In this document: piece after piece, positions 1-64,000 of the stretch
Layout of the letters: every line of letters starts with the position of its first letter
How positions within the stretch are numbered: the stretch's first letter is position 1
NCBI GenBank assembly: GCA_019058245.1
Contig: JAHPZJ010000025.1
Span: 1-64,000 of the forward strand
DNA length: 64,000 nucleotides
DNA from: Promethearchaeota archaeon
GTDB lineage: Archaea; Asgardarchaeota; Lokiarchaeia; Sigyniarchaeales; SOKP01
Reading direction: 5' to 3'
Notes under the pieces: generated by a model
The model's input: only the letters and a program-made list of their open reading frames with translations
What the model was told of the DNA's origin: nothing
Database searches by the model: none
Program-made: the position numbers and the translations under genes

Positions 1-219
1 AAATAAGATACCGAAATAGTTAAAGCCCATCACGGGAACTGGTAACTACCCAAAATTTGCTGATTATTATTCAAAACTCTATTACCCCAAAAATTTTTGG
101 ATTTATTTTATTTTTTCAAAGATTTTTTATTTATTAGTATCTAAAACAATAATAAGAGAAAATAATCAAACAACAAAAAAACTTAATCTGTTTACAATTA
201 ACACTCTTGGTGAGTAAAT

Positions 220-525
220 ATGGTACATAATCGTCCTAAGGATATTGCTATTATAGTTATAGTGCTTGTTATAGCTTCTGGTATTTATGGACTTTTCTTA
301 CTTATAGGGCAACCAACATTAGGTGGGATTTTTGCTATAATATCCTTTTGTGGATTGCTTTCTCTTTCTTGTTTTGTTCCAAATATTTTTAAAAAAAAAA
401 AAGTGTCAAAAATACCTAAACTTAAATCTATACAACCGTCATTTATTTGTTCTAATTGTGGTGCAACATTTATAAATAATCCAAATATATGTCCAAATTG
501 TAAGGCACCGGTTGAAAAGCTATAA
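220..525 (+). CDS. Small membrane protein with C-terminal zinc ribbon
   Basis: Two N-terminal hydrophobic helices; C-terminal CSNC...CPNC. Confidence 0.75.
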   Translation: MVHNRPKDIAIIVIVLVIASGIYGLFLLIGQPTLGGIFAIISFCGLLSLSCFVPNIFKKKKVSKIPKLKSIQPSFICSNCGATFINNPNICPNCKAPVEKL

Positions 526-531
526 AAAATT

Positions 532-1050
532 TTACCAATTATATATTAACCTTTTTTTCTTTAATTTCTCCATCTTGGCTATAGATTTATTGAGTTTTTT
601 TACTTTTTTTTGGTTATTTTTATCATTCAAATCTTTGATAGATTCTTTTTTTTCTGTTAAGTATTTTATAACAAGGTCAGCCATAAAAGGTATGAATTTG
701 GAACCTCTAGAATTTAATCCGATAGGATCCTTGAAATTAGGATGAATTGAGATTTGAATCCGACAATATTTAGGTATACGCAAACTTCCAACTATTGGAG
801 TTACAACAATCTCATCTAATGGAACATAAACTTTTTCAGAGGTATTATCCCTATGAGTGAGGAAAAAAGCAAACCCTTTAGGTGTTACAAGAAAATGGCT
901 ATACCAGTACATGATTTGATTTGTTAATGGTACAGCTTTTTCACATTTACAGTATCCGCTATAAATTATTTCTTCATTTTCTGGAATAGCTGTCCTTAAA
1001 TCGCTGAAATCTAGTGGGAGATACATATTAGGATTGTTCATTATAAACAC
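532..1050 (-). CDS. Hypothetical protein, possibly PH/GRAM-like beta fold
   Basis: 172-aa ORF; EEIIYS...FLVTPKGFAF...VPLDEI pattern resembles PH-like domains (inference). Confidence 0.55.
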   Translation of the reverse strand: MFIMNNPNMYLPLDFSDLRTAIPENEEIIYSGYCKCEKAVPLTNQIMYWYSHFLVTPKGFAFFLTHRDNTSEKVYVPLDEIVVTPIVGSLRIPKYCRIQISIHPNFKDPIGLNSRGSKFIPFMADLVIKYLTEKKESIKDLNDKNNQKKVKKLNKSIAKMEKLKKKRLIYNW

Positions 1051-1284
1051 AAGATTTTGATATTATTAAATATCTGAATAAAAGAATTTTGAATAATTCT
1101 TATAGTAGAGTATTTTCTTTAGAATTTAATAATTATTATCCTATAATCTTTATGATTATTTGGCAAGAAATTTATAATTTTTCTTGGATTCACAACAAAA
1201 ATGTTGAAAAAGGAGTCACTTAGTCCGAGCTTAGGCTTAGGGCATGAGGGTAAGAGAAGCGTGTCTGGAGCGGTAAAGATTGAA

Positions 1285-1335
1285 TGGTTTGAGATGAGAA
1301 GGAGTAGATAGAGTATGTTCTTGAGCTAAGATTTT
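1285..1335 (+). repeat. Dispersed intergenic repeat, most complete copy
   Basis: 1285-1303 is identical to 3011-3029; 1306-1335 matches 4876-4905 at 28/30; degenerate copy at 60316-60343. Confidence 0.8.
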
Positions 1336-1447
1336 TTTTTAAATTTTAATAGTAATTATAAGATTTACTAGACAATAGGAATTCTCTCATTATTTCTACA
1401 AACAAATCCGGAATTTAACCTTATGATGATCTTATAATTTTAACCTT

Positions 1448-2896
1448 TTATTTAATTTTTGTTCTAATCTTTAAATTAAGGTAAATAACAGCGATTAATA
1501 CAAAAATTGAAATTACGTTCAACTCAAATCCTGGAATTTTTGAGTCTATGGGACTAATGGTAAAATGTCGTGAATAATCAGAACATGCAGAGTCTACAAT
1601 AGAGTTAATTGTGATAAAATATTTATTACCATCAGGTAAATCTTCAGGAACAGTCCAAGAGAAAGAACCATTATTTTCAATATTATCTATAATAGTAAGA
1701 ACATAAGTATCAAGTCCGTAAACATAATCTTCATGATCAATATTCTCATATAACATGATCCTTACATTTCCTACTGGTCCATAGGAGTTCCATTCTATTA
1801 AGTATTCAGAGCCTTGAGCAAAATGAGACCCGCCGTGTGGGACTGTAATAGTAATACCTCTTGCTTCAGTTATTTCAAAATAATCACTAAAAGCATATGT
1901 ATCTGGATCATCACGATTATACACCTTTAAACAGTAATCCTTTGCTGGTGTTAACCCACTAGGAACAGTCCATATATCATCCCCTGGATAGGCTCCGCAA
2001 TTAAAAGAGTCATCTTCAACATTTATTATAAGAATATTATTTCGATAAAGATCGATGCTTATATGACAAATAACTTCAGTATTATTCCATCTTACTGTAT
2101 ACATCGAACCCATAGACAATGAAACATTAGCTTGAGGTGAAATAATCGTGATAGTAGGGAGAGCACTAATTTCAAAATAATCACTATAATCATATGCAGA
2201 TGAAGATAAGCTAGAAATTTTCACCCTATAATCAGTTCCAATAGTTGTATTTAAAGGAATTGACCACTGATAATAACCATCATTAGACGTGCTTGATGTA
2301 ATAGTTGTAACTAAAGAATCTGCTTTAAAAAGTTCAATCTTCACCGAACCTCCTGCATTAATACTACTCCAATCAATTGTTAATACTTCTCCAATGTCAA
2401 TACTAGTAGACGAGTAGGGTTCATAAATAGTAATTGATGGTGGACGAGTATCTCCTACAAAAGTAGCAGCATGAGATACAGTGGTAAATTGGCTCCCTAT
2501 TTCATCATTCCAAAAAACAATATACCAAGTTCCTGAAGATGGCACATAATACCTCCCGGAATCGCTTGAGGCAGTTGAAAGTAGATCACCTGAAACAGAC
2601 ATCCCAGAAGTCCATAATGAATAATCGAACGCTGTTAAAGCCCATACGTTAATCACTTGAGATGGAAGAGTTGAAAAACTCCAATCAACATATTGTTCCG
2701 CCCAACCGTGCAATTCAGCATGATCATCGTGATTTAATCCTTCAACTGGGGAAATACGTGGTGTTAATATAGGTAATTCATTTAGAGCTTCTTTAGATCT
2801 TTCTTCAGATATGTTTCTGCATATTACATTTGATGAAATTAAAATTGCAATAATTAGGAGAAACAAAATTGATTTCTTTTTTCTTAATGGAATCAT
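1448..2896 (-). CDS. Cell-surface protein: signal peptide, three Ser/Thr-rich GPI-anchored-like (Kre9-like) Ig repeats, PGF-type C-terminal sorting signal
   Basis: Three ITIxxP...IxW...(ND/NN)GxxxWxxP-type repeats; C-terminal IPGF + transmembrane helix + basic tail. Confidence 0.8.
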   Translation of the reverse strand: MIPLRKKKSILFLLIIAILISSNVICRNISEERSKEALNELPILTPRISPVEGLNHDDHAELHGWAEQYVDWSFSTLPSQVINVWALTAFDYSLWTSGMSVSGDLLSTASSDSGRYYVPSSGTWYIVFWNDEIGSQFTTVSHAATFVGDTRPPSITIYEPYSSTSIDIGEVLTIDWSSINAGGSVKIELFKADSLVTTITSSTSNDGYYQWSIPLNTTIGTDYRVKISSLSSSAYDYSDYFEISALPTITIISPQANVSLSMGSMYTVRWNNTEVICHISIDLYRNNILIINVEDDSFNCGAYPGDDIWTVPSGLTPAKDYCLKVYNRDDPDTYAFSDYFEITEARGITITVPHGGSHFAQGSEYLIEWNSYGPVGNVRIMLYENIDHEDYVYGLDTYVLTIIDNIENNGSFSWTVPEDLPDGNKYFITINSIVDSACSDYSRHFTISPIDSKIPGFELNVISIFVLIAVIYLNLKIRTKIK

Positions 2897-3010
2897 TTTT
2901 TTTCATATTAGTTTTGTTAATTTTTGTCAATAGTATATTTTTCAACCAATTTCTTATTTAAAGTTAATGGATTTTTTAAAAAATAACAAAAGAAGCGAGT
3001 TAGTGATAGT

Positions 3011-3029
3011 TGGTTTGAGATGAGAAGGA
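3011..3029 (+). repeat. Copy of dispersed repeat (5' part)
   Basis: TGGTTTGAGATGAGAAGGA, identical to 1285-1303. Confidence 0.8.
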
Positions 3030-3112
3030 ATGGATTAAAAACCATATAAAAAATTAATTATTCACTATTTAGTTTCTCGCTTGTCATTTTCTCTCTATTA
3101 GTTTTATAAATA

Positions 3113-3979
3113 TTATAATATATCAGAAAAAAGGCTCTTTCTTATTCTTTTCCCTGTTTTAGTTGCTGCTATTCCACCTTTTCCCGTCTCTTTTAATTCA
3201 TAGGGCATTTTACGACCAACTTTCATCATCGCATCCACAACTTCATCTGCAGGGATAATAGATGTAACTCCTGATAATGCCATTTCAGCAGCTAAAAATG
3301 CGTTAACGACCCCTATAGCATTCCTTTTAATACATGGTGAAATTACTAATCCGGCAACAGGATCACAAACAAGACCTAATAAATTTTTTAATGTTAATGC
3401 AATCGCATTGTCTATCTGAAGATGGGTTCCCCCAGCCATATAAGTTATAGCAGCAGCCGCCATTGCAGATGCAACTCCAATTTCAGCTTGACAACCTCCT
3501 TCACTTCCTGAAAGCATTGCATTATTTCCAATAATTGCCCCTATTGCTGCAGCAACGACTAAAGCATTTAATATATCTTCATCCGACTTATCAAGGATTT
3601 CTTTAGCTTTAAAAAGAACAGCAGGTAAGGTTCCAGAAGAACCTGCTGTAGGACAAGCAACAATTAAACCCATACCACTATTATATTCACCGATAGCCAT
3701 TGCCCAGCCCACTGCTTCTTTTAAATTATTTCCACAGAAAATTCCTGGTGAAAGCATTCTTTTTGCCTGATGGCTTGCTTCTTTGATAGGTAGTTCAAAA
3801 TCTTCTACAAGTGCTTTTTCAAGAGATAGTTTCATTATACCTAAAGATTTATTAAGTTTTTCAATTATAATCTGCTTAGGAATATTGTGAAATTCCATTT
3901 CATCGTTTATTATTAATTCATGTAATGGAATCCCTGTTGTTTTAGATTCATTGAGGAGATTAGAAATTGATTCAAACAT
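3113..3979 (-). CDS. sdaAA: L-serine dehydratase, Fe-S dependent, alpha subunit
   Basis: IVACPTAGSSG, GGCQAEIG, GLVCDPVAGLV, PCIKRN motifs. Confidence 0.95.
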   Translation of the reverse strand: MFESISNLLNESKTTGIPLHELIINDEMEFHNIPKQIIIEKLNKSLGIMKLSLEKALVEDFELPIKEASHQAKRMLSPGIFCGNNLKEAVGWAMAIGEYNSGMGLIVACPTAGSSGTLPAVLFKAKEILDKSDEDILNALVVAAAIGAIIGNNAMLSGSEGGCQAEIGVASAMAAAAITYMAGGTHLQIDNAIALTLKNLLGLVCDPVAGLVISPCIKRNAIGVVNAFLAAEMALSGVTSIIPADEVVDAMMKVGRKMPYELKETGKGGIAATKTGKRIRKSLFSDIL

Positions 3980-4637
3980 TGATTATCCTCACCCAAATTA
4001 TTTCTGGATATTTTTTTAATTCATCAATTAAATCTTCTGGTATCGCTGTATCTGCTTCAAGCCATGTTAAAGCTATCTTTTTTTTCAAATTTCTGGAGAT
4101 TTTCATCGATCCTATATTTAATTTAAATTTTTGAAGTGTATTTGCAATATTTGCAAGTGCCCCAATCTTGTCATGATTTAGTATTACTAGCGTATTTGGT
4201 TCCCCCCCAAATCCTGCTTCTAAGCCATCAATTTCATTGATTATTATGTTGCCTCCTCCAATTGAAGCCCCTATTACATTCATTTTTTCGGATCCATCAA
4301 TCATATCTATGCTAACTGAATTTGGATGGTAATCCACACCTAAATCCACAAGTTCAAATGAATAATCGAGCCCCTCTTTTTCAGCAATTTCAAATGCGTT
4401 TTTGATCATATCATCTTCGGGTGTAAATCCAAGTAATCCAGCAAAAATTGCGATATCTGTACCATGACCTTTATATGTCTCTGCAAATGAACCATGAAGT
4501 CCTATTTTCACAGTTTTAGGCTTTTTTCCAAATAATAACCGTGCAACATACGCAATTTGACACGCTCCTGCAGTATGGCTTGAACTTGGTCCAACCATTA
4601 TATGGCCAATTACATCAAAGATAGAAGTATATTTCAT
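3972..4637 (-). CDS. sdaAB: L-serine dehydratase beta subunit with ACT domain
   Basis: IMVGPSSSHTAGA, TYKGHGTD, SIGGGNI; overlaps the start of sdaAA. Confidence 0.95.
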   Translation of the reverse strand: MKYTSIFDVIGHIMVGPSSSHTAGACQIAYVARLLFGKKPKTVKIGLHGSFAETYKGHGTDIAIFAGLLGFTPEDDMIKNAFEIAEKEGLDYSFELVDLGVDYHPNSVSIDMIDGSEKMNVIGASIGGGNIIINEIDGLEAGFGGEPNTLVILNHDKIGALANIANTLQKFKLNIGSMKISRNLKKKIALTWLEADTAIPEDLIDELKKYPEIIWVRIINV

Positions 4638-4875
4638 AACTTATTTCAACTCAATGTTATATTTAAATTTAAACAATAATACAACTATAAGATTATACAA
4701 TTTTGAGATATATAGTCATCGCAATTATGAATTCAATATTTTGATAAATTCGTCTAGGTATATTAAATAAAGGATTATTTTAAGATTATAAAATTTCTGT
4801 TAAATTGATTATGGATTTTTTGTTTGTGTTTGGGAGCAATGATAAGAATAAAAACGAAATGAGACAGACGAAACG

Positions 4876-4905
4876 AGATGGAGTATGTTCTTGAGTTAAG
4901 ATTTT
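4876..4905 (+). repeat. Copy of dispersed repeat (3' part)
   Basis: AGATGGAGTATGTTCTTGAGTTAAGATTTT, 28/30 identical to 1306-1335. Confidence 0.8.
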
Positions 4906-4998
4906 ATTTTTTTCAATATTCTAAAGGGAATTTGTATCTAGAGATAATATTTAAAAATACAAAAAATCTATTTTTCATATATAAATTCAAAAAATCAA

Positions 4999-5526
4999 TT
5001 GTTTATGCTTTCAAAGAGGCAGTTAGGTTTTATTATTTTAATCATATGTGTCATAGCATTTATAACAATTCCAGTTGCTATAATTTTGATGGTGAATCTT
5101 AAAGATTCTAATTCAAATCCTAAATGGGATTATTATGTTGAACCAGGCATATATAAAGCGCAAGAAGAGATTCATGAAGGAAATATTACATATATTTTAT
5201 GGACATACCTTAATCGTGATTTCATGCCAATTTCTCCCCCTGGAGGAAAACCCTTAGCTGCTATTATTAGAGTTCAAGCTTCTAATACAGAACAATTTCC
5301 CTTAACAACCAAGGTTGAACGATTGTGGATATTTAATGGAACAAAAATAAATTCAACCTTAGCCACAGATGAATTTAGTATAGATGGATCTATATATGAG
5401 ATGGTTTTTCGAGATGGTCCAAAATGGGAAGTTGGTCTTAAAATTGATGTTGTGGTAAAATTAAATACAAGTTTTAATATTTATTATCTCAAAGCTGTTA
5501 ATCAGACGATTCATTCGTCATGGTAA
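4999..5526 (+). CDS. Membrane-anchored hypothetical protein
   Basis: N-terminal transmembrane helix followed by a beta-rich domain (LNRDFMP, RDGPKW). Confidence 0.75.
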   Translation: MFMLSKRQLGFIILIICVIAFITIPVAIILMVNLKDSNSNPKWDYYVEPGIYKAQEEIHEGNITYILWTYLNRDFMPISPPGGKPLAAIIRVQASNTEQFPLTTKVERLWIFNGTKINSTLATDEFSIDGSIYEMVFRDGPKWEVGLKIDVVVKLNTSFNIYYLKAVNQTIHSSW

Positions 5527-5733
5527 GTAATTATCTAGTTCGGATTTAATGTGTAGGAATTATAAATGTATGCAGAACAATAAAAATTTGATCATATATA
5601 TAGAGAAGTTTAAACATTTAAAGTAAAGCTTTTTTTCTTTTTGATTTGTCAATTTATGCTTATTGTTTAAAAATTTAAGATTCATATGTAATAAAATACT
5701 ATTAATTTCTATAAGAGATATCTATGAATATTT

Positions 5734-6513
5734 ATGCCCGTTGATCCTAAAATAGCTGCCACCGTAGTTTTATTACGTGAGCGAGTATCCAAATTAAAAT
5801 CTGGTGATGATTTTGAATTTGAAGTGTATATGGTAAAAAGACATAAAAATTCCAGATTTATGAGTGAACATCATGTATTTCCTGGTGGCGCGATTGATAA
5901 ACAAGACCTAACTCAAGAATCAAAAGGTAGGCTAATCGGAATTGATGATAATGTGCTCCAAAAATTAAGAGATGTTTATGAAGATCCATCAATTTTGTGG
6001 ATAATAGCAATCCGAGAGTTATTTGAAGAAACGGGGATTTTAATCGCAGGTAATAAAGAGGGAAATTCAATAAGGAACATTGAAAAAATTACCACAAAGT
6101 TAAAGAAATATCAGGGAAACCTTCAAACAAAAAAAATTACTATGACGGATATTTTAACTAACGAAAATCTTTATTATGCTGCAAATAATCTAATTTATTT
6201 CGGACGGTTTATCACTCCAGCAATATCACCTATTCGGTTTGATACTCAATTCTTTATATGTAAATTTCCTCAAAATCAAAATATTAATTTATTCTATGAT
6301 GAATTAACAGAGGGTGTATGGGCGTCTCCAAGAGAATTATTAAGTAAATTTAAAAAAAATGAAATTAAATTAATATTCCCTCAATATTCTACCTTAAAGC
6401 GGCTTAAAAAGTTTAAAACCATCCAAGAAGTATTCGCGAATTCGAAAAATGTGTCTACCCAAAATCTATTAAAAGATTTCTCAAAAAAAAAATTATGTCA
6501 TTTGTTTAAATAG
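5734..6513 (+). CDS. NUDIX hydrolase (NUDT19-like)
   Basis: AATVVLLR, VFPGG, AIRELFEETGI Nudix box, ITP..SPIRFDTQFF. Confidence 0.9.
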   Translation: MPVDPKIAATVVLLRERVSKLKSGDDFEFEVYMVKRHKNSRFMSEHHVFPGGAIDKQDLTQESKGRLIGIDDNVLQKLRDVYEDPSILWIIAIRELFEETGILIAGNKEGNSIRNIEKITTKLKKYQGNLQTKKITMTDILTNENLYYAANNLIYFGRFITPAISPIRFDTQFFICKFPQNQNINLFYDELTEGVWASPRELLSKFKKNEIKLIFPQYSTLKRLKKFKTIQEVFANSKNVSTQNLLKDFSKKKLCHLFK

Positions 6514-6882
6514 AGCTTGAAATTCTTCCTTTACGGCATTTAATCCCAAATTTCCAAGAAGATTTATGGATTTTTTACTAAGAGAATAAAAAGATCGAGG
6601 TTCAGAGCGTTTGTATTCCATTCTTTTCTCATTTTTAATAAAATTATTTTCTTTAAGGATTTTGAGATGGTAATTCAAGTTATTCTCTGGAATGGAAGGT
6701 AAAAAATCCCTTAATTGACTGAAAGAAAGAGAATCATCACTAGCTAATAATGTTAGTAATATTTTATACCGTGTTTTTTCTGATATAATCTCCAATTCCT
6801 TTCTCATATTTTCCAATTTTTTAGGAGTTTCCAAATCTTTTTCACTCTCATAATTTAAATTTAATTTTTCATCTAGTTCCAT
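6493..6882 (-). CDS. ArsR-like winged-helix transcriptional regulator
   Basis: TRYKILLTL...LSFSQL...NLNYHLKILKENNFI. Confidence 0.85.
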   Translation of the reverse strand: MELDEKLNLNYESEKDLETPKKLENMRKELEIISEKTRYKILLTLLASDDSLSFSQLRDFLPSIPENNLNYHLKILKENNFIKNEKRMEYKRSEPRSFYSLSKKSINLLGNLGLNAVKEEFQALFKQMT

Positions 6883-7007
6883 GCTAAATATGTATAATCA
6901 AATATTTAAATTTAACTCAAAACTAATTGAGGCAATTATTATTGATATATAATAATTTATTAGATAAACGAATTTCTATATTACTTTATATTTTTAGGGA
7001 GTAGAGG

Positions 7008-7514
7008 ATGCAAGTTATACACGAACATGCATGGGAAGACTTTCTTGAAGAATTTACCAATATATTTTCAGTATATGACTTGACGAAAAACAAAATTTTC
7101 ATTTGTGGTTCATATGATGAAGAAACTTTTGCTACACTTCAAGAGATACAAAAAATTGTAAATGATATTGAGAATAATCTAGGATTCTTTGAAAAAGAAT
7201 TCAGGCGAACCCACCTTGAGAATTTAATTCTAAAGTTTGATCTTATTGCTAAATTTTCAAATGAGATAATAATGGTTATAGAACACGATAAAGGAGGTCA
7301 TATGATTGAAATGGGTATTATCCTCTCGTTTAAAGAATTTTCTGAAAAAACAAAAGTCTTTGTATTAAGAGATGCGGAAATTACAGATGTGCTTAAAAGA
7401 GGAGGCCTATTAACACCTTTTTTTAAGGAAGAAGAAAGTTTGTTTTATTTTGAAAATATTGAAATATTGAGATCAAATGTGAAAAGGTTATATTCTTCTT
7501 CTATAAAAGAATGA
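7008..7514 (+). CDS. Nucleoside deoxyribosyltransferase (NDT)-fold protein
   Basis: KIFICGSY first strand and GGHMIEMG (GxxxExG) motif. Confidence 0.55.
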   Translation: MQVIHEHAWEDFLEEFTNIFSVYDLTKNKIFICGSYDEETFATLQEIQKIVNDIENNLGFFEKEFRRTHLENLILKFDLIAKFSNEIIMVIEHDKGGHMIEMGIILSFKEFSEKTKVFVLRDAEITDVLKRGGLLTPFFKEEESLFYFENIEILRSNVKRLYSSSIKE

Positions 7515-7628
7515 TTTTAAAAGAAAGTTTAAATATTGAAATAATCTAATTATACATTGCAAAGAAATCTTGATATAACAAAATAACCTTTGATTTAATA
7601 AACAAAATAAATAGTTATTGGAGGATTT

Positions 7629-8018
7629 ATGATATTGAAAGATTTAACTATTGTTTTGAAAAACAAACCAGGTACACTGGCAGATATGGGGGAGACATTA
7701 GGTAAAAATGGTATTAATATGGAAGGTTTATGTGGATTTCCTTTAAAAAATGAAGCTTTAGTTCATATTTTAGTAGAGGATGATGTAACAACAAGGTGGA
7801 TTCTCGAAGATGCGGGATTTGAAGTACGGGCTGTACGCGAAGTACTCGTTTTGGATATAGGTCATATTGTGGGAAAGCCTGGCACAGGAGGGAAAGTTGC
7901 ACGTAAAATAGGTAATGCTGGTGTTAATATTGATCTCATCTATTTTGCCGAAAATAATAGACTAGTTCTTGGAGTAGATAATTTAGAAAAAGCACAAGCA
8001 GCCCTGTCTGGAGAATAA
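7629..8018 (+). CDS. Double ACT-domain protein
   Basis: NKPGTLA and KPGTGG...AGVNIDLIY. Confidence 0.9.
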   Translation: MILKDLTIVLKNKPGTLADMGETLGKNGINMEGLCGFPLKNEALVHILVEDDVTTRWILEDAGFEVRAVREVLVLDIGHIVGKPGTGGKVARKIGNAGVNIDLIYFAENNRLVLGVDNLEKAQAALSGE

Positions 8019-8089
8019 AAAAGTTAAAAAGGAATATTAAACAAGATTTTTATCTTTTTTTGTATTTATTTGCTCTAAAATTAGCTGAT

Positions 8090-8980
8090 TTATTCTTCTA
8101 GTTTTTCTTTGATTTGTTCTAGTAGTTTATTAGATTCCTCAGAATCTGTTATGAATTCAATTTCCTCAGATGAAGTTATTCCTATACCTAATTCTATCGC
8201 TCGTTTAATTTGTTCTTGTTCAAAAACTGGGCCATTAGATACTTCTTGGGTTGTTCCAAGAATTCGCAAAATGGCAACCCCAATAGCATCAATAGCCACT
8301 TTATCTGTTCCAGCAATAAAGACATTTGCTTCTTTTCGAGTACCCTCCATCGGTCCGCGATCTACAAAGGCAATAAGACCATCCACGATAATTAAATCAA
8401 CTTTATATACAGAATTAATTTCTGCAATCATTTTCCTTTGATATTTAGAAGAATGTAATTCGCCCATAAATTTTGTAGGTACTAATGCAACTGCATTCTT
8501 GAGTGAAATTGTAAAATGTCCACCATACATATGAGTCTTCAAACAACATGTTTCGACTATGCATTCAGCATCATCATAAATTTTAGGAAAAAGAAAACCC
8601 TCTTTCCAATGATTTCCTTTAGGATTTTTCAAAACAAAATTCTCTTTAGATAATTTAGTTAAATCAATTATTTCAAATTCTAATTGTTTGGCTAATTCGT
8701 ATAAACCCTTTTTTTTAAAAGTTTCAGCTGTATTAACTGGACCACTCCTTTCTGCGATTGTAATAGATTTTGCACCCATCACTTTTAATTTGATAATAAG
8801 TTCCTTTATTGTTTCCATGGAGCTAGAAGCTGGAGGAGGATCTGCAGTATTAAAATTAGGTTTCAGAATCACGTTTTTGCCTTTGATTGGATTAATTCCT
8901 AATAATTCTAAAGACTTATTTACACCATAAACGCGATCCGTTGTCCAAATAATTGTTACTTTGGTTGTGTTATTCTTCAT
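8090..8980 (-). CDS. DUF362 family (Fe-S associated) protein
   Basis: VILKPNFN, LKTH, TISLKN, DKVAIDA. Confidence 0.85.
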   Translation of the reverse strand: MKNNTTKVTIIWTTDRVYGVNKSLELLGINPIKGKNVILKPNFNTADPPPASSSMETIKELIIKLKVMGAKSITIAERSGPVNTAETFKKKGLYELAKQLEFEIIDLTKLSKENFVLKNPKGNHWKEGFLFPKIYDDAECIVETCCLKTHMYGGHFTISLKNAVALVPTKFMGELHSSKYQRKMIAEINSVYKVDLIIVDGLIAFVDRGPMEGTRKEANVFIAGTDKVAIDAIGVAILRILGTTQEVSNGPVFEQEQIKRAIELGIGITSSEEIEFITDSEESNKLLEQIKEKLEE

Positions 8981-9115
8981 ATTTCGGATATTTAATTGAA
9001 AAGAAATAATTAAAGTTTGTTTTTATAAAAAAAAAGAAAATATATGAGAGAAATAGAATGTATTGAATACTCCCTTGTAAATATATTATTTATGAAATCC
9101 TTTCGAATTATTTAG

Positions 9116-9160
9116 TGAAGAATTATTCAATGAAAGGATATTCAGTGAAGGAGTATTCAG
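9116..9160. promoter_or_regulatory. Three tandem 15-bp imperfect repeats (TGAAxxxxTATTCAR-like) in a divergent intergenic region
   Basis: TGAAGAATTATTCAA / TGAAAGGATATTCAG / TGAAGGAGTATTCAG; inverted partial copy at 9064-9076. Confidence 0.6.
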
Positions 9161-9195
9161 CATTCCTCACAATAAATCATTAACTTCATAAGTAT

Positions 9196-10335
9196 TTGAA
9201 AATTTTCGTATTCATGAATAAAGATACTAATAATATTTACCGAAAATTGCAAGAACATCTTGACAAATTACCAATTGGATTTCCTGTTACAGAATCTGGT
9301 GTAGAATTACGAATTTTAAAAAATCTTTTTACTCCAGAACAAGCAGAATTAGCAATGAAGTTAGGGTTTCAACCTTTACCCTTAAAGAAAATATATAGAA
9401 AGGTTAAAAGTAGTGGTCTTATGATTGAAGAATTGGAAAATAAGTTAGATAAGATGGATGAAATGGGGCTTATACATTGTGGTTCAGTCAAAGAAGAAGG
9501 TAAGGTTGTAAGGTATTATTCAAATGCTCCATTAGCAGTTGGTTTCTATGAATACCAAGCAAACCGTCTCACAGTAGATTTTTTCAAAGATATATTGCAA
9601 TACCAAGAAGAAGCATTTACAGACGAGTATAATAGGACAAAAATACCACAATTTAGGACAATACCTATAGAAGAAAGTATAGCATTTGAGCAAAAAATTT
9701 CGACCTATGACCAATTAAGAGCCTTGATTGAAAATATTGGGGAACCAATCGCAGTTCAAGAATGCATTTGTAGAAAAGGACATGATCTTATTAAAGATCC
9801 ATGTAAAAAGACAAATCTCAGAGAATCTTGCTTTTCTTTTCGAACCGCAGCAAAAACATATATTAATAAAGGATTAGGCAGAGAAATTTCAAAAGAAGAA
9901 GCATTAAAAATCCTAAAAAAAGCCGAAGATGATGGTTTAGTATTGCAACCAGGAAATTCTCAAAGACCAATGGCCATCTGTACCTGTTGTGGTTGTTGTT
10001 GTGGGGTACTTTCTAACCAAAAAAAATTATTAGAACCAGCACAATATTTTGCTACTAATTTCTATGCTTCAATTGATGATGATCTCTGTGTAGGATGTGA
10101 AACATGTAAAGATAGGTGTAATATGGATGCAATATATATGGAAAATAATATTGCTATTGTAAATAAAGCCAGATGTATTGGTTGTGGTGTATGTATTCCA
10201 ACATGCACATCTGATGCCATTAAACTTCTTAAAAAAGAAAAAGTAATCATTCCTCCAAAAAATACAGCAGGAACTTACATAGCAATAATGAATAAAAAGG
10301 CAGAATTAGCTAGAGCGGAAAAAAATTTACAATAA
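9196..10335 (+). CDS. 4Fe-4S dicluster ferredoxin-domain protein (likely start 9214)
   Basis: CICR, ICTCCGCCC, CVGCETCKDRC, CIGCGVCIPTC. Confidence 0.9.
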   Translation: MKIFVFMNKDTNNIYRKLQEHLDKLPIGFPVTESGVELRILKNLFTPEQAELAMKLGFQPLPLKKIYRKVKSSGLMIEELENKLDKMDEMGLIHCGSVKEEGKVVRYYSNAPLAVGFYEYQANRLTVDFFKDILQYQEEAFTDEYNRTKIPQFRTIPIEESIAFEQKISTYDQLRALIENIGEPIAVQECICRKGHDLIKDPCKKTNLRESCFSFRTAAKTYINKGLGREISKEEALKILKKAEDDGLVLQPGNSQRPMAICTCCGCCCGVLSNQKKLLEPAQYFATNFYASIDDDLCVGCETCKDRCNMDAIYMENNIAIVNKARCIGCGVCIPTCTSDAIKLLKKEKVIIPPKNTAGTYIAIMNKKAELARAEKNLQ

Positions 10336-10464
10336 ATTATTCCTTTTCAAAATTAGAAGTCTTTAGAAAACCTATTTTTGATTAAATATTTCGTCATTTT
10401 TTTTTTTCGAAGTTTTTAAAGCTTTACTAAAAAATAAAGTAATTATATATTATGTTTTAAGAAG

Positions 10465-10674
10465 ATGTTATCTTTTTTAGTAAAATTTAGAGACAAAAAG
10501 TTTCAAAAAAGCAAAAATTCTTTTTCTAAGAGATACCAACATTGTAATCGATGTGAAATCAACTTGAATATCTCCAATAATGAAGAGATAGTTTGTGGAA
10601 TCTGTGGAGAAACATTCTGTAATAGCTGTATTGATAAACATCAGAAGTATTGTTATTCCTTATTTCTGAAATAA
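10465..10674 (+). CDS. Small Cys/His zinc-finger protein
   Basis: CNRC...CGICGETFCNSCIDKHQKYC. Confidence 0.7.
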   Translation: MLSFLVKFRDKKFQKSKNSFSKRYQHCNRCEINLNISNNEEIVCGICGETFCNSCIDKHQKYCYSLFLK

Positions 10675-10763
10675 ATATAAGAAACTCTCCTTACAATAAT
10701 TTAATCTCAATAAAATCAACTCGAATACGCCGGAAAAGACAATTTTTCAATTAATAATGTTAA

Positions 10764-10928
10764 TTAGTTATGTTCTTTTTTTTTGAGAAATAAATTAGAA
10801 TTCAAGAATTTTCTATTATATGAACTAACTCGATCTTCTAATTCATCCTTATTAGCTAATATATGAATATGTCCATGGTAGATCACAACTTTATATTTTT
10901 CTCTATTAAATTCTCCAGATTTAGTCAT
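10764..10928 (-). CDS. 54-aa ORF below the ORF-track cutoff
   Basis: ATG at 10928, 12 nt after the upstream gene's stop; MTKSGEFNREKYKVVIYHGHIHILANKDELEDRVSSYNRKFLNSNLFLKKKEHN. Confidence 0.5.
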   Translation of the reverse strand: MTKSGEFNREKYKVVIYHGHIHILANKDELEDRVSSYNRKFLNSNLFLKKKEHN

Positions 10929-10940
10929 TATTATCAAGAG

Positions 10941-11663
10941 TTAAGAAACAACTTTATTTTTCTTTAAAATCCAACCATCAATGGAGAATTTTTGAACAAG
11001 GTTCATTACATTATCAAATCCAGAATGAATTCTTGATTTTGGAATCCAAACTTCTGCTTCATTTTCAAACTGAATAAGCAAAGCTTTATCAGTTTCTCCT
11101 TTAATAGCTCCAGTTATATCTCTTATCTCATTTGACTTTCTATCAATATGATCTTTAAAATTATTAAATATTTCACCATTATCTATAGAATCCATGATGA
11201 TTTCCTCCTGTACAATAATATTGCTTAAATTATTGGTACTAGTTTTCTTTGAACTATTGAGAACTGTAGCAAATTCTATTTTTTCTTTAAGTATATGTTT
11301 TAATAGCATTTCTAATATCTTGAATTGAGAATACTCGAGTACCTTTGAATAAGAACCGATATGAACCCAAAGTCTTTCCTTTTCTTCATTTTCCCATTTA
11401 AATGAGATCTGAGTCTTATTATCCTTGAAGGTATGATAACTCGACCACGAATCTACGTCTTTTGTGAGTACTCGAATAATCCAAACTAATTCTTCTAAGG
11501 AGAATTTAATTATTTTACCTTCTCCACTACTCGGCTTTTCCCAAGATCCATCATTTTTGCTTTTAATCAGTCTAAAAAACATAAAAGGATCATTTTTAGT
11601 AGCACTTTGAATAATTAATCCTACTTTTTGACCAAAAAAACTATAACTATGATTATCAACCAT
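10941..11663 (-). CDS. Hypothetical protein; possible Whirly/PC4-like N-domain plus small beta C-domain
   Basis: WEKPSSGEGKIIKFSLEEL; C-terminal ETDKALL...EVWIPKS. Confidence 0.6.
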   Translation of the reverse strand: MVDNHSYSFFGQKVGLIIQSATKNDPFMFFRLIKSKNDGSWEKPSSGEGKIIKFSLEELVWIIRVLTKDVDSWSSYHTFKDNKTQISFKWENEEKERLWVHIGSYSKVLEYSQFKILEMLLKHILKEKIEFATVLNSSKKTSTNNLSNIIVQEEIIMDSIDNGEIFNNFKDHIDRKSNEIRDITGAIKGETDKALLIQFENEAEVWIPKSRIHSGFDNVMNLVQKFSIDGWILKKNKVVS

Positions 11664-11783
11664 GTATTTATCAATAATTGGATATTTTTAAAGAAAAACA
11701 GAGTAAAAATTTAGTATTTTTGTCGAAAAATTAAAAATAACTTTTTCAAAAATTTTTTTTAATTCTTTATTCTTCTTACCAGT

Positions 11784-12629
11784 ATGGAAACAGACCATCA
11801 TAAAAAATCTGAAAGAGATGTAATAAAATCTACCCAACATCCCAATACAGTTACTTCATTAAAACAAGATTTTAAATTACTTGGTATTAGATCTGGACAA
11901 ATAATAATAATGCATAGTTCATTAAGTGCTATAGGATGGACTGTAGGAGGTCCTGTTACAGTTATAAAGGCACTCATGGAAATTCTTACATCAGAAGGAA
12001 CCTTGATAATGCCCACATTTTCGGGTGATAATACCGATCCCTCTGATTGGGAAAATCCTCCTGTCCCAGAAAGTTGGTGGAACATTATTCGTAATGAAAT
12101 GCCCGCTTATCATCCAAAAATAACACCTACGCGAGGAATGGGGATTATTGTTGATATATTTAGAAACTGGCCTACTGTAATCCGTAGTAGTCATCCAGTA
12201 TCCTCTTTTGCAGCTTGGGGAAAACATGCAGAATATATAATAAAAAACCATGATTTAATAGCTGATCTAGGTGAAAATTCTCCATTAGCTCGAATTTATC
12301 AGCTTAATGGAAAGATTTTATTAGTAGGAGTTTCCCATGAAAATAATAGTTCTCTCCATCTTGCTGAATATCGAAGTGACTTTCCAGGTAAGAACTATAA
12401 ATTAAATGGTTCAGCAATTCTAATAGATAACAAAAGAGAGTGGGTAGAATGGAGAGAACTTAATATTAATAGTGATGATTTTGAGCAATTGGGAATAGAT
12501 TTCGAATCTAAAATTAATTATTCTCCTAGTAAAGTTGGATTAGCTGATGCTAGATTATTATCACAACGAGAAATGGTAAATTTTGGTATAAAATGGTTAA
12601 AAAAAAATCGAATTAGAATAGAAGGATGA
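11784..12629 (+). CDS. AAC(3)/YokD family N-acetyltransferase
   Basis: MHSSLSAIGW, GTLIMPT, RSSHP, SSLHLAEYR. Confidence 0.92.
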   Translation: METDHHKKSERDVIKSTQHPNTVTSLKQDFKLLGIRSGQIIIMHSSLSAIGWTVGGPVTVIKALMEILTSEGTLIMPTFSGDNTDPSDWENPPVPESWWNIIRNEMPAYHPKITPTRGMGIIVDIFRNWPTVIRSSHPVSSFAAWGKHAEYIIKNHDLIADLGENSPLARIYQLNGKILLVGVSHENNSSLHLAEYRSDFPGKNYKLNGSAILIDNKREWVEWRELNINSDDFEQLGIDFESKINYSPSKVGLADARLLSQREMVNFGIKWLKKNRIRIEG

Positions 12630-12636
12630 GAGAAGA

Positions 12637-13443
12637 ATGATGAAAACTAAAGATTTCAAGAAATTACAAGAAATTTTGATGAATTCTTGGCCTGCTAAAT
12701 ATTATTATTTCTTAAATGGCTGGATATTACGTTTTACTGAGGGAGTCACATCTCGAGCAAATTCTGTTCTGCCTTTCAATTACATGGGAAACGTAAATAA
12801 ATTGGATAGAGATATAAAATTAGTTGAAAAGGCTTATAGATCCTATAATTTACCAACAATTTTTACAATTCCAGAATATTTTGAACCAACCGGTTTAGAT
12901 CTAAAATTATTAGAATATGGATATGAGCAAGTAGGTTCTATCACAAACACAATGATTATATCTATTCAAAAATTAAGAAATAAGCCAATTAATGATAAAT
13001 TTTCATATCTTTTTTATTCTAATAGAGTTACAAAATTCTCATCTTTTCTGGCAAAATATTCTAAAAGAGATCAATATGCCCAGAATGTTTTAGAAGCATT
13101 AGCCAATAGAATTATAGTTCCGATAAAATGTTTTATCGTAGCTGAATATAAAAAAAAAGTAGTAGGAACTCTGATGGGAATATTAGATCCCCATGGATTT
13201 TTATATATAGCTGATGTTCTAGTACATCCAGATTTTCAACGACAAGAAATTGCTACTTCAATGTTTTTCAAACTTATAAATAATTGGGCTATAGTAAATG
13301 GAGTAGAAGCTATATGGTTACAAGTTGAAATTGAGAATAAAGGAGCTATGGATCTGTATAAAAAGCTGGGATTTAAAAAAGCTTATAGCTATTACTATAT
13401 TGAGAAATCTTTAGAATCCTCGAAAAGTGTTTATAATGATTAA
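12637..13443 (+). CDS. GNAT acetyltransferase
   Basis: GVTSRANSV; VHPDFQRQEIA; NKGAMDLYKKLGF. Confidence 0.9.
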   Translation: MMKTKDFKKLQEILMNSWPAKYYYFLNGWILRFTEGVTSRANSVLPFNYMGNVNKLDRDIKLVEKAYRSYNLPTIFTIPEYFEPTGLDLKLLEYGYEQVGSITNTMIISIQKLRNKPINDKFSYLFYSNRVTKFSSFLAKYSKRDQYAQNVLEALANRIIVPIKCFIVAEYKKKVVGTLMGILDPHGFLYIADVLVHPDFQRQEIATSMFFKLINNWAIVNGVEAIWLQVEIENKGAMDLYKKLGFKKAYSYYYIEKSLESSKSVYND

Positions 13444-13453
13444 TTTTGAATTC

Positions 13454-14341
13454 TTAGAGATATGAAACAAATCCATAAGAACGTCTATCATCTAAAGAAA
13501 GGTTACTATTTATAAAACCAGAATCGATAACCCTCAGAAATTCACTAATTTCAGGGTAATTATTATATAGAAATGCGATTAATTCTTCAAAATAAGTGAT
13601 AAATCTCCCATAAGCAATTTTATAATTATTAAATTCTTTATAATTTAGATGGAGGATTAAAAAACGAGCAAATTTAGGCCTTAATTCTCTATTAAGTTTA
13701 TGGAGCATCGAAAAAATGTACTTCTGATTGTATTTTAAATCGATGAAAAGTAAAAGATCGATTAATTCTTTAATTTCTCTATAGTTCAGAAGGGAGAATT
13801 TAATTTTTTTTTTAAGTTCGAGAATACCACTCTTAATGAAGTACGACTCAGCCTGAGTTAATAACACACTTAATTCTTCTTTATTCAAATAATTTAAATA
13901 GCCATTTTTCAAAATGTAATTTTTTACTTTTAAATTACCCTTTTCAAACCTTTTAGCTAGTAGATCTTTAAAAACTGATGCTGCTAGCTTGTCACCCGCC
14001 ATAGTTAACTCTTTAAGTAAAGGAAACGCCAAATTACTGTGGATCAAACCTGAATTATAGCCATTTTCATACCATACCTGAAGATTTGAACAATGAGCCC
14101 AAAATATTGTTTTTGGAGAAATTTTTAAATTAATATTATTAGCAATTTCAATAATGTTATCATTTTTTTCTATAAAATCATCGATTGAATCAATGCCTTC
14201 TAAATTTTCAATTTTTTCTATAGGTAAACTCAATAAAAGGTATTTACAATGCATAAATAACTTATTATTCACATAAATGTTTGTTCTACCATTTTCTAAT
14301 CTTAGTTTGAGGAATGAATTAATTGTATAATCTAACATCAA
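13454..14341 (-). CDS. Member of the Lokiarchaeal expanded family whose N-domain is usually seen on LRR proteins
   Basis: LKLRLENGRTNIYV...CKYLLL...FWAHCSNLQVWYENGY...HSNLAFPLLKEL. Confidence 0.7.
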   Translation of the reverse strand: MMLDYTINSFLKLRLENGRTNIYVNNKLFMHCKYLLLSLPIEKIENLEGIDSIDDFIEKNDNIIEIANNINLKISPKTIFWAHCSNLQVWYENGYNSGLIHSNLAFPLLKELTMAGDKLAASVFKDLLAKRFEKGNLKVKNYILKNGYLNYLNKEELSVLLTQAESYFIKSGILELKKKIKFSLLNYREIKELIDLLLFIDLKYNQKYIFSMLHKLNRELRPKFARFLILHLNYKEFNNYKIAYGRFITYFEELIAFLYNNYPEISEFLRVIDSGFINSNLSLDDRRSYGFVSYL

Positions 14342-14442
14342 AATGTAAAGGTATGTCTTTAGTTATATTTTTATGTTTTTTAAAGAAGATATAAATTCAA
14401 TAAATAGATATGGTTAGATTTTGAAGAACCTAAAGTGATATT

Positions 14443-14835
14443 ATGATTGATTTAATAAAACAACTCTACGATAAAATATTATATTATTCAACTTTAGGTT
14501 TTGAAATACAACAAATATCCAATGGAAGAGCCCATTTCGAAATGGAAATAAGAAAAGAATTAACTCAATTTGGAATGATACATGGTGGTGTTTTAGCTTC
14601 ACTTATTGATTCAACTTGTGCATGTGCAGCATTTTCCTTGATACTTCCTAATGGAAATACTACTACAATAGATTTACAAATATAATTTTTGAGAAAAGTT
14701 TCAAAGGGACGTTTAAAATCAATAGCAAAATGTATAAAAAGCGGAAAGAACATCTTTTTCTGTAAAGCAAAAGTATGGGATGAACAAGGAAATTTTATAT
14801 CTACAGGAAGTTCTCAACGTCTTAGAGTGAAATGA
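14443..14835 (+). pseudogene. PaaI family hotdog thioesterase with internal TAA
   Basis: HGGVLASLIDS motif; the frame continues past TAA (14683-85) as FLRKVSKG...KAKVWDEQG...RVK to TGA at 14835. Confidence 0.8.
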
Positions 14836-15011
14836 ATTAACGAATGAGTGAAGAAAAATATCGCGATTCTTCCTTATTTTTTGTTTATTTAACTTTTACA
14901 TTTAAGTAAAAAAAGAGGAAATATGTGGTAAAATTTTTTTATTTTATAGTATTCCAGAAACCAGAATTTATGGTACTTTTTTATATTTGAATTAAAATAG
15001 ATAATATTATT

Positions 15012-15521
15012 ATGAAAAAAACAGTAAAACTTATTGTTTCTGGTGATGGTGGAGTTGGGAAAACTTCATTTCTCAAACGTCTGATTCATGATAATTTCGA
15101 TAATAATTGTGAATTAACGAAGGGAGTTGATTTTTTTTCAAAAATTCTCACAGTAAATGGTAATGAGTATAATTTCGTAATGTGGGATTTTGCAGGTCAA
15201 GATCAATTTAAGCAACTTATAAATGATTTCGTTGATGGTTCTATTGCAGCATTTATATTATTCGACTTATCACGTTTTAATACTCTTGAAAATGCTGAAA
15301 AATGGATACGAAAACTTAATGAATTGGGCAATATTTCAGCTTTTTTATTAGGATCAAAATACGATATGATTAATTTTCATGAATGTAACGCTTTTGATAA
15401 TTATGTCTCAGAAATTATGAATAAATATAACAATATAATAGGCTATTTAAAAATCTCATCAAAAACGGGATATAATGTCAAAGAGGCTTTTAATTCTTTA
15501 TTGAAGAGTATTTCAAATTAA
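15012..15521 (+). CDS. Rab-like small GTPase
   Basis: GDGGVGKT, TKGVDF, WDFAGQ, GSKYD (variant G4), SSK. Confidence 0.9.
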   Translation: MKKTVKLIVSGDGGVGKTSFLKRLIHDNFDNNCELTKGVDFFSKILTVNGNEYNFVMWDFAGQDQFKQLINDFVDGSIAAFILFDLSRFNTLENAEKWIRKLNELGNISAFLLGSKYDMINFHECNAFDNYVSEIMNKYNNIIGYLKISSKTGYNVKEAFNSLLKSISN

Positions 15522-15532
15522 AAATAAAAAAA

Positions 15533-16561
15533 TTAGACTTTTGTAATCCAACCAAAATCGTCTTCAATATCTAATCTTTGAATCCCTGTCAACAATTCGT
15601 ATATTTTTGTTGCTACTTCACCAGGTTCTCGGTTATTAAATATACGACTTTTACCTTCTAAAGAAATTGATGCAATTGGTGTAATAACAGCAGCTGTACC
15701 ACTACAAAACATTTCTGTGCAGGTTTCCTCGTATAATTCTTTATAGGAAATATTTCTCTCCTCAACCTCTAACCCAAGTTTTTTTGATGCTATTTCTAAT
15801 ACTGATTCTCTTGTAATTCCTTCTAAAATCGTACCGGATTTTCTTGGAGTTGCTAATTTACCATTAATCATTGCGAAAAAATTTGCAGCACCAACTTCCT
15901 CTATATATTCATTATGAACTGCATCTAAATAAAGAATTTGGGAAAACCCCCGTAATTTAGATTCTTTTGCTGGTAACATTGTTCCTGCATAATTACAAAT
16001 GGTTTTAGCAGAACCAGTACCCCCTGGAGCGGCTCTTATATATTCTTTTGAAATTTCTAAATTGATTCCTTTAAATCCCTCTGGAAAATAAGGACCAACT
16101 GGAACTGTAAAAATAATTAATTTAAACTCATCTGCTGAATGTACTCCTAAAACTGGTCCATATCCAAATAATATTGGTCGGATATATAAAGCACCCCCAC
16201 TATCATAAGGTGGAATGTAATCTTTATTTTCCTTTACAACACTTTTTATTGCACTAATAAATTTATCTACATCATATTCGGGTAATAACATCCTTTTAGC
16301 ACCTAAATTGAATCTCTTCGCATTTTTTTCAGGTCTAAATAATGTTATTTCTCCATTTTTAGCTTTTAAGGCTTTCATTCCTTCAAAAATACCTTGTCCA
16401 TAATTTAATACACAAGATGCTGGAGATATCTCAAAACTCCCAAATGGCATCAATTCTCCGTCATCCCACTTCCCATTCTTGTGATTTGCCATAAACATAG
16501 TCTTGGTTTCAATAAAATTGAATCCTAGTGAATAGAAATCGATATCTTTCGGGTCCACCAT
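15533..16561 (-). CDS. ilvE: Branched-chain amino acid aminotransferase (likely start 16561)
   Basis: LNYGQGIFEGMKA, LFRP, LYIRP, AKTICNY, ILEGITR. Confidence 0.95.
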   Translation of the reverse strand: MVDPKDIDFYSLGFNFIETKTMFMANHKNGKWDDGELMPFGSFEISPASCVLNYGQGIFEGMKALKAKNGEITLFRPEKNAKRFNLGAKRMLLPEYDVDKFISAIKSVVKENKDYIPPYDSGGALYIRPILFGYGPVLGVHSADEFKLIIFTVPVGPYFPEGFKGINLEISKEYIRAAPGGTGSAKTICNYAGTMLPAKESKLRGFSQILYLDAVHNEYIEEVGAANFFAMINGKLATPRKSGTILEGITRESVLEIASKKLGLEVEERNISYKELYEETCTEMFCSGTAAVITPIASISLEGKSRIFNNREPGEVATKIYELLTGIQRLDIEDDFGWITKV

Positions 16562-16803
16562 GGCTTTATAAACCTCTATTTTTTTTTGAATTATTAGGTT
16601 TAATATATGAAGATTAAAAAGTCTTATCAATAATAATCGAACTAATTAGAATTACCAATGTTAATATTATCTTAAATAAATTGGAAACCTTGCTATGAAT
16701 CAGAGGAAACAGTCATTATATGAAGAGTTAATTTTAGAATTCATCAATAAAAATTTATTACGTTTCCATAAAATTTTTCAAAACTAATAAGTTATTTTAA
16801 GTT

Positions 16804-17688
16804 ATGGCTCTACAAAAAGTAACAATAAAAGATATTTTAGAGAAGAAAAAAAAAGGTGAAAAAATAGTAACAATAACTTCATATGACTACAGTTTCGCAA
16901 AAATTGTGGATCAATCTAATATTGATCTAATTCTTGTAGGAGATTCACTCTCAATGGTAATGCTTGGATATAAGAATACTTTATCTGTTACAATGGATGA
17001 AATGCTACATCATACTAAAGCTGTTAGTCGAGGTGTATCAAATGCATTAATTGTTGGAGATATGCCTTTTCTTTCATATAAAATTGATCAAACAGATGCT
17101 GTTAAGAATGCTGGACGTTTTATTCAAGAAGGCGGTGCTGAGGCCGTTAAAGTCGAAGGAGGAACAGAGATCTGTCCTACAATTAAAGCAATGATCAATG
17201 CTGATATACAGGTTATGGGGCATATAGGTCTAACCCCCCAAGCTATCTATAAATTTGGAGGTTTTTTAGTTCAAGGTAAGACAACAGAAGCAGCAAAGAA
17301 ATTAATTTTGGATGCCCAAAATTTGGAGCAATCAGGTGTTTTTTCAATTGTATTAGAAAGTATTCCTTGGCAACTAGCAAAAATAATAACAAGTACCGTT
17401 AATGTTCCAACTATAGGTATCGGGGCTGGAAAATATTGTGATGGGCAAATATTGGTAATTCACGACATGTTAGGTATTTTTACGGATTTTAAACCTAAAT
17501 TTTTAAAGTACTTTGGTAATATTGGTGAATCCATCAGACTTGCCTTAAATGATTATAAAGAGGAAGTACTGAACGGGTTATACCCAGATCAAGAACACTC
17601 ATATGAATTTCCTCAACAAGAACTAAATGAAATTAATGAGTGGGTTGAAAATGTTGATTTACGTGAAGAAGCTCGTAGATTAATTTAA
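16804..17688 (+). CDS. panB: Ketopantoate hydroxymethyltransferase
   Basis: [28 protein letters not shown]. Confidence 0.97.
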
Positions 17689-17882
17689 AATTTAAATTTA
17701 TTTTTTTAATTCAAAAATATAAATTATAATAATATCTTAAATAGTTATTCGTACAATAACAGAATTACACTATTATAAATAAAATTATAAATTTGTAATT
17801 ATAGTTATATAATATAATAGCTACAACATTTTAGAAAATTAATCGATATATATTTATTTGAAACGGAAAATGGGAACTAGTA

Positions 17883-19538
17883 ATGGCTGAAGAATATGAT
17901 TACCTCTTTAAATCGATCGTAGTTGGTGACGGTGGGGTTGGTAAGACGGCTCTAACTCTTCGATTTTCCAAAGGATTTTTTACAGAAGATTATAAAATGA
18001 CCATTGGAGTAGATTTTCATGTAAAAACTATTAACATCGATTCAATTGAAGGGCCTATTCGAGCAAAGCTTCAGATATGGGATACTGGAGGTCAGGAACG
18101 TTTCAGCTCAATTAGACCTATGTATTATAGAGGCTCTTTAGGTGCGTTATTAATTTTTGATCTGACTAATATAAGCAGTTTTGAACATCTTCCTCAATGG
18201 ATTGAAGAAGTGAGAGCAAATGTAAAAACCGAAATTCCACTATTACTAGTTGGTAACAAAAGTGATTTAGTTGAACAAAGAACAATATCTTTAGAAGAAA
18301 TTAATAATTTCACAAGGAATTTTAATTTATACTACATGGAAACTTCAGCAAAAACTGGTGAAGGTGTTGGAGATTGTTTTTATATCCTTGCGTGTTTAAT
18401 GATTGGTTCAGGAGTGCCTGATCAACTAATTTCTAGAGGGATTGTATTTAGTCCCGGACAAATTCCAACCACTGCTATAGGAACATATCCAATTCCTGCT
18501 GAGCAATTAAAAACAGAATTTGATTATTCTGCTCCTCCTGTTCCAGAGCCTACATCTATCAATACATATGAATCAACCCCTGCATTTGAACCTGAACCTG
18601 AATTTGAATTTGAGGCCCCTCCTGTTCCTGAACCTGCTATCGTTGAAAGTCAAGAACCTCCCCCTATATACGAACCAGAATTCGAACCAGAAATTCCTTT
18701 ACCTGAAACAAAGATTGAAGATTCACCAAAACAAACTGCTCAGTTCGATTTTAAGACACCTGAGGAGATATTAGCTCAAGAAAAACCAGAACAACAACTA
18801 ATTTCTCCTTCTCAAACAAATCCTATTTCTAGCAAAGAAGAAACATACAAACCAAAAGCAATTCCTTTTACAAACAATATTCCTATGCCCGCTCCTGCTC
18901 CAGAATCATTTCAATCTCCTCAAGAATCTCTTTCAAGTTTACCACCAGTAGAAAGCACTGCAACCAAATCAGAATCTATAATGGATTACTTACCTGAACC
19001 AATTTATTCGAAAAAAGACAAGAAAAAACTTGATAAACAAAAAAAGAAAGAAGAAAAAGAGAAAAAACAACAAATAGAAAAAGAGAAACATGAGAAACTT
19101 TTAGAAGAAATGAAGCAAGTAAAGAAGGAAAAAAAGGAAAAACCTAAAAAGGAAAAAAAAGAAAAAGTAGAATCATTACAGTCCAAAGTTCCAGTTTCAC
19201 CTCAAATATCTCCAGGAAAAGCTTCATCAAGCCCTCCCTCCCTATTTCAAACATTATCTCAAAAAGTAGATGATATGGAAAAAACGTCAGTTGAAAGTTT
19301 TGTACCATTTAGAGCAGAAAAAGAATCCCAATCTCAAGAAACCAGTAAATTAAGGATAATTCCAAATGTATCAGATTTAGAAAGCAAACAAACTGCGTTT
19401 GCACCCACTCAAACAACAGTACCAGATCAACCATCCATCCCAAAATCCTCTGGAAAAGAAATTATTATTTGCAAACAGTGTGGAGCAATTTTATCTTCTG
19501 ATTATACATTTTGTAACAAATGCGGTAGTAAATTGTAA
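17883..19538 (+). CDS. Rab-like GTPase with Pro/Glu-rich linker, Lys/Glu-rich segment and C-terminal zinc ribbon
   Basis: EYDYLFK..VGDGGVGKT, TIGVDF, WDTGGQERF, NKSD, ETSAK; CKQC...CNKC at the C-terminus. Confidence 0.92.
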   Translation: MAEEYDYLFKSIVVGDGGVGKTALTLRFSKGFFTEDYKMTIGVDFHVKTINIDSIEGPIRAKLQIWDTGGQERFSSIRPMYYRGSLGALLIFDLTNISSFEHLPQWIEEVRANVKTEIPLLLVGNKSDLVEQRTISLEEINNFTRNFNLYYMETSAKTGEGVGDCFYILACLMIGSGVPDQLISRGIVFSPGQIPTTAIGTYPIPAEQLKTEFDYSAPPVPEPTSINTYESTPAFEPEPEFEFEAPPVPEPAIVESQEPPPIYEPEFEPEIPLPETKIEDSPKQTAQFDFKTPEEILAQEKPEQQLISPSQTNPISSKEETYKPKAIPFTNNIPMPAPAPESFQSPQESLSSLPPVESTATKSESIMDYLPEPIYSKKDKKKLDKQKKKEEKEKKQQIEKEKHEKLLEEMKQVKKEKKEKPKKEKKEKVESLQSKVPVSPQISPGKASSSPPSLFQTLSQKVDDMEKTSVESFVPFRAEKESQSQETSKLRIIPNVSDLESKQTAFAPTQTTVPDQPSIPKSSGKEIIICKQCGAILSSDYTFCNKCGSKL

Positions 19539-19643
19539 TTAAATTATTATCAAATTTAATTTATTTTAAATTGAAATTTTTCACAAGAAGTGTATTATTG
19601 AGGGGCAAATTTATTTATTTTTGAAGATTAAAAAAAAATCAGA

Positions 19644-20417
19644 TTAAAGAGATTTTCCACAAATTGGGCATGTACTCCACATCTTTTTAATTTTAGATTT
19701 GCAATGACTACATACTTTTAAATCAGGATCTATTTTTGTTTGTGGTTTACCAAAAATAGTTGAATCATTCGATTTATTACCAATGGAATCAATTTGTTTA
19801 GGAACTCTAAGCTCTTCTTGAGGAACTGTAGTAGTTTGTTCAAACATCTCTCGGGTAACAGAAATTTTTTGTTTTGGAATTTCAACAGAAGGTTTTTGAT
19901 ATTTTTGAGGTTTAATAGGTGTTTCTTTAATAATTTTATTCAAATCTTTACTTTCTTGTTCTTGTGTTTTTTTTTCAGATTCTCCAATTGGAACACCTAC
20001 TTTATAGAAGAAATAATTTCCCTCATTATTTTCTATAACTTTTTCTCCATCTTCCAAATAAACCTCAATATAATAAATTATAACTGAACCAACTGGAACC
20101 TCTATTATTTCAGCGATATAATAGTCCAATTTAGCCTCCATTACCATTTGATACCAAGATTTCCCTTGATCAGCACTAAAAATTAAATTAACATAAGAAA
20201 TTGATTTATTAAAATCCTCTTCAGTAATTTTTACAACTATTTTTATAGTTTTTTTATGAGCTTCTTTACGTGTAGCTATTACCTCACTATCATCCCATGC
20301 AGCTCCACATTTAGGGCAGTTAGTAAACCAATTAGGGTATTCAAAACTACACTTAGAACAACTTTTTGTAAAATACCTTGTTGTCTTGATTCCTAATACT
20401 TTTTTTTCTTTGCCCAT
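19644..20417 (-). CDS. Protein with N- and C-terminal zinc ribbons around a beta-sandwich domain
   Basis: CSKC..CPKC and CSHC..CPIC; central IIYYIEV...NNEGNYF. Confidence 0.75.
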   Translation of the reverse strand: MGKEKKVLGIKTTRYFTKSCSKCSFEYPNWFTNCPKCGAAWDDSEVIATRKEAHKKTIKIVVKITEEDFNKSISYVNLIFSADQGKSWYQMVMEAKLDYYIAEIIEVPVGSVIIYYIEVYLEDGEKVIENNEGNYFFYKVGVPIGESEKKTQEQESKDLNKIIKETPIKPQKYQKPSVEIPKQKISVTREMFEQTTTVPQEELRVPKQIDSIGNKSNDSTIFGKPQTKIDPDLKVCSHCKSKIKKMWSTCPICGKSL

Positions 20418-20703
20418 AACATTAATTCCAAATTTATGAAATTAAACTCCCGAAAAAATTTACTAATAATTAATTAATTATTCGCCTTAAATATATTTTT
20501 TTACCTATGCGAATTATTAAAAATGGCAAGTTTAATATAAAATCCATTCAAATTTAGATATCTAAAAATTAAGTTAAAGTATTTTAATATACTCAAAAGA
20601 ACATAAACCTAAAAAAATATTGCAAATCAGTTGAAACACATAATAAAAATTGAGAAACTCATTGGTTTCGTCAGAAACATAGTAGGATAAAGAATCTTTT
20701 CAA

Positions 20704-21879
20704 TCAAATTTTTAATTTTTTTACAATTTTACTTAAGTCTTCAACAAAGGTTTGTAAATGAGTTTTTTGAACATGTGGCATTATCACAACTCTAATTAAA
20801 TTGAATTCTTCAAATTTTCCTAACATATAATTTCGCTTTCTTAATTCATCATCAATTTTACAAACGCTTTCTCCATTTTCAGTAGTAATCCCTACAACAT
20901 TTATAATTGGATTAGTCGTAAGCCTTATTCCTTTTATTTCATTGATTTGATCTGCTAAATATACGGTATTATCCATACATTTTTTTACAATCCGTTTAAA
21001 ACCATTAATTCCCAAATACTTCATTATCGCCCAAAATGATACTACTGTTCCTCCAGGTCTAGTTCCCACTATATGAAGATGCTTAAAATTCCCTCCAGCA
21101 AGATAAGGAATTTCAAATCCCGTTTTTTGTAAAATAGAAGAATCTCTTAAAAAGAATCCACCAGATGGAATAACTCCTAATCCCATTTTATGAGGATCCG
21201 CTGTTATAGAATCAACTGCTTTTACTGAAAAATCCCACTGTGGGATTTTGTAGTTTAATTTTTTTAAAAATGGTAATACGAAACCTCCAAATGCAGCATC
21301 AACATGGAAAAAAATGTCTTTATCCTCCACAAACCTCCCAATTTCTTCTATTGGATCAATTAATCCTAAAGATGTTGTTCCCGCAACTCCTACTACTCCG
21401 CAAGTATTACTATTTATAAGTGATTTAAAATGAGCTAAATCTAACTCAAAATTATCCTTTAAATTTGCCTTTCTGAGTTTAATCCCCAATAAATCGGCTG
21501 CTTTATCAAAAGAAATATGAGCAGAACGTGATACCACAACTTCTGGCTTAGTGACGTTCTTTTTTAATATTTTAGCAATTCTCATGGCTATTAGGTTTGC
21601 TTCCGAGCCTCCAGTGGTAATAGAACCGATAATATTTTTTCCATTAAATAACTCTCCAATCTCAGAAACTAATTCTTCTTCTAATGCGGTAGTTCCTAAA
21701 AATAGTCCTGGATCTCCAAGATTTTTAGAGATATATTTCATATAAACCTCAACGCCAAAATCTAAAGGTTCAGTACACATAGATCCCAAAATTGAACCAG
21801 AGTTATAGGAAAAATCTTTCTCCAATTTCTTTTCTAATATTTTTAGTATTTCTTGTTTTTCTAATCCTTCTTTTAGCAT
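20704..21879 (-). CDS. mfnA: PLP-dependent tyrosine/aspartate decarboxylase
   Basis: ILGSMCT, NLGDPGLF, GGSEAN, HVDAAFGG, DPHKMG. Confidence 0.93.
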   Translation of the reverse strand: MLKEGLEKQEILKILEKKLEKDFSYNSGSILGSMCTEPLDFGVEVYMKYISKNLGDPGLFLGTTALEEELVSEIGELFNGKNIIGSITTGGSEANLIAMRIAKILKKNVTKPEVVVSRSAHISFDKAADLLGIKLRKANLKDNFELDLAHFKSLINSNTCGVVGVAGTTSLGLIDPIEEIGRFVEDKDIFFHVDAAFGGFVLPFLKKLNYKIPQWDFSVKAVDSITADPHKMGLGVIPSGGFFLRDSSILQKTGFEIPYLAGGNFKHLHIVGTRPGGTVVSFWAIMKYLGINGFKRIVKKCMDNTVYLADQINEIKGIRLTTNPIINVVGITTENGESVCKIDDELRKRNYMLGKFEEFNLIRVVIMPHVQKTHLQTFVEDLSKIVKKLKI

Positions 21880-22010
21880 CGTAGTTTATAGTAAATATTT
21901 ATTCTTACCCATTATTTCATAACCTAAAATCTTTTTAACCATTAAAATCTTTTAAAACAAATTCACATTCCTAATAATAACATAATTTTTTAGTATTTAA
22001 AAAATTTGAA

Positions 22011-22328
22011 CTAAAGGAAACGATTTGAATCTCTTTCAGAATATTTAATAATTGTATTCTTTAATTCTTTCCCCAAATCAATTTTGTAATTATTCGCAAT
22101 GCAAATTATAGAAAAGATTAAATCTGCTAATTCCTCTCCCAAATGTGACTCTTGTTCTTCAGATTTTTTAGGTTTAAAGCCTTCTAAAGAATTCACTTCT
22201 CTAGCAACTTCTCCTAATTCCTCTATAATAGCGCAAATCATTGATAACGGAGACCAATATCCACCATGAGCATGGATCCAATTATCTATAGTAACTTGAA
22301 GTTCTTTAATTGACTCATTTTTAGTCAT
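22011..22328 (-). CDS. MazG-like nucleotide pyrophosphohydrolase
   Basis: EELGEVAREV...EELAD. Confidence 0.9.
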   Translation of the reverse strand: MTKNESIKELQVTIDNWIHAHGGYWSPLSMICAIIEELGEVAREVNSLEGFKPKKSEEQESHLGEELADLIFSIICIANNYKIDLGKELKNTIIKYSERDSNRFL

Positions 22329-22498
22329 ATTAATAATATTATTTGGTATTATTTAAAGAATAGAAGAATAAACCTGAGGTAAGGGAAAAACTCGTTGATA
22401 GCTAAATATTGGATACATTAAATACTGATTAATCATCACACTTTTACTTCTAAGAATCTTTTGAAGTTATAATGAAATTCTAAGAATTATAAATTGTA

Positions 22499-23061
22499 AT
22501 GAAAATTGCTATTGATGTAGTTGGTGTATTACTAGATAATTTAACAACTTTTATTGAAATTTATAATGATAATTTTAAAACGAACTATGTTAAAAAAGAT
22601 ATCAGGTATTGGGAATTTTTTATTTAACTACAGATAAATTTTTAAAGCTTTTCTATAAAACTTTTAACAATCCTGAGAGAATTCCTTTTATTGATGATGA
22701 TGCTCCTATGTATATGAGAAGATTAAATAATGAGCATGATCTGTATATTCTATCGGCACTAGATTCAAAATATCAAAATTCTTTAAAAAAGTTGTTAGAT
22801 TTTAACAATATAAAACAAGATATTCATTATAAAGATATTATTATTGTTCCAGAAACACCTTATGATTTGAAATTGAAAAAAGAATTTGAGATATATATTG
22901 ATGATAATCCTAATTTAATAGAACCCATAAAAAATCTAAAATGTAGATATTTATTATTATTTAATCAACCTTGGAATCAAGATTCGCTATGTGAACAAAA
23001 TATAATTAGAGTTTATAATTGGAAGGAAATTTATAAGATCATTCAAAATTTCATTTATTAA
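22499..23061 (+). pseudogene. Frameshifted HAD-family 5'(3')-deoxyribonucleotidase
   Basis: ATG at 22499 gives MKIAIDVVGVLLD (DxDG motif altered) and stops near 22627; another frame continues with YIDDNP...FNQPWN...RVYNWKEI. Confidence 0.8.
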
Positions 23062-23137
23062 TGAGATTCGATTTGAAAAAGTATTTTAAAAGGGAAAAGA
23101 AAAAAATTTTAAGGATTTATAAAAAAACCAGTTAAAT

Positions 23138-23515
23138 TTATCTCCTAAATTCGGTCGGATCTGTCGCATACAGAACAGCACGTTCCACGCCTTTTTTACG
23201 CCACTCATGAACCTTTAGATAATCCGGGTTATTAATCATTTTGATGAATGCCTTGCGTGATGGATACCTGACGAGCATTATAAGATCCCAATCTTCTGAT
23301 CCGGTCAGTAATTCTTTTGGAATGCCAAAATAATCAACTGATGCACCGATACTCTTGCCAAAGGGTGATGACTCCTTTAGGTAACGAAAATAATCCTCCC
23401 GACCACCCTCTTTTTTAAACTTCAGTAGGTTAAGCATAACAAAGGGTTTCTGATTAGTATTTTTTATAAAGTCTTTAAGTTGCTCCTGATTTATATCTGT
23501 AGGTAATTTAGACAT
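23138..23515 (-). CDS. DUF1330-like protein
   Basis: PFVMLNLLKFK, WDLIMLVRYPSRKAF. Confidence 0.85.
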   Translation of the reverse strand: MSKLPTDINQEQLKDFIKNTNQKPFVMLNLLKFKKEGGREDYFRYLKESSPFGKSIGASVDYFGIPKELLTGSEDWDLIMLVRYPSRKAFIKMINNPDYLKVHEWRKKGVERAVLYATDPTEFRR

Positions 23516-23654
23516 TTTCTATTATAGTTAATGTATTAATTTTATTACAATTGTTTGAAATATTATGTGGAATTATAAAAAATTTTTGCCTTTCAATTTT
23601 TCATTCATTAGTTAACTATTGAAATTTTCTCATTTATTTGTGGAAATTACAATT

Positions 23655-25793
23655 TTACAAGCTAAATAGATGTTCTCTTTTACGAGCTTCCCACTCTGCT
23701 TTTTTCCCAGGATTATACCTATTAACTTCGCTATAATAACCTGTAACTCTTGAATATACTTTTACATCTTCAGAATGACACTGGGGACATGTAAAACTGC
23801 CCCCTCGGAACATCTTTCTACAATGAGGACAATAAGTAAAGTCTGGTGAATACGCGAAATATGCGGTGTTTGTTTTAAGACAGATGTTTTTTGTAAGTTC
23901 CCATAAGCCATAAATATCTGGTTTTTGCTCTCCAAGCCAAATATGTGTAATTACACCACCATTAACAATTGGATGGAAATCACCTTGTTTTTTGATTCGT
24001 ACTGATAATGGAATCTCAGCATCATATCGTAAATGACCAGAATTAGTATAATAAGCAGATTTGCCAGATGATTGAACAATAGCTTTTTTAGGAAAATGTT
24101 TCAAATCTAATCGAGCAAATCTACTACTTGAACTTTCTGCTGGTTGCTCCCATAGGGAGTAATATTTATTATCCCTTTCCGACATAGTATTACATTTTGC
24201 GACCAAATAATTTAATATTTTTTTTCCTAAATTGTATGCTGTATCATTTTCATGTAGTTCAAATCCACTTAAACTTTTCACAGCTTCATTTAATCCAGTA
24301 AATCCTATTGAAATATTCTGGTCCTTTATATTAAAAATTGGTCTGCTGTTTATTTTGCCGCTGCATAGAGGCAAATGGCCTGTCTTTAATCTTTTTTCCA
24401 TTAAATCCCATTTTTTACGTAAAATTCTCGCAGAAAGCTCAATTTTATCATCCAAAATTATAAAATAATTATCTTCGTTTTTAGATTTATAAGCATAACG
24501 AGGTAGATTTAAACTAACACTTTGTAGCGAACCAATTGTTACATAGTTTTCCCAGACGTTAGCATTTTTCCTTTTTTCAGGATCAAGAATGCATTGCTCT
24601 ATAATTTGATTACCACTTAAAAATTTCCTGCAACATTGGCTATGAATCTCATCTGGCATCCAATCTGGACACATATTAAGGAAGTAGGGGGTCCCCATTG
24701 TTGCTACTTCTTCCATTAATTTTAAATATGATGGTTCAAACTCTTTTAACCATTCTTTTTTAATCTTAATCTCATGTTTTGGAAATGCAAAAAGTTTTCC
24801 ATTATAATCTCCTTGAATATATACATCTGTTAAAGCATCAAAAAGTTTAAGACATTCTTCTTTATAATCTCCATAATTTCCAACTAATTTTCCGTGTGGA
24901 CCAACAGCAGGAATACTTAATAAACCATCAGGTATAGTTGGGGTACATGAAATAGAAGTAAATGGTACTTGTCCCCCCCTAGCTGCAAATATTTGATTTG
25001 TTTCAAAAATCAAACATTGTATTGATTGTTCAATTTCTCTATCTGAAACTCCTCTGGCATAGGGGGCTAAAAATGTAGTTATATAATCGTAACCTTGTCC
25101 TCCACTAAATTCCCCTTGAATGATCCCTAACCATTTGGCAAGATGAGTAACTGCTACACGCAAGCTACCTGCTGGTCCTGATTTACTACAATGTGCCCAA
25201 CTCTCAACTGGAGGTAATCCATGTTCTAAAATCATACGTGGGTCCCATTCTTGACAAAATGGTCTTAAATCAAAATATCTTAACATGTGAACGTGTATAT
25301 CGCCAAATAAATGAGCGTGAGCTTCTTCAGAATTTAAAATTCTTAGAAGAGCATACTCATCGGAGATTCTATTTGCAGCCCAATGATGGATACTTTCAGG
25401 ATTCATATCTTGGTTTGCATTTTCATCTACTCCATATTCCAAAATTGCCTCATAATCCATTAAGGGCATTCCAATCCTAGTATACAATTTACGTTCTTCT
25501 TCAAAATGTTGTTCAGATAAGATTGAGCACACAATCTCTCTAATGTGAGGTCCTGATAAAAATTTTATTCCAGAAGAGATGATTCTTCTTACAACCAATT
25601 CAGTAATCTTATCTGCTAAGTTGTGATCTAATCCTGTCTCATTTGCTATGCTTTGTTCAATTTTAGTAAGATCAAAAGGGACAACATCACCTTCTGTTCT
25701 AAAAACTTGTGGTAATAGTTTAGTTAAATATTTGCGATTTATATCTTCTGATTTATTTTCTTTTTTTGGTTGAGAATCTGATACCAATACCAA
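23655..25793 (-). CDS. nrdD: Anaerobic (class III) ribonucleotide reductase with ATP cone
   Basis: ATP cone, FSGGQG, NLPR, PAES, YYTNS, CPHC..CPQC, SRVTGY glycyl-radical motif. Confidence 0.95.
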   Translation of the reverse strand: MVLVSDSQPKKENKSEDINRKYLTKLLPQVFRTEGDVVPFDLTKIEQSIANETGLDHNLADKITELVVRRIISSGIKFLSGPHIREIVCSILSEQHFEEERKLYTRIGMPLMDYEAILEYGVDENANQDMNPESIHHWAANRISDEYALLRILNSEEAHAHLFGDIHVHMLRYFDLRPFCQEWDPRMILEHGLPPVESWAHCSKSGPAGSLRVAVTHLAKWLGIIQGEFSGGQGYDYITTFLAPYARGVSDREIEQSIQCLIFETNQIFAARGGQVPFTSISCTPTIPDGLLSIPAVGPHGKLVGNYGDYKEECLKLFDALTDVYIQGDYNGKLFAFPKHEIKIKKEWLKEFEPSYLKLMEEVATMGTPYFLNMCPDWMPDEIHSQCCRKFLSGNQIIEQCILDPEKRKNANVWENYVTIGSLQSVSLNLPRYAYKSKNEDNYFIILDDKIELSARILRKKWDLMEKRLKTGHLPLCSGKINSRPIFNIKDQNISIGFTGLNEAVKSLSGFELHENDTAYNLGKKILNYLVAKCNTMSERDNKYYSLWEQPAESSSSRFARLDLKHFPKKAIVQSSGKSAYYTNSGHLRYDAEIPLSVRIKKQGDFHPIVNGGVITHIWLGEQKPDIYGLWELTKNICLKTNTAYFAYSPDFTYCPHCRKMFRGGSFTCPQCHSEDVKVYSRVTGYYSEVNRYNPGKKAEWEARKREHLFSL

Positions 25794-26219
25794 AGTAATA
25801 AAACCCCTTTATTATTTTTTAATTATTTAATCCTAAAAAAATGAAATAACACAACTATTCCGATTATAAAATTTTGTCGGAAACATAAACTGACTTCAGA
25901 GATTTATTAAACATTTATTAACGTAAATATTTTACCTCTTTTGATATAAAAATTTATTTATTTTTCCAATTTAAAGTTATTTTATTAACACTTTATTTGC
26001 GACTTTAAAACTTGCCTAGAAAAATAACGATTGAACACTTAATCTTTTGGAGGCTTTTCAATTTCTAATTTATTTATTCGTTCATTGCAAATTATACATA
26101 ATTATGTCGAAACTTTTCTCACTTTATCTTAGGTTTTACTAATAAAAATTTTATAAGAAATAAAACCAAGTATATTTAAATAAAAAATTGGAATTAAATA
26201 TTTAAAGTGAACCTTAGAA

Positions 26220-26555
26220 ATGGTAAAAAATGTTAATAGTAAAGAAAATGTTCAACCTATAGAAGCTTTAAACGGAGTTTTTCGTAGAACTTTATTATAT
26301 AATGATTCTCTAATGCTATGTCATTTCATACTTGAGAAAAATGCTGTAATACCAATGCATAATCATAAGGAGCATCAAATTGGATATATAATTAAAGGAA
26401 GAATTAAATTTATAACAGAAAATGATGAATTCATTGCAAAAATGGGAGACAGTTATATTTTTAATTCTAATGAAAAACATGGAGCAGAAGTATTAGATTA
26501 TGCAGAAGTAATTGATGTTTTCAACCCTCCTAGAGAAGATTATAAAGATAAATAG
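26220..26555 (+). CDS. Cupin domain protein
   Basis: PMHNHKEHQ...H...DVFNPPREDY. Confidence 0.9.
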   Translation: MVKNVNSKENVQPIEALNGVFRRTLLYNDSLMLCHFILEKNAVIPMHNHKEHQIGYIIKGRIKFITENDEFIAKMGDSYIFNSNEKHGAEVLDYAEVIDVFNPPREDYKDK

Positions 26556-26598
26556 AGATCTAATTCTACTCGTTGAGAAAATATGTTTAATCTTTTTA

Positions 26599-26952
26599 TT
26601 ACCATTGATATACTGCAACAGCAAAAATAGCAAATAGACAGAACAAAAATTCTCCTACTATCCAATCTTGAAAGAACTTTTGTTTATTTTCCTTATTTTC
26701 TTTTAATTTTGCTGCAAAGGCAAAACTAACTGCTGAATTTGTACCTATAAAGATTATAAAGGCATAGGTCATAGCTGTTAATTCTATTTGTATTAATGAT
26801 AATATATAATCGAAAAGGATCCAAATTCCCATAAATCCCCCAAGTATTAATAAGAAAAACCAACCAGAAAACTGAATGATCTTTTGAAATTTTAAATCTA
26901 ATTTTGAAATTTCTGAAACTCTATCAATACGTTTTTTTCTAATTTTTGACAT
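26599..26952 (-). CDS. Hypothetical membrane protein with three helices
   Basis: Three hydrophobic segments; lies downstream of nac on the same strand. Confidence 0.7.
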   Translation of the reverse strand: MSKIRKKRIDRVSEISKLDLKFQKIIQFSGWFFLLILGGFMGIWILFDYILSLIQIELTAMTYAFIIFIGTNSAVSFAFAAKLKENKENKQKFFQDWIVGEFLFCLFAIFAVAVYQW

Positions 26953-27031
26953 AAAACATATAATTATTTTCTTTTTGAATATTAAAAACTTTATAATTCT
27001 TAATCTTTATTATTTATTCTTTGGTGATATT

Positions 27032-27511
27032 TTACGGTCTATTCTTTAAAAATAAAATTGCTTTTGCTATATCTCCATTACAATCTTTTAAAACAGATTC
27101 TGCTTCCTTTTTATCCACATTTGCTTGAGTAGCTACAAGCATTATATCATTTTCCGTTATCATTACTTTGATTTCAGAATCTTCTTCAGGTGAAAGTTCT
27201 ATCGCTTCTTCTGTACTTTCGATAGTGATGGAATCTGGAGATACTTCTTCTGCTTGACCAATTACTTGATATATTTCCTGCCCTGCTTGCTTCATAAGAA
27301 AAATTTCTGGTTGATCGATAATTATCGTTTTTTCGGGGCTTTCTATAATAACTCTAGTAGCATCAACGGGTTCCATATCAATACCTTGTTGTGCCATTCT
27401 TCTCCGCATTTGTCTTGAACCAAATTGCTGTCCGTCTCGTTTAACTGAAGGTTGAGGACGTTTAGGTTTACTTTTTGCTTTATTTTGCATTTCTTTTGGT
27501 AGTTTTACCAA
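27032..27511 (-). CDS. nac: Nascent polypeptide-associated complex protein
   Basis: RQMRRRM.QQGIDM, NAC domain, UBA-like DIMLVATQ...GDIAKAI. Confidence 0.92.
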   Translation of the reverse strand: MVKLPKEMQNKAKSKPKRPQPSVKRDGQQFGSRQMRRRMAQQGIDMEPVDATRVIIESPEKTIIIDQPEIFLMKQAGQEIYQVIGQAEEVSPDSITIESTEEAIELSPEEDSEIKVMITENDIMLVATQANVDKKEAESVLKDCNGDIAKAILFLKNRP

Positions 27512-27564
27512 TTTTCTTCACTTTAAATTCTATGTATATCTTAGAATATATAATAATTTGAGAT

Positions 27565-28056
27565 TTAAATTTTTGATTTATTGATTCCTTTTCTGATATC
27601 TACTGCGATCCCCCTTGAGAATGATTTTGCATAAGAAACAGGAATTTTTAACTTACCAATTCCCAACAACTCATCATTTTGATTTACTACAATAACTTCA
27701 TCAAAAGGTCTTAAATTTTCATCGATTTCAACAATATGTCTACAAAAAACATTTCTTCCTTTCATAATATATTCTGAGATTTCATTCAATACAATAACCC
27801 TTAATTTTGGAGGACTAATATTAGTTATTATTTTATTAGCTGAATATAAAGTAAGAGTAAAAAAGCCATTTGTTGGTCTAAGAGTGAGTAAAAGATTATT
27901 TTTATAATAAATATATCTAATTTTATTTGTTTTTGGTGATCTTACTAATTTGATATGATCTATATTATCCAGAAGTATATCTGTTACTATTGCACCGAAT
28001 TGATAATCTGAAATTGCCTTTATTTGTCTTAATCCTAATAATAATTTAGTTTCCAT
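27565..28056 (-). CDS. PUA-domain protein (like the archaeosine TGT C-terminus)
   Basis: ISDYQFG, GRNVFCRH, LRPFDEVIVV. Confidence 0.85.
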   Translation of the reverse strand: METKLLLGLRQIKAISDYQFGAIVTDILLDNIDHIKLVRSPKTNKIRYIYYKNNLLLTLRPTNGFFTLTLYSANKIITNISPPKLRVIVLNEISEYIMKGRNVFCRHIVEIDENLRPFDEVIVVNQNDELLGIGKLKIPVSYAKSFSRGIAVDIRKGINKSKI

Positions 28057-28128
28057 ATAAAAATTGATGATAAGGTTATTTAATCTAAAAAACGTAAGAA
28101 AATTTAAAAAATTTATAGATAATGATTA

Positions 28129-29337
28129 TTAGGAATAAAGTCTGGATTCTACCAATTGATCTTTGACTTTATTCATTACTTTATTAACAGCATCAATAAA
28201 ATCTTTATTAATAATCATATCAGCATCTTTTCGAATTGCAAACATTCCTGCTTCTGTACAAATTGCTTTAATATCTGCTCCAGTTGCCCCTTCTGTGAGA
28301 TTTACTAGTCGTTTAAAATCTAATGAATCTTCAATATTTAAATTTCTAGAATGAATTTTTAAGATGGCTTCTCGAGCTTGATCATCTGGAATTGGAAAAT
28401 CAATCATACGATCAAATCTTCCAGGTCTTAATAGTGCTGGATCTAAAATATCTACTCTATTTGTTGCACCAATGATTTTTACATCTCCTCTTTGTTCAAA
28501 TCCGTCTAATTCGCTTAATAATTGCATAAGAGTTCTTTGAACTTCTCTATCTCCAGATGTCGCAATCTTTAGTCTCTGAGAGCCAATTGCATCTAATTCA
28601 TCAATAAATAATATGGTAGGGGCTTTTTCTTTGGCTAAATTAAATATTTCTCGCACTAATCGGGCACCTTCACCAATAAACTTTTGAACTAGTTCAGATC
28701 CAATAATTCTTATAAATGTTGCTTCAGTTTCATGAGCTACAGCCTTCGCTAATAGTGTTTTTCCTGTACCAGGGGGACCAAATAACAAAACTCCCTTAGG
28801 AGGATCAATTCCGATTTTCTTAAATAAATCTGGTTTTTTCAATGGTAGTTCTACCGTTTCTCTTACTTCCTGCATTTGTTCTTCTAAACCACCTACATCA
28901 GCATATGATATATCCGGAACAGAATCAATTACTTCCATTCCTTTAACAAAAGGATCTAATTTAGTAGGCAAAACTTCCATAATTGCGAATGTTCTTTGAT
29001 TTAAAGCAACTCTAGTACCTGGCACTAATTTTTCATTTTTTACTTTTCTACTAGTATTAACTACAAAACTTGGCCCCGTGGAACTTTTTACAATTGCCCT
29101 TCCTTTATCATCGAGAAAGTCTATAATTGTTGCAGATACTAATGGAGGTTCTCTTAATCTATCGATTTCATTTCTAAGGCTGTGTAATTCTTGTTCTAAT
29201 CTCAATCGCTCAGCATCTAATAATTGTTTTTCTGTTTCTAAGTTTCGGAGTCGTTTCTCCAGATGCCTAGTATAGGTAATGAGATATTCTCCATCTTTAC
29301 TTTCTTCTTTTTTTTTCTTTTCTTTAGTCGTAGTCAA
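28129..29337 (-). CDS. pan: Proteasome-activating nucleotidase
   Basis: Coiled coil, OB domain, [21 protein letters not shown]-terminal HbYX motif (LYS). Confidence 0.97.
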
Positions 29338-29580
29338 AAAAAGTATACCCCTTCTTTTCTTTCTTTTAATTACATTTTTAAGAAATTACGTTAATTTATT
29401 AATAATCTTTTAATCATTTAAATTTAAGGTTTCTTCTATACTATTACTTAATAGTGTCAATTTTTAAAAAATTTATAGATTATAAAATATAATCCTAATT
29501 AACCATAAATTATAAGAGTTTTCAATCAAATTCTATTAATATACAGCATATCTTTAATTATTCTGTGTTAGGATAGAACA

Positions 29581-30114
29581 ATGCCAGAACCTCAATATAA
29601 TAAAATTGATAAAGAATGTCCTATATGTGGTAGTATTATTTGGGGTAAGGGGCAAAAAGTTCTATTAGAAGGAGCGAAAATTACAGTTTGTCATAATTGC
29701 GCTCAACATGGTATAAAAATTCAAAAACCTCCTACAAGTAAATATGCAAAAAAATCTTTCCCCCATGATATGAAAAGTTCTGCTAAACGACAAACTATAA
29801 AAAAGCCTAATATTGAAGCCTTTGAAATAATTCAAGATTATGCTAAAAAAATAAGAAATGTTAGAAATTCTTTAGGACTTAATCAAGATCAATTCGCCCA
29901 GAAATTGAATGAAAAACCTTCATTACTTAGAAGAATTGAGGCTGGAAAAGTAAAACCAACTATTAAATTAGCAAAGAAAATAGAAGAAGTTTATAAAATC
30001 AAAATCATTAAAAAAGCTGACGAGATTGAAGGAACTATTGAGAGTGGTAAGTATTTGAAAAAATCTAGTGGAACATCTCTTGGTGACATTGCTTTTATTA
30101 AGAAAAAGAAATAA
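29581..30114 (+). CDS. mbf1: Archaeal multiprotein bridging factor 1
   Basis: CPICG...IEGA-like VCxxC zinc ribbon, HTH, TSLGD. Confidence 0.92.
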   Translation: MPEPQYNKIDKECPICGSIIWGKGQKVLLEGAKITVCHNCAQHGIKIQKPPTSKYAKKSFPHDMKSSAKRQTIKKPNIEAFEIIQDYAKKIRNVRNSLGLNQDQFAQKLNEKPSLLRRIEAGKVKPTIKLAKKIEEVYKIKIIKKADEIEGTIESGKYLKKSSGTSLGDIAFIKKKK

Positions 30115-30137
30115 ATGATACCCTTAACTTTGTATGA

Positions 30138-32168
30138 TTACTTAGATTCAAATTTGGTAATTTTCACTAAAGTAGAATTATATGCCCCTGAATATCCTAA
30201 TTCTTCTGGTTTGCTTGGGGTAAAATGATTTACATTTGTCTTTTCTTCTAAAATAGATGATAAGCCAGAATATATTAGTGCTGTCCCACTTTTTAATATA
30301 TTTGATTCTTCTAAAATATACACTCCCCTATAATACTCATTAGAAACAATTACTTTATTACCCTTATTGAGTTCTAATGATTCAATATCTTCTGGGGTCA
30401 AAAAAATTTTACTAAATTCATCAATATATTTAAAGTGAACCTGTCCTAATTGAGAATGTAAAAGATATAAATGGGAAGGTGAAATAAGTATAAACTCATT
30501 AATCTTTTTAGAGATTCTACCCATAAATTCATTCTCTCCAAAATTAAAATGAGGGCCCTTAGCTTGAATACGATTATTTGAAGTAGGAAATTCTAAATTT
30601 TCAAAAGGAATAGAATCCATATTATATAGTAAATAATAGCCTACTGTAGTTATTGATTCTTGAATATTTTTTGGTAACATTTCTATACAATTATTAAAAA
30701 TAGTCTCTTGTGATTCTTGAAATATATTATTATAGCCTATTTTTAAAGCTAAATGTTGAAAAAACTCATAATTAGATATACAATTTTGATACGGACATGG
30801 ACCCCCTATATTTATTGATAGACTTGGAATATAAAAAGGGGATATTATATCATTTGTCTCTAAATCAAATTTTGCTGGAATAACGATATCTGCATATTTT
30901 GTGGTTTCATTTAAGAACATATCTAAAACAATTATAAATAAATCTTTAGTCAATAATAATTTTCTTAATAAGTCTTGATTAGGAAGTGAACTTGCGGGAT
31001 TGAAATTATATATAAAAAGCATCCTATAATTCTTAGATAGTAAAGCAGAACTCAGTTCTATTATAGGAATCTCATTCATTTTTGGTCTTTCTTTAATATT
31101 AGTTATATAATCTTGTAGAGGTTGGAGAAGTGGCTTTAAAAAATCGCTCTGAGAATAAATTAAACCTGTACCAGCTTTTCCTAAATTTCCAAGCAAAATT
31201 TGAACTAATGCAATGCATTTCACTATCCTGCCTCCATTGAAGTTTTTCTGAACTCCATATCCAATATTAAACAGAGTATGGTGTTTGAATTTAATTAAAA
31301 AATTAATAAAATTCTGAACAATTTGATTCTTAATTCCAATTTGCTCCAAAAGTTTCTCTTTCTCGATTTTTGCTACTTCTGAAAAAAGCGATGAATAAGA
31401 ATCAACATAACTTTTCAAAAATTTTCCATCATATATATTATTAGCAATTAATTCATTAAGAATTATTTTAACTAAGAAATGGTCAGTACCAGGGAAGATA
31501 TGTAAAAAAAGATCAGCTTTTTTAGCTAATACTGTGCGTCTTGAATCAATTACCACTATCTTGGTCCCTCTTTTCAAAGCTTGCTTTACTAAAAAATATG
31601 CATGGTTATTAGTTTCTGAAAGATTACTACCCCAAATAACTATTAATCTTGTAGAGGGATCTATAAGTTGAAATGGATTTGTAGTAGAATAAGTACCAAA
31701 TAATTCTGTTAACCCAGCACAACCTCCTTCATTACAGATTCCACCATTTGTGATTGTAGCTCCAATTTTCCTGAAAAATCTTAATGGAGCATATTGAGAT
31801 ATAAGACCACTATTTCCAGCATAAAAAGCCCCTAAAATAGAGGAAGATTCACCTCTTACTTGAATATCACTTATTTTTTCTGAAATAATTTCGAATACTT
31901 TCTCTAAAGTAGTTTTCTCAAAATTATTTTCAGGTTTTTCCCCTTTCCTAATTAATGGAGTTTTTACTCTTTTTGGATGATATAATAAATTTTCCCTGTT
32001 CCTATATTTGGGACAAAAAAACCCATTTGTAAACGGATGTTCTTTTAAAGGATGAGTTGATTGCAATTTATGCTCTAAAGCCTCATCATCCCAAATTCCT
32101 TTAAATACACATGAGCCATAGCAATCTTTTGTACAAGTTCCAATTCTAACTCTTTTTGTATTTATCAT
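30138..32168 (-). CDS. Molybdopterin-dependent oxidoreductase
   Basis: CTKDCYGSC...GFFCPK, WGSN, PGTD, ETTKYADIVIPA. Confidence 0.88.
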   Translation of the reverse strand: MINTKRVRIGTCTKDCYGSCVFKGIWDDEALEHKLQSTHPLKEHPFTNGFFCPKYRNRENLLYHPKRVKTPLIRKGEKPENNFEKTTLEKVFEIISEKISDIQVRGESSSILGAFYAGNSGLISQYAPLRFFRKIGATITNGGICNEGGCAGLTELFGTYSTTNPFQLIDPSTRLIVIWGSNLSETNNHAYFLVKQALKRGTKIVVIDSRRTVLAKKADLFLHIFPGTDHFLVKIILNELIANNIYDGKFLKSYVDSYSSLFSEVAKIEKEKLLEQIGIKNQIVQNFINFLIKFKHHTLFNIGYGVQKNFNGGRIVKCIALVQILLGNLGKAGTGLIYSQSDFLKPLLQPLQDYITNIKERPKMNEIPIIELSSALLSKNYRMLFIYNFNPASSLPNQDLLRKLLLTKDLFIIVLDMFLNETTKYADIVIPAKFDLETNDIISPFYIPSLSINIGGPCPYQNCISNYEFFQHLALKIGYNNIFQESQETIFNNCIEMLPKNIQESITTVGYYLLYNMDSIPFENLEFPTSNNRIQAKGPHFNFGENEFMGRISKKINEFILISPSHLYLLHSQLGQVHFKYIDEFSKIFLTPEDIESLELNKGNKVIVSNEYYRGVYILEESNILKSGTALIYSGLSSILEEKTNVNHFTPSKPEELGYSGAYNSTLVKITKFESK

Positions 32169-32254
32169 TTCTCTTTTAAAAAATTATATCTGATTATTCA
32201 GATATTGAAAAAGTATGAATTAATCGAAATATTAGCTAGTTCTCAATCAAGATT

Positions 32255-32830
32255 TTAATCAATTGATATTTTAACATTTTGAACCAAGGCTATTCTATTC
32301 CTTAAGAATATAATTATATCTTGGTTATCTTGAGCTTCAAGAGGGCTTCCACAATTAGGGCATCTAAAATTAAGTTCAAATGCTTCATCAAAATTGTATT
32401 TAATAATTGATTCCTGACAATTTTTACATATAAAAAAATAATTATTCTGTTCAAATTGCAATCTATCTCGCAATTTGCCTTCAATTAAGCTCTTTTTTTC
32501 TTGAAGAATTTCTTCAATCAGGTCAAATTCATGCCACCAATAATATATAAACCATCCCGTTGATTTATCTCTTATACGTCTAAATTGTGCCAACTTTTCA
32601 GAGTATAATTTATAAAGTGTTTTACGCACAGTATTTAATTTTAATATTTCAGAATCATCAGGCTCAAAATCAATTTCAGTACCTTGAATGCTTTCTTTTA
32701 TGTTTTCAGTTATATCCTCATCAGTTATATCTTCAGATTCAGATTTCATAAGTTCAATTCCAACATATATTGCAATCTCGCCCCCAATAATATATAGAAA
32801 AGATTCTAAGAAGGGATTTAATTTGTTAAT
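32255..32830 (-). CDS. tfe: Transcription factor E alpha; probable ATT start upstream of the listed ATG
   Basis: LNTVRKTLYKL, RDKSTGWFIYYW, C..C/FRCPNCG; frame is open to ATT at 32830 with GTGAGGT 8 nt upstream. Confidence 0.9.
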   Translation of the reverse strand: MNKLNPFLESFLYIIGGEIAIYVGIELMKSESEDITDEDITENIKESIQGTEIDFEPDDSEILKLNTVRKTLYKLYSEKLAQFRRIRDKSTGWFIYYWWHEFDLIEEILQEKKSLIEGKLRDRLQFEQNNYFFICKNCQESIIKYNFDEAFELNFRCPNCGSPLEAQDNQDIIIFLRNRIALVQNVKISID

Positions 32831-32935
32831 ATGACTTTACCTCACTTAAAAATTAGTATTTGCATGAAATATAATTAGTTTTTATAAAAATTAAATTTTT
32901 TTGAAATTTTTTGATTTAAAAAATAAATTTATTCC

Positions 32936-33718
32936 TTATACTACTATAGAATACTGCTTTTCTATAATCTCACCATCTATATCAAGAGTTCTAATTAATT
33001 TACCTTTTCTAATTGCCAATATCCGTAATAATTTTGAATTATTTATATTTTTCGGCAGCTCAATTTCAGAAATTTTATAATTATTAAAAATAGTTAGAGA
33101 TTTCCACTTTGTGGGGAGTTCTGATTGAAAATCTGGTAATGCGTTTTCTATTATGTAATTATAATTTCTTTCAGTGTTACTAATATATCCCATACAAAAT
33201 TGAATCCTTTTATTCACATCATCATCTTCTACCTTCTTTTTAGAAGGTTGAGGTACCTTTTTTTTGGTAGTAACCTTACAATTCGGATTTATATTAAATG
33301 ATATTAAGAAATAACTATTTTTACGGAAGGCTTCAATACTTTCTAACAATAAGTTCTTATTACTATTATCTATTATGTCCACACTATAATTTTTAGTCTG
33401 CCCAGTTGATTTTTTAAGATTCCAATTAAATCCTAATTTATTAATCATTTCACTAATATCCGAACCTGAGATTAGTTTACCTTTAATTTCAAAAGCTTCT
33501 TTAGGGCTTGAAATTCCATTTGTAACTATCTCTAAAATTAAATCCTCATATTCATGACTCCCTTTAAGAGTTAACTTTGTCTTGGTTTGAGAAATTTTCA
33601 ACGCTGGCCCTATAAAATCACCCTTAGAATATCTGTAAAAATGACGGTGTACATTTTTATGCTTTTGTGCGGGATCATCTAAAATTGGAGTATCAACAAT
33701 AAATTTTAAAAAATGCAT
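32936..33718 (-). CDS. Hypothetical protein upstream of tfe
   Basis: 260-aa ORF (VHRHFYRYSKGDF.GP...AIRKGKLIR). Confidence 0.75.
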   Translation of the reverse strand: MHFLKFIVDTPILDDPAQKHKNVHRHFYRYSKGDFIGPALKISQTKTKLTLKGSHEYEDLILEIVTNGISSPKEAFEIKGKLISGSDISEMINKLGFNWNLKKSTGQTKNYSVDIIDNSNKNLLLESIEAFRKNSYFLISFNINPNCKVTTKKKVPQPSKKKVEDDDVNKRIQFCMGYISNTERNYNYIIENALPDFQSELPTKWKSLTIFNNYKISEIELPKNINNSKLLRILAIRKGKLIRTLDIDGEIIEKQYSIVV

Positions 33719-33873
33719 CTTTTTTCTTTCCTTATTTTTCTTTTAATTTAATTCTTGTTCTCTTTATTAAATATCAAAAGATTATAATTTTAAATTTTAT
33801 TTATTAATTAAATTAAAAAAATATAAAATATATCTTAAGATACAGAACACAAAAAAAATTATTTTAATTTGAT

Positions 33874-34074
33874 ATGGTTGCTATTCCTTCTTTATCACTA
33901 TGGGTTTTTGCGTGGATATTTCTAATTATAGGGTTAATATCTTTAGTAATTTTAGTACTATACACTAAATATGGAAGAGAAGTATCTATTCGACTTTCAA
34001 TAATTAGTATAGTAATAAGCTCAATATTCCTAGGATTTGCATTTCACTTTTTCTTACTTTCAGAGGGACTATAA
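33874..34074 (+). CDS. Probable OST5/TMEM258-like oligosaccharyltransferase subunit
   Basis: Two-helix hairpin; TKYGR...SSIFLGF..HFFLL..G resembles recalled TMEM258 TKYTR...SLFMGF..LFLLL..G. Confidence 0.65.
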   Translation: MVAIPSLSLWVFAWIFLIIGLISLVILVLYTKYGREVSIRLSIISIVISSIFLGFAFHFFLLSEGL

Positions 34075-34245
34075 TTTAAATAATTAGTTATATTATGAAT
34101 AAAATTCGATTTTTTATGAAATTGAACTTATCTAACAATTTAGTCTGATTTATAATTTCTTTTGTTAATATTTAAAAAAGAAGAAAAGTTTTCATTTAAT
34201 TAATAATATTTCTTCAAGCTATTTAAAAAAAAAAGAGAAGTTAAA

Positions 34246-34662
34246 ATGTTATTTCAAATGGACCCTACTCTTCAGTTTGTATTATGGCTTATTTTAGCAA
34301 CTATAATTGTTACACTAATTCTTTACATTGCGGTTATACTGATTGTATCAAAAACAAAAGCTTCGGACAAAAAATTTTTAATAATTCTTTTAGCATTTAT
34401 TTGTGTCCTTGTAATACCCATAGTTTTAGGCGCAATTAGTTCAATATTTGCTGTTTTTGGCGAAATTCCTTGGAGTGATGGTAATTATCTAGCATTATTG
34501 GTACCTATTATTGGTTTTTTAATAGTACTGGTATTAGTAAAATTTATTTTGGACGTTCCTTGGGATCAAGCTTTATGGATATCTTTGCTAACATTATTTG
34601 TTTTATTCCTTCTTTATACATTGATACCAGGACTTGCTAGCTTTCTTGGATTTACATTATGA
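34246..34662 (+). CDS. Hypothetical membrane protein with four helices
   Basis: Four hydrophobic segments. Confidence 0.75.
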   Translation: MLFQMDPTLQFVLWLILATIIVTLILYIAVILIVSKTKASDKKFLIILLAFICVLVIPIVLGAISSIFAVFGEIPWSDGNYLALLVPIIGFLIVLVLVKFILDVPWDQALWISLLTLFVLFLLYTLIPGLASFLGFTL

Positions 34663-34805
34663 TTAATATCAGAAATAAAATATATAATAAAGCTATTTTT
34701 TTTTATTTATTAATTATGAAATTATTTGCTAAATTCTAATTCATTAAAGATAAATAGAGATAGTTAAAAAATAGATTTATATAAAAGATCAAAAAAAGTA
34801 TCAGG

Positions 34806-37800
34806 TTATATCCTTTCTTTTAATTTTAATCTTGGAGCAAGTCCTAAACTCATCATTTCTTGTAAAAGTAATTTAAACGCATAGGAACAAACTACTTTTG
34901 AAATAATGGTTCCTTCACCACACACGGGACAATATCGCTTATCTCTATTTCTGTCATAAACTGCTAAGAGACCACATTTTTCACATACTAAAATAACAGT
35001 CCTATCAGATTCATCTAATAATCTTTCTTTTAACAATAAGGCTGAGCCATGACCAACTAAACAATCCCTCTCCATCTCTCCAAACCTTAAACCCCCTTCA
35101 CGAGCACGACCCTCTGTAGGTTGTCGTGTTAAAATTTGAACAGGCCCCCTAGCTCTTGCGTGGAGTTTATCCGCTACCAAATGATATAATTTTTGATAAT
35201 ATATTGGAGCACAATATATCCCTGCTTCATACTTATCTCCCGTAATACCATTATACATTACCTCTCTTCCATTAAATTCAAAACCAGCTTCTACTAGTTG
35301 CTCTTGAAGTTTTGTTATATCTGTCCATTCGAACGCAGTAGCATCACCCAACTTACCTGTTGTACAGGCTATCTTTCCACTAATACCTTCAAATAGTTGC
35401 CCTAAAGTCATTCTTGATGGCATTGCATGAGGATTTACTATAATATCTGGAATAACACCTAAAGCAGTAAAAGGCATATCAGCTTGTTCAACAACCAACC
35501 CTAACACTCCTTTTTGACCATGTCTAGATGAGAATTTATCGCCCAATTCAGGAATTCTTAAATCTCTCACTTTTATTTTAACTAATTTGTTCCCATCAAC
35601 AGTTTCTGATATAATTACAGTATCAACAATTCCTTGTTCATTATGTCGCATATTTTTTGAAGTTTCACGCCTATTTGGTTGCATAAGCTCAAATTCTTCA
35701 TAGGATTTAATAAATCTAGGCGGAGATGTTCGACCTATAAGTACGTCGCCTCCGTTCACCTGTGTTTCTGGTTCTATTATTCCATCAACGTCTGAGAGAA
35801 GGCGGTATGATTCTGCAGATTTAAATCCTCTAACACCTCTTTCTGGAATCTCAAATTTATCAACTTCTCCACCAGGGTATTTTCTTTCTTCGGCATCATA
35901 TGTTCTAAAAAAGTGACTCCGCGCTAAGCCTCGCTCAATTGAAGCTTTATTTATAATAATAGCATCTTCAATGTTAAATCCTTCGAAGCTCATCATAGCA
36001 ATAATAAAGTTTTGACCCGAAGGTCTCTTATTTATCCCTATGATCTCCATCGGACTAGTTTTCACTAAAGGCTGTTGAGGGTAATGCAACGTGTGGCCTC
36101 TTGTGTCTAATCTCAAATGCATGTTTGCTGCAAATAAACCTAATGCTTGCTTTACCATTCCAGCTTCATAAGTATTTCTCGGAGATTGATTATGTTCTGG
36201 AAAAGGAATAATAGAAGCACAGATTCCTAAAATTGCAGCAGGTGATATTTCCAAATGAGTATGCTCTTCGGTTATATCTTCTTCAAACATTGCAATATAT
36301 GCATTTTCTTCTTCTTCAGCATCTAAATATTCAATTACACCTTTATGAACCAAATCTGACCAAATATACTTATTCTGTTTGAGTTTTTCTATATCATCTT
36401 TTGAAACAAGTAAATTTTTATTCTTCAAGACAAATAATGGTCTAGTTGCCCTACCTGCATCACAATTTATCTGAATCTCTTTTGATTCATTATAATAACC
36501 AATATTTACGTGTTGCCCAATTTCACCTTTCCTTCTTTTTTCTCTTAATTGACGGATGAATGGATTATATTGTTGATGTATTCCTACTAATTTCCCGTTC
36601 AGAAAAACTTTTACTTTATCTCCTTTTACATTTTTGACTTCATTTATGGGGATAACTCCTAAATCAATTAGTATGTTTTCAATTATCCTCTCATCTGCTC
36701 CAACAGATATTATTGATGCTAATCCAAGATTCTTGACTAAACCACAATTAGGACCTTCGGGTGTCTCAGCAGGACAAATTTTTCCCCATTGTGTTGGATG
36801 TAAATCTCTTGCCTCAAAGTGTGGTTGACTGCGACTTAATGGCGATATAACTCTTCTCAAATGACTTAAAGTTCCAACATGATTAGTTCTATTTAAAAGT
36901 TGACTTACTCCTGCCTTACCTCCAACCCAATTTCCAGTTGCTAAGGCATGTCTAATTCTTTCTGTAATGACATCTGCTCTTACAGCAGTTTTAATATTTG
37001 GAGCTCTTCCTCGAACAGCAGTTCTTTCCAATTGATATTTAATATCTTTCACTAAATTTAAAAATGCCACTCTAAATAAAGATGTGAATAATTCACCAGC
37101 TAGCTTTAATCTTTTATTTGCATAATGATCCTTATCGTCGGGTTCTCTTAAATTTAATGCTAATTCCATAACTTTTTGTGCCATTTGTCCTAAATAATAG
37201 GCTTTTTTAATTCTATCTTCTTCATCATTACCTATGTGAGGTAAAAGATATCTATCTAAAACTTGAAGAGCTCTTCTAATACGGTAATCTTTCGTTTGAC
37301 CGATGGCGACTCTTTTTCCTATATAATCAAGTGCATTTTGCTGAGATTTCTCTGGATCTTTTAATACTTGAATCTCAGAGGCAACATCAATTACTGGAAT
37401 TAATTCTTTCTGAATTTCATCATTTTCAGAGATTGCTTCAAAAATCTCTCTATCTGAATGTAATCCCAACGAACGCATCAATATCGCTAAAGGAATCTTT
37501 CCTGGAACTGAAGGAAATGATACTCTAAGATTGCCATCTTTCTTCCTTTCTATTGTTACAGGTGCTCTAAATCCGCTTCTAGTTGAAAATACTTTTGCTT
37601 GATGAGTTGCGCTAGAACTTCTACTTGCCTCCTCTGCCAGTATTCTATTTGGGGCTAGATCTTCTTGAGTAACAAGAACTCTTTCAGTTCCATTTATTAT
37701 GAAATAACCTCCAGGGTCTAAAGGATCTTCACCCCTGTTAATTAATTCTTGTTCTGAAAGGCTTTCTAGAGGACATCGACAACTCTTTAGCATTATTGGA

Positions 37801-38177
37801 ATCTTCCCAATATATATATCTAAGGTTTCTTCGGCTTCTTCTCTCTGTGTCCTCTCGTCAATGGTTATTGGAGTCATTTCTAAAGTAATATCTGCAGCAT
37901 AACTTAATTCTCTAATTCTTGCTTCTATTGGAGTAATCTCCATAGTAGCACCATCTGCCTCTCTTACCTTAGGTACTCCAACTTTAATTTTTCCGAATTT
38001 TATTTTAAAACCTGGAATATCAGGGATTACTTCACCTGATTCATCAACAATTATTTGCATTTCATATTCTATAAAGTTGTTATATGAATCTAGATGTTGA
38101 CGTACTAAGCCCTTTTCATCAAATAAACTTTTTAGAATAATCCATTTATCAGTATTTGATAATTTTTCTGAACTCAA
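34806..38177 (-). CDS. rpoB: RNA polymerase subunit B (fused B'/B'')
   Basis: GYFIINGTERV, ETPEGPNCGL, GDKFSSRHGQKG, GGLRFGEMERD. Confidence 0.98.
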   Translation of the reverse strand: MSSEKLSNTDKWIILKSLFDEKGLVRQHLDSYNNFIEYEMQIIVDESGEVIPDIPGFKIKFGKIKVGVPKVREADGATMEITPIEARIRELSYAADITLEMTPITIDERTQREEAEETLDIYIGKIPIMLKSCRCPLESLSEQELINRGEDPLDPGGYFIINGTERVLVTQEDLAPNRILAEEASRSSSATHQAKVFSTRSGFRAPVTIERKKDGNLRVSFPSVPGKIPLAILMRSLGLHSDREIFEAISENDEIQKELIPVIDVASEIQVLKDPEKSQQNALDYIGKRVAIGQTKDYRIRRALQVLDRYLLPHIGNDEEDRIKKAYYLGQMAQKVMELALNLREPDDKDHYANKRLKLAGELFTSLFRVAFLNLVKDIKYQLERTAVRGRAPNIKTAVRADVITERIRHALATGNWVGGKAGVSQLLNRTNHVGTLSHLRRVISPLSRSQPHFEARDLHPTQWGKICPAETPEGPNCGLVKNLGLASIISVGADERIIENILIDLGVIPINEVKNVKGDKVKVFLNGKLVGIHQQYNPFIRQLREKRRKGEIGQHVNIGYYNESKEIQINCDAGRATRPLFVLKNKNLLVSKDDIEKLKQNKYIWSDLVHKGVIEYLDAEEEENAYIAMFEEDITEEHTHLEISPAAILGICASIIPFPEHNQSPRNTYEAGMVKQALGLFAANMHLRLDTRGHTLHYPQQPLVKTSPMEIIGINKRPSGQNFIIAMMSFEGFNIEDAIIINKASIERGLARSHFFRTYDAEERKYPGGEVDKFEIPERGVRGFKSAESYRLLSDVDGIIEPETQVNGGDVLIGRTSPPRFIKSYEEFELMQPNRRETSKNMRHNEQGIVDTVIISETVDGNKLVKIKVRDLRIPELGDKFSSRHGQKGVLGLVVEQADMPFTALGVIPDIIVNPHAMPSRMTLGQLFEGISGKIACTTGKLGDATAFEWTDITKLQEQLVEAGFEFNGREVMYNGITGDKYEAGIYCAPIYYQKLYHLVADKLHARARGPVQILTRQPTEGRAREGGLRFGEMERDCLVGHGSALLLKERLLDESDRTVILVCEKCGLLAVYDRNRDKRYCPVCGEGTIISKVVCSYAFKLLLQEMMSLGLAPRLKLKERI

Positions 38178-38222
38178 AATTCATAAAACCATAATATTTT
38201 TTCTTTTTAATAAAAAATGATA

Positions 38223-38480
38223 TTAAACTTTTTCCTTTTTTACATAACGGTAATAGTCTGCGGATTTCACAGTTGTATTAGATTCTCGAATTATTCTCAC
38301 AATATCTCCTTCTTTTGCTCCAATAGCAATCGCAACTGGATCTTTTTCAAACATTTGTGGTAAATCATTTACATCAATTCGATATTTTTCTAAAAGATTT
38401 TGCGATTCTTCTTTAGTTAAAAGGACATGTTTAGGGACGAATTTATGGAGCAAAACATCTATTCGTTTCTTTTTACTCAA
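38223..38480 (-). CDS. rpoH: RNA polymerase subunit H (Rpo5)
   Basis: HKFVPKH, LPQM..DP, GDIVRIIR, YYRYV. Confidence 0.96.
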   Translation of the reverse strand: MSKKKRIDVLLHKFVPKHVLLTKEESQNLLEKYRIDVNDLPQMFEKDPVAIAIGAKEGDIVRIIRESNTTVKSADYYRYVKKEKV

Positions 38481-38588
38481 GGAAAACTCTACTCTTCTAA
38501 TAAATAATAATTAATGAAATGATACCCGTCTAAAAAATTTTTCCATTTTTTCCTCATTTTTCTTATGAAAAACGAGGATTTTACAGAA

Positions 38589-39224
38589 TCAAGACGAATG
38601 AAAACATTTAAAAACCCAATAACCACTTCTTTTACATAAAATTTCGATATTTTCATCGGGAAAAGTATCCTTAAAGAATTTTTTAGTAAATAATGCTCCC
38701 ATTTTTTTTTTTATTACAAATTGAAAAGAACCATTTCTATTTAGATACTCTGGAATAATATCTAATATTTTTAGGAATTCTTTTCTTCCTTGACGTAAAG
38801 GAGGATTCATATAAATTCCATCAAATTTTAAATTTTTATTCTCAAGAGGTTCAAAATAATTGCCTGATAAAATAAATATATGATTTTTTGCATTTTTAAG
38901 ATTTAATTTAACATTTTCCCTGGTGCACCATATTGCTCGCATGTTGATATCTATGAGATATATTGAACTTTGAGGAGATTCATAACCCAAAACAATTCCT
39001 ATTGAACCATAACCACATCCTAAATCAAGTAGAACTTTCGATTCTGTAGGAATATCCATATTTTCTATAAAAACCTTAGTACCTAAGTCTATTTTATTAT
39101 AAGAGAAAACTCCTGGAATCGTCTTAAAAATATAAAGATGTCTTCTTAAACTTTCCGATATAGTGTAAATTTTTACATTTGCCTCAGGAAATTTACTATA
39201 ATAATGATTTCTTTTTCTTTCCAT
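38589..39224 (-). CDS. RsmC-like SAM-dependent methyltransferase
   Basis: PGVFS..IDLGT, LDLGCGYG, NPP. Confidence 0.88.
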   Translation of the reverse strand: MERKRNHYYSKFPEANVKIYTISESLRRHLYIFKTIPGVFSYNKIDLGTKVFIENMDIPTESKVLLDLGCGYGSIGIVLGYESPQSSIYLIDINMRAIWCTRENVKLNLKNAKNHIFILSGNYFEPLENKNLKFDGIYMNPPLRQGRKEFLKILDIIPEYLNRNGSFQFVIKKKMGALFTKKFFKDTFPDENIEILCKRSGYWVFKCFHSS

Positions 39225-39252
39225 GATATAAATTTTAAATACTTTAACTTAC

Positions 39253-40257
39253 TTATTTTTTCTCATTCCAACGCGGATATGTTCCTCTTTCCATAAAAAT
39301 TTTATTAGATTTTACGAGTATTCCAGATTTTGCTTTAAGAATTTGAAAGGCATCCTTTAAAGTATTCCCAAATCCTATTAATTCTTTTTTCAATGTCATA
39401 AATGCAATTAACATATTTGGTTTTATTCTAGCATCAATATAGCATATACCTGCTGAAGCTAATCCCGCCCCATGACATAAAGCATCAACTGCTGTATCTC
39501 TAACATATATCTTGGGTAGATGAGAGACCATCTTTTCCATTGGAAATACAATTTTTCTCAAATAGTAATCATTGCCCTCTGTATGATAAATTGTTAGAGC
39601 ATCTTTTAAATTTTGTAGGGTTATCAAATTAACATTTTCTTTAAAATCTCCTACTCTCGTTCTTCTGAGTTCAAGCATATGAGCTCCTGAACAAAGAGCT
39701 TCTCCTAAGTCAAAACAATATTTTCTTATATAAGTTCCTGCTTCACACCCAACTCTAAACAATATATGACTATGATCAACATCAATAACTTCACTATAAT
39801 ATATTTCTCTTATTCTTAATTTTCGAACTACAGATGACTTTATTGGAGGTCTTTGATATATCTTGCCAGTGAATAATTTGAATATTTTTTCTATTCTTTT
39901 TCTTTTTTCTGGAGAGTGTAAATACATAACTCCTACATATTCTTTTCCAGCATTTAATAGTGCTGATAATACTCTCGTTGCTTTTCCAAGAGCACAAGGT
40001 AACACACCAGTTACTTTTGGATCAAGGGTTCCTCCATGACCCGCATTTGAAATTCCCAAAATTTTACGAACCCATGAAACTACCTCGTGACTAGTTGGTC
40101 CACTTGGTTTATCAAGATTTATTACCCCATATTGGAGTAGTGTATCAATACTTCTATTTTTGGGGTCACATCCATAATTTGGATCTGAAATATCTTCGGA
40201 TTTAATCAATAATTGTTCTGGTTCGTCAGAAGGTAATTTGAATTCTAAATTTTCCAT
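39253..40257 (-). CDS. cbf5: H/ACA pseudouridine synthase Cbf5
   Basis: DKPSGPTSHEV, GHGGTLDPKVTG, EAGTYIR, PUA domain. Confidence 0.96.
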   Translation of the reverse strand: MENLEFKLPSDEPEQLLIKSEDISDPNYGCDPKNRSIDTLLQYGVINLDKPSGPTSHEVVSWVRKILGISNAGHGGTLDPKVTGVLPCALGKATRVLSALLNAGKEYVGVMYLHSPEKRKRIEKIFKLFTGKIYQRPPIKSSVVRKLRIREIYYSEVIDVDHSHILFRVGCEAGTYIRKYCFDLGEALCSGAHMLELRRTRVGDFKENVNLITLQNLKDALTIYHTEGNDYYLRKIVFPMEKMVSHLPKIYVRDTAVDALCHGAGLASAGICYIDARIKPNMLIAFMTLKKELIGFGNTLKDAFQILKAKSGILVKSNKIFMERGTYPRWNEKK

Positions 40258-40499
40258 ACTAATGAGAAGAGAAGGGAATGTTTAATTAATAATAAAAAGA
40301 GAGATCTCATAAACCTTTCCTAATTTAGAATGTTATGGTTATTTCTGTTAAATAAATTAAAATTCAATTAAAAAAAAAAAATTTATGTAGATAATTTATT
40401 AGTATTAAAAATAGTTATAGTGGAATAAGCTGATATATATATGGTCTGTACATTTAAATGAATTATTTACCTTTGGACAATTTAATACCAACGTTAATA

Positions 40500-41333
40500 T
40501 CACTCTATAGGAAAAAAATCGGGTAAATCTCCTGGCACTTTCAAATTCCATTTAGGTCTTCTTTTTTGAAGAAAAGACATTATTCCTTCACGTGCATCTG
40601 ATTGCTTTCCTGTCCAGCTTGAATATCTATGATTTATACTCTCCACCTTATCTATATCTGTCTCGGTAAGGAATTGATAAAGCATTCTCTTTGTAAGAGA
40701 TGTACTTACAGGCGCACTTAATAATATCTCATCAGCTATTTCTCGGGCGGTATCCATTAATTTATCATCAGGTACTACTCGACTAACAAGGCCGTACTCT
40801 AAAGATTCTTGAGCATTTAAGATTCTGCCAGTATACATTAATTCAGCAGCACGACTAATTCCAATTATACGAGGTAAAATCCAGGGACATGAAATCTCAG
40901 GTAAATAACCACGTCGATTGAATACAATTCCTAAACGTGCACTCTCGGAAGCAATTCTTATATCAAAAGGTAAAATAAATGTGACACCAATCCCAACAGT
41001 AGGACCATTAATTGCAACTATTACAGGCTTCATCAACGAAAAAAACCGTCTAGTCATACTTCCTTCACGTCTGACCCTTTCATCTCTCTCACGTGACCTA
41101 TTTGAACCATCAAGTGCCGTAGCACCACTCGATAAATCAGCACCAGCACAAAATCCTCTTCCAGCACCAGTTAATATTGTAACCCGTAAATTAGGATCAT
41201 TTTCAACTTTCATAAGTGCATCCCAAACCTCCATCCCCATTTGCCAAGTATAAGCGTTCAAATGTTCTGGTCTGTTTAAAGTGATTGTTGCAACCTCATC
41301 TGAGGATTGGAAAATTATTTGTTCATATTCCAT
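40500..41333 (-). CDS. Enoyl-CoA hydratase/isomerase family protein
   Basis: LNRPEHLNA, FCAGADL, INGPTVGIG. Confidence 0.92.
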   Translation of the reverse strand: MEYEQIIFQSSDEVATITLNRPEHLNAYTWQMGMEVWDALMKVENDPNLRVTILTGAGRGFCAGADLSSGATALDGSNRSRERDERVRREGSMTRRFFSLMKPVIVAINGPTVGIGVTFILPFDIRIASESARLGIVFNRRGYLPEISCPWILPRIIGISRAAELMYTGRILNAQESLEYGLVSRVVPDDKLMDTAREIADEILLSAPVSTSLTKRMLYQFLTETDIDKVESINHRYSSWTGKQSDAREGIMSFLQKRRPKWNLKVPGDLPDFFPIE

Positions 41334-41711
41334 GTTTATAAAAACCTCCTTTTTATCTTTATTTTTTTTAACTAACTAATTTTATTTCCTAAATTATTTA
41401 AAGTTTTAATTCTCATATTGCCCACCCTTTTAAAATAAGTGAAATAAAAAATCTGTGGTAATTATTGTACTAACATTTCTTTACATTATGTTTATTTTTA
41501 TACTATAAATCTTAGATATATCTCCTCTTCTTATCATTAAAAATAAATAGTTCCAAAAAAACCAATATCAATAATACAATTGTAATATCATGGAACTAAA
41601 TATATATCTCAAAATTATTTCATTTAATATTGAATGATATATAATAAATCTGCCCTTTTTTTTCGTTTATCTACTTAATGGAAAGGATTTTTTTACCTTT
41701 ATTTTAGATAA

Positions 41712-41749
41712 TAATTTTTTACCTTTTCGTTGCTAAAGGTAAAAAATTA
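41712..41749. repeat. Perfect inverted repeat, 15-bp arms with 8-bp spacer
   Basis: TAATTTTTTACCTTT-TCGTTGCT-AAAGGTAAAAAATTA. Confidence 0.85.
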
Positions 41750-41926
41750 GTTTCCTCTCTGCAGAGAATCAATTGATCAGTATTATTAAACCAAAAACCT
41801 TAGATCATATTCTTAAATATTGTTAACTCTTATATTAAAATTCAGGAAATCTTTAGAAAGAGGATTTTGGGATATGATAAAATTTGAAGGACACAATATC
41901 TATATATAACGTATATACCTGAATAA

Positions 41927-42030
41927 CGGGCTATAGGGGAATTGAACCCCCGACCTTTCTTTTTAAGGGAGAACTTCCCATAAATGTCAGGTTAAAAGCC
42001 TGCTGCGCTACCTGCCTGCGCCAATAGCCC
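41927..42030 (-). tRNA. tRNA-Lys(UUU) with a 30-nt non-canonical intron (~44/45; about 41956-41985)
   Basis: Acceptor GGGCTAT/ATAGCCC-G, D-stem GCGC/GCGC, anticodon arm CAGG-CTTTTAA-CCTG, T-arm GGGGG-TTCAATT-CCCCT; removing 30 nt gives 74 nt. Confidence 0.88.
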
Positions 42031-42155
42031 ATAAAGATTTTCATTTATAATTAGGTGTGAATTGCATAAGAATAAATCCATTATAATATAAAAATTTTAT
42101 TTAAATGAGTATCTTTCCTTTAAATTTTAAATAGCATATAGAAATATATCAAAAA

Positions 42156-43181
42156 TTAACCCTTTTCTCTAAAGTGTTCGAATCCATGACTCTTAATTTC
42201 TTTTCTCTCACTTTCCTTAATAATAAAGATATTTTCCTCGGAAATAATCTTTCCAATTCTAAAAAGATGCCCATTTTTCGATTGAATTTCGTTTTGAGCC
42301 TTGTTAAGATCTTTAGGATCTAAAGTAAATATATGAATAAATTCTTCACCCCCATTAAGAACTAACTCTTCTAAAGAAACATTGAATTCATTGGAATATT
42401 GAACTGCTTCCTTATCAATTAAATTTTCGTTAAAATCCAGTTCAAATCCTATATTTGGATTTGAAAGCATCAAATCCTCTAATGATTTTGATAATCCATC
42501 AGAAGAATCTATGCTTGAAGTTGCTAAATTTCTTTCTGATAGTATAAAGGCTTCAATTCCAGTGAGCTCAGGTTTTAAAATACTCATTATGGATCTCTTA
42601 TATTTTGGAAAATCATGTAGATCTCCCTTTTTATTTATAAGGATATCGAATCCTACTCCTGTTAAACCAAATTTATTATTAGCTATTAAAATATCTCCAA
42701 CTTTTATTCCTTTTCTGTAAATAATAGAGGAAGGTTTTTTAAAACCAAATACCGTTGGATTTATTATTAATTCTTTAGTTTCATTAAGATCTCCACCAAT
42801 ATAATCCATATCGAATTTCATACAACTATCAATAACGCCATTTAAGACATCTACAAATTCAGTCTTTTTAAGTTCCTTCGGTAAACCAAATGAAATAATT
42901 ATACCTCTAGGTTTTACACCTTTAACTAATAAATCACTGATATTCATTAAAACTGATTTTTTTCCAATTTGATAAGAACTCATTAAAGATGGTACATCTG
43001 TAGTAGATACAAGCATATCAGAATTAAAAATAATATTCCCATCAAATTTTTTTCCTTTAAATTCAAAGAAAAAAGAATCATCCTTTAAAAGTTCTTTTCC
43101 AGTTTTTTTTAAAACTAAATCTTCTATGATTTCTATTAACTTTTTTTCCCCTAAATCCCCTATCTGAAGATTATTTTTCAT
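42156..43181 (-). CDS. thiL: Thiamine-monophosphate kinase
   Basis: LGEKKLI, NISDL, IGGDL, IDSSDGL, GGEEF. Confidence 0.9.
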   Translation of the reverse strand: MKNNLQIGDLGEKKLIEIIEDLVLKKTGKELLKDDSFFFEFKGKKFDGNIIFNSDMLVSTTDVPSLMSSYQIGKKSVLMNISDLLVKGVKPRGIIISFGLPKELKKTEFVDVLNGVIDSCMKFDMDYIGGDLNETKELIINPTVFGFKKPSSIIYRKGIKVGDILIANNKFGLTGVGFDILINKKGDLHDFPKYKRSIMSILKPELTGIEAFILSERNLATSSIDSSDGLSKSLEDLMLSNPNIGFELDFNENLIDKEAVQYSNEFNVSLEELVLNGGEEFIHIFTLDPKDLNKAQNEIQSKNGHLFRIGKIISEENIFIIKESERKEIKSHGFEHFREKG

Positions 43182-43249
43182 TAGATAAAATTTAAAATTT
43201 TATTACTATTATGATTTTTGATTAGAATCGCATTATTAAAAATTTCTTT

Positions 43250-43350
43250 GCCTCTGTGGCTTAGTGGTATAGCAACATTTCATATCATTTCGATAAAAAG
43301 GTTAAAGATTCGTAATCTGTAGATCGGGGGTTCAATTCCCCCCAGAGGCT
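43250..43350 (+). tRNA. tRNA-Thr(CGU) with a 29-nt intron in the anticodon stem (28/29 or 29/30; about 43277-43305)
   Basis: Acceptor GCCTCTG/CAGAGGC-U; splicing restores ACAGA-TTCGTAA-TCTGT; T-arm GGGGG-TTCAATT-CCCCC; mature length 72 nt. Confidence 0.92.
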
Positions 43351-43354
43351 TAAA

Positions 43355-44368
43355 TTATACTTCTTCTGTAAAAACATATCGCTTTATCATTTGCAATGCC
43401 AGCATTTTAAATGCATCATTAATATTTTCTCCTGTTTTAGCAGATGTTTCAATATAGGAAAGATTTAATTTTTCTGCAAGGGATTCTCCTTCATTAGATG
43501 AAACAACACGGTTATCTTCCAAATCTATTTTGTTTCCAACGAGAATAAGTGATATTGATGATGAAGTACTTCTAATTTCTTTAAACCAATTTTCTAAACT
43601 TTCAAATGTATCTTTGCGAGTTACATCATATACTAAAATTCCAGCTTCCGCATTTGAGAGGTAAGTTTGTCTCACACGCTTGAATTGTGCTTGGCCTGCC
43701 AAATCCCAAATAACAAAGCGAACTTTTGATTCTAATCCTTGAAAATCACATTCCTTTTTCATTATAGATGTTCCAATTGTAGATTTGTAGTCAGTTTGAA
43801 ACGAATCTTCAACAAAACGATGAACCATGCTTGTTTTTCCTACTCCTCCTTCACCACCAAGGATGAGTTTAAATGCATATTCTCCTGATTGTACCTTTAT
43901 TTTTTGAAGTGTGTCTAATTTTCTTTCAATATTTTTGGTTTCTTTTTCAGTGACTAATTTTGGTATTACAGGACTCACTGTTCTCCCATCAAATATTCTC
44001 GCAATTTTCTCAGCAGCTAGATAGGCATAAGGAAAAACAGGATCCACCATTGCAACTGATGTTAAGACTGTTACAAAAATCGCTTCGGGTCCAGCTTCGC
44101 AGAAAATGAATCTTTGATCTTCAGTGTCAAAAGTTCCTGTTCCAAAAGAACCTGAACTAAATTCTTCGGTGATTCTAGTTAAAACAGGTTCTACTAAGGC
44201 ACTAACTCCACCTATAACATCTTCCTCTACCTCAGTATCTTCAGCCCCTTTTAAAGCAGACATTACTAAACCTTCTCTATTCACTATAAGAGTAGCGATC
44301 AAATTTTCTCCAATTTCCTGCTTATACCATTTAAGCAATGCTTCAAGTTTTTTTCTATCGACTGACAT
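43355..44368 (-). CDS. Roadblock/LC7 domain fused to a Rab-like GTPase (likely start 44368)
   Basis: N-terminal LIATLIVNREGLV...IFCEAGPEAIFV; C-terminal GEGGVGKT, STIG, WDLAGQ, NKID, ETSAK. Confidence 0.9.
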   Translation of the reverse strand: MSVDRKKLEALLKWYKQEIGENLIATLIVNREGLVMSALKGAEDTEVEEDVIGGVSALVEPVLTRITEEFSSGSFGTGTFDTEDQRFIFCEAGPEAIFVTVLTSVAMVDPVFPYAYLAAEKIARIFDGRTVSPVIPKLVTEKETKNIERKLDTLQKIKVQSGEYAFKLILGGEGGVGKTSMVHRFVEDSFQTDYKSTIGTSIMKKECDFQGLESKVRFVIWDLAGQAQFKRVRQTYLSNAEAGILVYDVTRKDTFESLENWFKEIRSTSSSISLILVGNKIDLEDNRVVSSNEGESLAEKLNLSYIETSAKTGENINDAFKMLALQMIKRYVFTEEV

Positions 44369-44734
44369 GGATTCGATAACCTTTCTTATTTCTATGCAAG
44401 TGTAATACAAAATAACCTAAATATATTTTTATATAATAGGTTTGTTATTAAAATTTATAGAAAAAGATAAGTCTCAAGAAAACACGAATTAAAAGTTCAA
44501 TATGAATTAGGAAATTTAAATCTCTTCTTTTTATAATTAAAATTTTTTTAAGATAAATTTCATTCCAATCTTCTTTCTTATAACGCTATTAAAGACATTG
44601 AATATAATTATATTCCTAAATACTCTTTTTTTTTTAACATACTGAATATTATTCGGTTTAATATCAAAACATTTAAATATTATATCTAATATTATCTAAT
44701 TAGTGAATCTAGTTCGTTTGAAGAGGTTTTAAAT

Positions 44735-44953
44735 ATTTATTTACCCGATATAAAGAATAGCAAAGATGAAGAAGAATCTGTAAAATCTTTCATAGATTTC
44801 AATAAAAAGGATAAAATTTTATATGATAATCTATATATCGGAGTCTTTAAAATAGTTATCAAATTTCCAATAGAAAATAAAGACAAATTTCTAACTCAAA
44901 TTAGAATTGAAAGATTTTCATTAATGAATGATATTTTTTTAACCTCCTATTAA
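44735..44953 (+). CDS. Possible unannotated 72-aa ORF with ATT start
   Basis: Frame open from 44690 to 44953; GAGGT 7 nt before ATT at 44735; TTTAAATA box at ~44672. Confidence 0.4.
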   Translation: MYLPDIKNSKDEEESVKSFIDFNKKDKILYDNLYIGVFKIVIKFPIENKDKFLTQIRIERFSLMNDIFLTSY

Positions 44954-45191
44954 TATTATCATTTTTTCCTTGTTTGAATTATTTCTTAATTTCAACTTGT
45001 ATAATATTCCAGCTGAAAAACAAAAACTTACATATCATTATATCATTATATATTAAATTGATATAATTAGAAAGATTGAATGATACACTCAGGATTTAAA
45101 TGATAGTAAAATTTTAAAATAGTAAAAATTTCTATTTATCAATTAACCTTTCTAATAGAATCATTATAAGAGGGAAATATTAAAGGAACAA

Positions 45192-45398
45192 GCAGGGGTA
45201 GCCAAGATTCTAGAATATATCATCTAGAACTCTACTAGATTGCCTCTATTAGACTAGAATGGAAATTTGGTCTACGGTGCTAGAATATTACGTGATTATA
45301 CGTCTATGGTGAGACTGAGGCTCTAGTGACATAGGTCTTCGTGGGTTCGAAAATCGACGTAAGTTATACGAATTCGATAGAAAATCCCACCTCCTGCA
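45192..45398 (+). tRNA. tRNA-Leu(GAG) with three non-canonical introns: 15/16 (45207-45265), 30/31 (45284-45313), 59/60 (45352-45384)
   Basis: Acceptor GCAGGGG/CTCCTGC-A; removing 59+30+33 nt gives an 85-nt type II cloverleaf with CTAGA-CTGAGGC-TCTAG, variable arm GAC-ATAG-GTC and GTGGG-TTCGAAT-CCCAC; each junction folds as a relaxed BHB. Confidence 0.9.
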
Positions 45399-45544
45399 TC
45401 TAATAATAAATCAGCCATTTAATCAAAATATCTATTTAATTTTTCATTCAAATAAAGTTCAAAATTATTTTCAATTATTAAGTGATAAATGTAATAAATA
45501 TTCGATAGAAAACGTAAATAGGTAATTAAAAATTGGCACTCAAA

Positions 45545-48500
45545 TTAAAAAAAATCAGCTAATTTATGCTGCTTTAATTTAGGATTATTTGTCAAACTTT
45601 CTACATATTCCTCTATTAGTTCCATCCTTTGTTTTGTATAATCATCTAAATTAAAACTTTTGCATAAATCTTTGGCACGAGGTATATATTTTTCAATCCC
45701 TCCACGATTAACTGTTAATATTACTCGATTACCACATTTAGGACATTTTCCCCCATTCGAAATCGGAGGTCGTCTATATTTTTCATTACATTTAACGCAT
45801 CGAAATTTTTGAACTGAGAATTTTCTTAAATTTCCCAGTATATCAGGATTAAAATGAGTGGTTAATATCTTTTCTGCTACATTTTTTGCGTCCACAGCTT
45901 TTATAATTCTTGCTAGGTGAAGTTGAGCATTAATTTTATCATCCATTGTCTCATATGTTTTATAAGCAGAAGTTATTGGTCCCTCATTTATATTATCGGT
46001 AGGTATATTATACCAAATATTTTCATATTGATTGGGTGTTCCTAAATGGCTTTTCACTAACTTCATTAGCTTTTCAATTTCAGAAGGAGAACAGTATCTT
46101 TCTGTAGCCTTATAAAATTCTAATGGATATTTTTGTAAAGTATCTATATTATGTGCTTCGATGTCTATCTCATTAGGGTCAATCTTTGTACCAATTACCA
46201 AAGTAGCATCCATTCTACCACCAATTTTACTTGGAAGATAATGTCTTGAAAAATTCAATAAAGGATCTAAGAGTAGCATTACTCCATCTTCATCACCGTC
46301 GCAATTTCTTCTCTTTGCAGCATGCCAAAAAGGATGGGCATAAATAGATCGAGCTGGGGTAGATCCTATTATTCTACCTATTATTCCCGCACTAGTATGT
46401 GGTGCTAGACCTACAACTAGATGTCCAATTAAATTATCTCTAGCTATTATATTGTAGAAAGGTTCCATATGATAAAATAGTGTTAATTCATCATCCAGAA
46501 AATTAGCTACTTTAACAAAATATTCTGCGCAATCATCGGAAAGGATTATATCTTGTACTTTCAATTCTAAAATCTGATTATCATCTATGAGAGGATTTCC
46601 TTTAATATCATTTCCATATCCTAAATCTTTTAGGGTGTCAATGGACGTTCCGATTTCTTTAGGTGTAAAATGAGTTAAAGGTATATCAGTAGCATCGTAT
46701 CTTATTTCTGCTGTTTTGTAAACTAGTACATCATTTTTTGCCCTTAAAATACCTTTTTCAATAGGCTCAGGAACTTTATACTCATTTGTTAATCCAATTA
46801 TTCCCTTTAATTTCTTGGGTAATTGAATTTTAAGTTTTTCTAAAACTTGACTAATATATTCCTTTATATTAAATTTTGCCTCACTAGATGTTTCCAGCCG
46901 ATTGTTGCATTTTGGACAAGTAATTTCATAAGTAGGGTATAGCGTCTTACAATGTGAACATATTTTTTGTAATTCAGTATGCATTCCACAATTAGGACAA
47001 ATATTAAAAATACTTGATCTTCCACAATTTAAACATTTTTTTCTGCATACATCAATTCTAATTTTACCCGTTTCAAAAACATTTTTTTTACTACTAATAT
47101 TAAACGAATTCTTTTTTTTGGATTCTGTTTCATTATCACCTTTTTTTTTACCAGTGTATTCTATTGCCTTTTCAAATAATCTTGTACTCCCAACAACATT
47201 ACTCAAAGGAAAAAGGGCATGAACACCTTTCATACTTTTTTTCTCTGCCTTTTCAGGTCGTCCCATTCTCGATCCCATAAAATATGGGGCCTTATTTTTA
47301 ATTTTAATCAATGAAATCTTATTAAAATAAGAAAATACATTATCCTCACTTTCTATTTCCTTACATTTTTTATCATTTAAATTAAAAATAGTTTTATATA
47401 TGAAATTCATACTTTCACTAAAAACTATTTTACTATTTTTTATTTTATGAGGAATAAATGCTTTTTCCAGAATTTTTTTAATCGATTCCTCATTTTTTAA
47501 AACAATTAGTTGTTCTGATTCAGAAAAATTCTTTATAAATTCTGTTCGTAATGTAATTAACTCTGTAACTGTCAAATTTCCCCAGAAATCTAGATAAAAA
47601 GGATGTAAGGGAATATCATATTTTTTCGAAATCTGGACAGCTTCTTGCGCTGTAGGAATCACTTTAAAAGGATTTTTAATAAAATTTTTTAACCTCTCAT
47701 CAACATCTCCTTCATTTTTAAGAGAATTTTCCAATTCTAGTGCCCACCATTCTTCAACATACCCAGAAGGTATTAATATATGATTATTTTCGGTAAATTC
47801 TCCATAACCAAATAGTATATCACCTAAAAATAATACTTCTTCAATTTCTGAAAAAAAAGTCTTGGCCTTTTTAACACTTGAGATTTTTATTACATTCCCA
47901 TTTTTCAGTTTTACAATTGGACCAGCAATATTATTAACTGGACATATACTAGTACTTTTACCCGGACGTTCAATTCTCAACTGTGTGCCAATTGCAACAA
48001 AATCATCTAATAATGCCATCGTAGCAGGATGCATTCCGCCTGCAGCTAAACCAGTATTTCTAGATCGCCCATATCTTATCCTATGACCCCCTATTTTTGA
48101 GGGATGACTAAAAACAGGGCGTCCTGCGATAATATCTGCAATATATTTCGAGTTTGGTGTGATTTTTAATTCTATTCGTTCCTCATTTTGCTTTCTTTTT
48201 TCTTTCGGTTCTTGATGTTGAGCAATTTTCTTTAAATCTGCCAACCAATCCCAACCTTCTAAGTTCATAGCTTTAGCTATCTTTAGTAACTTTGGTGCCT
48301 TAAGTAAAATGCCATCATTTAAAACTAAGCAAGCACCACCTCTTATTTTATTTGTTTCAATCCTAGGTAAATCTCTAAAAGCTGAAACCTCTTCATCCTC
48401 AGTTGAATCACCATTTATTTCCACAGGTAAATTGCTGACAGCATATCGAATCTCTTTAGTAGATGAAGGGTATTGCAAATGCACTCTTCTATCATATAAT

Positions 48501-49066
48501 TTTACCTCTTCAACGTATCGACCAATTTCCCCATCAGTTGCTTTATATTTAGGAAGATTTGATTTTTTTCTTACATAATCTGCAATTAATACACATAAAG
48601 CCGTAGTAGTACCTCCTGCAGCTCGAATGGGGCCCGCAAAGTATAATGATAAATATTTTTTTCCTAAATTATCTTCTCGAATTAAAATTTTAGAAATACC
48701 TTCTAGTGGTGCACTTACAACCCCCATAGTTTTAATTGCTAAACCTACTCTAATAGCTCTATCCACTCGCGCCTCTAATGTATCAATACTTCCAATTTTT
48801 CTATCTAAAATATCAGTAACTACTTTAAAAATTAGTTCATCTTCAGTTAAGTCCTTCTTTTTTAACTCCCTTATTAATTCTGCCACTCCTTTTGGCCCTA
48901 CCAATTTCTCTACCCTTCCTGCTAAATCTTTTGCTTGAGGGGATTCCACTTCTAATTCAGGATCTAATCCTTTTTGTCGTGCTCTTTCTGCAATTGAATA
49001 GCACTTATCTACTTGTTTTTGAATTTGATTAAAGTATAATTCCATCGTTTTGCTCATATCATGCAA
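45545..49066 (-). CDS. polC: DNA polymerase D large subunit DP2
   Basis: FAGPIRAAGGT, RYGRSRNTG, HAAKRRNCDGDED, C-terminal PIP box QHKLADFF; no intein. Confidence 0.98.
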   Translation of the reverse strand: MHDMSKTMELYFNQIQKQVDKCYSIAERARQKGLDPELEVESPQAKDLAGRVEKLVGPKGVAELIRELKKKDLTEDELIFKVVTDILDRKIGSIDTLEARVDRAIRVGLAIKTMGVVSAPLEGISKILIREDNLGKKYLSLYFAGPIRAAGGTTTALCVLIADYVRKKSNLPKYKATDGEIGRYVEEVKLYDRRVHLQYPSSTKEIRYAVSNLPVEINGDSTEDEEVSAFRDLPRIETNKIRGGACLVLNDGILLKAPKLLKIAKAMNLEGWDWLADLKKIAQHQEPKEKRKQNEERIELKITPNSKYIADIIAGRPVFSHPSKIGGHRIRYGRSRNTGLAAGGMHPATMALLDDFVAIGTQLRIERPGKSTSICPVNNIAGPIVKLKNGNVIKISSVKKAKTFFSEIEEVLFLGDILFGYGEFTENNHILIPSGYVEEWWALELENSLKNEGDVDERLKNFIKNPFKVIPTAQEAVQISKKYDIPLHPFYLDFWGNLTVTELITLRTEFIKNFSESEQLIVLKNEESIKKILEKAFIPHKIKNSKIVFSESMNFIYKTIFNLNDKKCKEIESEDNVFSYFNKISLIKIKNKAPYFMGSRMGRPEKAEKKSMKGVHALFPLSNVVGSTRLFEKAIEYTGKKKGDNETESKKKNSFNISSKKNVFETGKIRIDVCRKKCLNCGRSSIFNICPNCGMHTELQKICSHCKTLYPTYEITCPKCNNRLETSSEAKFNIKEYISQVLEKLKIQLPKKLKGIIGLTNEYKVPEPIEKGILRAKNDVLVYKTAEIRYDATDIPLTHFTPKEIGTSIDTLKDLGYGNDIKGNPLIDDNQILELKVQDIILSDDCAEYFVKVANFLDDELTLFYHMEPFYNIIARDNLIGHLVVGLAPHTSAGIIGRIIGSTPARSIYAHPFWHAAKRRNCDGDEDGVMLLLDPLLNFSRHYLPSKIGGRMDATLVIGTKIDPNEIDIEAHNIDTLQKYPLEFYKATERYCSPSEIEKLMKLVKSHLGTPNQYENIWYNIPTDNINEGPITSAYKTYETMDDKINAQLHLARIIKAVDAKNVAEKILTTHFNPDILGNLRKFSVQKFRCVKCNEKYRRPPISNGGKCPKCGNRVILTVNRGGIEKYIPRAKDLCKSFNLDDYTKQRMELIEEYVESLTNNPKLKQHKLADFF

Positions 49067-49304
49067 AGAAATTTCACCTTTTGAACTTGAGAAGAATTAA
49101 AATAATGACGCTTTGAGTTAATATACTTATTTTCTGATTAAAATTAAATTGAATTATTAATCAGCTATTTTATTAATAAATTTTAAGAGAATGCTAATTT
49201 TCTACAGTGTCTTCATATAAATAAAAAATGTTTTTTTGTTAATAATAAATGATTTAATTTAATTTTTCAATACTTATTATAATTGCATTTCAGATGGTAG
49301 GATA

Positions 49305-51095
49305 TTGAAAACCGATAATTTAAACGAAAAAATTATTCTTATCCAAGAATTGGTTAATTCTGGTATTAATGTAACTCCTTCAATTATGGATTTTCTTCAA
49401 AATCTAGAGGATCCTTTAAAGAAGATTAAATTTATTATTAAAAATATTAGTTTTTTGCCCGATTTTAATAGCCATCTTACTCTGGATGTTTTACAAAAAA
49501 TAACAGATGAGGAATTGCAAAACGAATTACAAAAAGTGTTCCTCAAAAAAATTGATTCAAAAATTTTACAGGATAAAGAAGAATCGGTTGAAAGTGCTAA
49601 ATTAACAGATTCGCCGAAAGTAATAAACCCTGCAAAATCAAAACCGAAAATTATTACAAATTCCACTGATATAACTCAACTTGAAAATCAATTAGAAAAT
49701 CAAGAAGATTCTTTAATCTTAAAAAAATCTCAAATGAAAACACCACTATTCCCAATAAAGACTAATTCTAAAGTAAGAACTTTTGAAGGATCAAAATCGA
49801 CTCTTAAATTTAAACCAATAGCAAAAGAGTATGATTCTAATTTTAAGATTTTAAAAGATCCTACAGGTAAACTATACACAAATGGAGATTATGAAGATTT
49901 TTATAATCTAACCCTTGACAAGTTTAAACGACTTCGGAATTTAATGAGAAAAAAACCAGAGGTTCTTTCTGCAAATAATATAAATAATATCTTAAGGTTA
50001 ACTAATAAAGTAGAAGTTTCTGTGATCGGGTTGGTTAATGAAATTCGGGAGACTAAAAATCAAAATTGTTTTCTTACAATTGAAGATTTGACGGGTTCAG
50101 TTAATGTTATAGTACGAAAGGACTCAGAGAATCAAGAAAATATACAATTGACTAATAAAATAATTAATGATCAAATGGTTTATATTGAAGGAACTTACAA
50201 TCCTAGCGAAAGGGGAAGGAGTGGAATCATTTACTGCAACTATATCTCTAAAATTGATATTCCAAAAAATTATGAACCAAATAAGGCGTTAGATCCATTA
50301 TCTATTGTTTTAATTTCAGATACTCACATTGGGAGCAAAGAATTTGAAGAAAAATTATGGAATCGATTTATTAATTTTCTAAATGGGAAAATAGGAAACC
50401 AACATCAGAGAGAAAGAGCAGGTAGAATTAAATATATAGTAATTAATGGTGATCTTGTTGATGGAATTGGTGTATATCCAACCCAAAAAAGTGATCTTAT
50501 CATATCTGATATATATGACCAATTCAAAGAAGCAGCAAAAATTATTTCAGGAATCCCTGATCACATCAAAATATTTTATAGTTCAGGAAATCATGAACCT
50601 GTAAGAAATGCAATTCCAAGACCATCAGTTCCAAAGAAATATTCCATTGATCTTTTAAATCAGGAAGTTATTTGTGTAGGGAATCCCTCCATGATTCAAA
50701 CGCACAACGTTAATACATTAGTTTTTCATGGTGATAGTATGCTCGATCTAAATATGCTAATTCCTGGTTTGGAAAACAATAAACCAGTAGAAACAATGAA
50801 AGAGTTATTAGTATGTCGGCATTTGGCTCCAATCTATGGGAAAAAAACACAAATAGCCCCTCTAGATAGAGATTGGCTCGTAATAGATAAGATCCCTGAT
50901 GTTTTTCATACAGGTCATATACATATAAATGGTATGGGATCATATAGTAATATTTTGTTAGCAAATTCAGGATGTTTCCAAAGTCAGACAGATTTTATGA
51001 ACTCTTTAGGTATTAAACCTACGCCGGGAATTTTATCAATAATTGATTTAGATACTCTAAAAGGAACACAATTAGACTTAAAAAGTAATATTTAA
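49305..51095 (+). CDS. polB: DNA polymerase D small subunit DP1
   Basis: OB fold, ISDTHIGS, GDLVDGIGVYP, GNHE, HGD, RHLAP, HTGHIH. Confidence 0.96.
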   Translation: MKTDNLNEKIILIQELVNSGINVTPSIMDFLQNLEDPLKKIKFIIKNISFLPDFNSHLTLDVLQKITDEELQNELQKVFLKKIDSKILQDKEESVESAKLTDSPKVINPAKSKPKIITNSTDITQLENQLENQEDSLILKKSQMKTPLFPIKTNSKVRTFEGSKSTLKFKPIAKEYDSNFKILKDPTGKLYTNGDYEDFYNLTLDKFKRLRNLMRKKPEVLSANNINNILRLTNKVEVSVIGLVNEIRETKNQNCFLTIEDLTGSVNVIVRKDSENQENIQLTNKIINDQMVYIEGTYNPSERGRSGIIYCNYISKIDIPKNYEPNKALDPLSIVLISDTHIGSKEFEEKLWNRFINFLNGKIGNQHQRERAGRIKYIVINGDLVDGIGVYPTQKSDLIISDIYDQFKEAAKIISGIPDHIKIFYSSGNHEPVRNAIPRPSVPKKYSIDLLNQEVICVGNPSMIQTHNVNTLVFHGDSMLDLNMLIPGLENNKPVETMKELLVCRHLAPIYGKKTQIAPLDRDWLVIDKIPDVFHTGHIHINGMGSYSNILLANSGCFQSQTDFMNSLGIKPTPGILSIIDLDTLKGTQLDLKSNI

Positions 51096-51116
51096 TTATT
51101 CATCTTAAATATTTAA

Positions 51117-51818
51117 ATGAACAATAAAGACATTATGAAGTTTTCAATTCCTCGTAATGATAATTCAGAAATGCTCCTGTATATTTGGAAAATAATTGAT
51201 CTTCCAAGCATCTCACAAAATGATTTGTTATATAAAATTTCATTTGATTTATTCCTTTATACTCCTGATGAAGCAATTGAATTCATTGAAGCATGCATCC
51301 AAAATAAACTGCTTGAAAAAGATAACGATAAATATCTTAAATTATCAAAAAATTTGAGCCAAAAGTTGCAAACATGGCAAATAAAAAGGAAAAATTCAAT
51401 TTTACAAAAAATAAGTGCCACTAAGGAAATTATTCAATTACAGGATAATATTGATAACAAAAAAACTACGAACTTCAATGTTTTAATCAATAGATTCACC
51501 GATAAAGGAACCTTGAATAGATCTGTCTCTATATCTGATGCCGCATTTGAAGAATTAGAATATGATAGTACAAAAGGCATTATTAAATCAAAAGTCAAAG
51601 GTTCAAAGGAAGAACCATACATAATAGAAATAAATACTAATAACAAAACTCTAACGCATAACTGCCACGATTTTGAGACAAGAAGAGCCGATAACAAAAA
51701 ATTTTGTAAACATATAACAAAATTGTTTTTATTATTAAAAAATAAAAATAAGAATACCGCAGAATTCTTTCTTAACAATATTGCAGAAAATATAGATAAA
51801 TGGGATTTTTCTGCTTAA
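51117..51818 (+). CDS. SWIM zinc-finger protein with winged-helix-like N-domain
   Basis: VKGSKEEPY...HNCHDF...FCKH. Confidence 0.8.
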   Translation: MNNKDIMKFSIPRNDNSEMLLYIWKIIDLPSISQNDLLYKISFDLFLYTPDEAIEFIEACIQNKLLEKDNDKYLKLSKNLSQKLQTWQIKRKNSILQKISATKEIIQLQDNIDNKKTTNFNVLINRFTDKGTLNRSVSISDAAFEELEYDSTKGIIKSKVKGSKEEPYIIEINTNNKTLTHNCHDFETRRADNKKFCKHITKLFLLLKNKNKNTAEFFLNNIAENIDKWDFSA

Positions 51819-53122
51819 ACTAACTTCTTGAATATATTATTTTTTAATTTAATCTTGTCTGATTGAATTAAAACTGGTTTATGATTCAAGATAATTTTAA
51901 TTTTATCTATTTCCAATAGGCATTTTTCAAGAAGCTCAATTTCAATATCTAATTTAATAATCTTGGTTCTTCCATAATGTCCCATAGATTTAACCTCAGC
52001 AGAGATTATTCCTGCTAACGTTAATTCATTGATATAATCACTTATTCTTCTTTTAGTTAGTTGCCTAATTCCAGGTAATAATCCTCTTATTTCTGAATAC
52101 ACATCATATATATCACCAGAAATGATAATGTGTTCAGGACTAAACTTTAATATTAAATAAAGGGATGTCAAAACCAATTGTGCCTGAAATGGCATACCTT
52201 TTATATATTCAATGATGTAATCGTTTTCTAAATCTCCTTGGGCGTTCTCTACATGCTTAGCTGTTACTTGTTTATTTTGAGCTCTTTCAGCTAATTCACC
52301 TGCCTTTCTTAACAATTGAAGTGCTTTTCGAGCATCTCCATGTTCCTTAGCAGCAAGAGCAGCGCATAATGGAATGACCTCCTCCTTTAAAACACCTTCT
52401 TGAAAAGCAATTTTAGCCCTTTCAGTTAAAATATCTCTTAATTCACTAGCATCATAGGAAGGAAATACTATATGTTCTTCTCCCAAACTTGATATTATTC
52501 TTGGATCCAAAGTCTCTCGAAATTTCAATTTATTTGAAATTCCTATTATACTGGTTTTGCAGTTATCTAAATTCTCATTTAATCTAGTCAAGTCATATAA
52601 GATTTCATTTCCCCCTTTTTTACCTACCAATATATCTATTTCATCCAAAACTAAAAAACAAATTGAATTGCCAACTTTAGAATCTAATAATCCTAGCAAT
52701 TTTTTAAATATAATATCTTTAGGCAAACCTGTAGGTGGAATCTTCTCGCTTCTCGATATTGTATTATAGATATGAGCTAAAATACGATATGGAGTTGACA
52801 CTACATTACAGTTAATATAAATCCACCATGGTTTAATTCTTGAACTTTGTTGAGCTAATTTTTGACTCACATATCTTATAGTTGCTGTTTTCCCCGTACC
52901 TGTCATTCCATAACATAGAAAACTTGGTGGAGTATCGCCTAATAAAGCACATGCTGTTTTTTCGGCAATATTCTTTATCTGAGAATCACGATGAGGTAGA
53001 TCTTCGGGAATATATGAAGATTCTAAAGCATCTCTATTATTAAAAATTCTTGGTCCTTTGAGATAGTTTTTGTAAAATTTCTCGATATTAAATTGATAAT
53101 TATTATTTTGATTCTTCAACAA
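51815..53122 (-). CDS. cdc6: Orc1/Cdc6 replication initiator
   Basis: LPHRD, GMTGTGKT, VLDEID, HGDARKAL, winged helix GHYGRT. Confidence 0.96.
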   Translation of the reverse strand: MLKNQNNNYQFNIEKFYKNYLKGPRIFNNRDALESSYIPEDLPHRDSQIKNIAEKTACALLGDTPPSFLCYGMTGTGKTATIRYVSQKLAQQSSRIKPWWIYINCNVVSTPYRILAHIYNTISRSEKIPPTGLPKDIIFKKLLGLLDSKVGNSICFLVLDEIDILVGKKGGNEILYDLTRLNENLDNCKTSIIGISNKLKFRETLDPRIISSLGEEHIVFPSYDASELRDILTERAKIAFQEGVLKEEVIPLCAALAAKEHGDARKALQLLRKAGELAERAQNKQVTAKHVENAQGDLENDYIIEYIKGMPFQAQLVLTSLYLILKFSPEHIIISGDIYDVYSEIRGLLPGIRQLTKRRISDYINELTLAGIISAEVKSMGHYGRTKIIKLDIEIELLEKCLLEIDKIKIILNHKPVLIQSDKIKLKNNIFKKLV

Positions 53123-53444
53123 TTATAGCACCATTATTTTATTAGTAGATATATTTACTCTCGAAATTTTCGAATATATACTGTATCTCAATTGCATATT
53201 TAAAATTAATTATTAATCTAAAAAATGTTAAAGCTTTAATACATAAATTAGACGAACCTTTTCAATAATTTATATTATTATTGTCGGTATTTTAAAAGAA
53301 TGTTATTTATCAAGCAATATTTATTAAATCCCTATTAATATATTGATTTTTCAATTAAAAAAAGTTTAATTTAATTAACTACTTGTTTAATTATTATTTT
53401 TTCTTAATCTATAGGAAATTATACCGTTACCAACTGAAAACAAA

Positions 53445-54197
53445 TTGACAATTATAGAAAAAAATAATAAAAGAATAGCTTTTATTTTAGCAATAACATT
53501 CGCATGTCTGATTTTGACTAGCTTTTTGGTAATAACTTTTATATTCAATTGGGCAGATTGGATTGCTCTATTAATATTTAGTCTCTTATTGATTGTTCCC
53601 GCATATATTTCAAATGCTTCAATGGTTATTACAGGCGGAGGTAAACCAATTGATGGGGGTAAAAATTTTCGAGATGGTAGGAGAATTTTAGGGGATCATA
53701 AAACTTGGAATGGATTAAAAGGACCACTGTATATCGGAATTCCAATATCTCTTTTCATTTTCATTCTTTTTATCATATTTTGGGTACCAATAAATGATTT
53801 AATAAGTGATGGTATTGCTCGAGATCAATATTCGATTTATAATAACATCGAGATTTTTCAATACTATTTTATCGGTGGACAATTTCCAATAAACTTTCTT
53901 GTTTTAATTATAAGAATCGTACTAGCATCATATGGAGCTGTAATAGGAGATTTGATTGGTTCATTTCTAAAGAGGAGATTTGATATAAAAAGTGGAGCCC
54001 CTTTTTGGGTTATAGATCAATTAGATTTCGCAATAGTAGCTTTATTATTTGTTTCAATCCCAGGATTTATCCTTCCGAATACCTTTTTACTTCCTGATAT
54101 TTTTATCGTTACTTTTTTGATTATTTTAACCCCAGCGGTTAGTGTTATAGCAAATACAGTCGCATACGTCATCGGATTAAAAGATGTACCTTGGTAA
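53445..54197 (+). CDS. carS: CDP-archaeol synthase
   Basis: PAYISN, PIDGGKNFRDGRRILGDHKTW, GDLIGSFLKRR, DQLD, KDVPW. Confidence 0.95.
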   Translation: MTIIEKNNKRIAFILAITFACLILTSFLVITFIFNWADWIALLIFSLLLIVPAYISNASMVITGGGKPIDGGKNFRDGRRILGDHKTWNGLKGPLYIGIPISLFIFILFIIFWVPINDLISDGIARDQYSIYNNIEIFQYYFIGGQFPINFLVLIIRIVLASYGAVIGDLIGSFLKRRFDIKSGAPFWVIDQLDFAIVALLFVSIPGFILPNTFLLPDIFIVTFLIILTPAVSVIANTVAYVIGLKDVPW

Positions 54198-54214
54198 AGA
54201 TGTAGAAATTGAAC

Positions 54215-54715
54215 CTATTGCTTGAACTTACATTTTATTTGCAAAGGGGTACTATTATTTTCAAATACGACATATTTTTCAAAAATATAATTTACGGCTC
54301 TAATATAATCCCCATTACGACCGATAGCAATTCCTCTTTCATTATAAAATTGAAAATAAATAGATATTTCCCTTGAATCCGTTATATCATTAACCTCAAT
54401 TTTTATATCTTTAATATTTAAATCAGGAAAAAAACTAAAAAGAAGATTAATAAGAGTATTCTCTATTCTTATAATAATTATCTTTCTTCCAGCAATTTGC
54501 CTTCTCATTGAATTTAAATGCATTTGAGAGCTAAAGTAATCGTTTTTTTTAACAAAAAAGAAGATATACTGATTAATTACCAAAATAAATTCTGGATAGA
54601 TTCCTTCTGTTTTTTGTGCGAAATATTCACGTAATTTCAATTCGAAATTTGAATATTTTTTTATAAATGATAACATTTGATATAAAATCAAATCTTCCGC
54701 TATCGTGTAGAACAT
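54215..54715 (-). CDS. Divergent archaeal NusA-like KH-domain protein
   Basis: RGIAIGRNGDYIRAV in the second KH domain; first KH domain lacks GxxG. Confidence 0.7.
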   Translation of the reverse strand: MFYTIAEDLILYQMLSFIKKYSNFELKLREYFAQKTEGIYPEFILVINQYIFFFVKKNDYFSSQMHLNSMRRQIAGRKIIIIRIENTLINLLFSFFPDLNIKDIKIEVNDITDSREISIYFQFYNERGIAIGRNGDYIRAVNYIFEKYVVFENNSTPLQIKCKFKQ

Positions 54716-54831
54716 ACTTTGATTTTTTCTATTATCAATTTAAAGTACTAAGAATTTTATATACTTACATAATTGATATAAAATATATTTTATAATATAC
54801 AAAAAAAAATCCTCATTAGGAGTATCTAAAT

Positions 54832-55269
54832 ATGAAAAAATTTGGGTATAGATTCCTTGATCACACTGCTGATGTTTCAGTCGAAAGTTGGGGTACAAGT
54901 TTAGAAGAAGCTTTTGAACAAACTGCATATAGCTTAATGGAAACAATAACTCCAAATTTAAAATTAATATCTCCTGTTAATCACAAAACCATTAAAATTG
55001 AAGCAGAGGATAAAGAAGCTCTACTTTTTGATTTTCTATCAGAATTTCTCTATATATTTGATGTAGAACAGTTAGTTTTTAATGATATAAAAGTCCACAA
55101 AATAGAAAAAGGTCAAAAAAAATTTCAATTAGTCGCAAAAATTAAAGGAGAAATGTTTGATAAAAAAAAACATGAAATAGGTTGTGAGGTAAAGGCTATC
55201 ACTTATTCTTTTATGAATATAGAAGAAAAAAAGGATCAAGTTAAAATTAATATTGTTTTTGATATCTAA
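54832..55269 (+). CDS. Archease
   Basis: FLDHTADV, LEEAF, EVKAITY, VFDI. Confidence 0.96.
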   Translation: MKKFGYRFLDHTADVSVESWGTSLEEAFEQTAYSLMETITPNLKLISPVNHKTIKIEAEDKEALLFDFLSEFLYIFDVEQLVFNDIKVHKIEKGQKKFQLVAKIKGEMFDKKKHEIGCEVKAITYSFMNIEEKKDQVKINIVFDI

Positions 55270-55336
55270 TATAATAAATGAATAAGATACGCTATTTCAA
55301 TAATTTAAATAAAATAAAAAGGTTATAAAAGTTAAT

Positions 55337-56809
55337 TTAACCTTTCACTACACCAATAGGAACAAATCTCACTACTTTTTCAACAATTCCAAGATCATGG
55401 CTAACTTGAACAACTTGATCTATATCCTTATAAGCACCAGGAGCCTCTTCAGCAATAACTTTCATCGCAGCAGCTCGAATTATGATACCTTTTTTGCTTA
55501 AATCCTCTTTAACACGTTCTCCCCAGTACTTCTTTGTTGCTTTTGATCTTGACATTACCCTTCCTGAACCATGAGCTGTCGAACCAAAAGAAAGATCCAT
55601 GGCCTTTGGTTTACCAACACATAAATAAGAAGCAGAACCCATAGTTCCTGGAATTAAAGCTGGCTGTCCTATTGATTTATAATCATTTGGCAAAGCTGGA
55701 TGTTCAGGAGGAAAAGCTCTTGTTGCACCTTTTCTATGAACATTCAATTTCATTTTCTTACCATTTACTTCATGCTCCTCTATTTTTAATATATTATGGC
55801 AAACTCCATAAATTAAATGCATATCTAAATCATCAAAATCCTTTTTAAATGTATTTTGAAAGGATTCTCTTAACCAGTGAGTAATAAGTTGACGATTTGT
55901 GAACCCAAAATTTGCAGCACAACCCATTTGTTTCAAATAATTCTGGGCTTCTGGTGTGTCAGCCGGTACACAAGCTAACTCTCTATCTGGTACCTTAATA
56001 TCATATTTCTTCATCGCTTGTTCGATATTGCGTAATGAATCAGTACACACTTGATGTCCAAGAGCTCTACTCCCTGTATGTACCATAACTGTAATTTGAT
56101 CCTTTCTATTTATACCTAAAGCTTTTGCAATAGTCTCATTGTAAATTTTATCAACTTTCTGAATTTCCAAAAAATGATTCCCACTCCCTAACGATCCTAG
56201 TTGTTTAATAGCTCGCTGTTTTGCTTTTTGGGAAACTAAACTCGCATCAGCATCTTTTAAACATCCATTCTCCTCTAAATGTGTAAGATCCTCTTCAATA
56301 GCATAGTCATTTTCTATTGCCCAATTCACACCATTGTTTAGAACATCATCTAAATCTGAAAAACTTATATTTAGCTTACCTTTTGAACCTAATCCTGAAG
56401 GGATATTGTTAAAAATACTATCCAAGAGAGTTGGCAGCACACCCTTAACATCGCTAAGGGTTAAATTCGATCGAAGCAGACGAACCCCACAATTTATATC
56501 ATATCCTACTCCACCTGGAGAAATCATCCCACTCTCTGCATCTGTCCCTGCAACACCTCCAATACAAAATCCATATCCCTGGTGAGCATCCGAAAGAGCA
56601 ATCGCATGCTTCTCTATCCCTGGTAAACACGCTACATTGCAAATTTGATCTATTGTACGATCTAATCGAATCTTTTCTAATATATATTCATTCGCATAAA
56701 TCTTCACCGGAACCCTCATCTCAAATTTCTCAATTATCCCTTTAGTCCTTGCCATCAACGTCTTTGGAGGAATCTCGTAGATATTGTCTGCTATTTTATT
56801 TACATTCAT
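55337..56809 (-). CDS. rtcB: RNA-splicing ligase RtcB
   Basis: DAHQGYGF, GYDINCGVR, GSGNHF, HRKGATR, HGSGR, YKD; no intein. Confidence 0.97.
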   Translation of the reverse strand: MNVNKIADNIYEIPPKTLMARTKGIIEKFEMRVPVKIYANEYILEKIRLDRTIDQICNVACLPGIEKHAIALSDAHQGYGFCIGGVAGTDAESGMISPGGVGYDINCGVRLLRSNLTLSDVKGVLPTLLDSIFNNIPSGLGSKGKLNISFSDLDDVLNNGVNWAIENDYAIEEDLTHLEENGCLKDADASLVSQKAKQRAIKQLGSLGSGNHFLEIQKVDKIYNETIAKALGINRKDQITVMVHTGSRALGHQVCTDSLRNIEQAMKKYDIKVPDRELACVPADTPEAQNYLKQMGCAANFGFTNRQLITHWLRESFQNTFKKDFDDLDMHLIYGVCHNILKIEEHEVNGKKMKLNVHRKGATRAFPPEHPALPNDYKSIGQPALIPGTMGSASYLCVGKPKAMDLSFGSTAHGSGRVMSRSKATKKYWGERVKEDLSKKGIIIRAAAMKVIAEEAPGAYKDIDQVVQVSHDLGIVEKVVRFVPIGVVKG

Positions 56810-56918
56810 CTTAAATTTATTAAGAAAACAGTTTTCAAAAAGATTTTCATTTAATCCTATAGGATTTAAAGAATTATGATAATAAATAAAAAAAGCAAAA
56901 AATAATGAATATAAACCT

Positions 56919-57650
56919 TTATTTAATTTCTATATAAGAAACTAAGCCTAAATTGTCTAAAGCGCCAATTATTCGCTGAATCTCTGTCTCTGGCTGTCCT
57001 GATTCCTCCGCAATCTCCGATATTGTGTGAAAACCATCTGCTAAATGCGCGATCTTGAACTCTTTCTTATCCAAAATACCTTGCGTTATCACCTGAGTTG
57101 GCAATCTTTTTAACGTCCATTCTGGCTTCTGATCTCTTACCACACGTAAATCATCCTCAGACAGTATCAAGCCCTTCTTTGATATCTGTTTCTGGGTTTT
57201 TTGAAAATCCTTCTTGAATATCTTTAAAATTGGTAACTTCAGCTGGATCTCGGCTAGTTTACCAACCTCTAAAATCTCATCAATCACCTTATCAAAATCG
57301 CGAAAAATACGAACATCTCCAGACCACGCTTCGAGCTTATCTCCAAACTCCTCGACAAATTGATCTATAATATCTGTCAGGGCTTTATGCGTAATTTTAG
57401 CATCGTCATTTTTATCAGCAGCGGCGGTTATTAGCACTCCCTCCTTAAAGACTAAAAGTAAATAAAATACTTGCATATCTATTACTTTAAGTTCTCCACT
57501 TCCTTTTGAGAACTCTACAGAAAAATCTTTAAGTGCTGTTAAAAAACCGCTTACTAAATCCTGATTAAACTCGATACTCCCATATTTACGATGGATTAAG
57601 CAGATTCCCGTATTCTGATGGATTAAGTAGACATTATGGAGCAGATTCAT
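56919..57650 (-). CDS. Longin-domain protein with C-terminal HTH (NPRL2-like architecture)
   Basis: N-terminal VYLI..TGICL...LVSGFLTAL..F longin pattern; C-terminal DGFHTISEIAEESG...L..LGLV. Confidence 0.75.
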   Translation of the reverse strand: MNLLHNVYLIHQNTGICLIHRKYGSIEFNQDLVSGFLTALKDFSVEFSKGSGELKVIDMQVFYLLLVFKEGVLITAAADKNDDAKITHKALTDIIDQFVEEFGDKLEAWSGDVRIFRDFDKVIDEILEVGKLAEIQLKLPILKIFKKDFQKTQKQISKKGLILSEDDLRVVRDQKPEWTLKRLPTQVITQGILDKKEFKIAHLADGFHTISEIAEESGQPETEIQRIIGALDNLGLVSYIEIK

Positions 57651-57856
57651 TTACCTCCTTGACTTAATTGGGAAATTGGATAAATATATTCACACATTTA
57701 AACACACGATTTACATTTTATGTATTTTAAAAATTTTATTTTAGTTATATTAAAAATATATATTCTTTATAATTTATAGTAATACTCCGTATATTTATAA
57801 TTACTTCATCTAAAGTTGTTGGAATATGGTCGTTTAACCCGCTTTTTTTTTCACTA

Positions 57857-57875
57857 TTCACCATATTATGGTGAA
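57857..57875. promoter_or_regulatory. Perfect palindrome, putative operator
   Basis: TTCACCATA-T-TATGGTGAA, upstream of the longin-HTH gene. Confidence 0.55.
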
Positions 57876-58107
57876 GAATAATAATGTTGATTGTAGTATT
57901 TTTTCACAGTTTCACTTAGTATGGCAGGGTTTTCCTTTATTTTTTGATAATTTAATATTATTAGTAAATTGACTCTAAAATATAAAAGGGATTGGAATGA
58001 TTTTGAAGTTTTTTTTGTATATTAGTATTATAATTAAATTAAATCAAATAATTGAATAGTTGAAAAGTAATTTTGTAATTATTATAAAAAAGAAAAAAAA
58101 AATAATA

Positions 58108-58857
58108 TTATCTAATTTCTGAACCACATAAAGCACAGAACTTTGCTAGTTCAGATACTTTGGCTCCACAATTTGGGCAAAAATTAATTTTTCTTTCAGG
58201 GTTTATTATTTGTTGAGGATCATGTAAATTTGCTTGCAGTTCTGAAAGTTCTGGAGTGTCAATAGTCGATAATTTGTTTAATATCGCTAGATTAAAATAT
58301 CCTTTAATTTGATAGATAAATCCGATGATTGCTGGTACAATTAAAAACCATAATGAACTTAAGAGTGTACCTTTTTTTAGTTTATCGCACCCCATAATTG
58401 CTTCTTCAGATATATTAGCTGGAAACATCTTAAAGTTATTCTCAAAAAATAATTTCAGATTTTTCCATGCTTTCATTTCAGCTGCCACGCCTACATATAT
58501 GAACACTATACCCGAAATCATAAGAATTATAGGTACAGAGAGCGAGATATAGATAGGTAATGAGGAAGAGATAAAGAAAAGTAAAGCTATGTTAACGCCT
58601 CCGATAATCAAGACAACCATACCACATATTCTTGATATAAAACCCTTGATATATTTTGAGCGAAAATTATGTAACAACGGGTTATTTAAGGCATAATTTG
58701 CTCTTTTAAGACTTTTTATTGCAACAAAAATAAGAATCATTGCAACAAAACCAGCCATTCCTGTGATAATGCTTACAATGGTTAAAATTGCCACAACTTG
58801 AATATATTTTCCAAAATCATGGAATTCTTTATTAATACCTATGTTTATATTTGACAT
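58108..58857 (-). CDS. Multi-pass membrane protein with C-terminal zinc ribbon (DUF973-like)
   Basis: Several transmembrane helices; FCPNCGAK...FCALCG. Confidence 0.75.
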   Translation of the reverse strand: MSNINIGINKEFHDFGKYIQVVAILTIVSIITGMAGFVAMILIFVAIKSLKRANYALNNPLLHNFRSKYIKGFISRICGMVVLIIGGVNIALLFFISSSLPIYISLSVPIILMISGIVFIYVGVAAEMKAWKNLKLFFENNFKMFPANISEEAIMGCDKLKKGTLLSSLWFLIVPAIIGFIYQIKGYFNLAILNKLSTIDTPELSELQANLHDPQQIINPERKINFCPNCGAKVSELAKFCALCGSEIR

Positions 58858-59024
58858 TTTTTTTTCTAATTTGATATTTTGGTAATTGATATAGTCTTCT
58901 CAAAAATAATTGATTAAAGAACGGGAGTCCATTAATTGTGAATTGAAATAGAATCCCAATACAAGCTTTAAGAAGGGTATAGAATGTACTAAATGAGGTT
59001 TTTTCTTTTCTCCTCTATTGATAA

Positions 59025-60026
59025 TTAGTCTTTATGCATATTTTTGATTTCTTCTAAAGGGAGTATCTGGCGAGGTTCATGTACAACAAGACCTTGAGCA
59101 TATTTTCTTAAGATTGAAATTATACTTAAAAACTCCGATTTTTTTATTATAGTATTTATGGCGTACCATCCTTCAGAATCTGCCCCAGCTAATTTAGAAA
59201 TTGTAGGACGCTTTAATGCGGGAAGCGTTTTTAATATTTTATCTAAGTTCTCTTCTCTGACATTTAAAAATACATGAAGAGATTTTGAAGCTTTTATAAC
59301 ACCTTTTAATAAAACCAAAATATCTTTAATTTTCTCTCTTTTCCATTCATCTTTCAAGGCATTTTTGTTTGCTATTAGAACAGCAGTAGAGGTATCAATA
59401 ACATCAATAATTTTTAGATTATTAGCTTTAATAGTTGATCCTGTAGCGGTGTTATCAATTATAACATCTACTTCTTCTGGAGGTTTGGCTTCAGTTGCTC
59501 CAAATGATAAAAATATCTTAATTTTATCATTTTTTCCCCATTTTCTCCAAGGAGTAATTATAAGAGGATTAACATCACCATAAAGTTTCTTATATGTTTT
59601 ATTATTCTTAATGTAATCTAAAGAAAGAGTTAGATATTCAGTTGAAATTCTTAGAACCTTCTTATCGTCATAGAATTTTTGGAGTACGTCATCTAAAGAA
59701 TTGATGTGTTCCCAATCATTAGGAATACAAAACACAATTGAAACACCACCTATTTCTAAATCTAGTAATACTTCCACATCGGCGTTAGTTTCTTTAACCC
59801 AATCTTTACCTGATATTCCTAAATCAAATTCATTTTCACCAATTAAATAATTAGGAATTTCTTGAGGACGTAATAATTTAATATAAATTTCTGAATCTTT
59901 TACAGATGGTCTATAATCTCTTTTTGAAGAAAATGTTAGCTTTAATCCAGCTCTTTCAAAAAAGGAGGCAACCTCATCATGAAGGCTTCCTTTAGGAAGT
60001 GTGATTTTTAATTTTTTATTATTCAT
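59025..60026 (-). CDS. hisG: ATP phosphoribosyltransferase, long form
   Basis: LPKGSL, RPQEIP, GATE, TGSTIKANNL, C-terminal regulatory domain. Confidence 0.95.
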   Translation of the reverse strand: MNNKKLKITLPKGSLHDEVASFFERAGLKLTFSSKRDYRPSVKDSEIYIKLLRPQEIPNYLIGENEFDLGISGKDWVKETNADVEVLLDLEIGGVSIVFCIPNDWEHINSLDDVLQKFYDDKKVLRISTEYLTLSLDYIKNNKTYKKLYGDVNPLIITPWRKWGKNDKIKIFLSFGATEAKPPEEVDVIIDNTATGSTIKANNLKIIDVIDTSTAVLIANKNALKDEWKREKIKDILVLLKGVIKASKSLHVFLNVREENLDKILKTLPALKRPTISKLAGADSEGWYAINTIIKKSEFLSIISILRKYAQGLVVHEPRQILPLEEIKNMHKD

Positions 60027-60272
60027 TTAACGTCACTAAATTTTTGAAATATAATAATTTATTTATGAAAAAATTTGCAAATTTTATTTTTAATTAGACT
60101 TTTTAAGATTATTTATACTATCTAAAGGCATAATAGATTATCTTAAAATATGAGTAAACAAGTCTTATTGAATCTTTATAGAGAATATTGTTAAGATTGC
60201 TTTAATCTTTATTTTATATTGCTAAACCTATTAAATCTTGAGGGGATATAGGACCTACAACTTTCAGGAAAG

Positions 60273-60300
60273 GTAAATTCAGCGTTTGATTTCAATGAAA
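60273..60300 (+). repeat. 28-bp direct repeat, copy 1, flanking the RHH gene
   Basis: GTAAATTCAGCGTTTGATTTCAATGAAA; 25/28 identical to 60914-60941. Confidence 0.8.
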
Positions 60301-60435
60301 ATTTCATGTAAAAAATGAGATGAAAAAAATAGAGAATGTTCTTCAATATTTTACTTTTTTTGGTAATTAAATCATAAGAATTATAAAATTTAAGAATTTA
60401 AAACATATAAATAGCTTATAAAGATAGCCTAATTA

Positions 60436-60801
60436 TTACCTTCTCAATGCCTTTTCAATAGTATCTAATTCTTTTTCTAATTCCTTTTTTCTTTCTTCAA
60501 GTAATTTCTCTCGTTCTAGCAGTTCTTCATTACTTGGTGTTGTTAAATATTCTCCTTTTTTATGAGCGGAGTGTGTATTTTTCAGTTCTTTTAAAATTTC
60601 ATGTCTATTTAACTTTTTAAATGATGGATCTGATTTATTTGGATAGATTGATCGATTAATATCAGCAATCCTTTTCCTTACTGCAGACCTAATAAATTCA
60701 GACTTAGTTTGCAGTTGTAAGTGTGAATATCTGTCTATTTTTTTGTAAAGCCTTTCGGATACCATTACTTTAATAAATTTCTCTTTTTTTTCATCCGTCA
60801 T
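60436..60801 (-). CDS. Ribbon-helix-helix (CopG-like) protein with coiled-coil tail
   Basis: FIKVMVSERLYKKID...TKSEFIRSAVR. Confidence 0.8.
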   Translation of the reverse strand: MTDEKKEKFIKVMVSERLYKKIDRYSHLQLQTKSEFIRSAVRKRIADINRSIYPNKSDPSFKKLNRHEILKELKNTHSAHKKGEYLTTPSNEELLEREKLLEERKKELEKELDTIEKALRR

Positions 60802-60826
60802 TTTAAATATCCATTATTACTATAAT

Positions 60827-60853
60827 TATGATCATTATGATCAATATGATCAT
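60827..60853. promoter_or_regulatory. Three tandem 9-bp TATGATCAW units, putative RHH auto-operator
   Basis: TATGATCAT-TATGATCAA-TATGATCAT between a minus-strand TTTAAATA box (~60859-60866) and the ATG. Confidence 0.7.
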
Positions 60854-60913
60854 TTTCATATTTAAATCTTACTTGACACAAAAGTAAATTTATTATAATA
60901 TTGAGTTAGAACA

Positions 60914-60941
60914 GTAAATTCAGCATCCGATTTCAATGAAA
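60914..60941 (+). repeat. 28-bp direct repeat, copy 2
   Basis: GTAAATTCAGCATCCGATTTCAATGAAA. Confidence 0.8.
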
Positions 60942-61078
60942 GTTTTTTTGAAAAAATTTTTCTCCCTTAAAAAAAAATATCTGGATCAAATGAACAATGA
61001 ATTCTCAAGAGTTATAAAATTACATGTCTTCAAAACACAGCGGATTTACTATTTTGATTAAAGAAACAAAAAAAAAAT

Positions 61079-61396
61079 TTAATTAATAATTTTTTGAATC
61101 ATTTCATAATTTCCAGTACATTGAATTTTCTCTTCTCCTTCTTTTATATAGAATTGAACATCTTGGTATGGCCAAAAAATTCTTTGCTCACAAACAAAGC
61201 CTGTTGTTACTACAATATTCAATTGATTTTTCATCGATTCAACCACGTTCATATATTTGTTATATTGTTTTTCAGAATCCCGCATTACATTCACATTAAG
61301 CACCACTATTTCTTGACCTTCTTATGCAATTAACACTTTGAGACGCTCTATTAAATACATCCATTTAACTTCCCACGAAGTATTTTGTTCGCTCAT
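61079..61396 (-). pseudogene. Small ORF interrupted by an in-frame TAA
   Basis: ATG at 61396 (AGGA upstream): MSEQNTSWEVKWMYLIERLKVLIA*EGQEIVVLNV..., same frame as the 61079..61306 ORF. Confidence 0.55.
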
Positions 61397-61458
61397 AAAT
61401 CCTACTTATATTGAGATTATACAAAAAAAAAAAAAATAAAGAGATTCTCAAAATAATA

Positions 61459-63150
61459 TTAATGAATATTTGGATATATTACCTTATTTGGATAAATTTT
61501 CCGTGCTTTTTTTATTAATTCAAGAGCAGCATCATTTTTTTTCATATTGAATAATATTTCTGCTTGTTCTGAATATATTTCAAATAATGATTCTTTTTTC
61601 AATTCTGGATTGATAATATCTTCTAAAACTCTTAAAGCATCCTTATTTTTTTTTAAATAGAATGCAAGATATCGTGCTTTTTGTAGGTAAAATTTTAATA
61701 AGTTTGGATCAATTTTGATAGCAGTATCTAATACTTCTAAAGCTTTTTCATATTGATCTATGAAACAATAAATTGAGGCTAATTGTGAATAGTATTCTGA
61801 ATTATTTGGTTCTAATTCAATTGCTCTATTTAATGCTTCTATTGCTTCTTCAAATTTATTCATCCAAATTAAAATATTTGCTAAATTTAAGTAATAATTT
61901 GATACATTTGGGGCCATTTCAATAGCTTTCTTGATTGTTCTTAAAGCTTCATGATATTCGCCTTTAAATTGTAAGATTTGTGTTTTAATGGCATAATTTA
62001 AAGAATTTTTAGTATCCATCTTAATTGCTTTACCAACATATTCTAAAGCATTATTTACTGTTTCCTGATGTTTGGGGGGTGGTAGTTCTTTACTAGCTTC
62101 TTTAAGATATAGTAAGGCTCTTTTTTGTAAATATTCTAAACGTTCAAAAATGTAGATATCGGAAGTTAAGATTAAAGAGGGAATTTCTTTCAGATTTAGG
62201 TAATTTACAAAATATTTTTTCTTAAAGTCTTTAAAGATATTTATTAAATAATTTCTTATTAAGTTATAAAGAGGTGGTTCTAGATCCTCATGAAAGAGAT
62301 TATATTTTTTAATTAATTCAAATAATACTTCTTCACATATATCATTTATAATGATTTCCTTAAAATCATAAGAATTTACAAATCCTAAATAATAATGATC
62401 TCTTAGAATAGATTGTATAACACCTTTAAAAATAGTTCCATATTCATCTGTGGATCTAAAATAAACACAAAATTCGTTATTTGATGATTTTAATTCATAA
62501 ATTGTTATATAACAAGCATCTTTTTCAATAACCTTGTGTAAAAACCATTTTAATTCCGTTTTTGTTAACTTACTCTTCCCATATTTCTTGATGAAATCAT
62601 CCAATGAAATTGAAATATTAGAGGTTTTATCAAAAAATTTAACATGGTTTAAAGCTAAGTATAGAATTGAAATATTTAATTTATCTTCAGACAGCGACTT
62701 TAATTCATCAGTTGTTAATTCATTTTTTAGTTTGAGAAATTCAATTATAATATTTTCATCTTTTATATTAAAAGAATTAAATAGGTGAGAAATTTGATTA
62801 AAATTTTTGGAAAATGCTTTTTGCTCTAAATCTAGTATAGTCTTAATGCCTAATCTATAAGATTTAAGTCGTTTTAATAACTCTTTTACTCCTAAACTTG
62901 AGATTGAATAAATACTATTCTTTTGATCACGTGAGACGTTAATACAATTTTTGTTTTTTAATTTTTTAGCCCACTTATGGAAAGTATTTTTATTCATTCT
63001 ATTTGTTATACCTTTCTCGGAACTATTTATGAATTCTTCACGTCTCATCGGACCATAAACGCTTAATGCATAAAGAATGATATCTTCATATTGTTTAATT
63101 TCCCAAATTTGAATGGGTATTTTATTAGGAATGATATTCATTTCAGCCAT
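61459..63150 (-). CDS. Winged-helix + TPR-repeat protein
   Basis: N-terminal IILYAL...KNTFHKWAKKL...YSISSLG; C-terminal TPRs (AIELEPN, AIKIDPN). Confidence 0.85.
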   Translation of the reverse strand: MAEMNIIPNKIPIQIWEIKQYEDIILYALSVYGPMRREEFINSSEKGITNRMNKNTFHKWAKKLKNKNCINVSRDQKNSIYSISSLGVKELLKRLKSYRLGIKTILDLEQKAFSKNFNQISHLFNSFNIKDENIIIEFLKLKNELTTDELKSLSEDKLNISILYLALNHVKFFDKTSNISISLDDFIKKYGKSKLTKTELKWFLHKVIEKDACYITIYELKSSNNEFCVYFRSTDEYGTIFKGVIQSILRDHYYLGFVNSYDFKEIIINDICEEVLFELIKKYNLFHEDLEPPLYNLIRNYLINIFKDFKKKYFVNYLNLKEIPSLILTSDIYIFERLEYLQKRALLYLKEASKELPPPKHQETVNNALEYVGKAIKMDTKNSLNYAIKTQILQFKGEYHEALRTIKKAIEMAPNVSNYYLNLANILIWMNKFEEAIEALNRAIELEPNNSEYYSQLASIYCFIDQYEKALEVLDTAIKIDPNLLKFYLQKARYLAFYLKKNKDALRVLEDIINPELKKESLFEIYSEQAEILFNMKKNDAALELIKKARKIYPNKVIYPNIH

Positions 63151-63351
63151 ATTACTACAACTTATTTTTAAAAATTTAAAATTAACTAGTTAGGACAAGT
63201 ATTAGGACAAAAGACATAAATTTCTAAAAAATAAATTACTTTTTAATCAATTATTAAAAAATCTCCTTATATAAAAATAAAATAATAGTAATTTTTGTGT
63301 TATAAATTGTAGTTCCCTCTATTATTCATTTTATAAAATCATGGTGAAAAT

Positions 63352-63549
63352 TTGTTTAAAAGGATAGAGAAATATAAATGTCCCCGCTGTGAAAGTGAAG
63401 ATATATTAGAATTTGATAATTTTATCTCTTGTTACAAATGTCATTTAGATTTTGATAAAAAATTTCTTGGAGTAATTAATGATGAAAATATTTTGGCTCG
63501 AGAAGAGCTGAAAGGTATTTTTGATACTTTTAGTAAAAGAGATACTTAA
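63352..63549 (+). CDS. Small zinc-ribbon protein
   Basis: CPRC...CYKC; GGTGA ribosome-binding site upstream. Confidence 0.65.
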   Translation: MFKRIEKYKCPRCESEDILEFDNFISCYKCHLDFDKKFLGVINDENILAREELKGIFDTFSKRDT

Positions 63550-63930
63550 TTTTCTGAAATATCACTAAATCTTCGATAAAGAGAAAGTAAATGTTTTAAG
63601 AAATAACCATTATCATATAATTAGAGTTGGAAATGAATTAAAAGTAATTATTAAAATGAAACAAAACACAAAACTCGAAAATACAAGATTATTTTAACAT
63701 TTCTCATTTGAATATCTCAATCGATTCTTTTTCATTTATAATATTCCTTATAATTCTTACATTTTAATTATAAATAAAAGAATATAAAAACAGAGATAAT
63801 TAGACTTCAATAATAATTATCGATAACATACATTTAGACTCTTAAAGCCCAAATAAATTAGAAAATCTTAAAAAAGTTGATATTGAGTATTTCATTAAAC
63901 AGAATTACATATAATAAAAATTTGAGTAAT

Positions 63931-64000
63931 ATGAATTACTACATTTTTTTTGTAACTGTACCTAATATTGAAGAAGGTCAAAAAATAGCTAAAATTTTAG
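63931..64000 (+). CDS. cutA: Divalent-cation tolerance protein CutA, truncated by the window edge
   Basis: MNYYIFFVTVPNIEEGQKIAKIL matches the CutA N-terminal pattern. Confidence 0.7.
   Translation, partial: MNYYIFFVTVPNIEEGQKIAKIL

What the first reader, a model, noticed from the sequence alone, without database searches (positions are those of the whole stretch)
45192..45398. tRNA-Leu(GAG) split into four exons by three non-canonical introns
Seen: 122 of 207 nt are intron. Removing 45207-45265 (D-loop, 15/16), 45284-45313 (anticodon stem, 30/31) and 45352-45384 (T-loop, 59/60) gives an 85-nt type II Leu cloverleaf. Each junction folds as a bulge-helix-bulge: central helices GCCA/TGGA, TGCT/GGTG and TTCG/AGAA, closed by intron stems TTCTAG/CTAGAA, ATA/TAT and ATCGA/TCGAT. 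Known: multi-intron tRNAs occur in Thermoproteales and need broad-specificity splicing endonucleases. Inference: this Asgard-like archaeon has an equally permissive splicing system, and standard scanners may miss this gene.
Basis: partly seen in the sequence, partly recalled or inferred. Interest (0 to 1): 0.85.

Follow-up and report, generated by a model that had tools for sequence, protein, structure and literature searches.

The report
Intron-within-intron in Asgard leucine tRNA
This Asgard archaeon's only leucine(GAG) tRNA gene found is real and probably has four introns rather than three, one sitting inside another, and its front end seems to have spread between species together with a selfish DNA-cutting gene, which suggests one way such introns arrive.

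Summary
Confirmed: removing the three insertions gives an 85-nt tRNA-Leu(GAG), the only one found in this Promethearchaeota (Loki) genome. Orthologs lack each insertion at exactly these joins. Multi-intron Asgard tRNAs and their permissive EndA are already published, so that part is not new.

Two additions. (1) The 59-nt D-loop 'intron' is very probably a 30-nt BHB intron (45230-45259) nested in a 29-nt one. Two relatives carry the outer intron alone, one identical to the outer part of a nested allele. One-step excision is not excluded. (2) Promoter, exon 1 and the nested intron form a block that is patchy on both flanking-gene trees. In relatives it lies beside an intact or decayed gene whose nuclease domain best resembles the homing endonuclease I-Bth0305I (Z 8.6, borderline); that gene is absent from this assembly. 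Collaborative homing is the likely driver (about 55%), untested.

No splicing or cutting was shown. The scan noted the 29+30 split, and nuclease-beside-intron layouts with other nucleases, on other genomes.

The parts
45022..45191 (+). Upstream block (presumed promoter region) shared by nearly all nested-intron alleles; in relatives it lies between the tRNA and a divergent putative homing-endonuclease gene
   Evidence: 87% over 171 nt to L223 and 81% over 163 nt to L217; a 26-nt motif at 45093-45118 occurs in 10 of 135 family genomes, all 10 with the nested allele
45192..45206 (+). Exon 1 (tRNA positions 1-15), G6/A9 variant that mostly travels with the nested intron
45207..45229 (+). Outer D-loop intron (15/16), 5' part, 23 nt; stem strands 45208-45214 and 45223-45229
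   Evidence: outer-only alleles L078 and L079; the 3' strand is 99% conserved against 74% for the loop in 17 nested alleles
45230..45259 (+). Inner (nested) 30-nt BHB intron: central helix CTAG 45224-45227 with CTAG 45254-45257, two 3-nt bulges, own hairpin
   Evidence: only internal interval with 4/4 central pairs and a closing stem; 59 of 60 central-helix cells paired in 15 alleles; absent from L078 and L079
45260..45265 (+). Outer D-loop intron, 3' part (6 nt; TGGA pairs with exon GCCA, 3 of 4)
45266..45283 (+). Exon 2 (positions 16-30)
45284..45313 (+). 30-nt intron at 30/31, hBHBh' with a G-U-rich central helix; the commonest intron of this gene in the genus
   Evidence: 16 of 65 alleles lack it
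45314..45351 (+). Exon 3 (positions 31-59), anticodon GAG at 45317-45319, variable arm
45352..45384 (+). 33-nt intron at 59/60 (T-loop), central helix 3 of 4, flanked by the T-stem
   Evidence: 39 of 65 alleles lack it
45385..45398 (+). Exon 4 (positions 60-73, discriminator A73; CCA not encoded)
54832..55269 (+). Probable archease (RtcB activator)
   Evidence: ORF; named from its N-terminal motif by my own knowledge, not by a profile search
55337..56809 (-). RtcB RNA ligase, the likely exon-joining enzyme
   Evidence: PF01139, E 4.6e-170; ORF limits

Best explanation
An essential tRNA-Leu(GAG) gene of a Lokiarchaeia-type archaeon. Its 207-nt precursor is matured by a two-subunit EndA with relaxed specificity, and RtcB joins the pieces (inferred from gene content and established biochemistry; about 95%). 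It holds four ~30-nt BHB introns. The inner D-loop intron (45230-45259) is cut at a perfect central helix. Ligation then rebuilds the 7-bp stem of the 29-nt outer intron, which is cut next; the 30/31 and 59/60 introns are removed independently (nested origin about 85%, two-step route used in vivo about 70%). The gene is a mosaic: promoter, exon 1 and the nested intron entered as a block that replaced the resident 5' end (about 85%). The likely driver is a free-standing Vsr/EDxHD-like nuclease gene that lies divergently upstream in relatives. It would cut intron-less D-arm alleles, be copied in together with the intron that destroys its site, and later decay, as it has here (collaborative homing; about 55%, entirely inferred).
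For: Shown: spliced product and joins. Outer-only alleles L078 and L079; the outer intron of L079 is identical to that of nested L075. Inner central helix paired in 59 of 60 cells. The strand that has no job under one-step excision is 99% conserved against 74% for the adjacent loop. Shuffles: 1 of 5000 (whole insert) and 457 of 20000 (outer ends fixed). EndA alpha has Y138/H146/K177 and loop K55 aligned to A. pernix K44 (role of K44 in PMC5829648); the beta paralog lacks the His; RtcB is in the window. Lateral block: nested alleles need 6 changes on the Rab-like gene tree, 5 forced by supported branches, and are scattered on the DP2 tree. Upstream 100 nt are 0.80 identical among nested alleles, 0.61 to plain ones. 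G066 holds both alleles; G023 keeps a displaced old 5' half. ORF remnants lie upstream in six nested genomes, and an intact ORF beside a nested allele in L217. The family's best structural match is I-Bth0305I (Z 8.6, rmsd 3.0, 98 of 98 residues) and Vsr scores Z 7.9; D, E, D, H, H, D are invariant in 22 homologs. 14 of the 16 best full-length family loci have a tRNA within about 1.5 kb, against none of 14 weaker ones. The neighbouring Leu, Lys, Asp, His and Gly tRNAs carry 15/16 introns.
Against: No RNA or enzyme data. One-step excision of all 59 nt is also structurally possible (87 of 90 cells paired). In the isolated fragment the competing outer hairpin dominates (P 0.96) and neither BHB is favoured. 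No compensatory double change occurs in the nested helices, and a strain variant at 45225 and allele L217 each break one inner central pair. For homing: Z 8.6 is borderline and tied with a RAP domain (8.5), and Foldseek gave no hit below E 0.001. The outer-only alleles and G130 lack the shared upstream block, and G130 and this genome have no match to the ORF. Some family members sit by Val or Gln tRNAs without a D-arm intron. The displaced half in G023 looks like integration rather than clean gene conversion.
Confidence: 0.7

Rival explanations
1. Three introns: the 59-nt insert is excised in one step, and the inner 30 nt is an old insertion or duplication between the two CTAGAA direct repeats that is not spliced on its own.
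For: The one-step BHB forms (6-bp closing stem), is conserved (87 of 90 cells) and is about 2 kcal/mol more stable than the inner BHB. Allele L067 weakens the two-step outer stem. The 6-nt direct repeat allows exact gain or loss by slippage.
Against: It does not explain the 99% conservation of strand 45223-45229, which would be loop and would compete with the one-step fold. It does not explain the exact 4-bp/3-nt geometry or the 30-nt length typical of introns in this genome. L050 and L074 break the first one-step pair but keep the inner BHB.
Confidence: 0.2
2. The 5' block arrived by site-specific integration of a plasmid or virus whose attachment site carries the tRNA 5' half (Caldiarchaeum model, PMC3293823); the nuclease gene is a passenger.
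For: G023 has a displaced host 5' half ending at the anticodon loop; the G066 contigs break at the duplicated segment. L203 and L211 also show displaced tRNA pieces.
Against: L217 and L218 show the ORF between ordinary chromosomal genes with no integrase called. The same ORF family recurs at several unrelated tRNAs. No viral contig carries the block.
Confidence: 0.25
3. No lateral spread: the nested block is ancestral in the genus and was lost many times.
For: Nested alleles occur in several deep branches, and precise intron loss does occur (L026 lacks the outer intron that its sister L078 has).
Against: It needs far more losses than gains (about 20 against about 9, counted by eye on the tree), each also reverting exon bases 6 and 9 and the upstream sequence. 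Nested upstream regions of distant genomes are up to 0.91 identical, while the two alleles inside one bin are 0.65 identical.
Confidence: 0.1
4. A pseudogene or chance cloverleaf that is never spliced.
For: No RNA evidence; the assembly is 76% complete.
Against: Exons are nearly invariant while intron loops drift across 65 alleles. It is the only Leu(GAG) found, and CUU plus CUC make up about 18,600 of 780,000 codons in long ORFs.
Confidence: 0.02

Closest known systems
Multi-intron tRNA genes of Asgard archaea (Valentin-Alvarado 2024, PMC11291895; Goswami 2026, bioRxiv 10.64898/2026.10.13.758758)
   Same: Several short non-canonical BHB introns per gene, D-arm introns missed by scanners, two-paralog EndA, frequent recent gain and loss.
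   Different: Their focal families are Freyr-, Jordi- and Atabeyarchaeaceae; the preprint's main text has no occurrence of 'Loki', 'Promethe' or 'nested'. It found no general route of arrival, whereas a lateral block with a nuclease gene is seen here.
Multi-intron and nested pre-tRNAs of Thermoproteales (Sugahara 2007; Tocchini-Valentini 2009; as cited in PMC3978253, PMC3728597, PMC4033280)
   Same: Non-canonical positions, relaxed motifs, ordered splicing in which one BHB forms only after another intron is removed.
   Different: Maximum three introns there (PMC4033280), four here. Natural alleles with none, outer only and outer plus inner exist here. I could not read the two primary papers, so whether their 'nested' means a literal intron inside an intron is unverified; from memory the 2009 abstract says nested one inside the other.
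Collaborative homing by free-standing endonucleases in phages (described in PMC10448857; T4 SegB in the tRNA region, PMC2988022)
   Same: A nuclease gene beside, not inside, the intron; the intron and flanking markers move with it; decayed copies are common.
   Different: An archaeal chromosome, protein-spliced BHB micro-introns in tRNA rather than group I introns; cleavage not demonstrated here.
EDxHD homing endonucleases, I-Bth0305I (PMC3239194)
   Same: N-terminal helix-turn-helix-like DNA-binding region plus C-terminal Vsr-like nuclease fold; free-standing members are known.
   Different: No sequence-level match, 14% identity in the structural overlap, an added treble-clef zinc finger, and tRNA-associated.
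Caldiarchaeum tRNA-Thr(GGU) intron gain by an integrated element (Sugahara 2012, PMC3293823)
   Same: A displaced 5' tRNA fragment upstream and a reconstituted gene with an extra D-arm intron.
   Different: That insert encodes a putative recombinase and was one population; here the associated gene is nuclease-like and the block recurs across a genus.

Membership tests
Archaeal type II tRNA-Leu | Cloverleaf with variable arm, Leu anticodon, A73, G15:C48 after splicing | tested here: met
Archaeal type II tRNA-Leu | Expressed, matured and aminoacylated | not testable with these tools
   needs tRNA-seq or a charging assay
Archaeal BHB tRNA intron (strict hBHBh') | 4-bp central helix, two 3-nt bulges, flanking helices | tested here: met
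   Met for 30/31 (4/4 with G-U, h 3, h' 3) and for the inner intron (4/4 Watson-Crick, h' 4, h only 1)
Archaeal BHB tRNA intron (strict hBHBh') | All four central pairs for the outer 15/16 and the 59/60 introns | tested here: not met
   3 of 4 pairs each, so these are relaxed motifs; some orthologs reach 4/4 (L078, L205)
Archaeal BHB tRNA intron | Orthologs without the insert, joined at the predicted splice point | tested here: met
Archaeal BHB tRNA intron | Cleavage by EndA and ligation by RtcB | not testable with these tools
   enzymes are present; activity untested
Nested intron (intron within intron) | Outer intron exists alone as a valid intron and the inner has its own splice motif | tested here: met
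   L078 and L079 against L075 and L077
Nested intron (intron within intron) | Inner-first splicing is obligatory | tested here: inconclusive
   one-step fold also possible and conserved
Broad-specificity (alpha-beta)2 EndA | Catalytic and structural paralogs; L1/CSL loop with lysine; Y-H-K triad | tested here: met
   alignment to A. pernix 3p1z: K55, Y138, H146, K177; paralog lacks His; triad numbering from my own knowledge; oligomer not tested
EDxHD homing endonuclease (ORF in relatives) | Vsr-like catalytic fold behind a DNA-binding N-terminus | tested here: inconclusive
   best match 3r3p Z 8.6, tied with a RAP domain at 8.5; Vsr 7.9; HTH and zinc-finger hints; no Foldseek or HMM hit
EDxHD homing endonuclease (ORF in relatives) | Conserved acidic and histidine catalytic residues | tested here: inconclusive
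   D, E, D, H, H, D invariant in 22 homologs; not mapped residue by residue onto E170/D196/H213/D222
Collaborative homing | Nuclease gene and intron co-inherited against the species tree, with co-conversion of flanks | tested here: met
Collaborative homing | Nuclease cuts the intron-less allele and spares the intron-bearing one | not testable with these tools
   needs a cleavage assay

The most novel reading that the evidence does not exclude
A Lokiarchaeia family of free-standing Vsr/EDxHD-like homing endonucleases targets tRNA D-arms and spreads BHB micro-introns, including an obligately two-step intron-within-intron, between species by collaborative homing. This would be a concrete route for Asgard tRNA intron arrival, which current literature calls open.
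Probability: 0.45. Interest if true: 0.82.

Novelty: new variant of a known kind. Interest (0 to 1): 0.6.

Why it matters
The multi-intron tRNA itself is ordinary for Asgard archaea. What matters is what the allele series shows. First, EndA-type introns appear to land inside other introns, so even homology-based censuses undercount them, and an allele series (none, outer only, nested) gives ready substrates for testing ordered splicing. Second, the October 2026 census of Asgard tRNA introns states that how introns arrive remains open and found no enrichment of mobile elements. Here an intron-bearing 5' block moves between species beside a nuclease-like gene that then decays, which would leave few hallmark genes to detect. 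That makes one arrival route testable with a single cleavage assay.

Tried and rejected
No RNA holder listed for the locus, so expression was not examined. Viral-contig scans: 23 hits to the exon-1 pattern were chance matches in unrelated sequence, and the upstream motif had none. No match to the nuclease family in this 76%-complete assembly. Pfam, PHROGs, PDB-sequence and Foldseek searches gave no confident family for the ORF. The idea that the inner intron is a self-copy of the outer is weak (P 0.022 against shuffles, one of six comparisons). Gene conversion between the 14/15 and 30/31 introns within a genome is not supported overall (22.2 against 21.8 of 30 identical). A second 59-nt 15/16 insert in another genus (L203) gave no clear nested split. 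A possible nested 30-in-22 intron in this genome's Leu(UAA) is unresolved: no outer-only allele in 20 distinct ortholog inserts. My automatic BHB ranking across the genome was too noisy to place introns. The trees are quick IQ-TREE runs on single flanking genes; the careful DP2 search did not finish. Sugahara 2007 and Tocchini-Valentini 2009 are not held.

Full report
Observation. Joining 45192-45206, 45266-45283, 45314-45351 and 45385-45398 gives 85 nt that ARAGORN calls tRNA-Leu(gag). ARAGORN and Rfam miss the unspliced gene. Contigs from runs X2 and X6 match it without difference, though X2 may be the source sample. The gene lies between a Roadblock/Rab-like GTPase gene and the PolD large subunit DP2. 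Relatives with the same 5' end are mostly labelled Promethearchaeota. No second Leu(GAG) was found in the 76%-complete assembly by exon or anticodon-arm searches, and CUU and CUC codons are common. About 23 of the 30 tRNA genes I found in the genome carry inserts, mostly near 30 nt.

The joins are validated by relatives. I recovered 65 distinct alleles from the genus, family and metagenomes. Exons are nearly invariant. 48 alleles are uninterrupted at 15/16, 16 at 30/31 and 39 at 59/60. Further intron sites occur at about 14/15, 21/22, 32/33 and in the variable arm. The motifs are relaxed: 3 of 4 central pairs at 15/16 and 59/60, and 4 of 4 with three G-U pairs at 30/31. The machinery is present. 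One EndA paralog has the catalytic Y/H/K residues and a loop lysine aligned to K44 of Aeropyrum pernix, the residue tied to broad specificity in PMC5829648. The second paralog lacks the histidine. RtcB and a probable archease are in the window. Splicing itself is inferred, not shown.

The 59-nt insert is probably two introns. It is twice the usual size. Inside it, 45230-45259 is the only interval with a full BHB: a central CTAG/CTAG helix, two 3-nt bulges and its own hairpin. Removing it leaves a 29-nt intron with a 7-bp closing stem. Both conditions together arose in 1 of 5000 shuffles of the insert and in 457 of 20000 when the outer ends were fixed, so the single sequence alone is only modest evidence. 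The comparative evidence is stronger. L078 and L079 carry just the 29-nt outer intron, and the outer part of nested L075 is identical to the intron of L079. In 17 nested alleles the strand 45223-45229 is 99% conserved against 74% for the loop beside it. That strand is needed for both steps of the nested route and has no role in one-step excision. The inner central helix is paired in 59 of 60 cells.

Against the nested route: one-step excision is also possible and conserved (87 of 90 cells), there are no compensatory double changes, and in the isolated fragment the outer hairpin outcompetes both BHB folds. I put the nested origin at about 85% and in vivo two-step splicing at about 70%.

The 5' end is a mobile block. 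Nested alleles are scattered over the DP2 tree and need six changes on the tree of the upstream Rab-like gene, five forced by supported branches. The two trees broadly agree with each other. Nested alleles share an upstream region (mean identity 0.80 among themselves, 0.61 to plain alleles). A 26-nt motif from it occurs in 10 of 135 family genomes, all with the nested allele; nested G130 lacks it and G021 has Ns there. Most nested alleles also share exon bases G6 and A9, while the 3' introns follow the host lineage. G066 contains both alleles, and G023 keeps a decayed, displaced copy of the old 5' half about 400 nt upstream.

A nuclease-like gene travels with the block. Six nested genomes have truncated remnants of one divergent ORF upstream. 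It is intact (338 aa) in L217 beside an allele with the same intron positions as ours and split in L223. Related ORFs lie beside Leu(GAG) genes with other 15/16 introns in L218, L205 and L203. A confident model (pLDDT 82.8) matches the catalytic domain of homing endonuclease I-Bth0305I best (Z 8.6, 98 of 98 residues), tied with a RAP domain, with Vsr next. This is borderline, and Foldseek found nothing significant. Six acidic or histidine residues are invariant, and the nearest Atlas clusters are phage DUF723/DUF4379/DUF559 proteins. Fourteen of the 16 best full-length family loci have a tRNA within about 1.5 kb, against none of 14 weaker hits; several are close kin, so these are not independent. 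The neighbouring Leu, Lys, Asp, His and Gly tRNAs have 15/16 introns, while some Val and Gln neighbours do not. In this window only the upstream block 45022-45191 remains.

Mechanism of spread. The best reading is collaborative homing as defined in PMC10448857. The nuclease cuts an intron-less D-arm, repair copies in the nuclease gene, promoter, exon 1 and intron, the intron protects the new allele, and the gene later decays. Co-inheritance is shown; cutting is not (about 55%). The main rival is integration of an element carrying the tRNA 5' half, as proposed for Caldiarchaeum (PMC3293823), which fits G023. No integrase or viral carrier was seen. The outer-only alleles lack the block, so the intron's first origin is not explained.

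Known and new. Heavily interrupted Asgard tRNAs are published: 92-95% of genes in three genomes (PMC11291895), and a mean of 2.2 and up to five insertions per gene in a 2026 preprint that leaves the route of arrival open. Ordered 'nested' splicing is cited for Thermoproteales. I found no paper on an intron-in-intron allele series or on nuclease-linked tRNA intron spread in Asgard archaea, within a library that lacks most subscription journals. Unchecked notes of this scan mention the 29+30 split on a look-alike genome, and LAGLIDADG or other nucleases beside introns elsewhere. I reached both ideas before reading them, and they are not independent support.

Verdict. A real gene of a known kind, with a probable nested intron and a laterally spread, nuclease-associated 5' block: a new variant of a known kind, interest 0.6.

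Noticed in passing
window 43250-43350 (+): tRNA-Thr(CGU) with a 29-nt intron at 28/29 (43277-43305); ARAGORN miscalls it as Ile(GAU) or Ser(CGA).
   Followed up: partly
window 41927-42030 (-): tRNA-Lys(UUU) with a 30-nt insert at about 44/45 (41956-41985); its central helix has only 2 of 4 pairs by eye.
   Followed up: partly
G000 C14:85042-85246 (-): 205-nt tRNA gene that reads as Ile(UAU) with four inserts (D-arm, 37/38, variable region, T-loop). A UAU anticodon is unusual in archaea (own knowledge).
   Followed up: no
G000 C20:~96512-96689 (-); L255-L284: tRNA-Leu(UAA) has a 52-nt D-arm insert that could be a 30-nt intron nested in a 22-nt one. Orthologs have 30-36 or 51-53 nt inserts with a shared 3' end; no outer-only allele was seen.
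   Followed up: partly
window 45284-45313 and 45352-45384: The 30/31 and 59/60 introns of this gene resemble each other (P 0.0013 against shuffles), a hint of copying within the gene.
   Followed up: partly
L091-L102: One clade has a 30-nt intron at 14/15 that is homologous to the 30/31 intron of the same gene (about 22 of 30 identical; 27-28 in L100 and L101): an intron copied within one tRNA gene.
   Followed up: partly
L059 (G058) against L066 (G064): Arrival of the nested block coincides with absence of the ~21/22 intron of the sister lineage, so co-conversion may also remove introns.
   Followed up: no
L203, L211, L212: Nuclease-family genes beside an intact tRNA (Leu, Lys) plus a decayed, displaced 3' copy of the same tRNA.
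   Followed up: partly
window 44600-45020: AT-rich stretch shared with G052 (82% over the whole intergenic region), where it holds a 67-aa ORF fragment; unrelated to the nuclease family.
   Followed up: no
window 43355-44410 (-): Roadblock-like domain fused to a Rab-like GTPase, conserved next to the tRNA across the genus.
   Followed up: no
L112 (G048 C51): A degenerate second Leu(GAG)-like copy with anticodon changed to AAG and a damaged 5' end; probable pseudogene.
   Followed up: no
G000 C13:364515-364598 (-): 84-nt tRNA with GCA anticodon, long variable arm and an unusual T-loop; called Cys by ARAGORN but not typical.
   Followed up: no

Follow-up and report, generated by a model that had tools for sequence, protein, structure and literature searches.

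The window analysed here comprises the first 64,000 nucleotides of contig JAHPZJ010000025.1 from a Promethearchaeota archaeon (assembly GCA_019058245.1). Gene content marks the host as an Asgard archaeon of Loki type, and a homologue of the nuclease described below is labelled Promethearchaeota. The window carries a tRNA-Leu(GAG) gene broken into four exons by three inserts, which comparison with insert-free orthologues places at positions 15/16 (59 nt), 30/31 (30 nt) and 59/60 (33 nt) (Table 1). Removal of all three in silico yields an 85-nt product that ARAGORN calls as tRNA-Leu(gag), with excision of the 15/16 insert restoring a standard tRNA that matches the insert-free orthologues. The unspliced gene escaped detection by both ARAGORN and Rfam, and a relaxed ARAGORN run over the genome returned noise. 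A single Leu(GAG) gene was found in the host genome, which is 76% complete. The genes for the RtcB ligase and archease lie about 10 kb from the tRNA gene, and the genome codes for two EndA paralogues, which, judged by eye, differ in that one has the catalytic His and the other lacks it. This pairing is consistent with a splicing endonuclease that is probably of the (alpha-beta)2 type. With two EndA proteins, RtcB and archease, the host possesses the endonuclease and ligase that BHB introns require.

Table 1. Coordinates of the tRNA-Leu(GAG) gene, its inserts and associated features in the window
Feature	Position	Strand	Basis or remarks
tRNA-Leu(GAG) gene	45192-45398	+	ARAGORN on the in silico spliced product; insert-free orthologues at the same locus
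tRNA-Leu(GAG) exons	45192-45206, 45266-45283, 45314-45351, 45385-45398	+	mature tRNA of 85 nt
Upstream block, probably the tRNA promoter	45024-45191	+	common to carriers of the 59-nt insert, not to insert-free relatives
Insert at 15/16	45207-45265	+	59 nt; defined against insert-free orthologues
Predicted outer intron, 5' part	45207-45229	+	holds hairpin A (45208-45214/45223-45229), the predicted flanking stem after the first splice
Predicted outer intron, 3' part	45260-45265	+	central-helix strand TGGA and 3' bulge AA
Predicted inner intron	45230-45259	+	30 nt, HBh' type; central helix CTAG 45224-45227/CTAG 45254-45257
Predicted inner intron, bulges and stem	45228-45230 and 45258-45260; 45231-45239/45245-45253		bulges AAC and AAT, each cut after AA; stem of 9 pairs
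Inner motif of the first-pass annotation	45214-45253	+	helix 45214-45217/45247-45250; present here, rejected as a conserved signal
Intron at 30/31	45284-45313	+	30 nt; helix 4/4 including G-U pairs, 3-nt bulges
Intron at 59/60	45352-45384	+	33 nt; relaxed motif, central pairs 3/4; missing from several homologues
Archease gene (ligase cofactor)	54832-55269	+	Pfam PF01951, E 1e-43
RtcB tRNA-splicing ligase gene	55337-56809	-	Pfam PF01139, E 9.7e-170

Across the Leu(GAG) orthologues (L001-L084), inserts occur at 14/15, 15/16, about 21/22, 30/31, the variable arm and 59/60 in many combinations, a pattern which indicates that intron turnover is fast within a single genus. The 30/31 intron is 30 nt long in 40 of 42 homologues. 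In the present gene, this intron and the one at 59/60 resemble each other beyond shuffled sequences (0/2000), which suggests copying inside the gene; the 14/15 and 30/31 introns of G006-type relatives are likewise mutually similar. Apart from one T-loop insert of 43 nt, the other inserts of the gene family are nearly all 28-35 nt, so the first-pass annotation was right to remark that the 15/16 insert is about twice the size of the other introns. Two further tRNA genes of the window each contain a non-canonical insert of about 30 nt: a Lys-UUU gene (41927-42030, minus strand) and one with a CGU anticodon (43250-43350, plus strand) that ARAGORN wrongly labels Ile. Outside the window, a 204-nt tRNA gene (G000 C14:85043-85246, minus strand) appears by eye to hold four inserts, in the D-loop, anticodon loop (about 44 nt), variable loop and T-loop, and reads as having the anticodon UAU, which is rare in archaea.

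Within the genus, 11 of 52 Leu(GAG) genes carry the 59-nt insert (one of them partly masked); it is also present on one short contig assigned to another genus and in three other assemblies. The complete homologous copies number 14, all of 59-61 nt, and the alignment-based statistics used 11. The length variation (+1, +2) is confined to the loop of the inner intron described below, while the outer intron is 29 nt in 11/11. The contig from the other genus may be misbinned: its locus (L316, on the 1893 bp contig G081:C501) combines an allele almost the same as the carrier alleles of G008 and G021 with an upstream region unlike theirs, pointing to either misbinning or whole-gene transfer.

We conclude that the 15/16 insert is real and that it is probably a tRNA twintron with coordinates that differ from those of the first-pass annotation. 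The predicted inner intron would lie wholly inside the outer one, with 23 nt of the latter before it and 6 nt after it. On the comparative evidence from these homologues, we assign a probability of about two in three to the reading of the insert as two BHB introns removed in two steps. The inner intron features a 4-bp central helix, two 3-nt bulges on opposite strands and a flanking helix. The central helix is formed completely (4/4) in 13 of the 14 homologues, and the single exception retains 3/4 pairs, with a mismatch adjoining the 3' bulge, as in the outer motif. At the third base of the 5' bulge the homologues vary freely, and the AA of the 3' bulge is able to pair with an upstream T, or with TT where TT precedes the helix. 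The 9-pair stem is paired in 87% of cells, with two pairs altered on both sides (C-G to A-U; A-U versus C-G), a thin covariation signal given that this count is reached by 74 of 500 shuffles. This site is the sole one that combines a 4/4 helix with at least 7 of the 9 flanking pairs throughout the 11 aligned homologues, which occurred in 0/5000 column shuffles, a figure not to be read as a probability, since the criterion was set after the motif had been seen and the homologues are related.

The outer intron has one 29-nt layout throughout the copies, consisting in order of A, a hairpin of 7 bp (hairpin A), TGGA and AA. The TGGA strand forms three of four pairs with the exon stretch GCCA (45201-45204) in 11/11, with G10 facing an A (as in this gene) or a G. 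The outer motif hence has no canonical 4-bp central helix and belongs to the relaxed class, as do the simple introns that relatives have at 15/16; simple introns of 28-33 nt with the same geometry are found at 15/16 of Leu(GAG) genes in other genera and lineages. Hairpin A has 7/7 pairs in 13 of the 14 homologues, with 98.7% of cells paired and a loop about 20 times more variable than its arms. In silico, removal of the inner intron rebuilds the 29-nt intron with its 7-bp stem in 11/11. Under constrained folding, the outer motif costs 2.4-6.2 kcal/mol after the first splice compared to 6.1-12.6 kcal/mol in one step, and is cheaper in all 11. The 30-nt inner motif is also cheaper than the one-step motif in 10/11, by small margins in two. 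The insert contains two copies of CTAGAA, either of which can pair with the 5' arm, and these differ in their conservation: the first (TCTAGAA, 45223-45229) has 0.14 minority cells per column, the second 0.67 and the loops 2.2-2.9. The first copy is one of the best-conserved segments, in hosts with only 75-94% identity in the neighbouring gene.

These features suggest the following course of splicing. The endonuclease would first cut at 45229/45230 and 45259/45260, using a motif made wholly of intron sequence, whereupon RtcB would ligate the ends and 30 nt would be released. Hairpin A would then directly abut TGGA, creating an ordinary relaxed 15/16 motif, and the second pair of cuts, at 45206/45207 and 45265/45266, would free the remaining 29 nt, leaving the D-loop restored. 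The first CTAGAA copy would thereby be used twice, initially in the inner helix and then in the outer stem. On this route the order of splicing would be fixed, because the two motifs share the nucleotides 45224-45229 and T45260. The division of 59 nt into 30 + 29 is in keeping with the sizes of the other inserts in the family. Together with the introns at 30/31 and 59/60, the nested arrangement would amount to four splicing events on one tRNA, an idea which had been put forward from the sequence of this gene and which the twintron reading supports.

Folding energies in this genome fail to separate the candidate motifs, and hence a comparative test is needed. The minimum-energy fold contains hairpin A, and both RNAalifold and single-sequence folding give a ground state of two hairpins in which neither splice motif is formed, with no discrimination between the models. 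Formation of the inner motif costs 1.7-8.2 kcal/mol across homologues and competes with hairpin A. The principal rival is that the insert is a single 59-nt intron excised in one step, with the stem 45208-45213/45254-45259 stacked on the GCCA/TGGA helix and the internal hairpins being passengers from local duplication of a palindromic unit. Such removal is possible because the first CTAGAA copy can be substituted by the second; the stem is intact (6/6) in 11 of 14 homologues, the energy of this form is near that of the nested forms in this genome and lower in L003, the inner and outer parts are weakly similar to each other (matched by 64/2000 shuffles), and the 29-nt form was not found in relatives. 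Nevertheless, the stem is broken in three homologues (L077, L087 and L495), and the remaining introns of the gene are about 30 nt. Above all, this rival leaves unexplained why the first TCTAGAA copy, which would block it, is better conserved than the second copy, which it requires. Two steps are favoured because the first copy, idle in the one-step route and competing with it, is highly conserved, and we regard removal in a single step as unlikely.

The first-pass annotation had itself posited an intron within an intron, with a second splice-like motif that would release a 33-nt inner intron (45220-45252) from the loop of a 26-nt one. All the letters that it named are present, namely TTCTAG (45208-45213)/CTAGAA (45254-45259), AATA (45214-45217)/TATT (45247-45250), AGA (45251-45253) and TCTAG (45223-45227)/CTAGA (45235-45239). 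The idea of nesting is supported, but the site and sizes are not (30 + 29 rather than 33 + 26): the inner intron would sit at the junction of the 3' arm of the outer stem with the central-helix strand instead of in a loop. The helices of the earlier motif do exist in the sequence, and in this genome that motif is formally of the hBH type with a formation cost comparable to that of the 30-nt motif (3.9 versus 4.3 kcal/mol, the latter thus being no cheaper here). As a splice signal, however, it does no better than chance. Nine inner sites of the canonical class occur in this insert by itself, at least one such site appears in 98.5% of column shuffles, and the proposed motif ranks 12th of 1128 cut pairs. 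Its AATA/TATT helix is complete in only 5 of 14 homologues and reduced to 2/4 in L008, with 82% of cells paired and zero two-sided changes, substitutions disrupting pairing rather than restoring it. The motif is also energetically dearer than the 30-nt one in 10/11, 26 nt falls outside the usual sizes, and the 26-nt form that was to be sought in relatives was found in none of the 161 genomes of the class. We therefore consider the 33 + 26 division very unlikely. A further parse, in which a 44-nt piece (45216-45259) leaves first via CTAG at 45210-45213 with a 15-nt mini-intron left behind, has the formal canonical (hBH) pattern in each of the 11 aligned homologues. Yet its outer helix has only two pairs, both U-G, the AA taken as the 3' bulge is base-paired to TT at 45208-45209 in a continuous stem, a site of the same class is present in all 11 in 5% of shuffles, and sizes of 44 and 15 nt are unusual, making it highly improbable. 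We give the least credence of all to the insert being retained, with the gene either dead or used unspliced: this is the only Leu(GAG) gene found in the 76%-complete genome, the exons are intact and conserved in 14 carriers, and a second intact copy is absent where checked.

If the twintron arose by insertion into a pre-existing intron, an uninterrupted outer intron might persist in relatives. Pattern searches of the genus, family and order, and BLAST against 161 genomes of the class, recovered neither a 26-nt nor a 29-nt version. A metagenome scan likewise gave neither, yielding one new carrier only, and in a GTDB-wide scan dominated by other archaea they were not among the matches listed; two scans of viral sequences had nothing relevant among the matches listed. 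Simple introns unrelated to this one do occur at the 15/16 site. With the uninterrupted 29-nt intron not found in these searches, a two-step origin is not seen directly. The rest of the host genome yielded no donor of either the inner or the outer intron, and the genus none of the inner stem.

In the tree of the adjacent roadblock-GTPase gene, the carriers occupy scattered positions, and several have well-supported insert-free sisters. A single carrier clade is rejected (p-AU 1.4e-5) and at least five changes are needed, a tree which by itself does not distinguish gain from loss. The carriers nevertheless have more in common than the insert: they share the exon marks G6 and A9 and, except for the G081 contig, an upstream block of 100-260 bp that is absent from non-carriers. 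Unlike this block, which in L495 reaches within about 25 bp of the start of a nuclease gene, the spacer on the GTPase side tracks the host. G023 still has, 466 bp upstream of an intact carrier gene, its native promoter together with the former intron-free 5' half as far as the anticodon loop. An old 5' part also lies at a contig end in G027, where a strain mixture is another possible explanation; such fragments were found only in these two genomes. The shared marks, the block and the G023 remnant point to transfer. An integrase-type element was considered as the vehicle and rejected, there being no integrase in the spacers and the old 5' fragment being limited to G023 and G027. Within the window, the cassette spacer contains a broken small ORF (44757-44960), intact as a 67-aa frame in G070 (L077) and unrelated to the nuclease.

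In 7 of 11 carriers, the tRNA gene is adjoined by truncated pieces of the nuclease gene in divergent orientation; such remnants occur within 1.5 kb of 0/41 insert-free loci. The gene is deleted in this window and intact in one other carrier (GCA_964515085.1), where it codes for a protein of 338 aa (P0001). Members of its family have two HTH-like domains, a Cys/His zinc-finger-like motif and a conserved D, E-x-D-G-x-x-H, D signature, with D262, E280, D282, H286 and D307 nearly invariant. There was no Pfam match over the cut-off, and Foldseek and a sequence search of the PDB gave no placement. In structural comparison, the C-terminal domain matched Vsr at rank 1 (Z 7.4, rmsd 3.1, 102 aligned) and I-Bth0305I at rank 3 (Z 7.1, rmsd 2.8, 85 aligned), both being weak matches with Z under 8. 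A Vsr-like domain behind HTH repeats, with conserved acidic residues and a His, is the arrangement of the EDxHD/Vsr group. A feature search groups P0001 with DUF723/DUF4379 proteins, which are common in phages. Three homologues (56-57% identity) are likewise found upstream of Leu(GAG) genes in divergent orientation, and these genes differ from one another in their 15/16 introns (30, 33 and 59 nt); more distant homologues do not adjoin tRNAs. The simplest reading is that P0001 is a putative free-standing homing nuclease with the intron-free Leu(GAG) gene as its candidate target.

Two relatives deserve mention in this connection. L521 (GCA_004524515.1, between 2541 and 3001, minus strand) is a Leu(GAG) gene with the G6/A9 marks and a simple 30-nt intron at 15/16, and has an intact 584-aa nuclease homologue (P0002) upstream. 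In L496 (G092:C214, minus strand from locus position 360), which lies next to a P0001 homologue, the 15/16 site holds another 59-nt insert, unrelated to the one described here. Its sequence is similar to the 33-nt G093 intron (L497) extended by about 26 nt, so that it may be another compound intron, but a convincing inner BHB was not found in it.

On these grounds, we moderately favour a scenario in which the new 5' exon, double intron and promoter entered several species by recombination, beside a gene for a nuclease that probably cuts the intron-free allele. The Vsr/EDxHD-like enzyme would cleave that allele, carry the protected 5' half along and then decay. The full combination of claims is more tentative and, taken together, rather less probable than its opposite: that the BHB twintron is obligately spliced inside-out, that it came from a 30-nt mini-intron landing at a palindromic CTAG in an older intron, where a 6-bp direct repeat alone builds the motif, and that it moved between Asgard species as a unit by means of a free-standing EDxHD-type homing endonuclease targeting the D-arm of intron-free tRNA-Leu(GAG).

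Introns within introns that are removed inside-out are familiar from group II/III and organellar twintrons, which are composed of long ribozyme-type introns; the nesting proposed here is alike, with a 59-nt pair acted upon by a protein endonuclease and a ligase. In Crenarchaeota/Thermoproteales, pre-tRNAs with several BHB introns are known to lose them in a set, "nested" order (Sugahara 2007 and Tocchini-Valentini 2009, as cited in PMC3978253 and PMC3728597). The present case resembles these pre-tRNAs in that the last motif can form only after another intron leaves, with the same enzymes and an ordered course. Here, the predicted inner intron is enclosed, together with its entire motif, by intron sequence, with no exon base between the two introns. 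The crenarchaeal introns are said to be mostly neighbours with exon pieces between, though a strict intron-in-intron may exist among them. A text search of the literature for intron-within-intron wording together with tRNA found no archaeal case, a result that does not establish novelty. In Asgard tRNAs, up to five intervening sequences per gene have been reported (bioRxiv 10.64898/2026.10.13.758758), so that four splicing events would not be exceptional. As in the published Asgard genomes, several short non-canonical introns occur per gene, many in the D-arm and missed by standard tools, alongside two EndA paralogues. That census scores one run of extra sequence as one insertion, and the word "nested" is absent from both papers on these introns. 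The census also reports no general arrival route and no mobile-element enrichment (bioRxiv 10.64898/2026.10.13.758758), whereas this locus has a candidate carrier.

Collaborative or trans homing by free-standing endonucleases has precedent in phages (PMC2988022), as does the EDxHD family typified by I-Bth0305I (PMC3239194), whose helix-turn-helix repeats followed by a Vsr-like domain are matched in P0001. The present locus shares with such systems a nuclease gene outside the intron, patchy spread, apparently co-converted flanks beside the nuclease gene, and decay after fixation. Unlike the phage group I introns, however, it concerns a cellular archaeal tRNA gene with BHB mini-introns and a candidate nuclease. 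In the tRNA-Thr(GGU) of Caldiarchaeum subterraneum, intron gain through a mobile element, with a recombinase and integration, has been proposed (PMC3293823). There, as in G023, a new intron-bearing 5' part replaces the old one, with the old fragment lying upstream as a direct repeat. In contrast to that case, the neighbouring gene here is nuclease-like, an integrase was not found and the cargo is a double intron.

If two-step splicing holds, mini-introns can enter pure intron sequence, where their motif would be free of exon constraint, and Asgard intron counts in which each insert is taken as a single intron would be underestimates. Being short, the 59-nt element lends itself to direct tests of ordered splicing by Asgard EndA. 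The cassette, in turn, bears on how intron DNA enters tRNA genes, a question left by the Asgard census (bioRxiv 10.64898/2026.10.13.758758), by naming a candidate enzyme, P0001, which is intact in GCA_964515085.1, as well as a candidate target.

Follow-up and report, generated by a model that had tools for sequence, protein, structure and literature searches.

A probable within-gene copy of a bulge-helix-bulge intron in the tRNA-Leu(GAG) gene of a Loki-type Asgard archaeon

The tRNA-Leu(GAG) gene of a Loki-type Asgard archaeon, situated in a stretch of 64,000 nucleotides that we analysed (the window; contig JAHPZJ010000025.1, assembly GCA_019058245.1), is interrupted by three predicted bulge-helix-bulge (BHB) introns. 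Comparison across the genus suggests that introns 2 and 3 are paralogs, and that the T-loop intron 3 was derived from the anticodon-stem intron 2 in the ancestor of one small subclade. We assign this reading a probability of about 0.68. Sister species carry a second copy of intron 2 in the D-loop of the same gene, and there the duplication is unmistakable.

Results

Structure of the gene and its surroundings

The gene adjoins a Ras-family GTPase gene on one side and the gene for the large subunit of DNA polymerase D (PolD) on the other (Table 1), in a window with a G+C content of 29%. When the three introns were removed in silico, the remaining 85 nt gave a perfect tRNA-Leu(gag) in ARAGORN; neither ARAGORN nor Rfam called a tRNA in the unspliced gene. 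All three inserts are predicted BHB introns. The BHB geometry is present in a relaxed form; a short helix flanked by two 3-nt bulges can be drawn at each predicted pair of splice sites. The central helix of intron 1, GCCA/UGGA, has three Watson-Crick pairs and a G.A apposition, with bulges AGA and AAU, and that of intron 2 is UGCU/GGUG with bulges AGA and AGA. Around intron 3 the T stem is followed by the bulge AAA, the helix UUCG:AGAA (three Watson-Crick pairs and G.A, a purine-purine apposition), the bulge AAU and the helix AUCGA:UCGAU.

Table 1. Features of the tRNA-Leu(GAG) locus in the window
Feature	Position	Strand	Remarks
Ras-family GTPase gene	43355-44410	-	adjoins tRNA-Leu(GAG)
tRNA-Leu(GAG) gene	45192-45398	+	207 nt, four exons and three introns; ARAGORN on spliced product, ortholog synteny
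Exon 1	45192-45206	+	tRNA positions 1-15
Intron 1 (family I15)	45207-45265	+	59 nt, D-loop 15/16; ends ambiguous in repeated AUU
Exon 2	45266-45283	+	tRNA positions 16-30
Intron 2 (family I30)	45284-45313	+	30 nt, anticodon stem 30/31; 1-nt shift possible (A at both ends)
Core of intron 2, ACGTGATTATACG	45290-45302	+	shared with intron 3; apical hairpin ACGU-GAUUAU-ACGU
Exon 3	45314-45351	+	tRNA positions 31-59: anticodon loop GAG, variable arm, 5' half of T arm
Intron 3 (family IT')	45352-45384	+	33 nt, T-loop 59/60; register ambiguous in A run
Core of intron 3, ACGTAAGTTATACG	45357-45370	+	shared with intron 2; apical hairpin CGUA-AGUUA-UACG
Exon 4	45385-45398	+	tRNA positions 60-73
PolD large-subunit gene	45545-49066	-	adjoins tRNA-Leu(GAG)
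RtcB RNA ligase gene	55340-56647	-	PF01139, 566 bits; 10 kb from tRNA-Leu(GAG)

The genome encodes two EndA paralogs of 197 and 200 aa that are 30% identical and have both N-terminal and catalytic domains, the arrangement expected for a two-subunit enzyme. Introns 2 and 3 would presumably both be cut by this two-subunit EndA, and the exons joined by the RtcB ligase. The nearest homologs of the GTPase come from metagenome-assembled genomes named Promethearchaeota or Lokiarchaeota and from Loki's Castle sediment sequences, which identifies the host as a Loki-type Asgard archaeon. Only 17 tRNAs were detected by Rfam in the genome. Two other tRNA genes nearby have inserts of about 30 nt at non-canonical sites, which in one gene is 3' of the anticodon arm (41927-42030, minus strand) and in the other within that arm (43250-43350, plus strand; ARAGORN gives Ile(GAT) with an intron, an identity that is provisional).

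Introns 2 and 3 share a core

The sequence-only reading of the window had proposed that introns 2 and 3 contain a common core that forms the apical hairpin in each. Both core strings were found exactly at the positions given in Table 1, and each intron, folded alone, places its core in an apical hairpin. Intron 2 pairs ACGU with ACGU around a 6-nt loop in its centroid fold, and intron 3 pairs CGUA with UACG around a 5-nt loop. The hairpin of intron 2 is weak, at -2 kcal/mol, and not better than in shuffled sequences. Both introns also begin with AAT (45284 and 45352), as had been remarked; this carries little weight, because most introns at the locus start with AAT or ATT.

Two CG dinucleotides in the same register had further been considered unlikely to arise by chance in such AT-rich DNA. 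For the match as a whole the answer varies with the test. It exceeds chance end to end, where 21 identities over 30 and 33 nt, with three indels, gave p-values of 0.0014 against mononucleotide, 0.009 against dinucleotide and 0.002 against structure-preserving shuffles. In local alignment of the two introns of the window alone the excess is only marginal, where 12 of 14 matching positions gave 0.015 (mononucleotide), 0.047-0.05 (dinucleotide) and 0.012 (structure-preserving). Intron 1 showed no significant similarity to intron 2 or 3 in end-to-end and pairwise shuffle tests. The match between introns 2 and 3 in the window thus appears real but modest when taken alone, and the comparative data carry the case.

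A 22-nt stretch at 45491-45512, located 128 nt downstream of intron 3, repeats the 3' end of that intron at 18 of 22 positions, 13 of them in an exact run (ATTCGATAGAAAA). The repeat was not seen in the printed 260-nt downstream spacers of two relatives (G024 and G052), and it could be due to chance or to a small recent duplication.

Intron families of the gene across the genus

We compared 54 genomes of the genus, 52 of which have an orthologous tRNA-Leu(GAG) gene between the same Ras-type GTPase and PolD genes, together with three metagenome contigs that were found by scanning with a 20-mer spanning exon and intron. Four contigs retrieved through the neighbouring GTPase gene yielded two further tRNA genes, both with 30/31 and variable-region introns, and no new lineage with an intron 3 like that of the window. 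The intron sets of the orthologs vary widely. They fall into seven families, which we mapped on a PolD tree of 51 genomes rooted with another family, a single-gene proxy for the species tree (Table 2). One genome (G049) was left off the tree although it has the gene, because its PolD region reads with internal stops.

Table 2. Intron families of tRNA-Leu(GAG) on the PolD tree of 51 genomes
Family	tRNA position	Genomes with intron	Fewest changes on tree
I15	15/16	11	7
ID14	14/15	11	1
ID21	about 21/22	7	2
I30	30/31	41	3
IV (variable-region)	about 47/48	24	4
IT (classic, GAUC hairpin)	59/60	14	7
IT' (window type)	59/60	4	2

Mapping presence and absence in this way showed that I30, the family of intron 2, is widespread and that IT', the family of intron 3, is found only in one small subclade. 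I30 occurs in every major clade, the basal ones included (41 of 51 genomes on the proxy tree, against four for IT'). Its central helix keeps four standard pairs in all 42 orthologs, and in G041 a C25-to-U exon change (T25 in the gene) is compensated by a G-to-A change on the intron side of that helix. As judged from this pairing, I30 is a real, constrained intron. IT' is restricted to the genome of the window (G000), to G024, G052 and G041, and to two of the metagenome contigs. The four genomes are nested within a clade of 26 genomes whose remaining scored members all carry IV and none of which carries IT. Over the whole tree, IV and either type of T-loop intron never occur together in the 49 scored genomes.

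Several other patterns emerged from the survey. By its PolD gene, G050 falls within the IT' clade, yet its tRNA-Leu(GAG) gene (L074) has the 30/31 and variable-region introns and is almost identical to the G049 gene (L079), which suggests replacement of the tRNA gene by recombination. The 59-nt intron 1 is always accompanied by the 5' exon variant GCAGGGGUA, with GCAGGAGUU elsewhere (window 45192-45265; L020-L022, L024, L048, L049, L051-L053, L164). It is scattered on the tree, with seven changes, and is present in G066 while its near-identical relatives G005, G044 and G046 are without it; the pattern looks like exchange of a 5' gene segment between species. In the classic T-loop introns of G018 and G012, AUCUCCUCGA(U/C)CU agrees with the variable-region intron at 12 of 13 positions (p about 0.005; the other variants gave no significant match), and this may reflect another relocation inside the gene, from 59/60 to approximately 47/48. 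Finally, the PolD large-subunit frames of G052:C75 and G045:C87 (L131 and L107) are about 1,660-1,670 aa long against the usual 1,175-1,190 or so, and the insert near residue 925 is probably an intein.

An unmistakable copy of I30 in the D-loop

Eleven sister genomes carry a 30-nt intron in the D-loop at position 14/15 (family ID14) that aligns without gaps to the I30 intron of the same gene, with up to 28 of 30 positions identical. These are G006, G011, G007, G009, G017, G003, G057, G054, G042, G059 and G065, with the loci L028-L033, L059, L060, L062, L065 and L069 in this order. In G009, for example, the two introns differ at 2 of 30 positions. Where I30 and the D-loop intron differ, they do so within the six 3'-terminal nucleotides (GGCGUA versus GGCUAA), the ones that have to pair with the local exon. 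The D-loop intron has a single origin on the PolD tree, in one clade. The exon is not duplicated at the site, and the insertion is precise. On its alignment, the D-loop intron is an unmistakable within-gene copy of I30, and the clearest duplication at the locus. There was no significant concerted evolution between the two (permutation p 0.14).

We then looked at how far the family extends. A degenerate pattern allowing up to three mismatches gave 27 matches in the 54 genomes, of which 24 lie in this Leu gene; the three elsewhere equal the chance level, a control pattern also giving three. The I30 family was thus not found in another tRNA gene with this pattern. In the genome of the window, blastn-short searches with all families and an ungapped whole-genome profile scan returned no further copy, only AT-rich chance matches. 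The distribution is that of a family which multiplied inside one gene and did not spread to other tRNA genes.

Intron 3 resembles I30 in its unconstrained interior

We compared intron 3 with a profile built from 22 I30 and D-loop introns of the sister clade, with zero sequences from the clade of the window. The four genomic IT' introns scored 14.3-19.3 bits, and true I30 introns of other clades score in the same range. By comparison, the 56 other introns at the locus (IT, IV, I15 and ID21) reached at most 11.6 bits with the same profile. For IT', the p-values were 0.002-0.02 against dinucleotide shuffles and from <0.0005 to 0.0045 against structure-preserving shuffles. Among random 33-mers of the genome, 4 of 4,000 reached 17.3 bits, and over about 18 kb around the other tRNAs of the genome and the Leu(CAA) genes the highest score was 14.4 bits.

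IT' occupies the same 59/60 position as the classic IT intron, and it is conceivable that intron 3 is simply a diverged vertical ortholog of IT, its resemblance to intron 2 being due to chance. Indeed, the outer ends of IT' (AAUyGA ... UCGAUrGAAwA) recur in some classic T-loop introns, namely those of G018, G067 and G062 (AAUUGA ... UCGAUGGAAUA), and unmasked IT' matches a profile of the classic intron with p-values of 0.002-0.03. We therefore repeated the profile tests on introns trimmed of their exon-dictated nucleotides, one at the 5' end and six at the 3' end. With these ends masked, the similarity to I30 persisted (p from <0.0007 to 0.009), whereas that to classic IT was not significant (p 0.02-0.2). 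The likeness to the classic intron therefore sits in the constrained ends, and the likeness to I30 in the free interior. Furthermore, classic T-loop introns are absent from all scored genomes of the 26-genome clade that surrounds IT' on the PolD tree, and chance would have to account for p-values of about 1e-3 to 1e-4 in three lineages. We consider vertical descent from the classic intron unlikely.

The derivation of IT' from I30 is also consistent with end-to-end alignments of the two introns within single genes. In G041, 23 of 30 positions are identical, with a p-value of 0.0005 against structure-preserving and 0.002 against dinucleotide shuffles. In the metagenome contig L165, 25 of 30 are identical; 0 of 4,000 structure-preserving shuffles reached the score, and the dinucleotide p-value was 1e-4. 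The corresponding structure-preserving and dinucleotide values were 0.007 and 0.05 in G024, and 0.04 and 0.06 in G052. Controls from the same gene, I30 against IT in 6 genes and I30 against IV in 25 genes, gave p-values of 0.05 to 1.0, none below 0.048. As a further yardstick, the most diverged pair of certain paralogs, I30 and the D-loop intron of G065, scores the same as introns 2 and 3 of the window (p 0.013 versus 0.009).

Contig L165 belongs to the IT' subclade, with exon U25 and an IT' intron, and its I30 is less diverged. Its two introns, AAUAUGACGUAAUUU-UACG----UCUAUGGCGUA and AAU-CGACGUAAUUUAUACGAAUUUCGAUGGAAUA, align from the first to the last nucleotide. The inner helix shows a two-sided change from A-U to C-G, and near the 3' end a change of CG to AA replaces the anticodon-stem exon CGCU by the T-loop exon UUCR as pairing partner. 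The similarity between I30 and IT' is greatest where I30 is least diverged and is lost by the local test in G024 and G052, where I30 has drifted. Such tracking of I30 divergence is a prediction of descent; a chance match in one genome would not become stronger against the introns of relatives. Introns 2 and 3 thus probably share an origin, and I30 would be the donor because it is far older than IT'.

Evidence against common descent and other possible origins

Part of the evidence points the other way. A covariance model of the I30 and D-loop family (30 positions, 7 pairs), trained on a set without indels, found every I30 and no IT' at E-values up to 10 in 93 kb of loci. A search by nhmmer with the family profile returned only the IT' of G041, weakly, and is too insensitive for 30-nt targets. 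With harsh gap penalties or no gaps the profile p-values of IT' rise to 0.007-0.1, and their significance depends on cheap gaps. All these p-values come from a comparison that was prompted by the data, among AT-rich sequences of about 30 nt whose five IT' lineages share ancestry. The claim of a common origin that the sequence-only reading had made is therefore supported by the profile, the masked-end test, the 25/30 metagenome pair and the D-loop copy in 11 species, but the strict covariance model misses intron 3.

One metagenome gene complicates the history of the T-loop site. L164 (JABAHP010001883.1) has intron 1, a 30/31 intron and an unusually long T-loop insert of 43 nt that includes two N. 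This insert joins a classic GAUC-hairpin module to an IT'-type 3' end (UUCGUGAUGGAAAA), and the gene bears the subclade exon marker T25. A resident T-loop intron may therefore predate IT', which leaves room for a chimera, or for the divergence plus chance considered above. As a chimera, intron 3 would be a resident T-loop intron of the classic type, as L164 documents for the subclade, in which short-patch conversion within the gene replaced the interior by the I30 hairpin and left the exon-pairing ends in place; the core would then be common to both introns by descent, with no new insertion of an intron. The interior of IT' is indeed like I30 and its ends like the classic intron, and I30 and the classic intron share 5' AAU and UC(U/G)AUGG near the 3' end as possible microhomology. 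However, conversion would have to act on a tract of only about 20 nt, convergence could explain the ends common to IT' and the classic intron because these are the exon-constrained parts, and even the certain paralogs I30 and its D-loop copy lack significant concerted evolution. We hold a chimeric origin to be improbable.

Rather than from intron 2, intron 3 could conceivably have come from the variable-region intron (47/48) that related species carry, either because that intron relocated or because the neighbouring exon was duplicated. In G041, UCGACGUAAAUU of IT' and UCGACCUAAAUU from the 3' end of the variable-region intron agree at 11 of 12 positions, UUCGA occurs both in IT' and in the adjacent exon, and the two kinds of intron exclude each other in the scored genomes, as described above. 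On the other hand, the profile p-value against IV was as low as 0.007 in G041 alone, the other three lineages gave 0.07-0.25, tests with masked ends gave 0.05-0.09, and several extra rearrangements would be needed. Such an origin seems very improbable.

The paralogous tRNA-Leu(CAA) gene was also considered as a source. In five genomes (G001, G049, G050, G024 and G052; L169-L173) it has a 30-nt T-loop intron at the same 59/60 site; of 25 other genomes from which it was extracted, 24 lack a T-loop intron and one (G060) has an unrelated one of 33 nt. With pairwise p-values of 0.02-0.9, this candidate was rejected.

Discussion

A proposed history of within-gene intron copying

We propose that I30 is an old resident of the tRNA-Leu(GAG) gene and that, in the common ancestor of G000, G024, G052, G041 and two metagenome relatives, a copy of it settled in the T-loop at 59/60. 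The copy would have retained 5' AAU, the apical hairpin module (G)ACGUAAnUU(A)UACG and 3' UC(U/G)AUGG; on this reading the ancestral I30 of the subclade would have carried the hairpin ACGUAAUU..UACG. The nucleotides that pair with the new exon context would have been altered from GGCG to GGAA/AGAA, the inner helix rebuilt by compensatory changes from AUA/UAU to AUCGA/UCGAU, and three small indels gained. Candidate routes of copying are reverse splicing followed by reverse transcription, insertion at the DNA level, or overwriting of an earlier T-loop intron. Precise insertion and confinement to the donor gene fit an RNA-level step, as we infer.

A more speculative extension is that copying within a gene, to a second BHB-compatible site of the pre-tRNA, is a regular but uncounted route of intron gain in Asgard archaea, represented here by 30/31 to 14/15, 30/31 to 59/60 and perhaps 59/60 to 47/48. 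If this were true, the confinement of copies to one gene would suggest an RNA-level step, in which the excised intron reinserts into its own transcript and then returns to DNA.

Relation to known systems

To our knowledge, the only sequence-based model for new intron positions in archaeal tRNA genes is the 'intron transposition' of Thermoproteales. There, related BHB introns at different positions were taken as recent gains by copying (Fujishima et al. 2010, Mol Biol Evol 27:2233, as reviewed in Yoshihisa 2014, PMC4090602). In the review's account the target sites are limited to BHB-compatible places and the mechanism is not established (PMC4090602). Our case appears to be a fresh instance of the same phenomenon, located inside one gene and with an unusually readable history. 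As in Thermoproteales, related BHB introns stand at different tRNA positions with similarity above a composition-matched background. Unlike there, donor and copy lie in one gene, the host is a Loki-type Asgard archaeon, and no members of the family were found in different tRNA genes of one genome among the 54 genomes. The intron clusters of Thermoproteales were defined by 70-80% identity (Fujishima 2010, via PMC4090602). Introns 2 and 3 of the window, with 21 of 30 positions and indels, are far more diverged, and only the D-loop copy in the sister species reaches that level.

According to work from 2007, as relayed by PMC4090602 and by the preprint cited below, archaeal tRNA genes can have up to three introns (at sites such as the D-loop, 30/31 and 59/60), with 3-nt bulges around a helix of about 4 bp and a two-subunit EndA of broad specificity. 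In contrast to the genes described there, the central helices at our locus usually have three Watson-Crick pairs and a purine-purine or U.U apposition, and the introns are known from sequence alone. Heavily interrupted tRNA genes have also been reported in Asgard archaea, with many non-canonical and multiple introns, repeated recent gains, BHB-compatible boundaries and two EndA paralogs (PMC11291895; bioRxiv 10.64898/2026.10.13.758758). Both of these studies centre on Atabeyarchaeia and Jordiarchaeia, and the string 'Lokiarchae' is absent from the text of the preprint. The preprint's census reports repeated gains and no route of arrival (bioRxiv 10.64898/2026.10.13.758758). Its test is blind to copies within one gene, so that a within-gene copy would go uncounted.

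Within a single genus, the locus provides a dated series made up of an old donor, an unmistakable copy and a probable one, and each of these introns is missing from many relatives. This allows a direct reading of the donor, of the target sites and of what changed after insertion. In this series the exon-pairing nucleotides change while the hairpin module stays, and the locus makes the mechanism testable with a defined substrate. Our results suggest that censuses of tRNA introns should also seek paralogous introns within genes. The sister introns of tRNA-Leu(GAG) would be a rare sequence trace of how BHB introns multiply.
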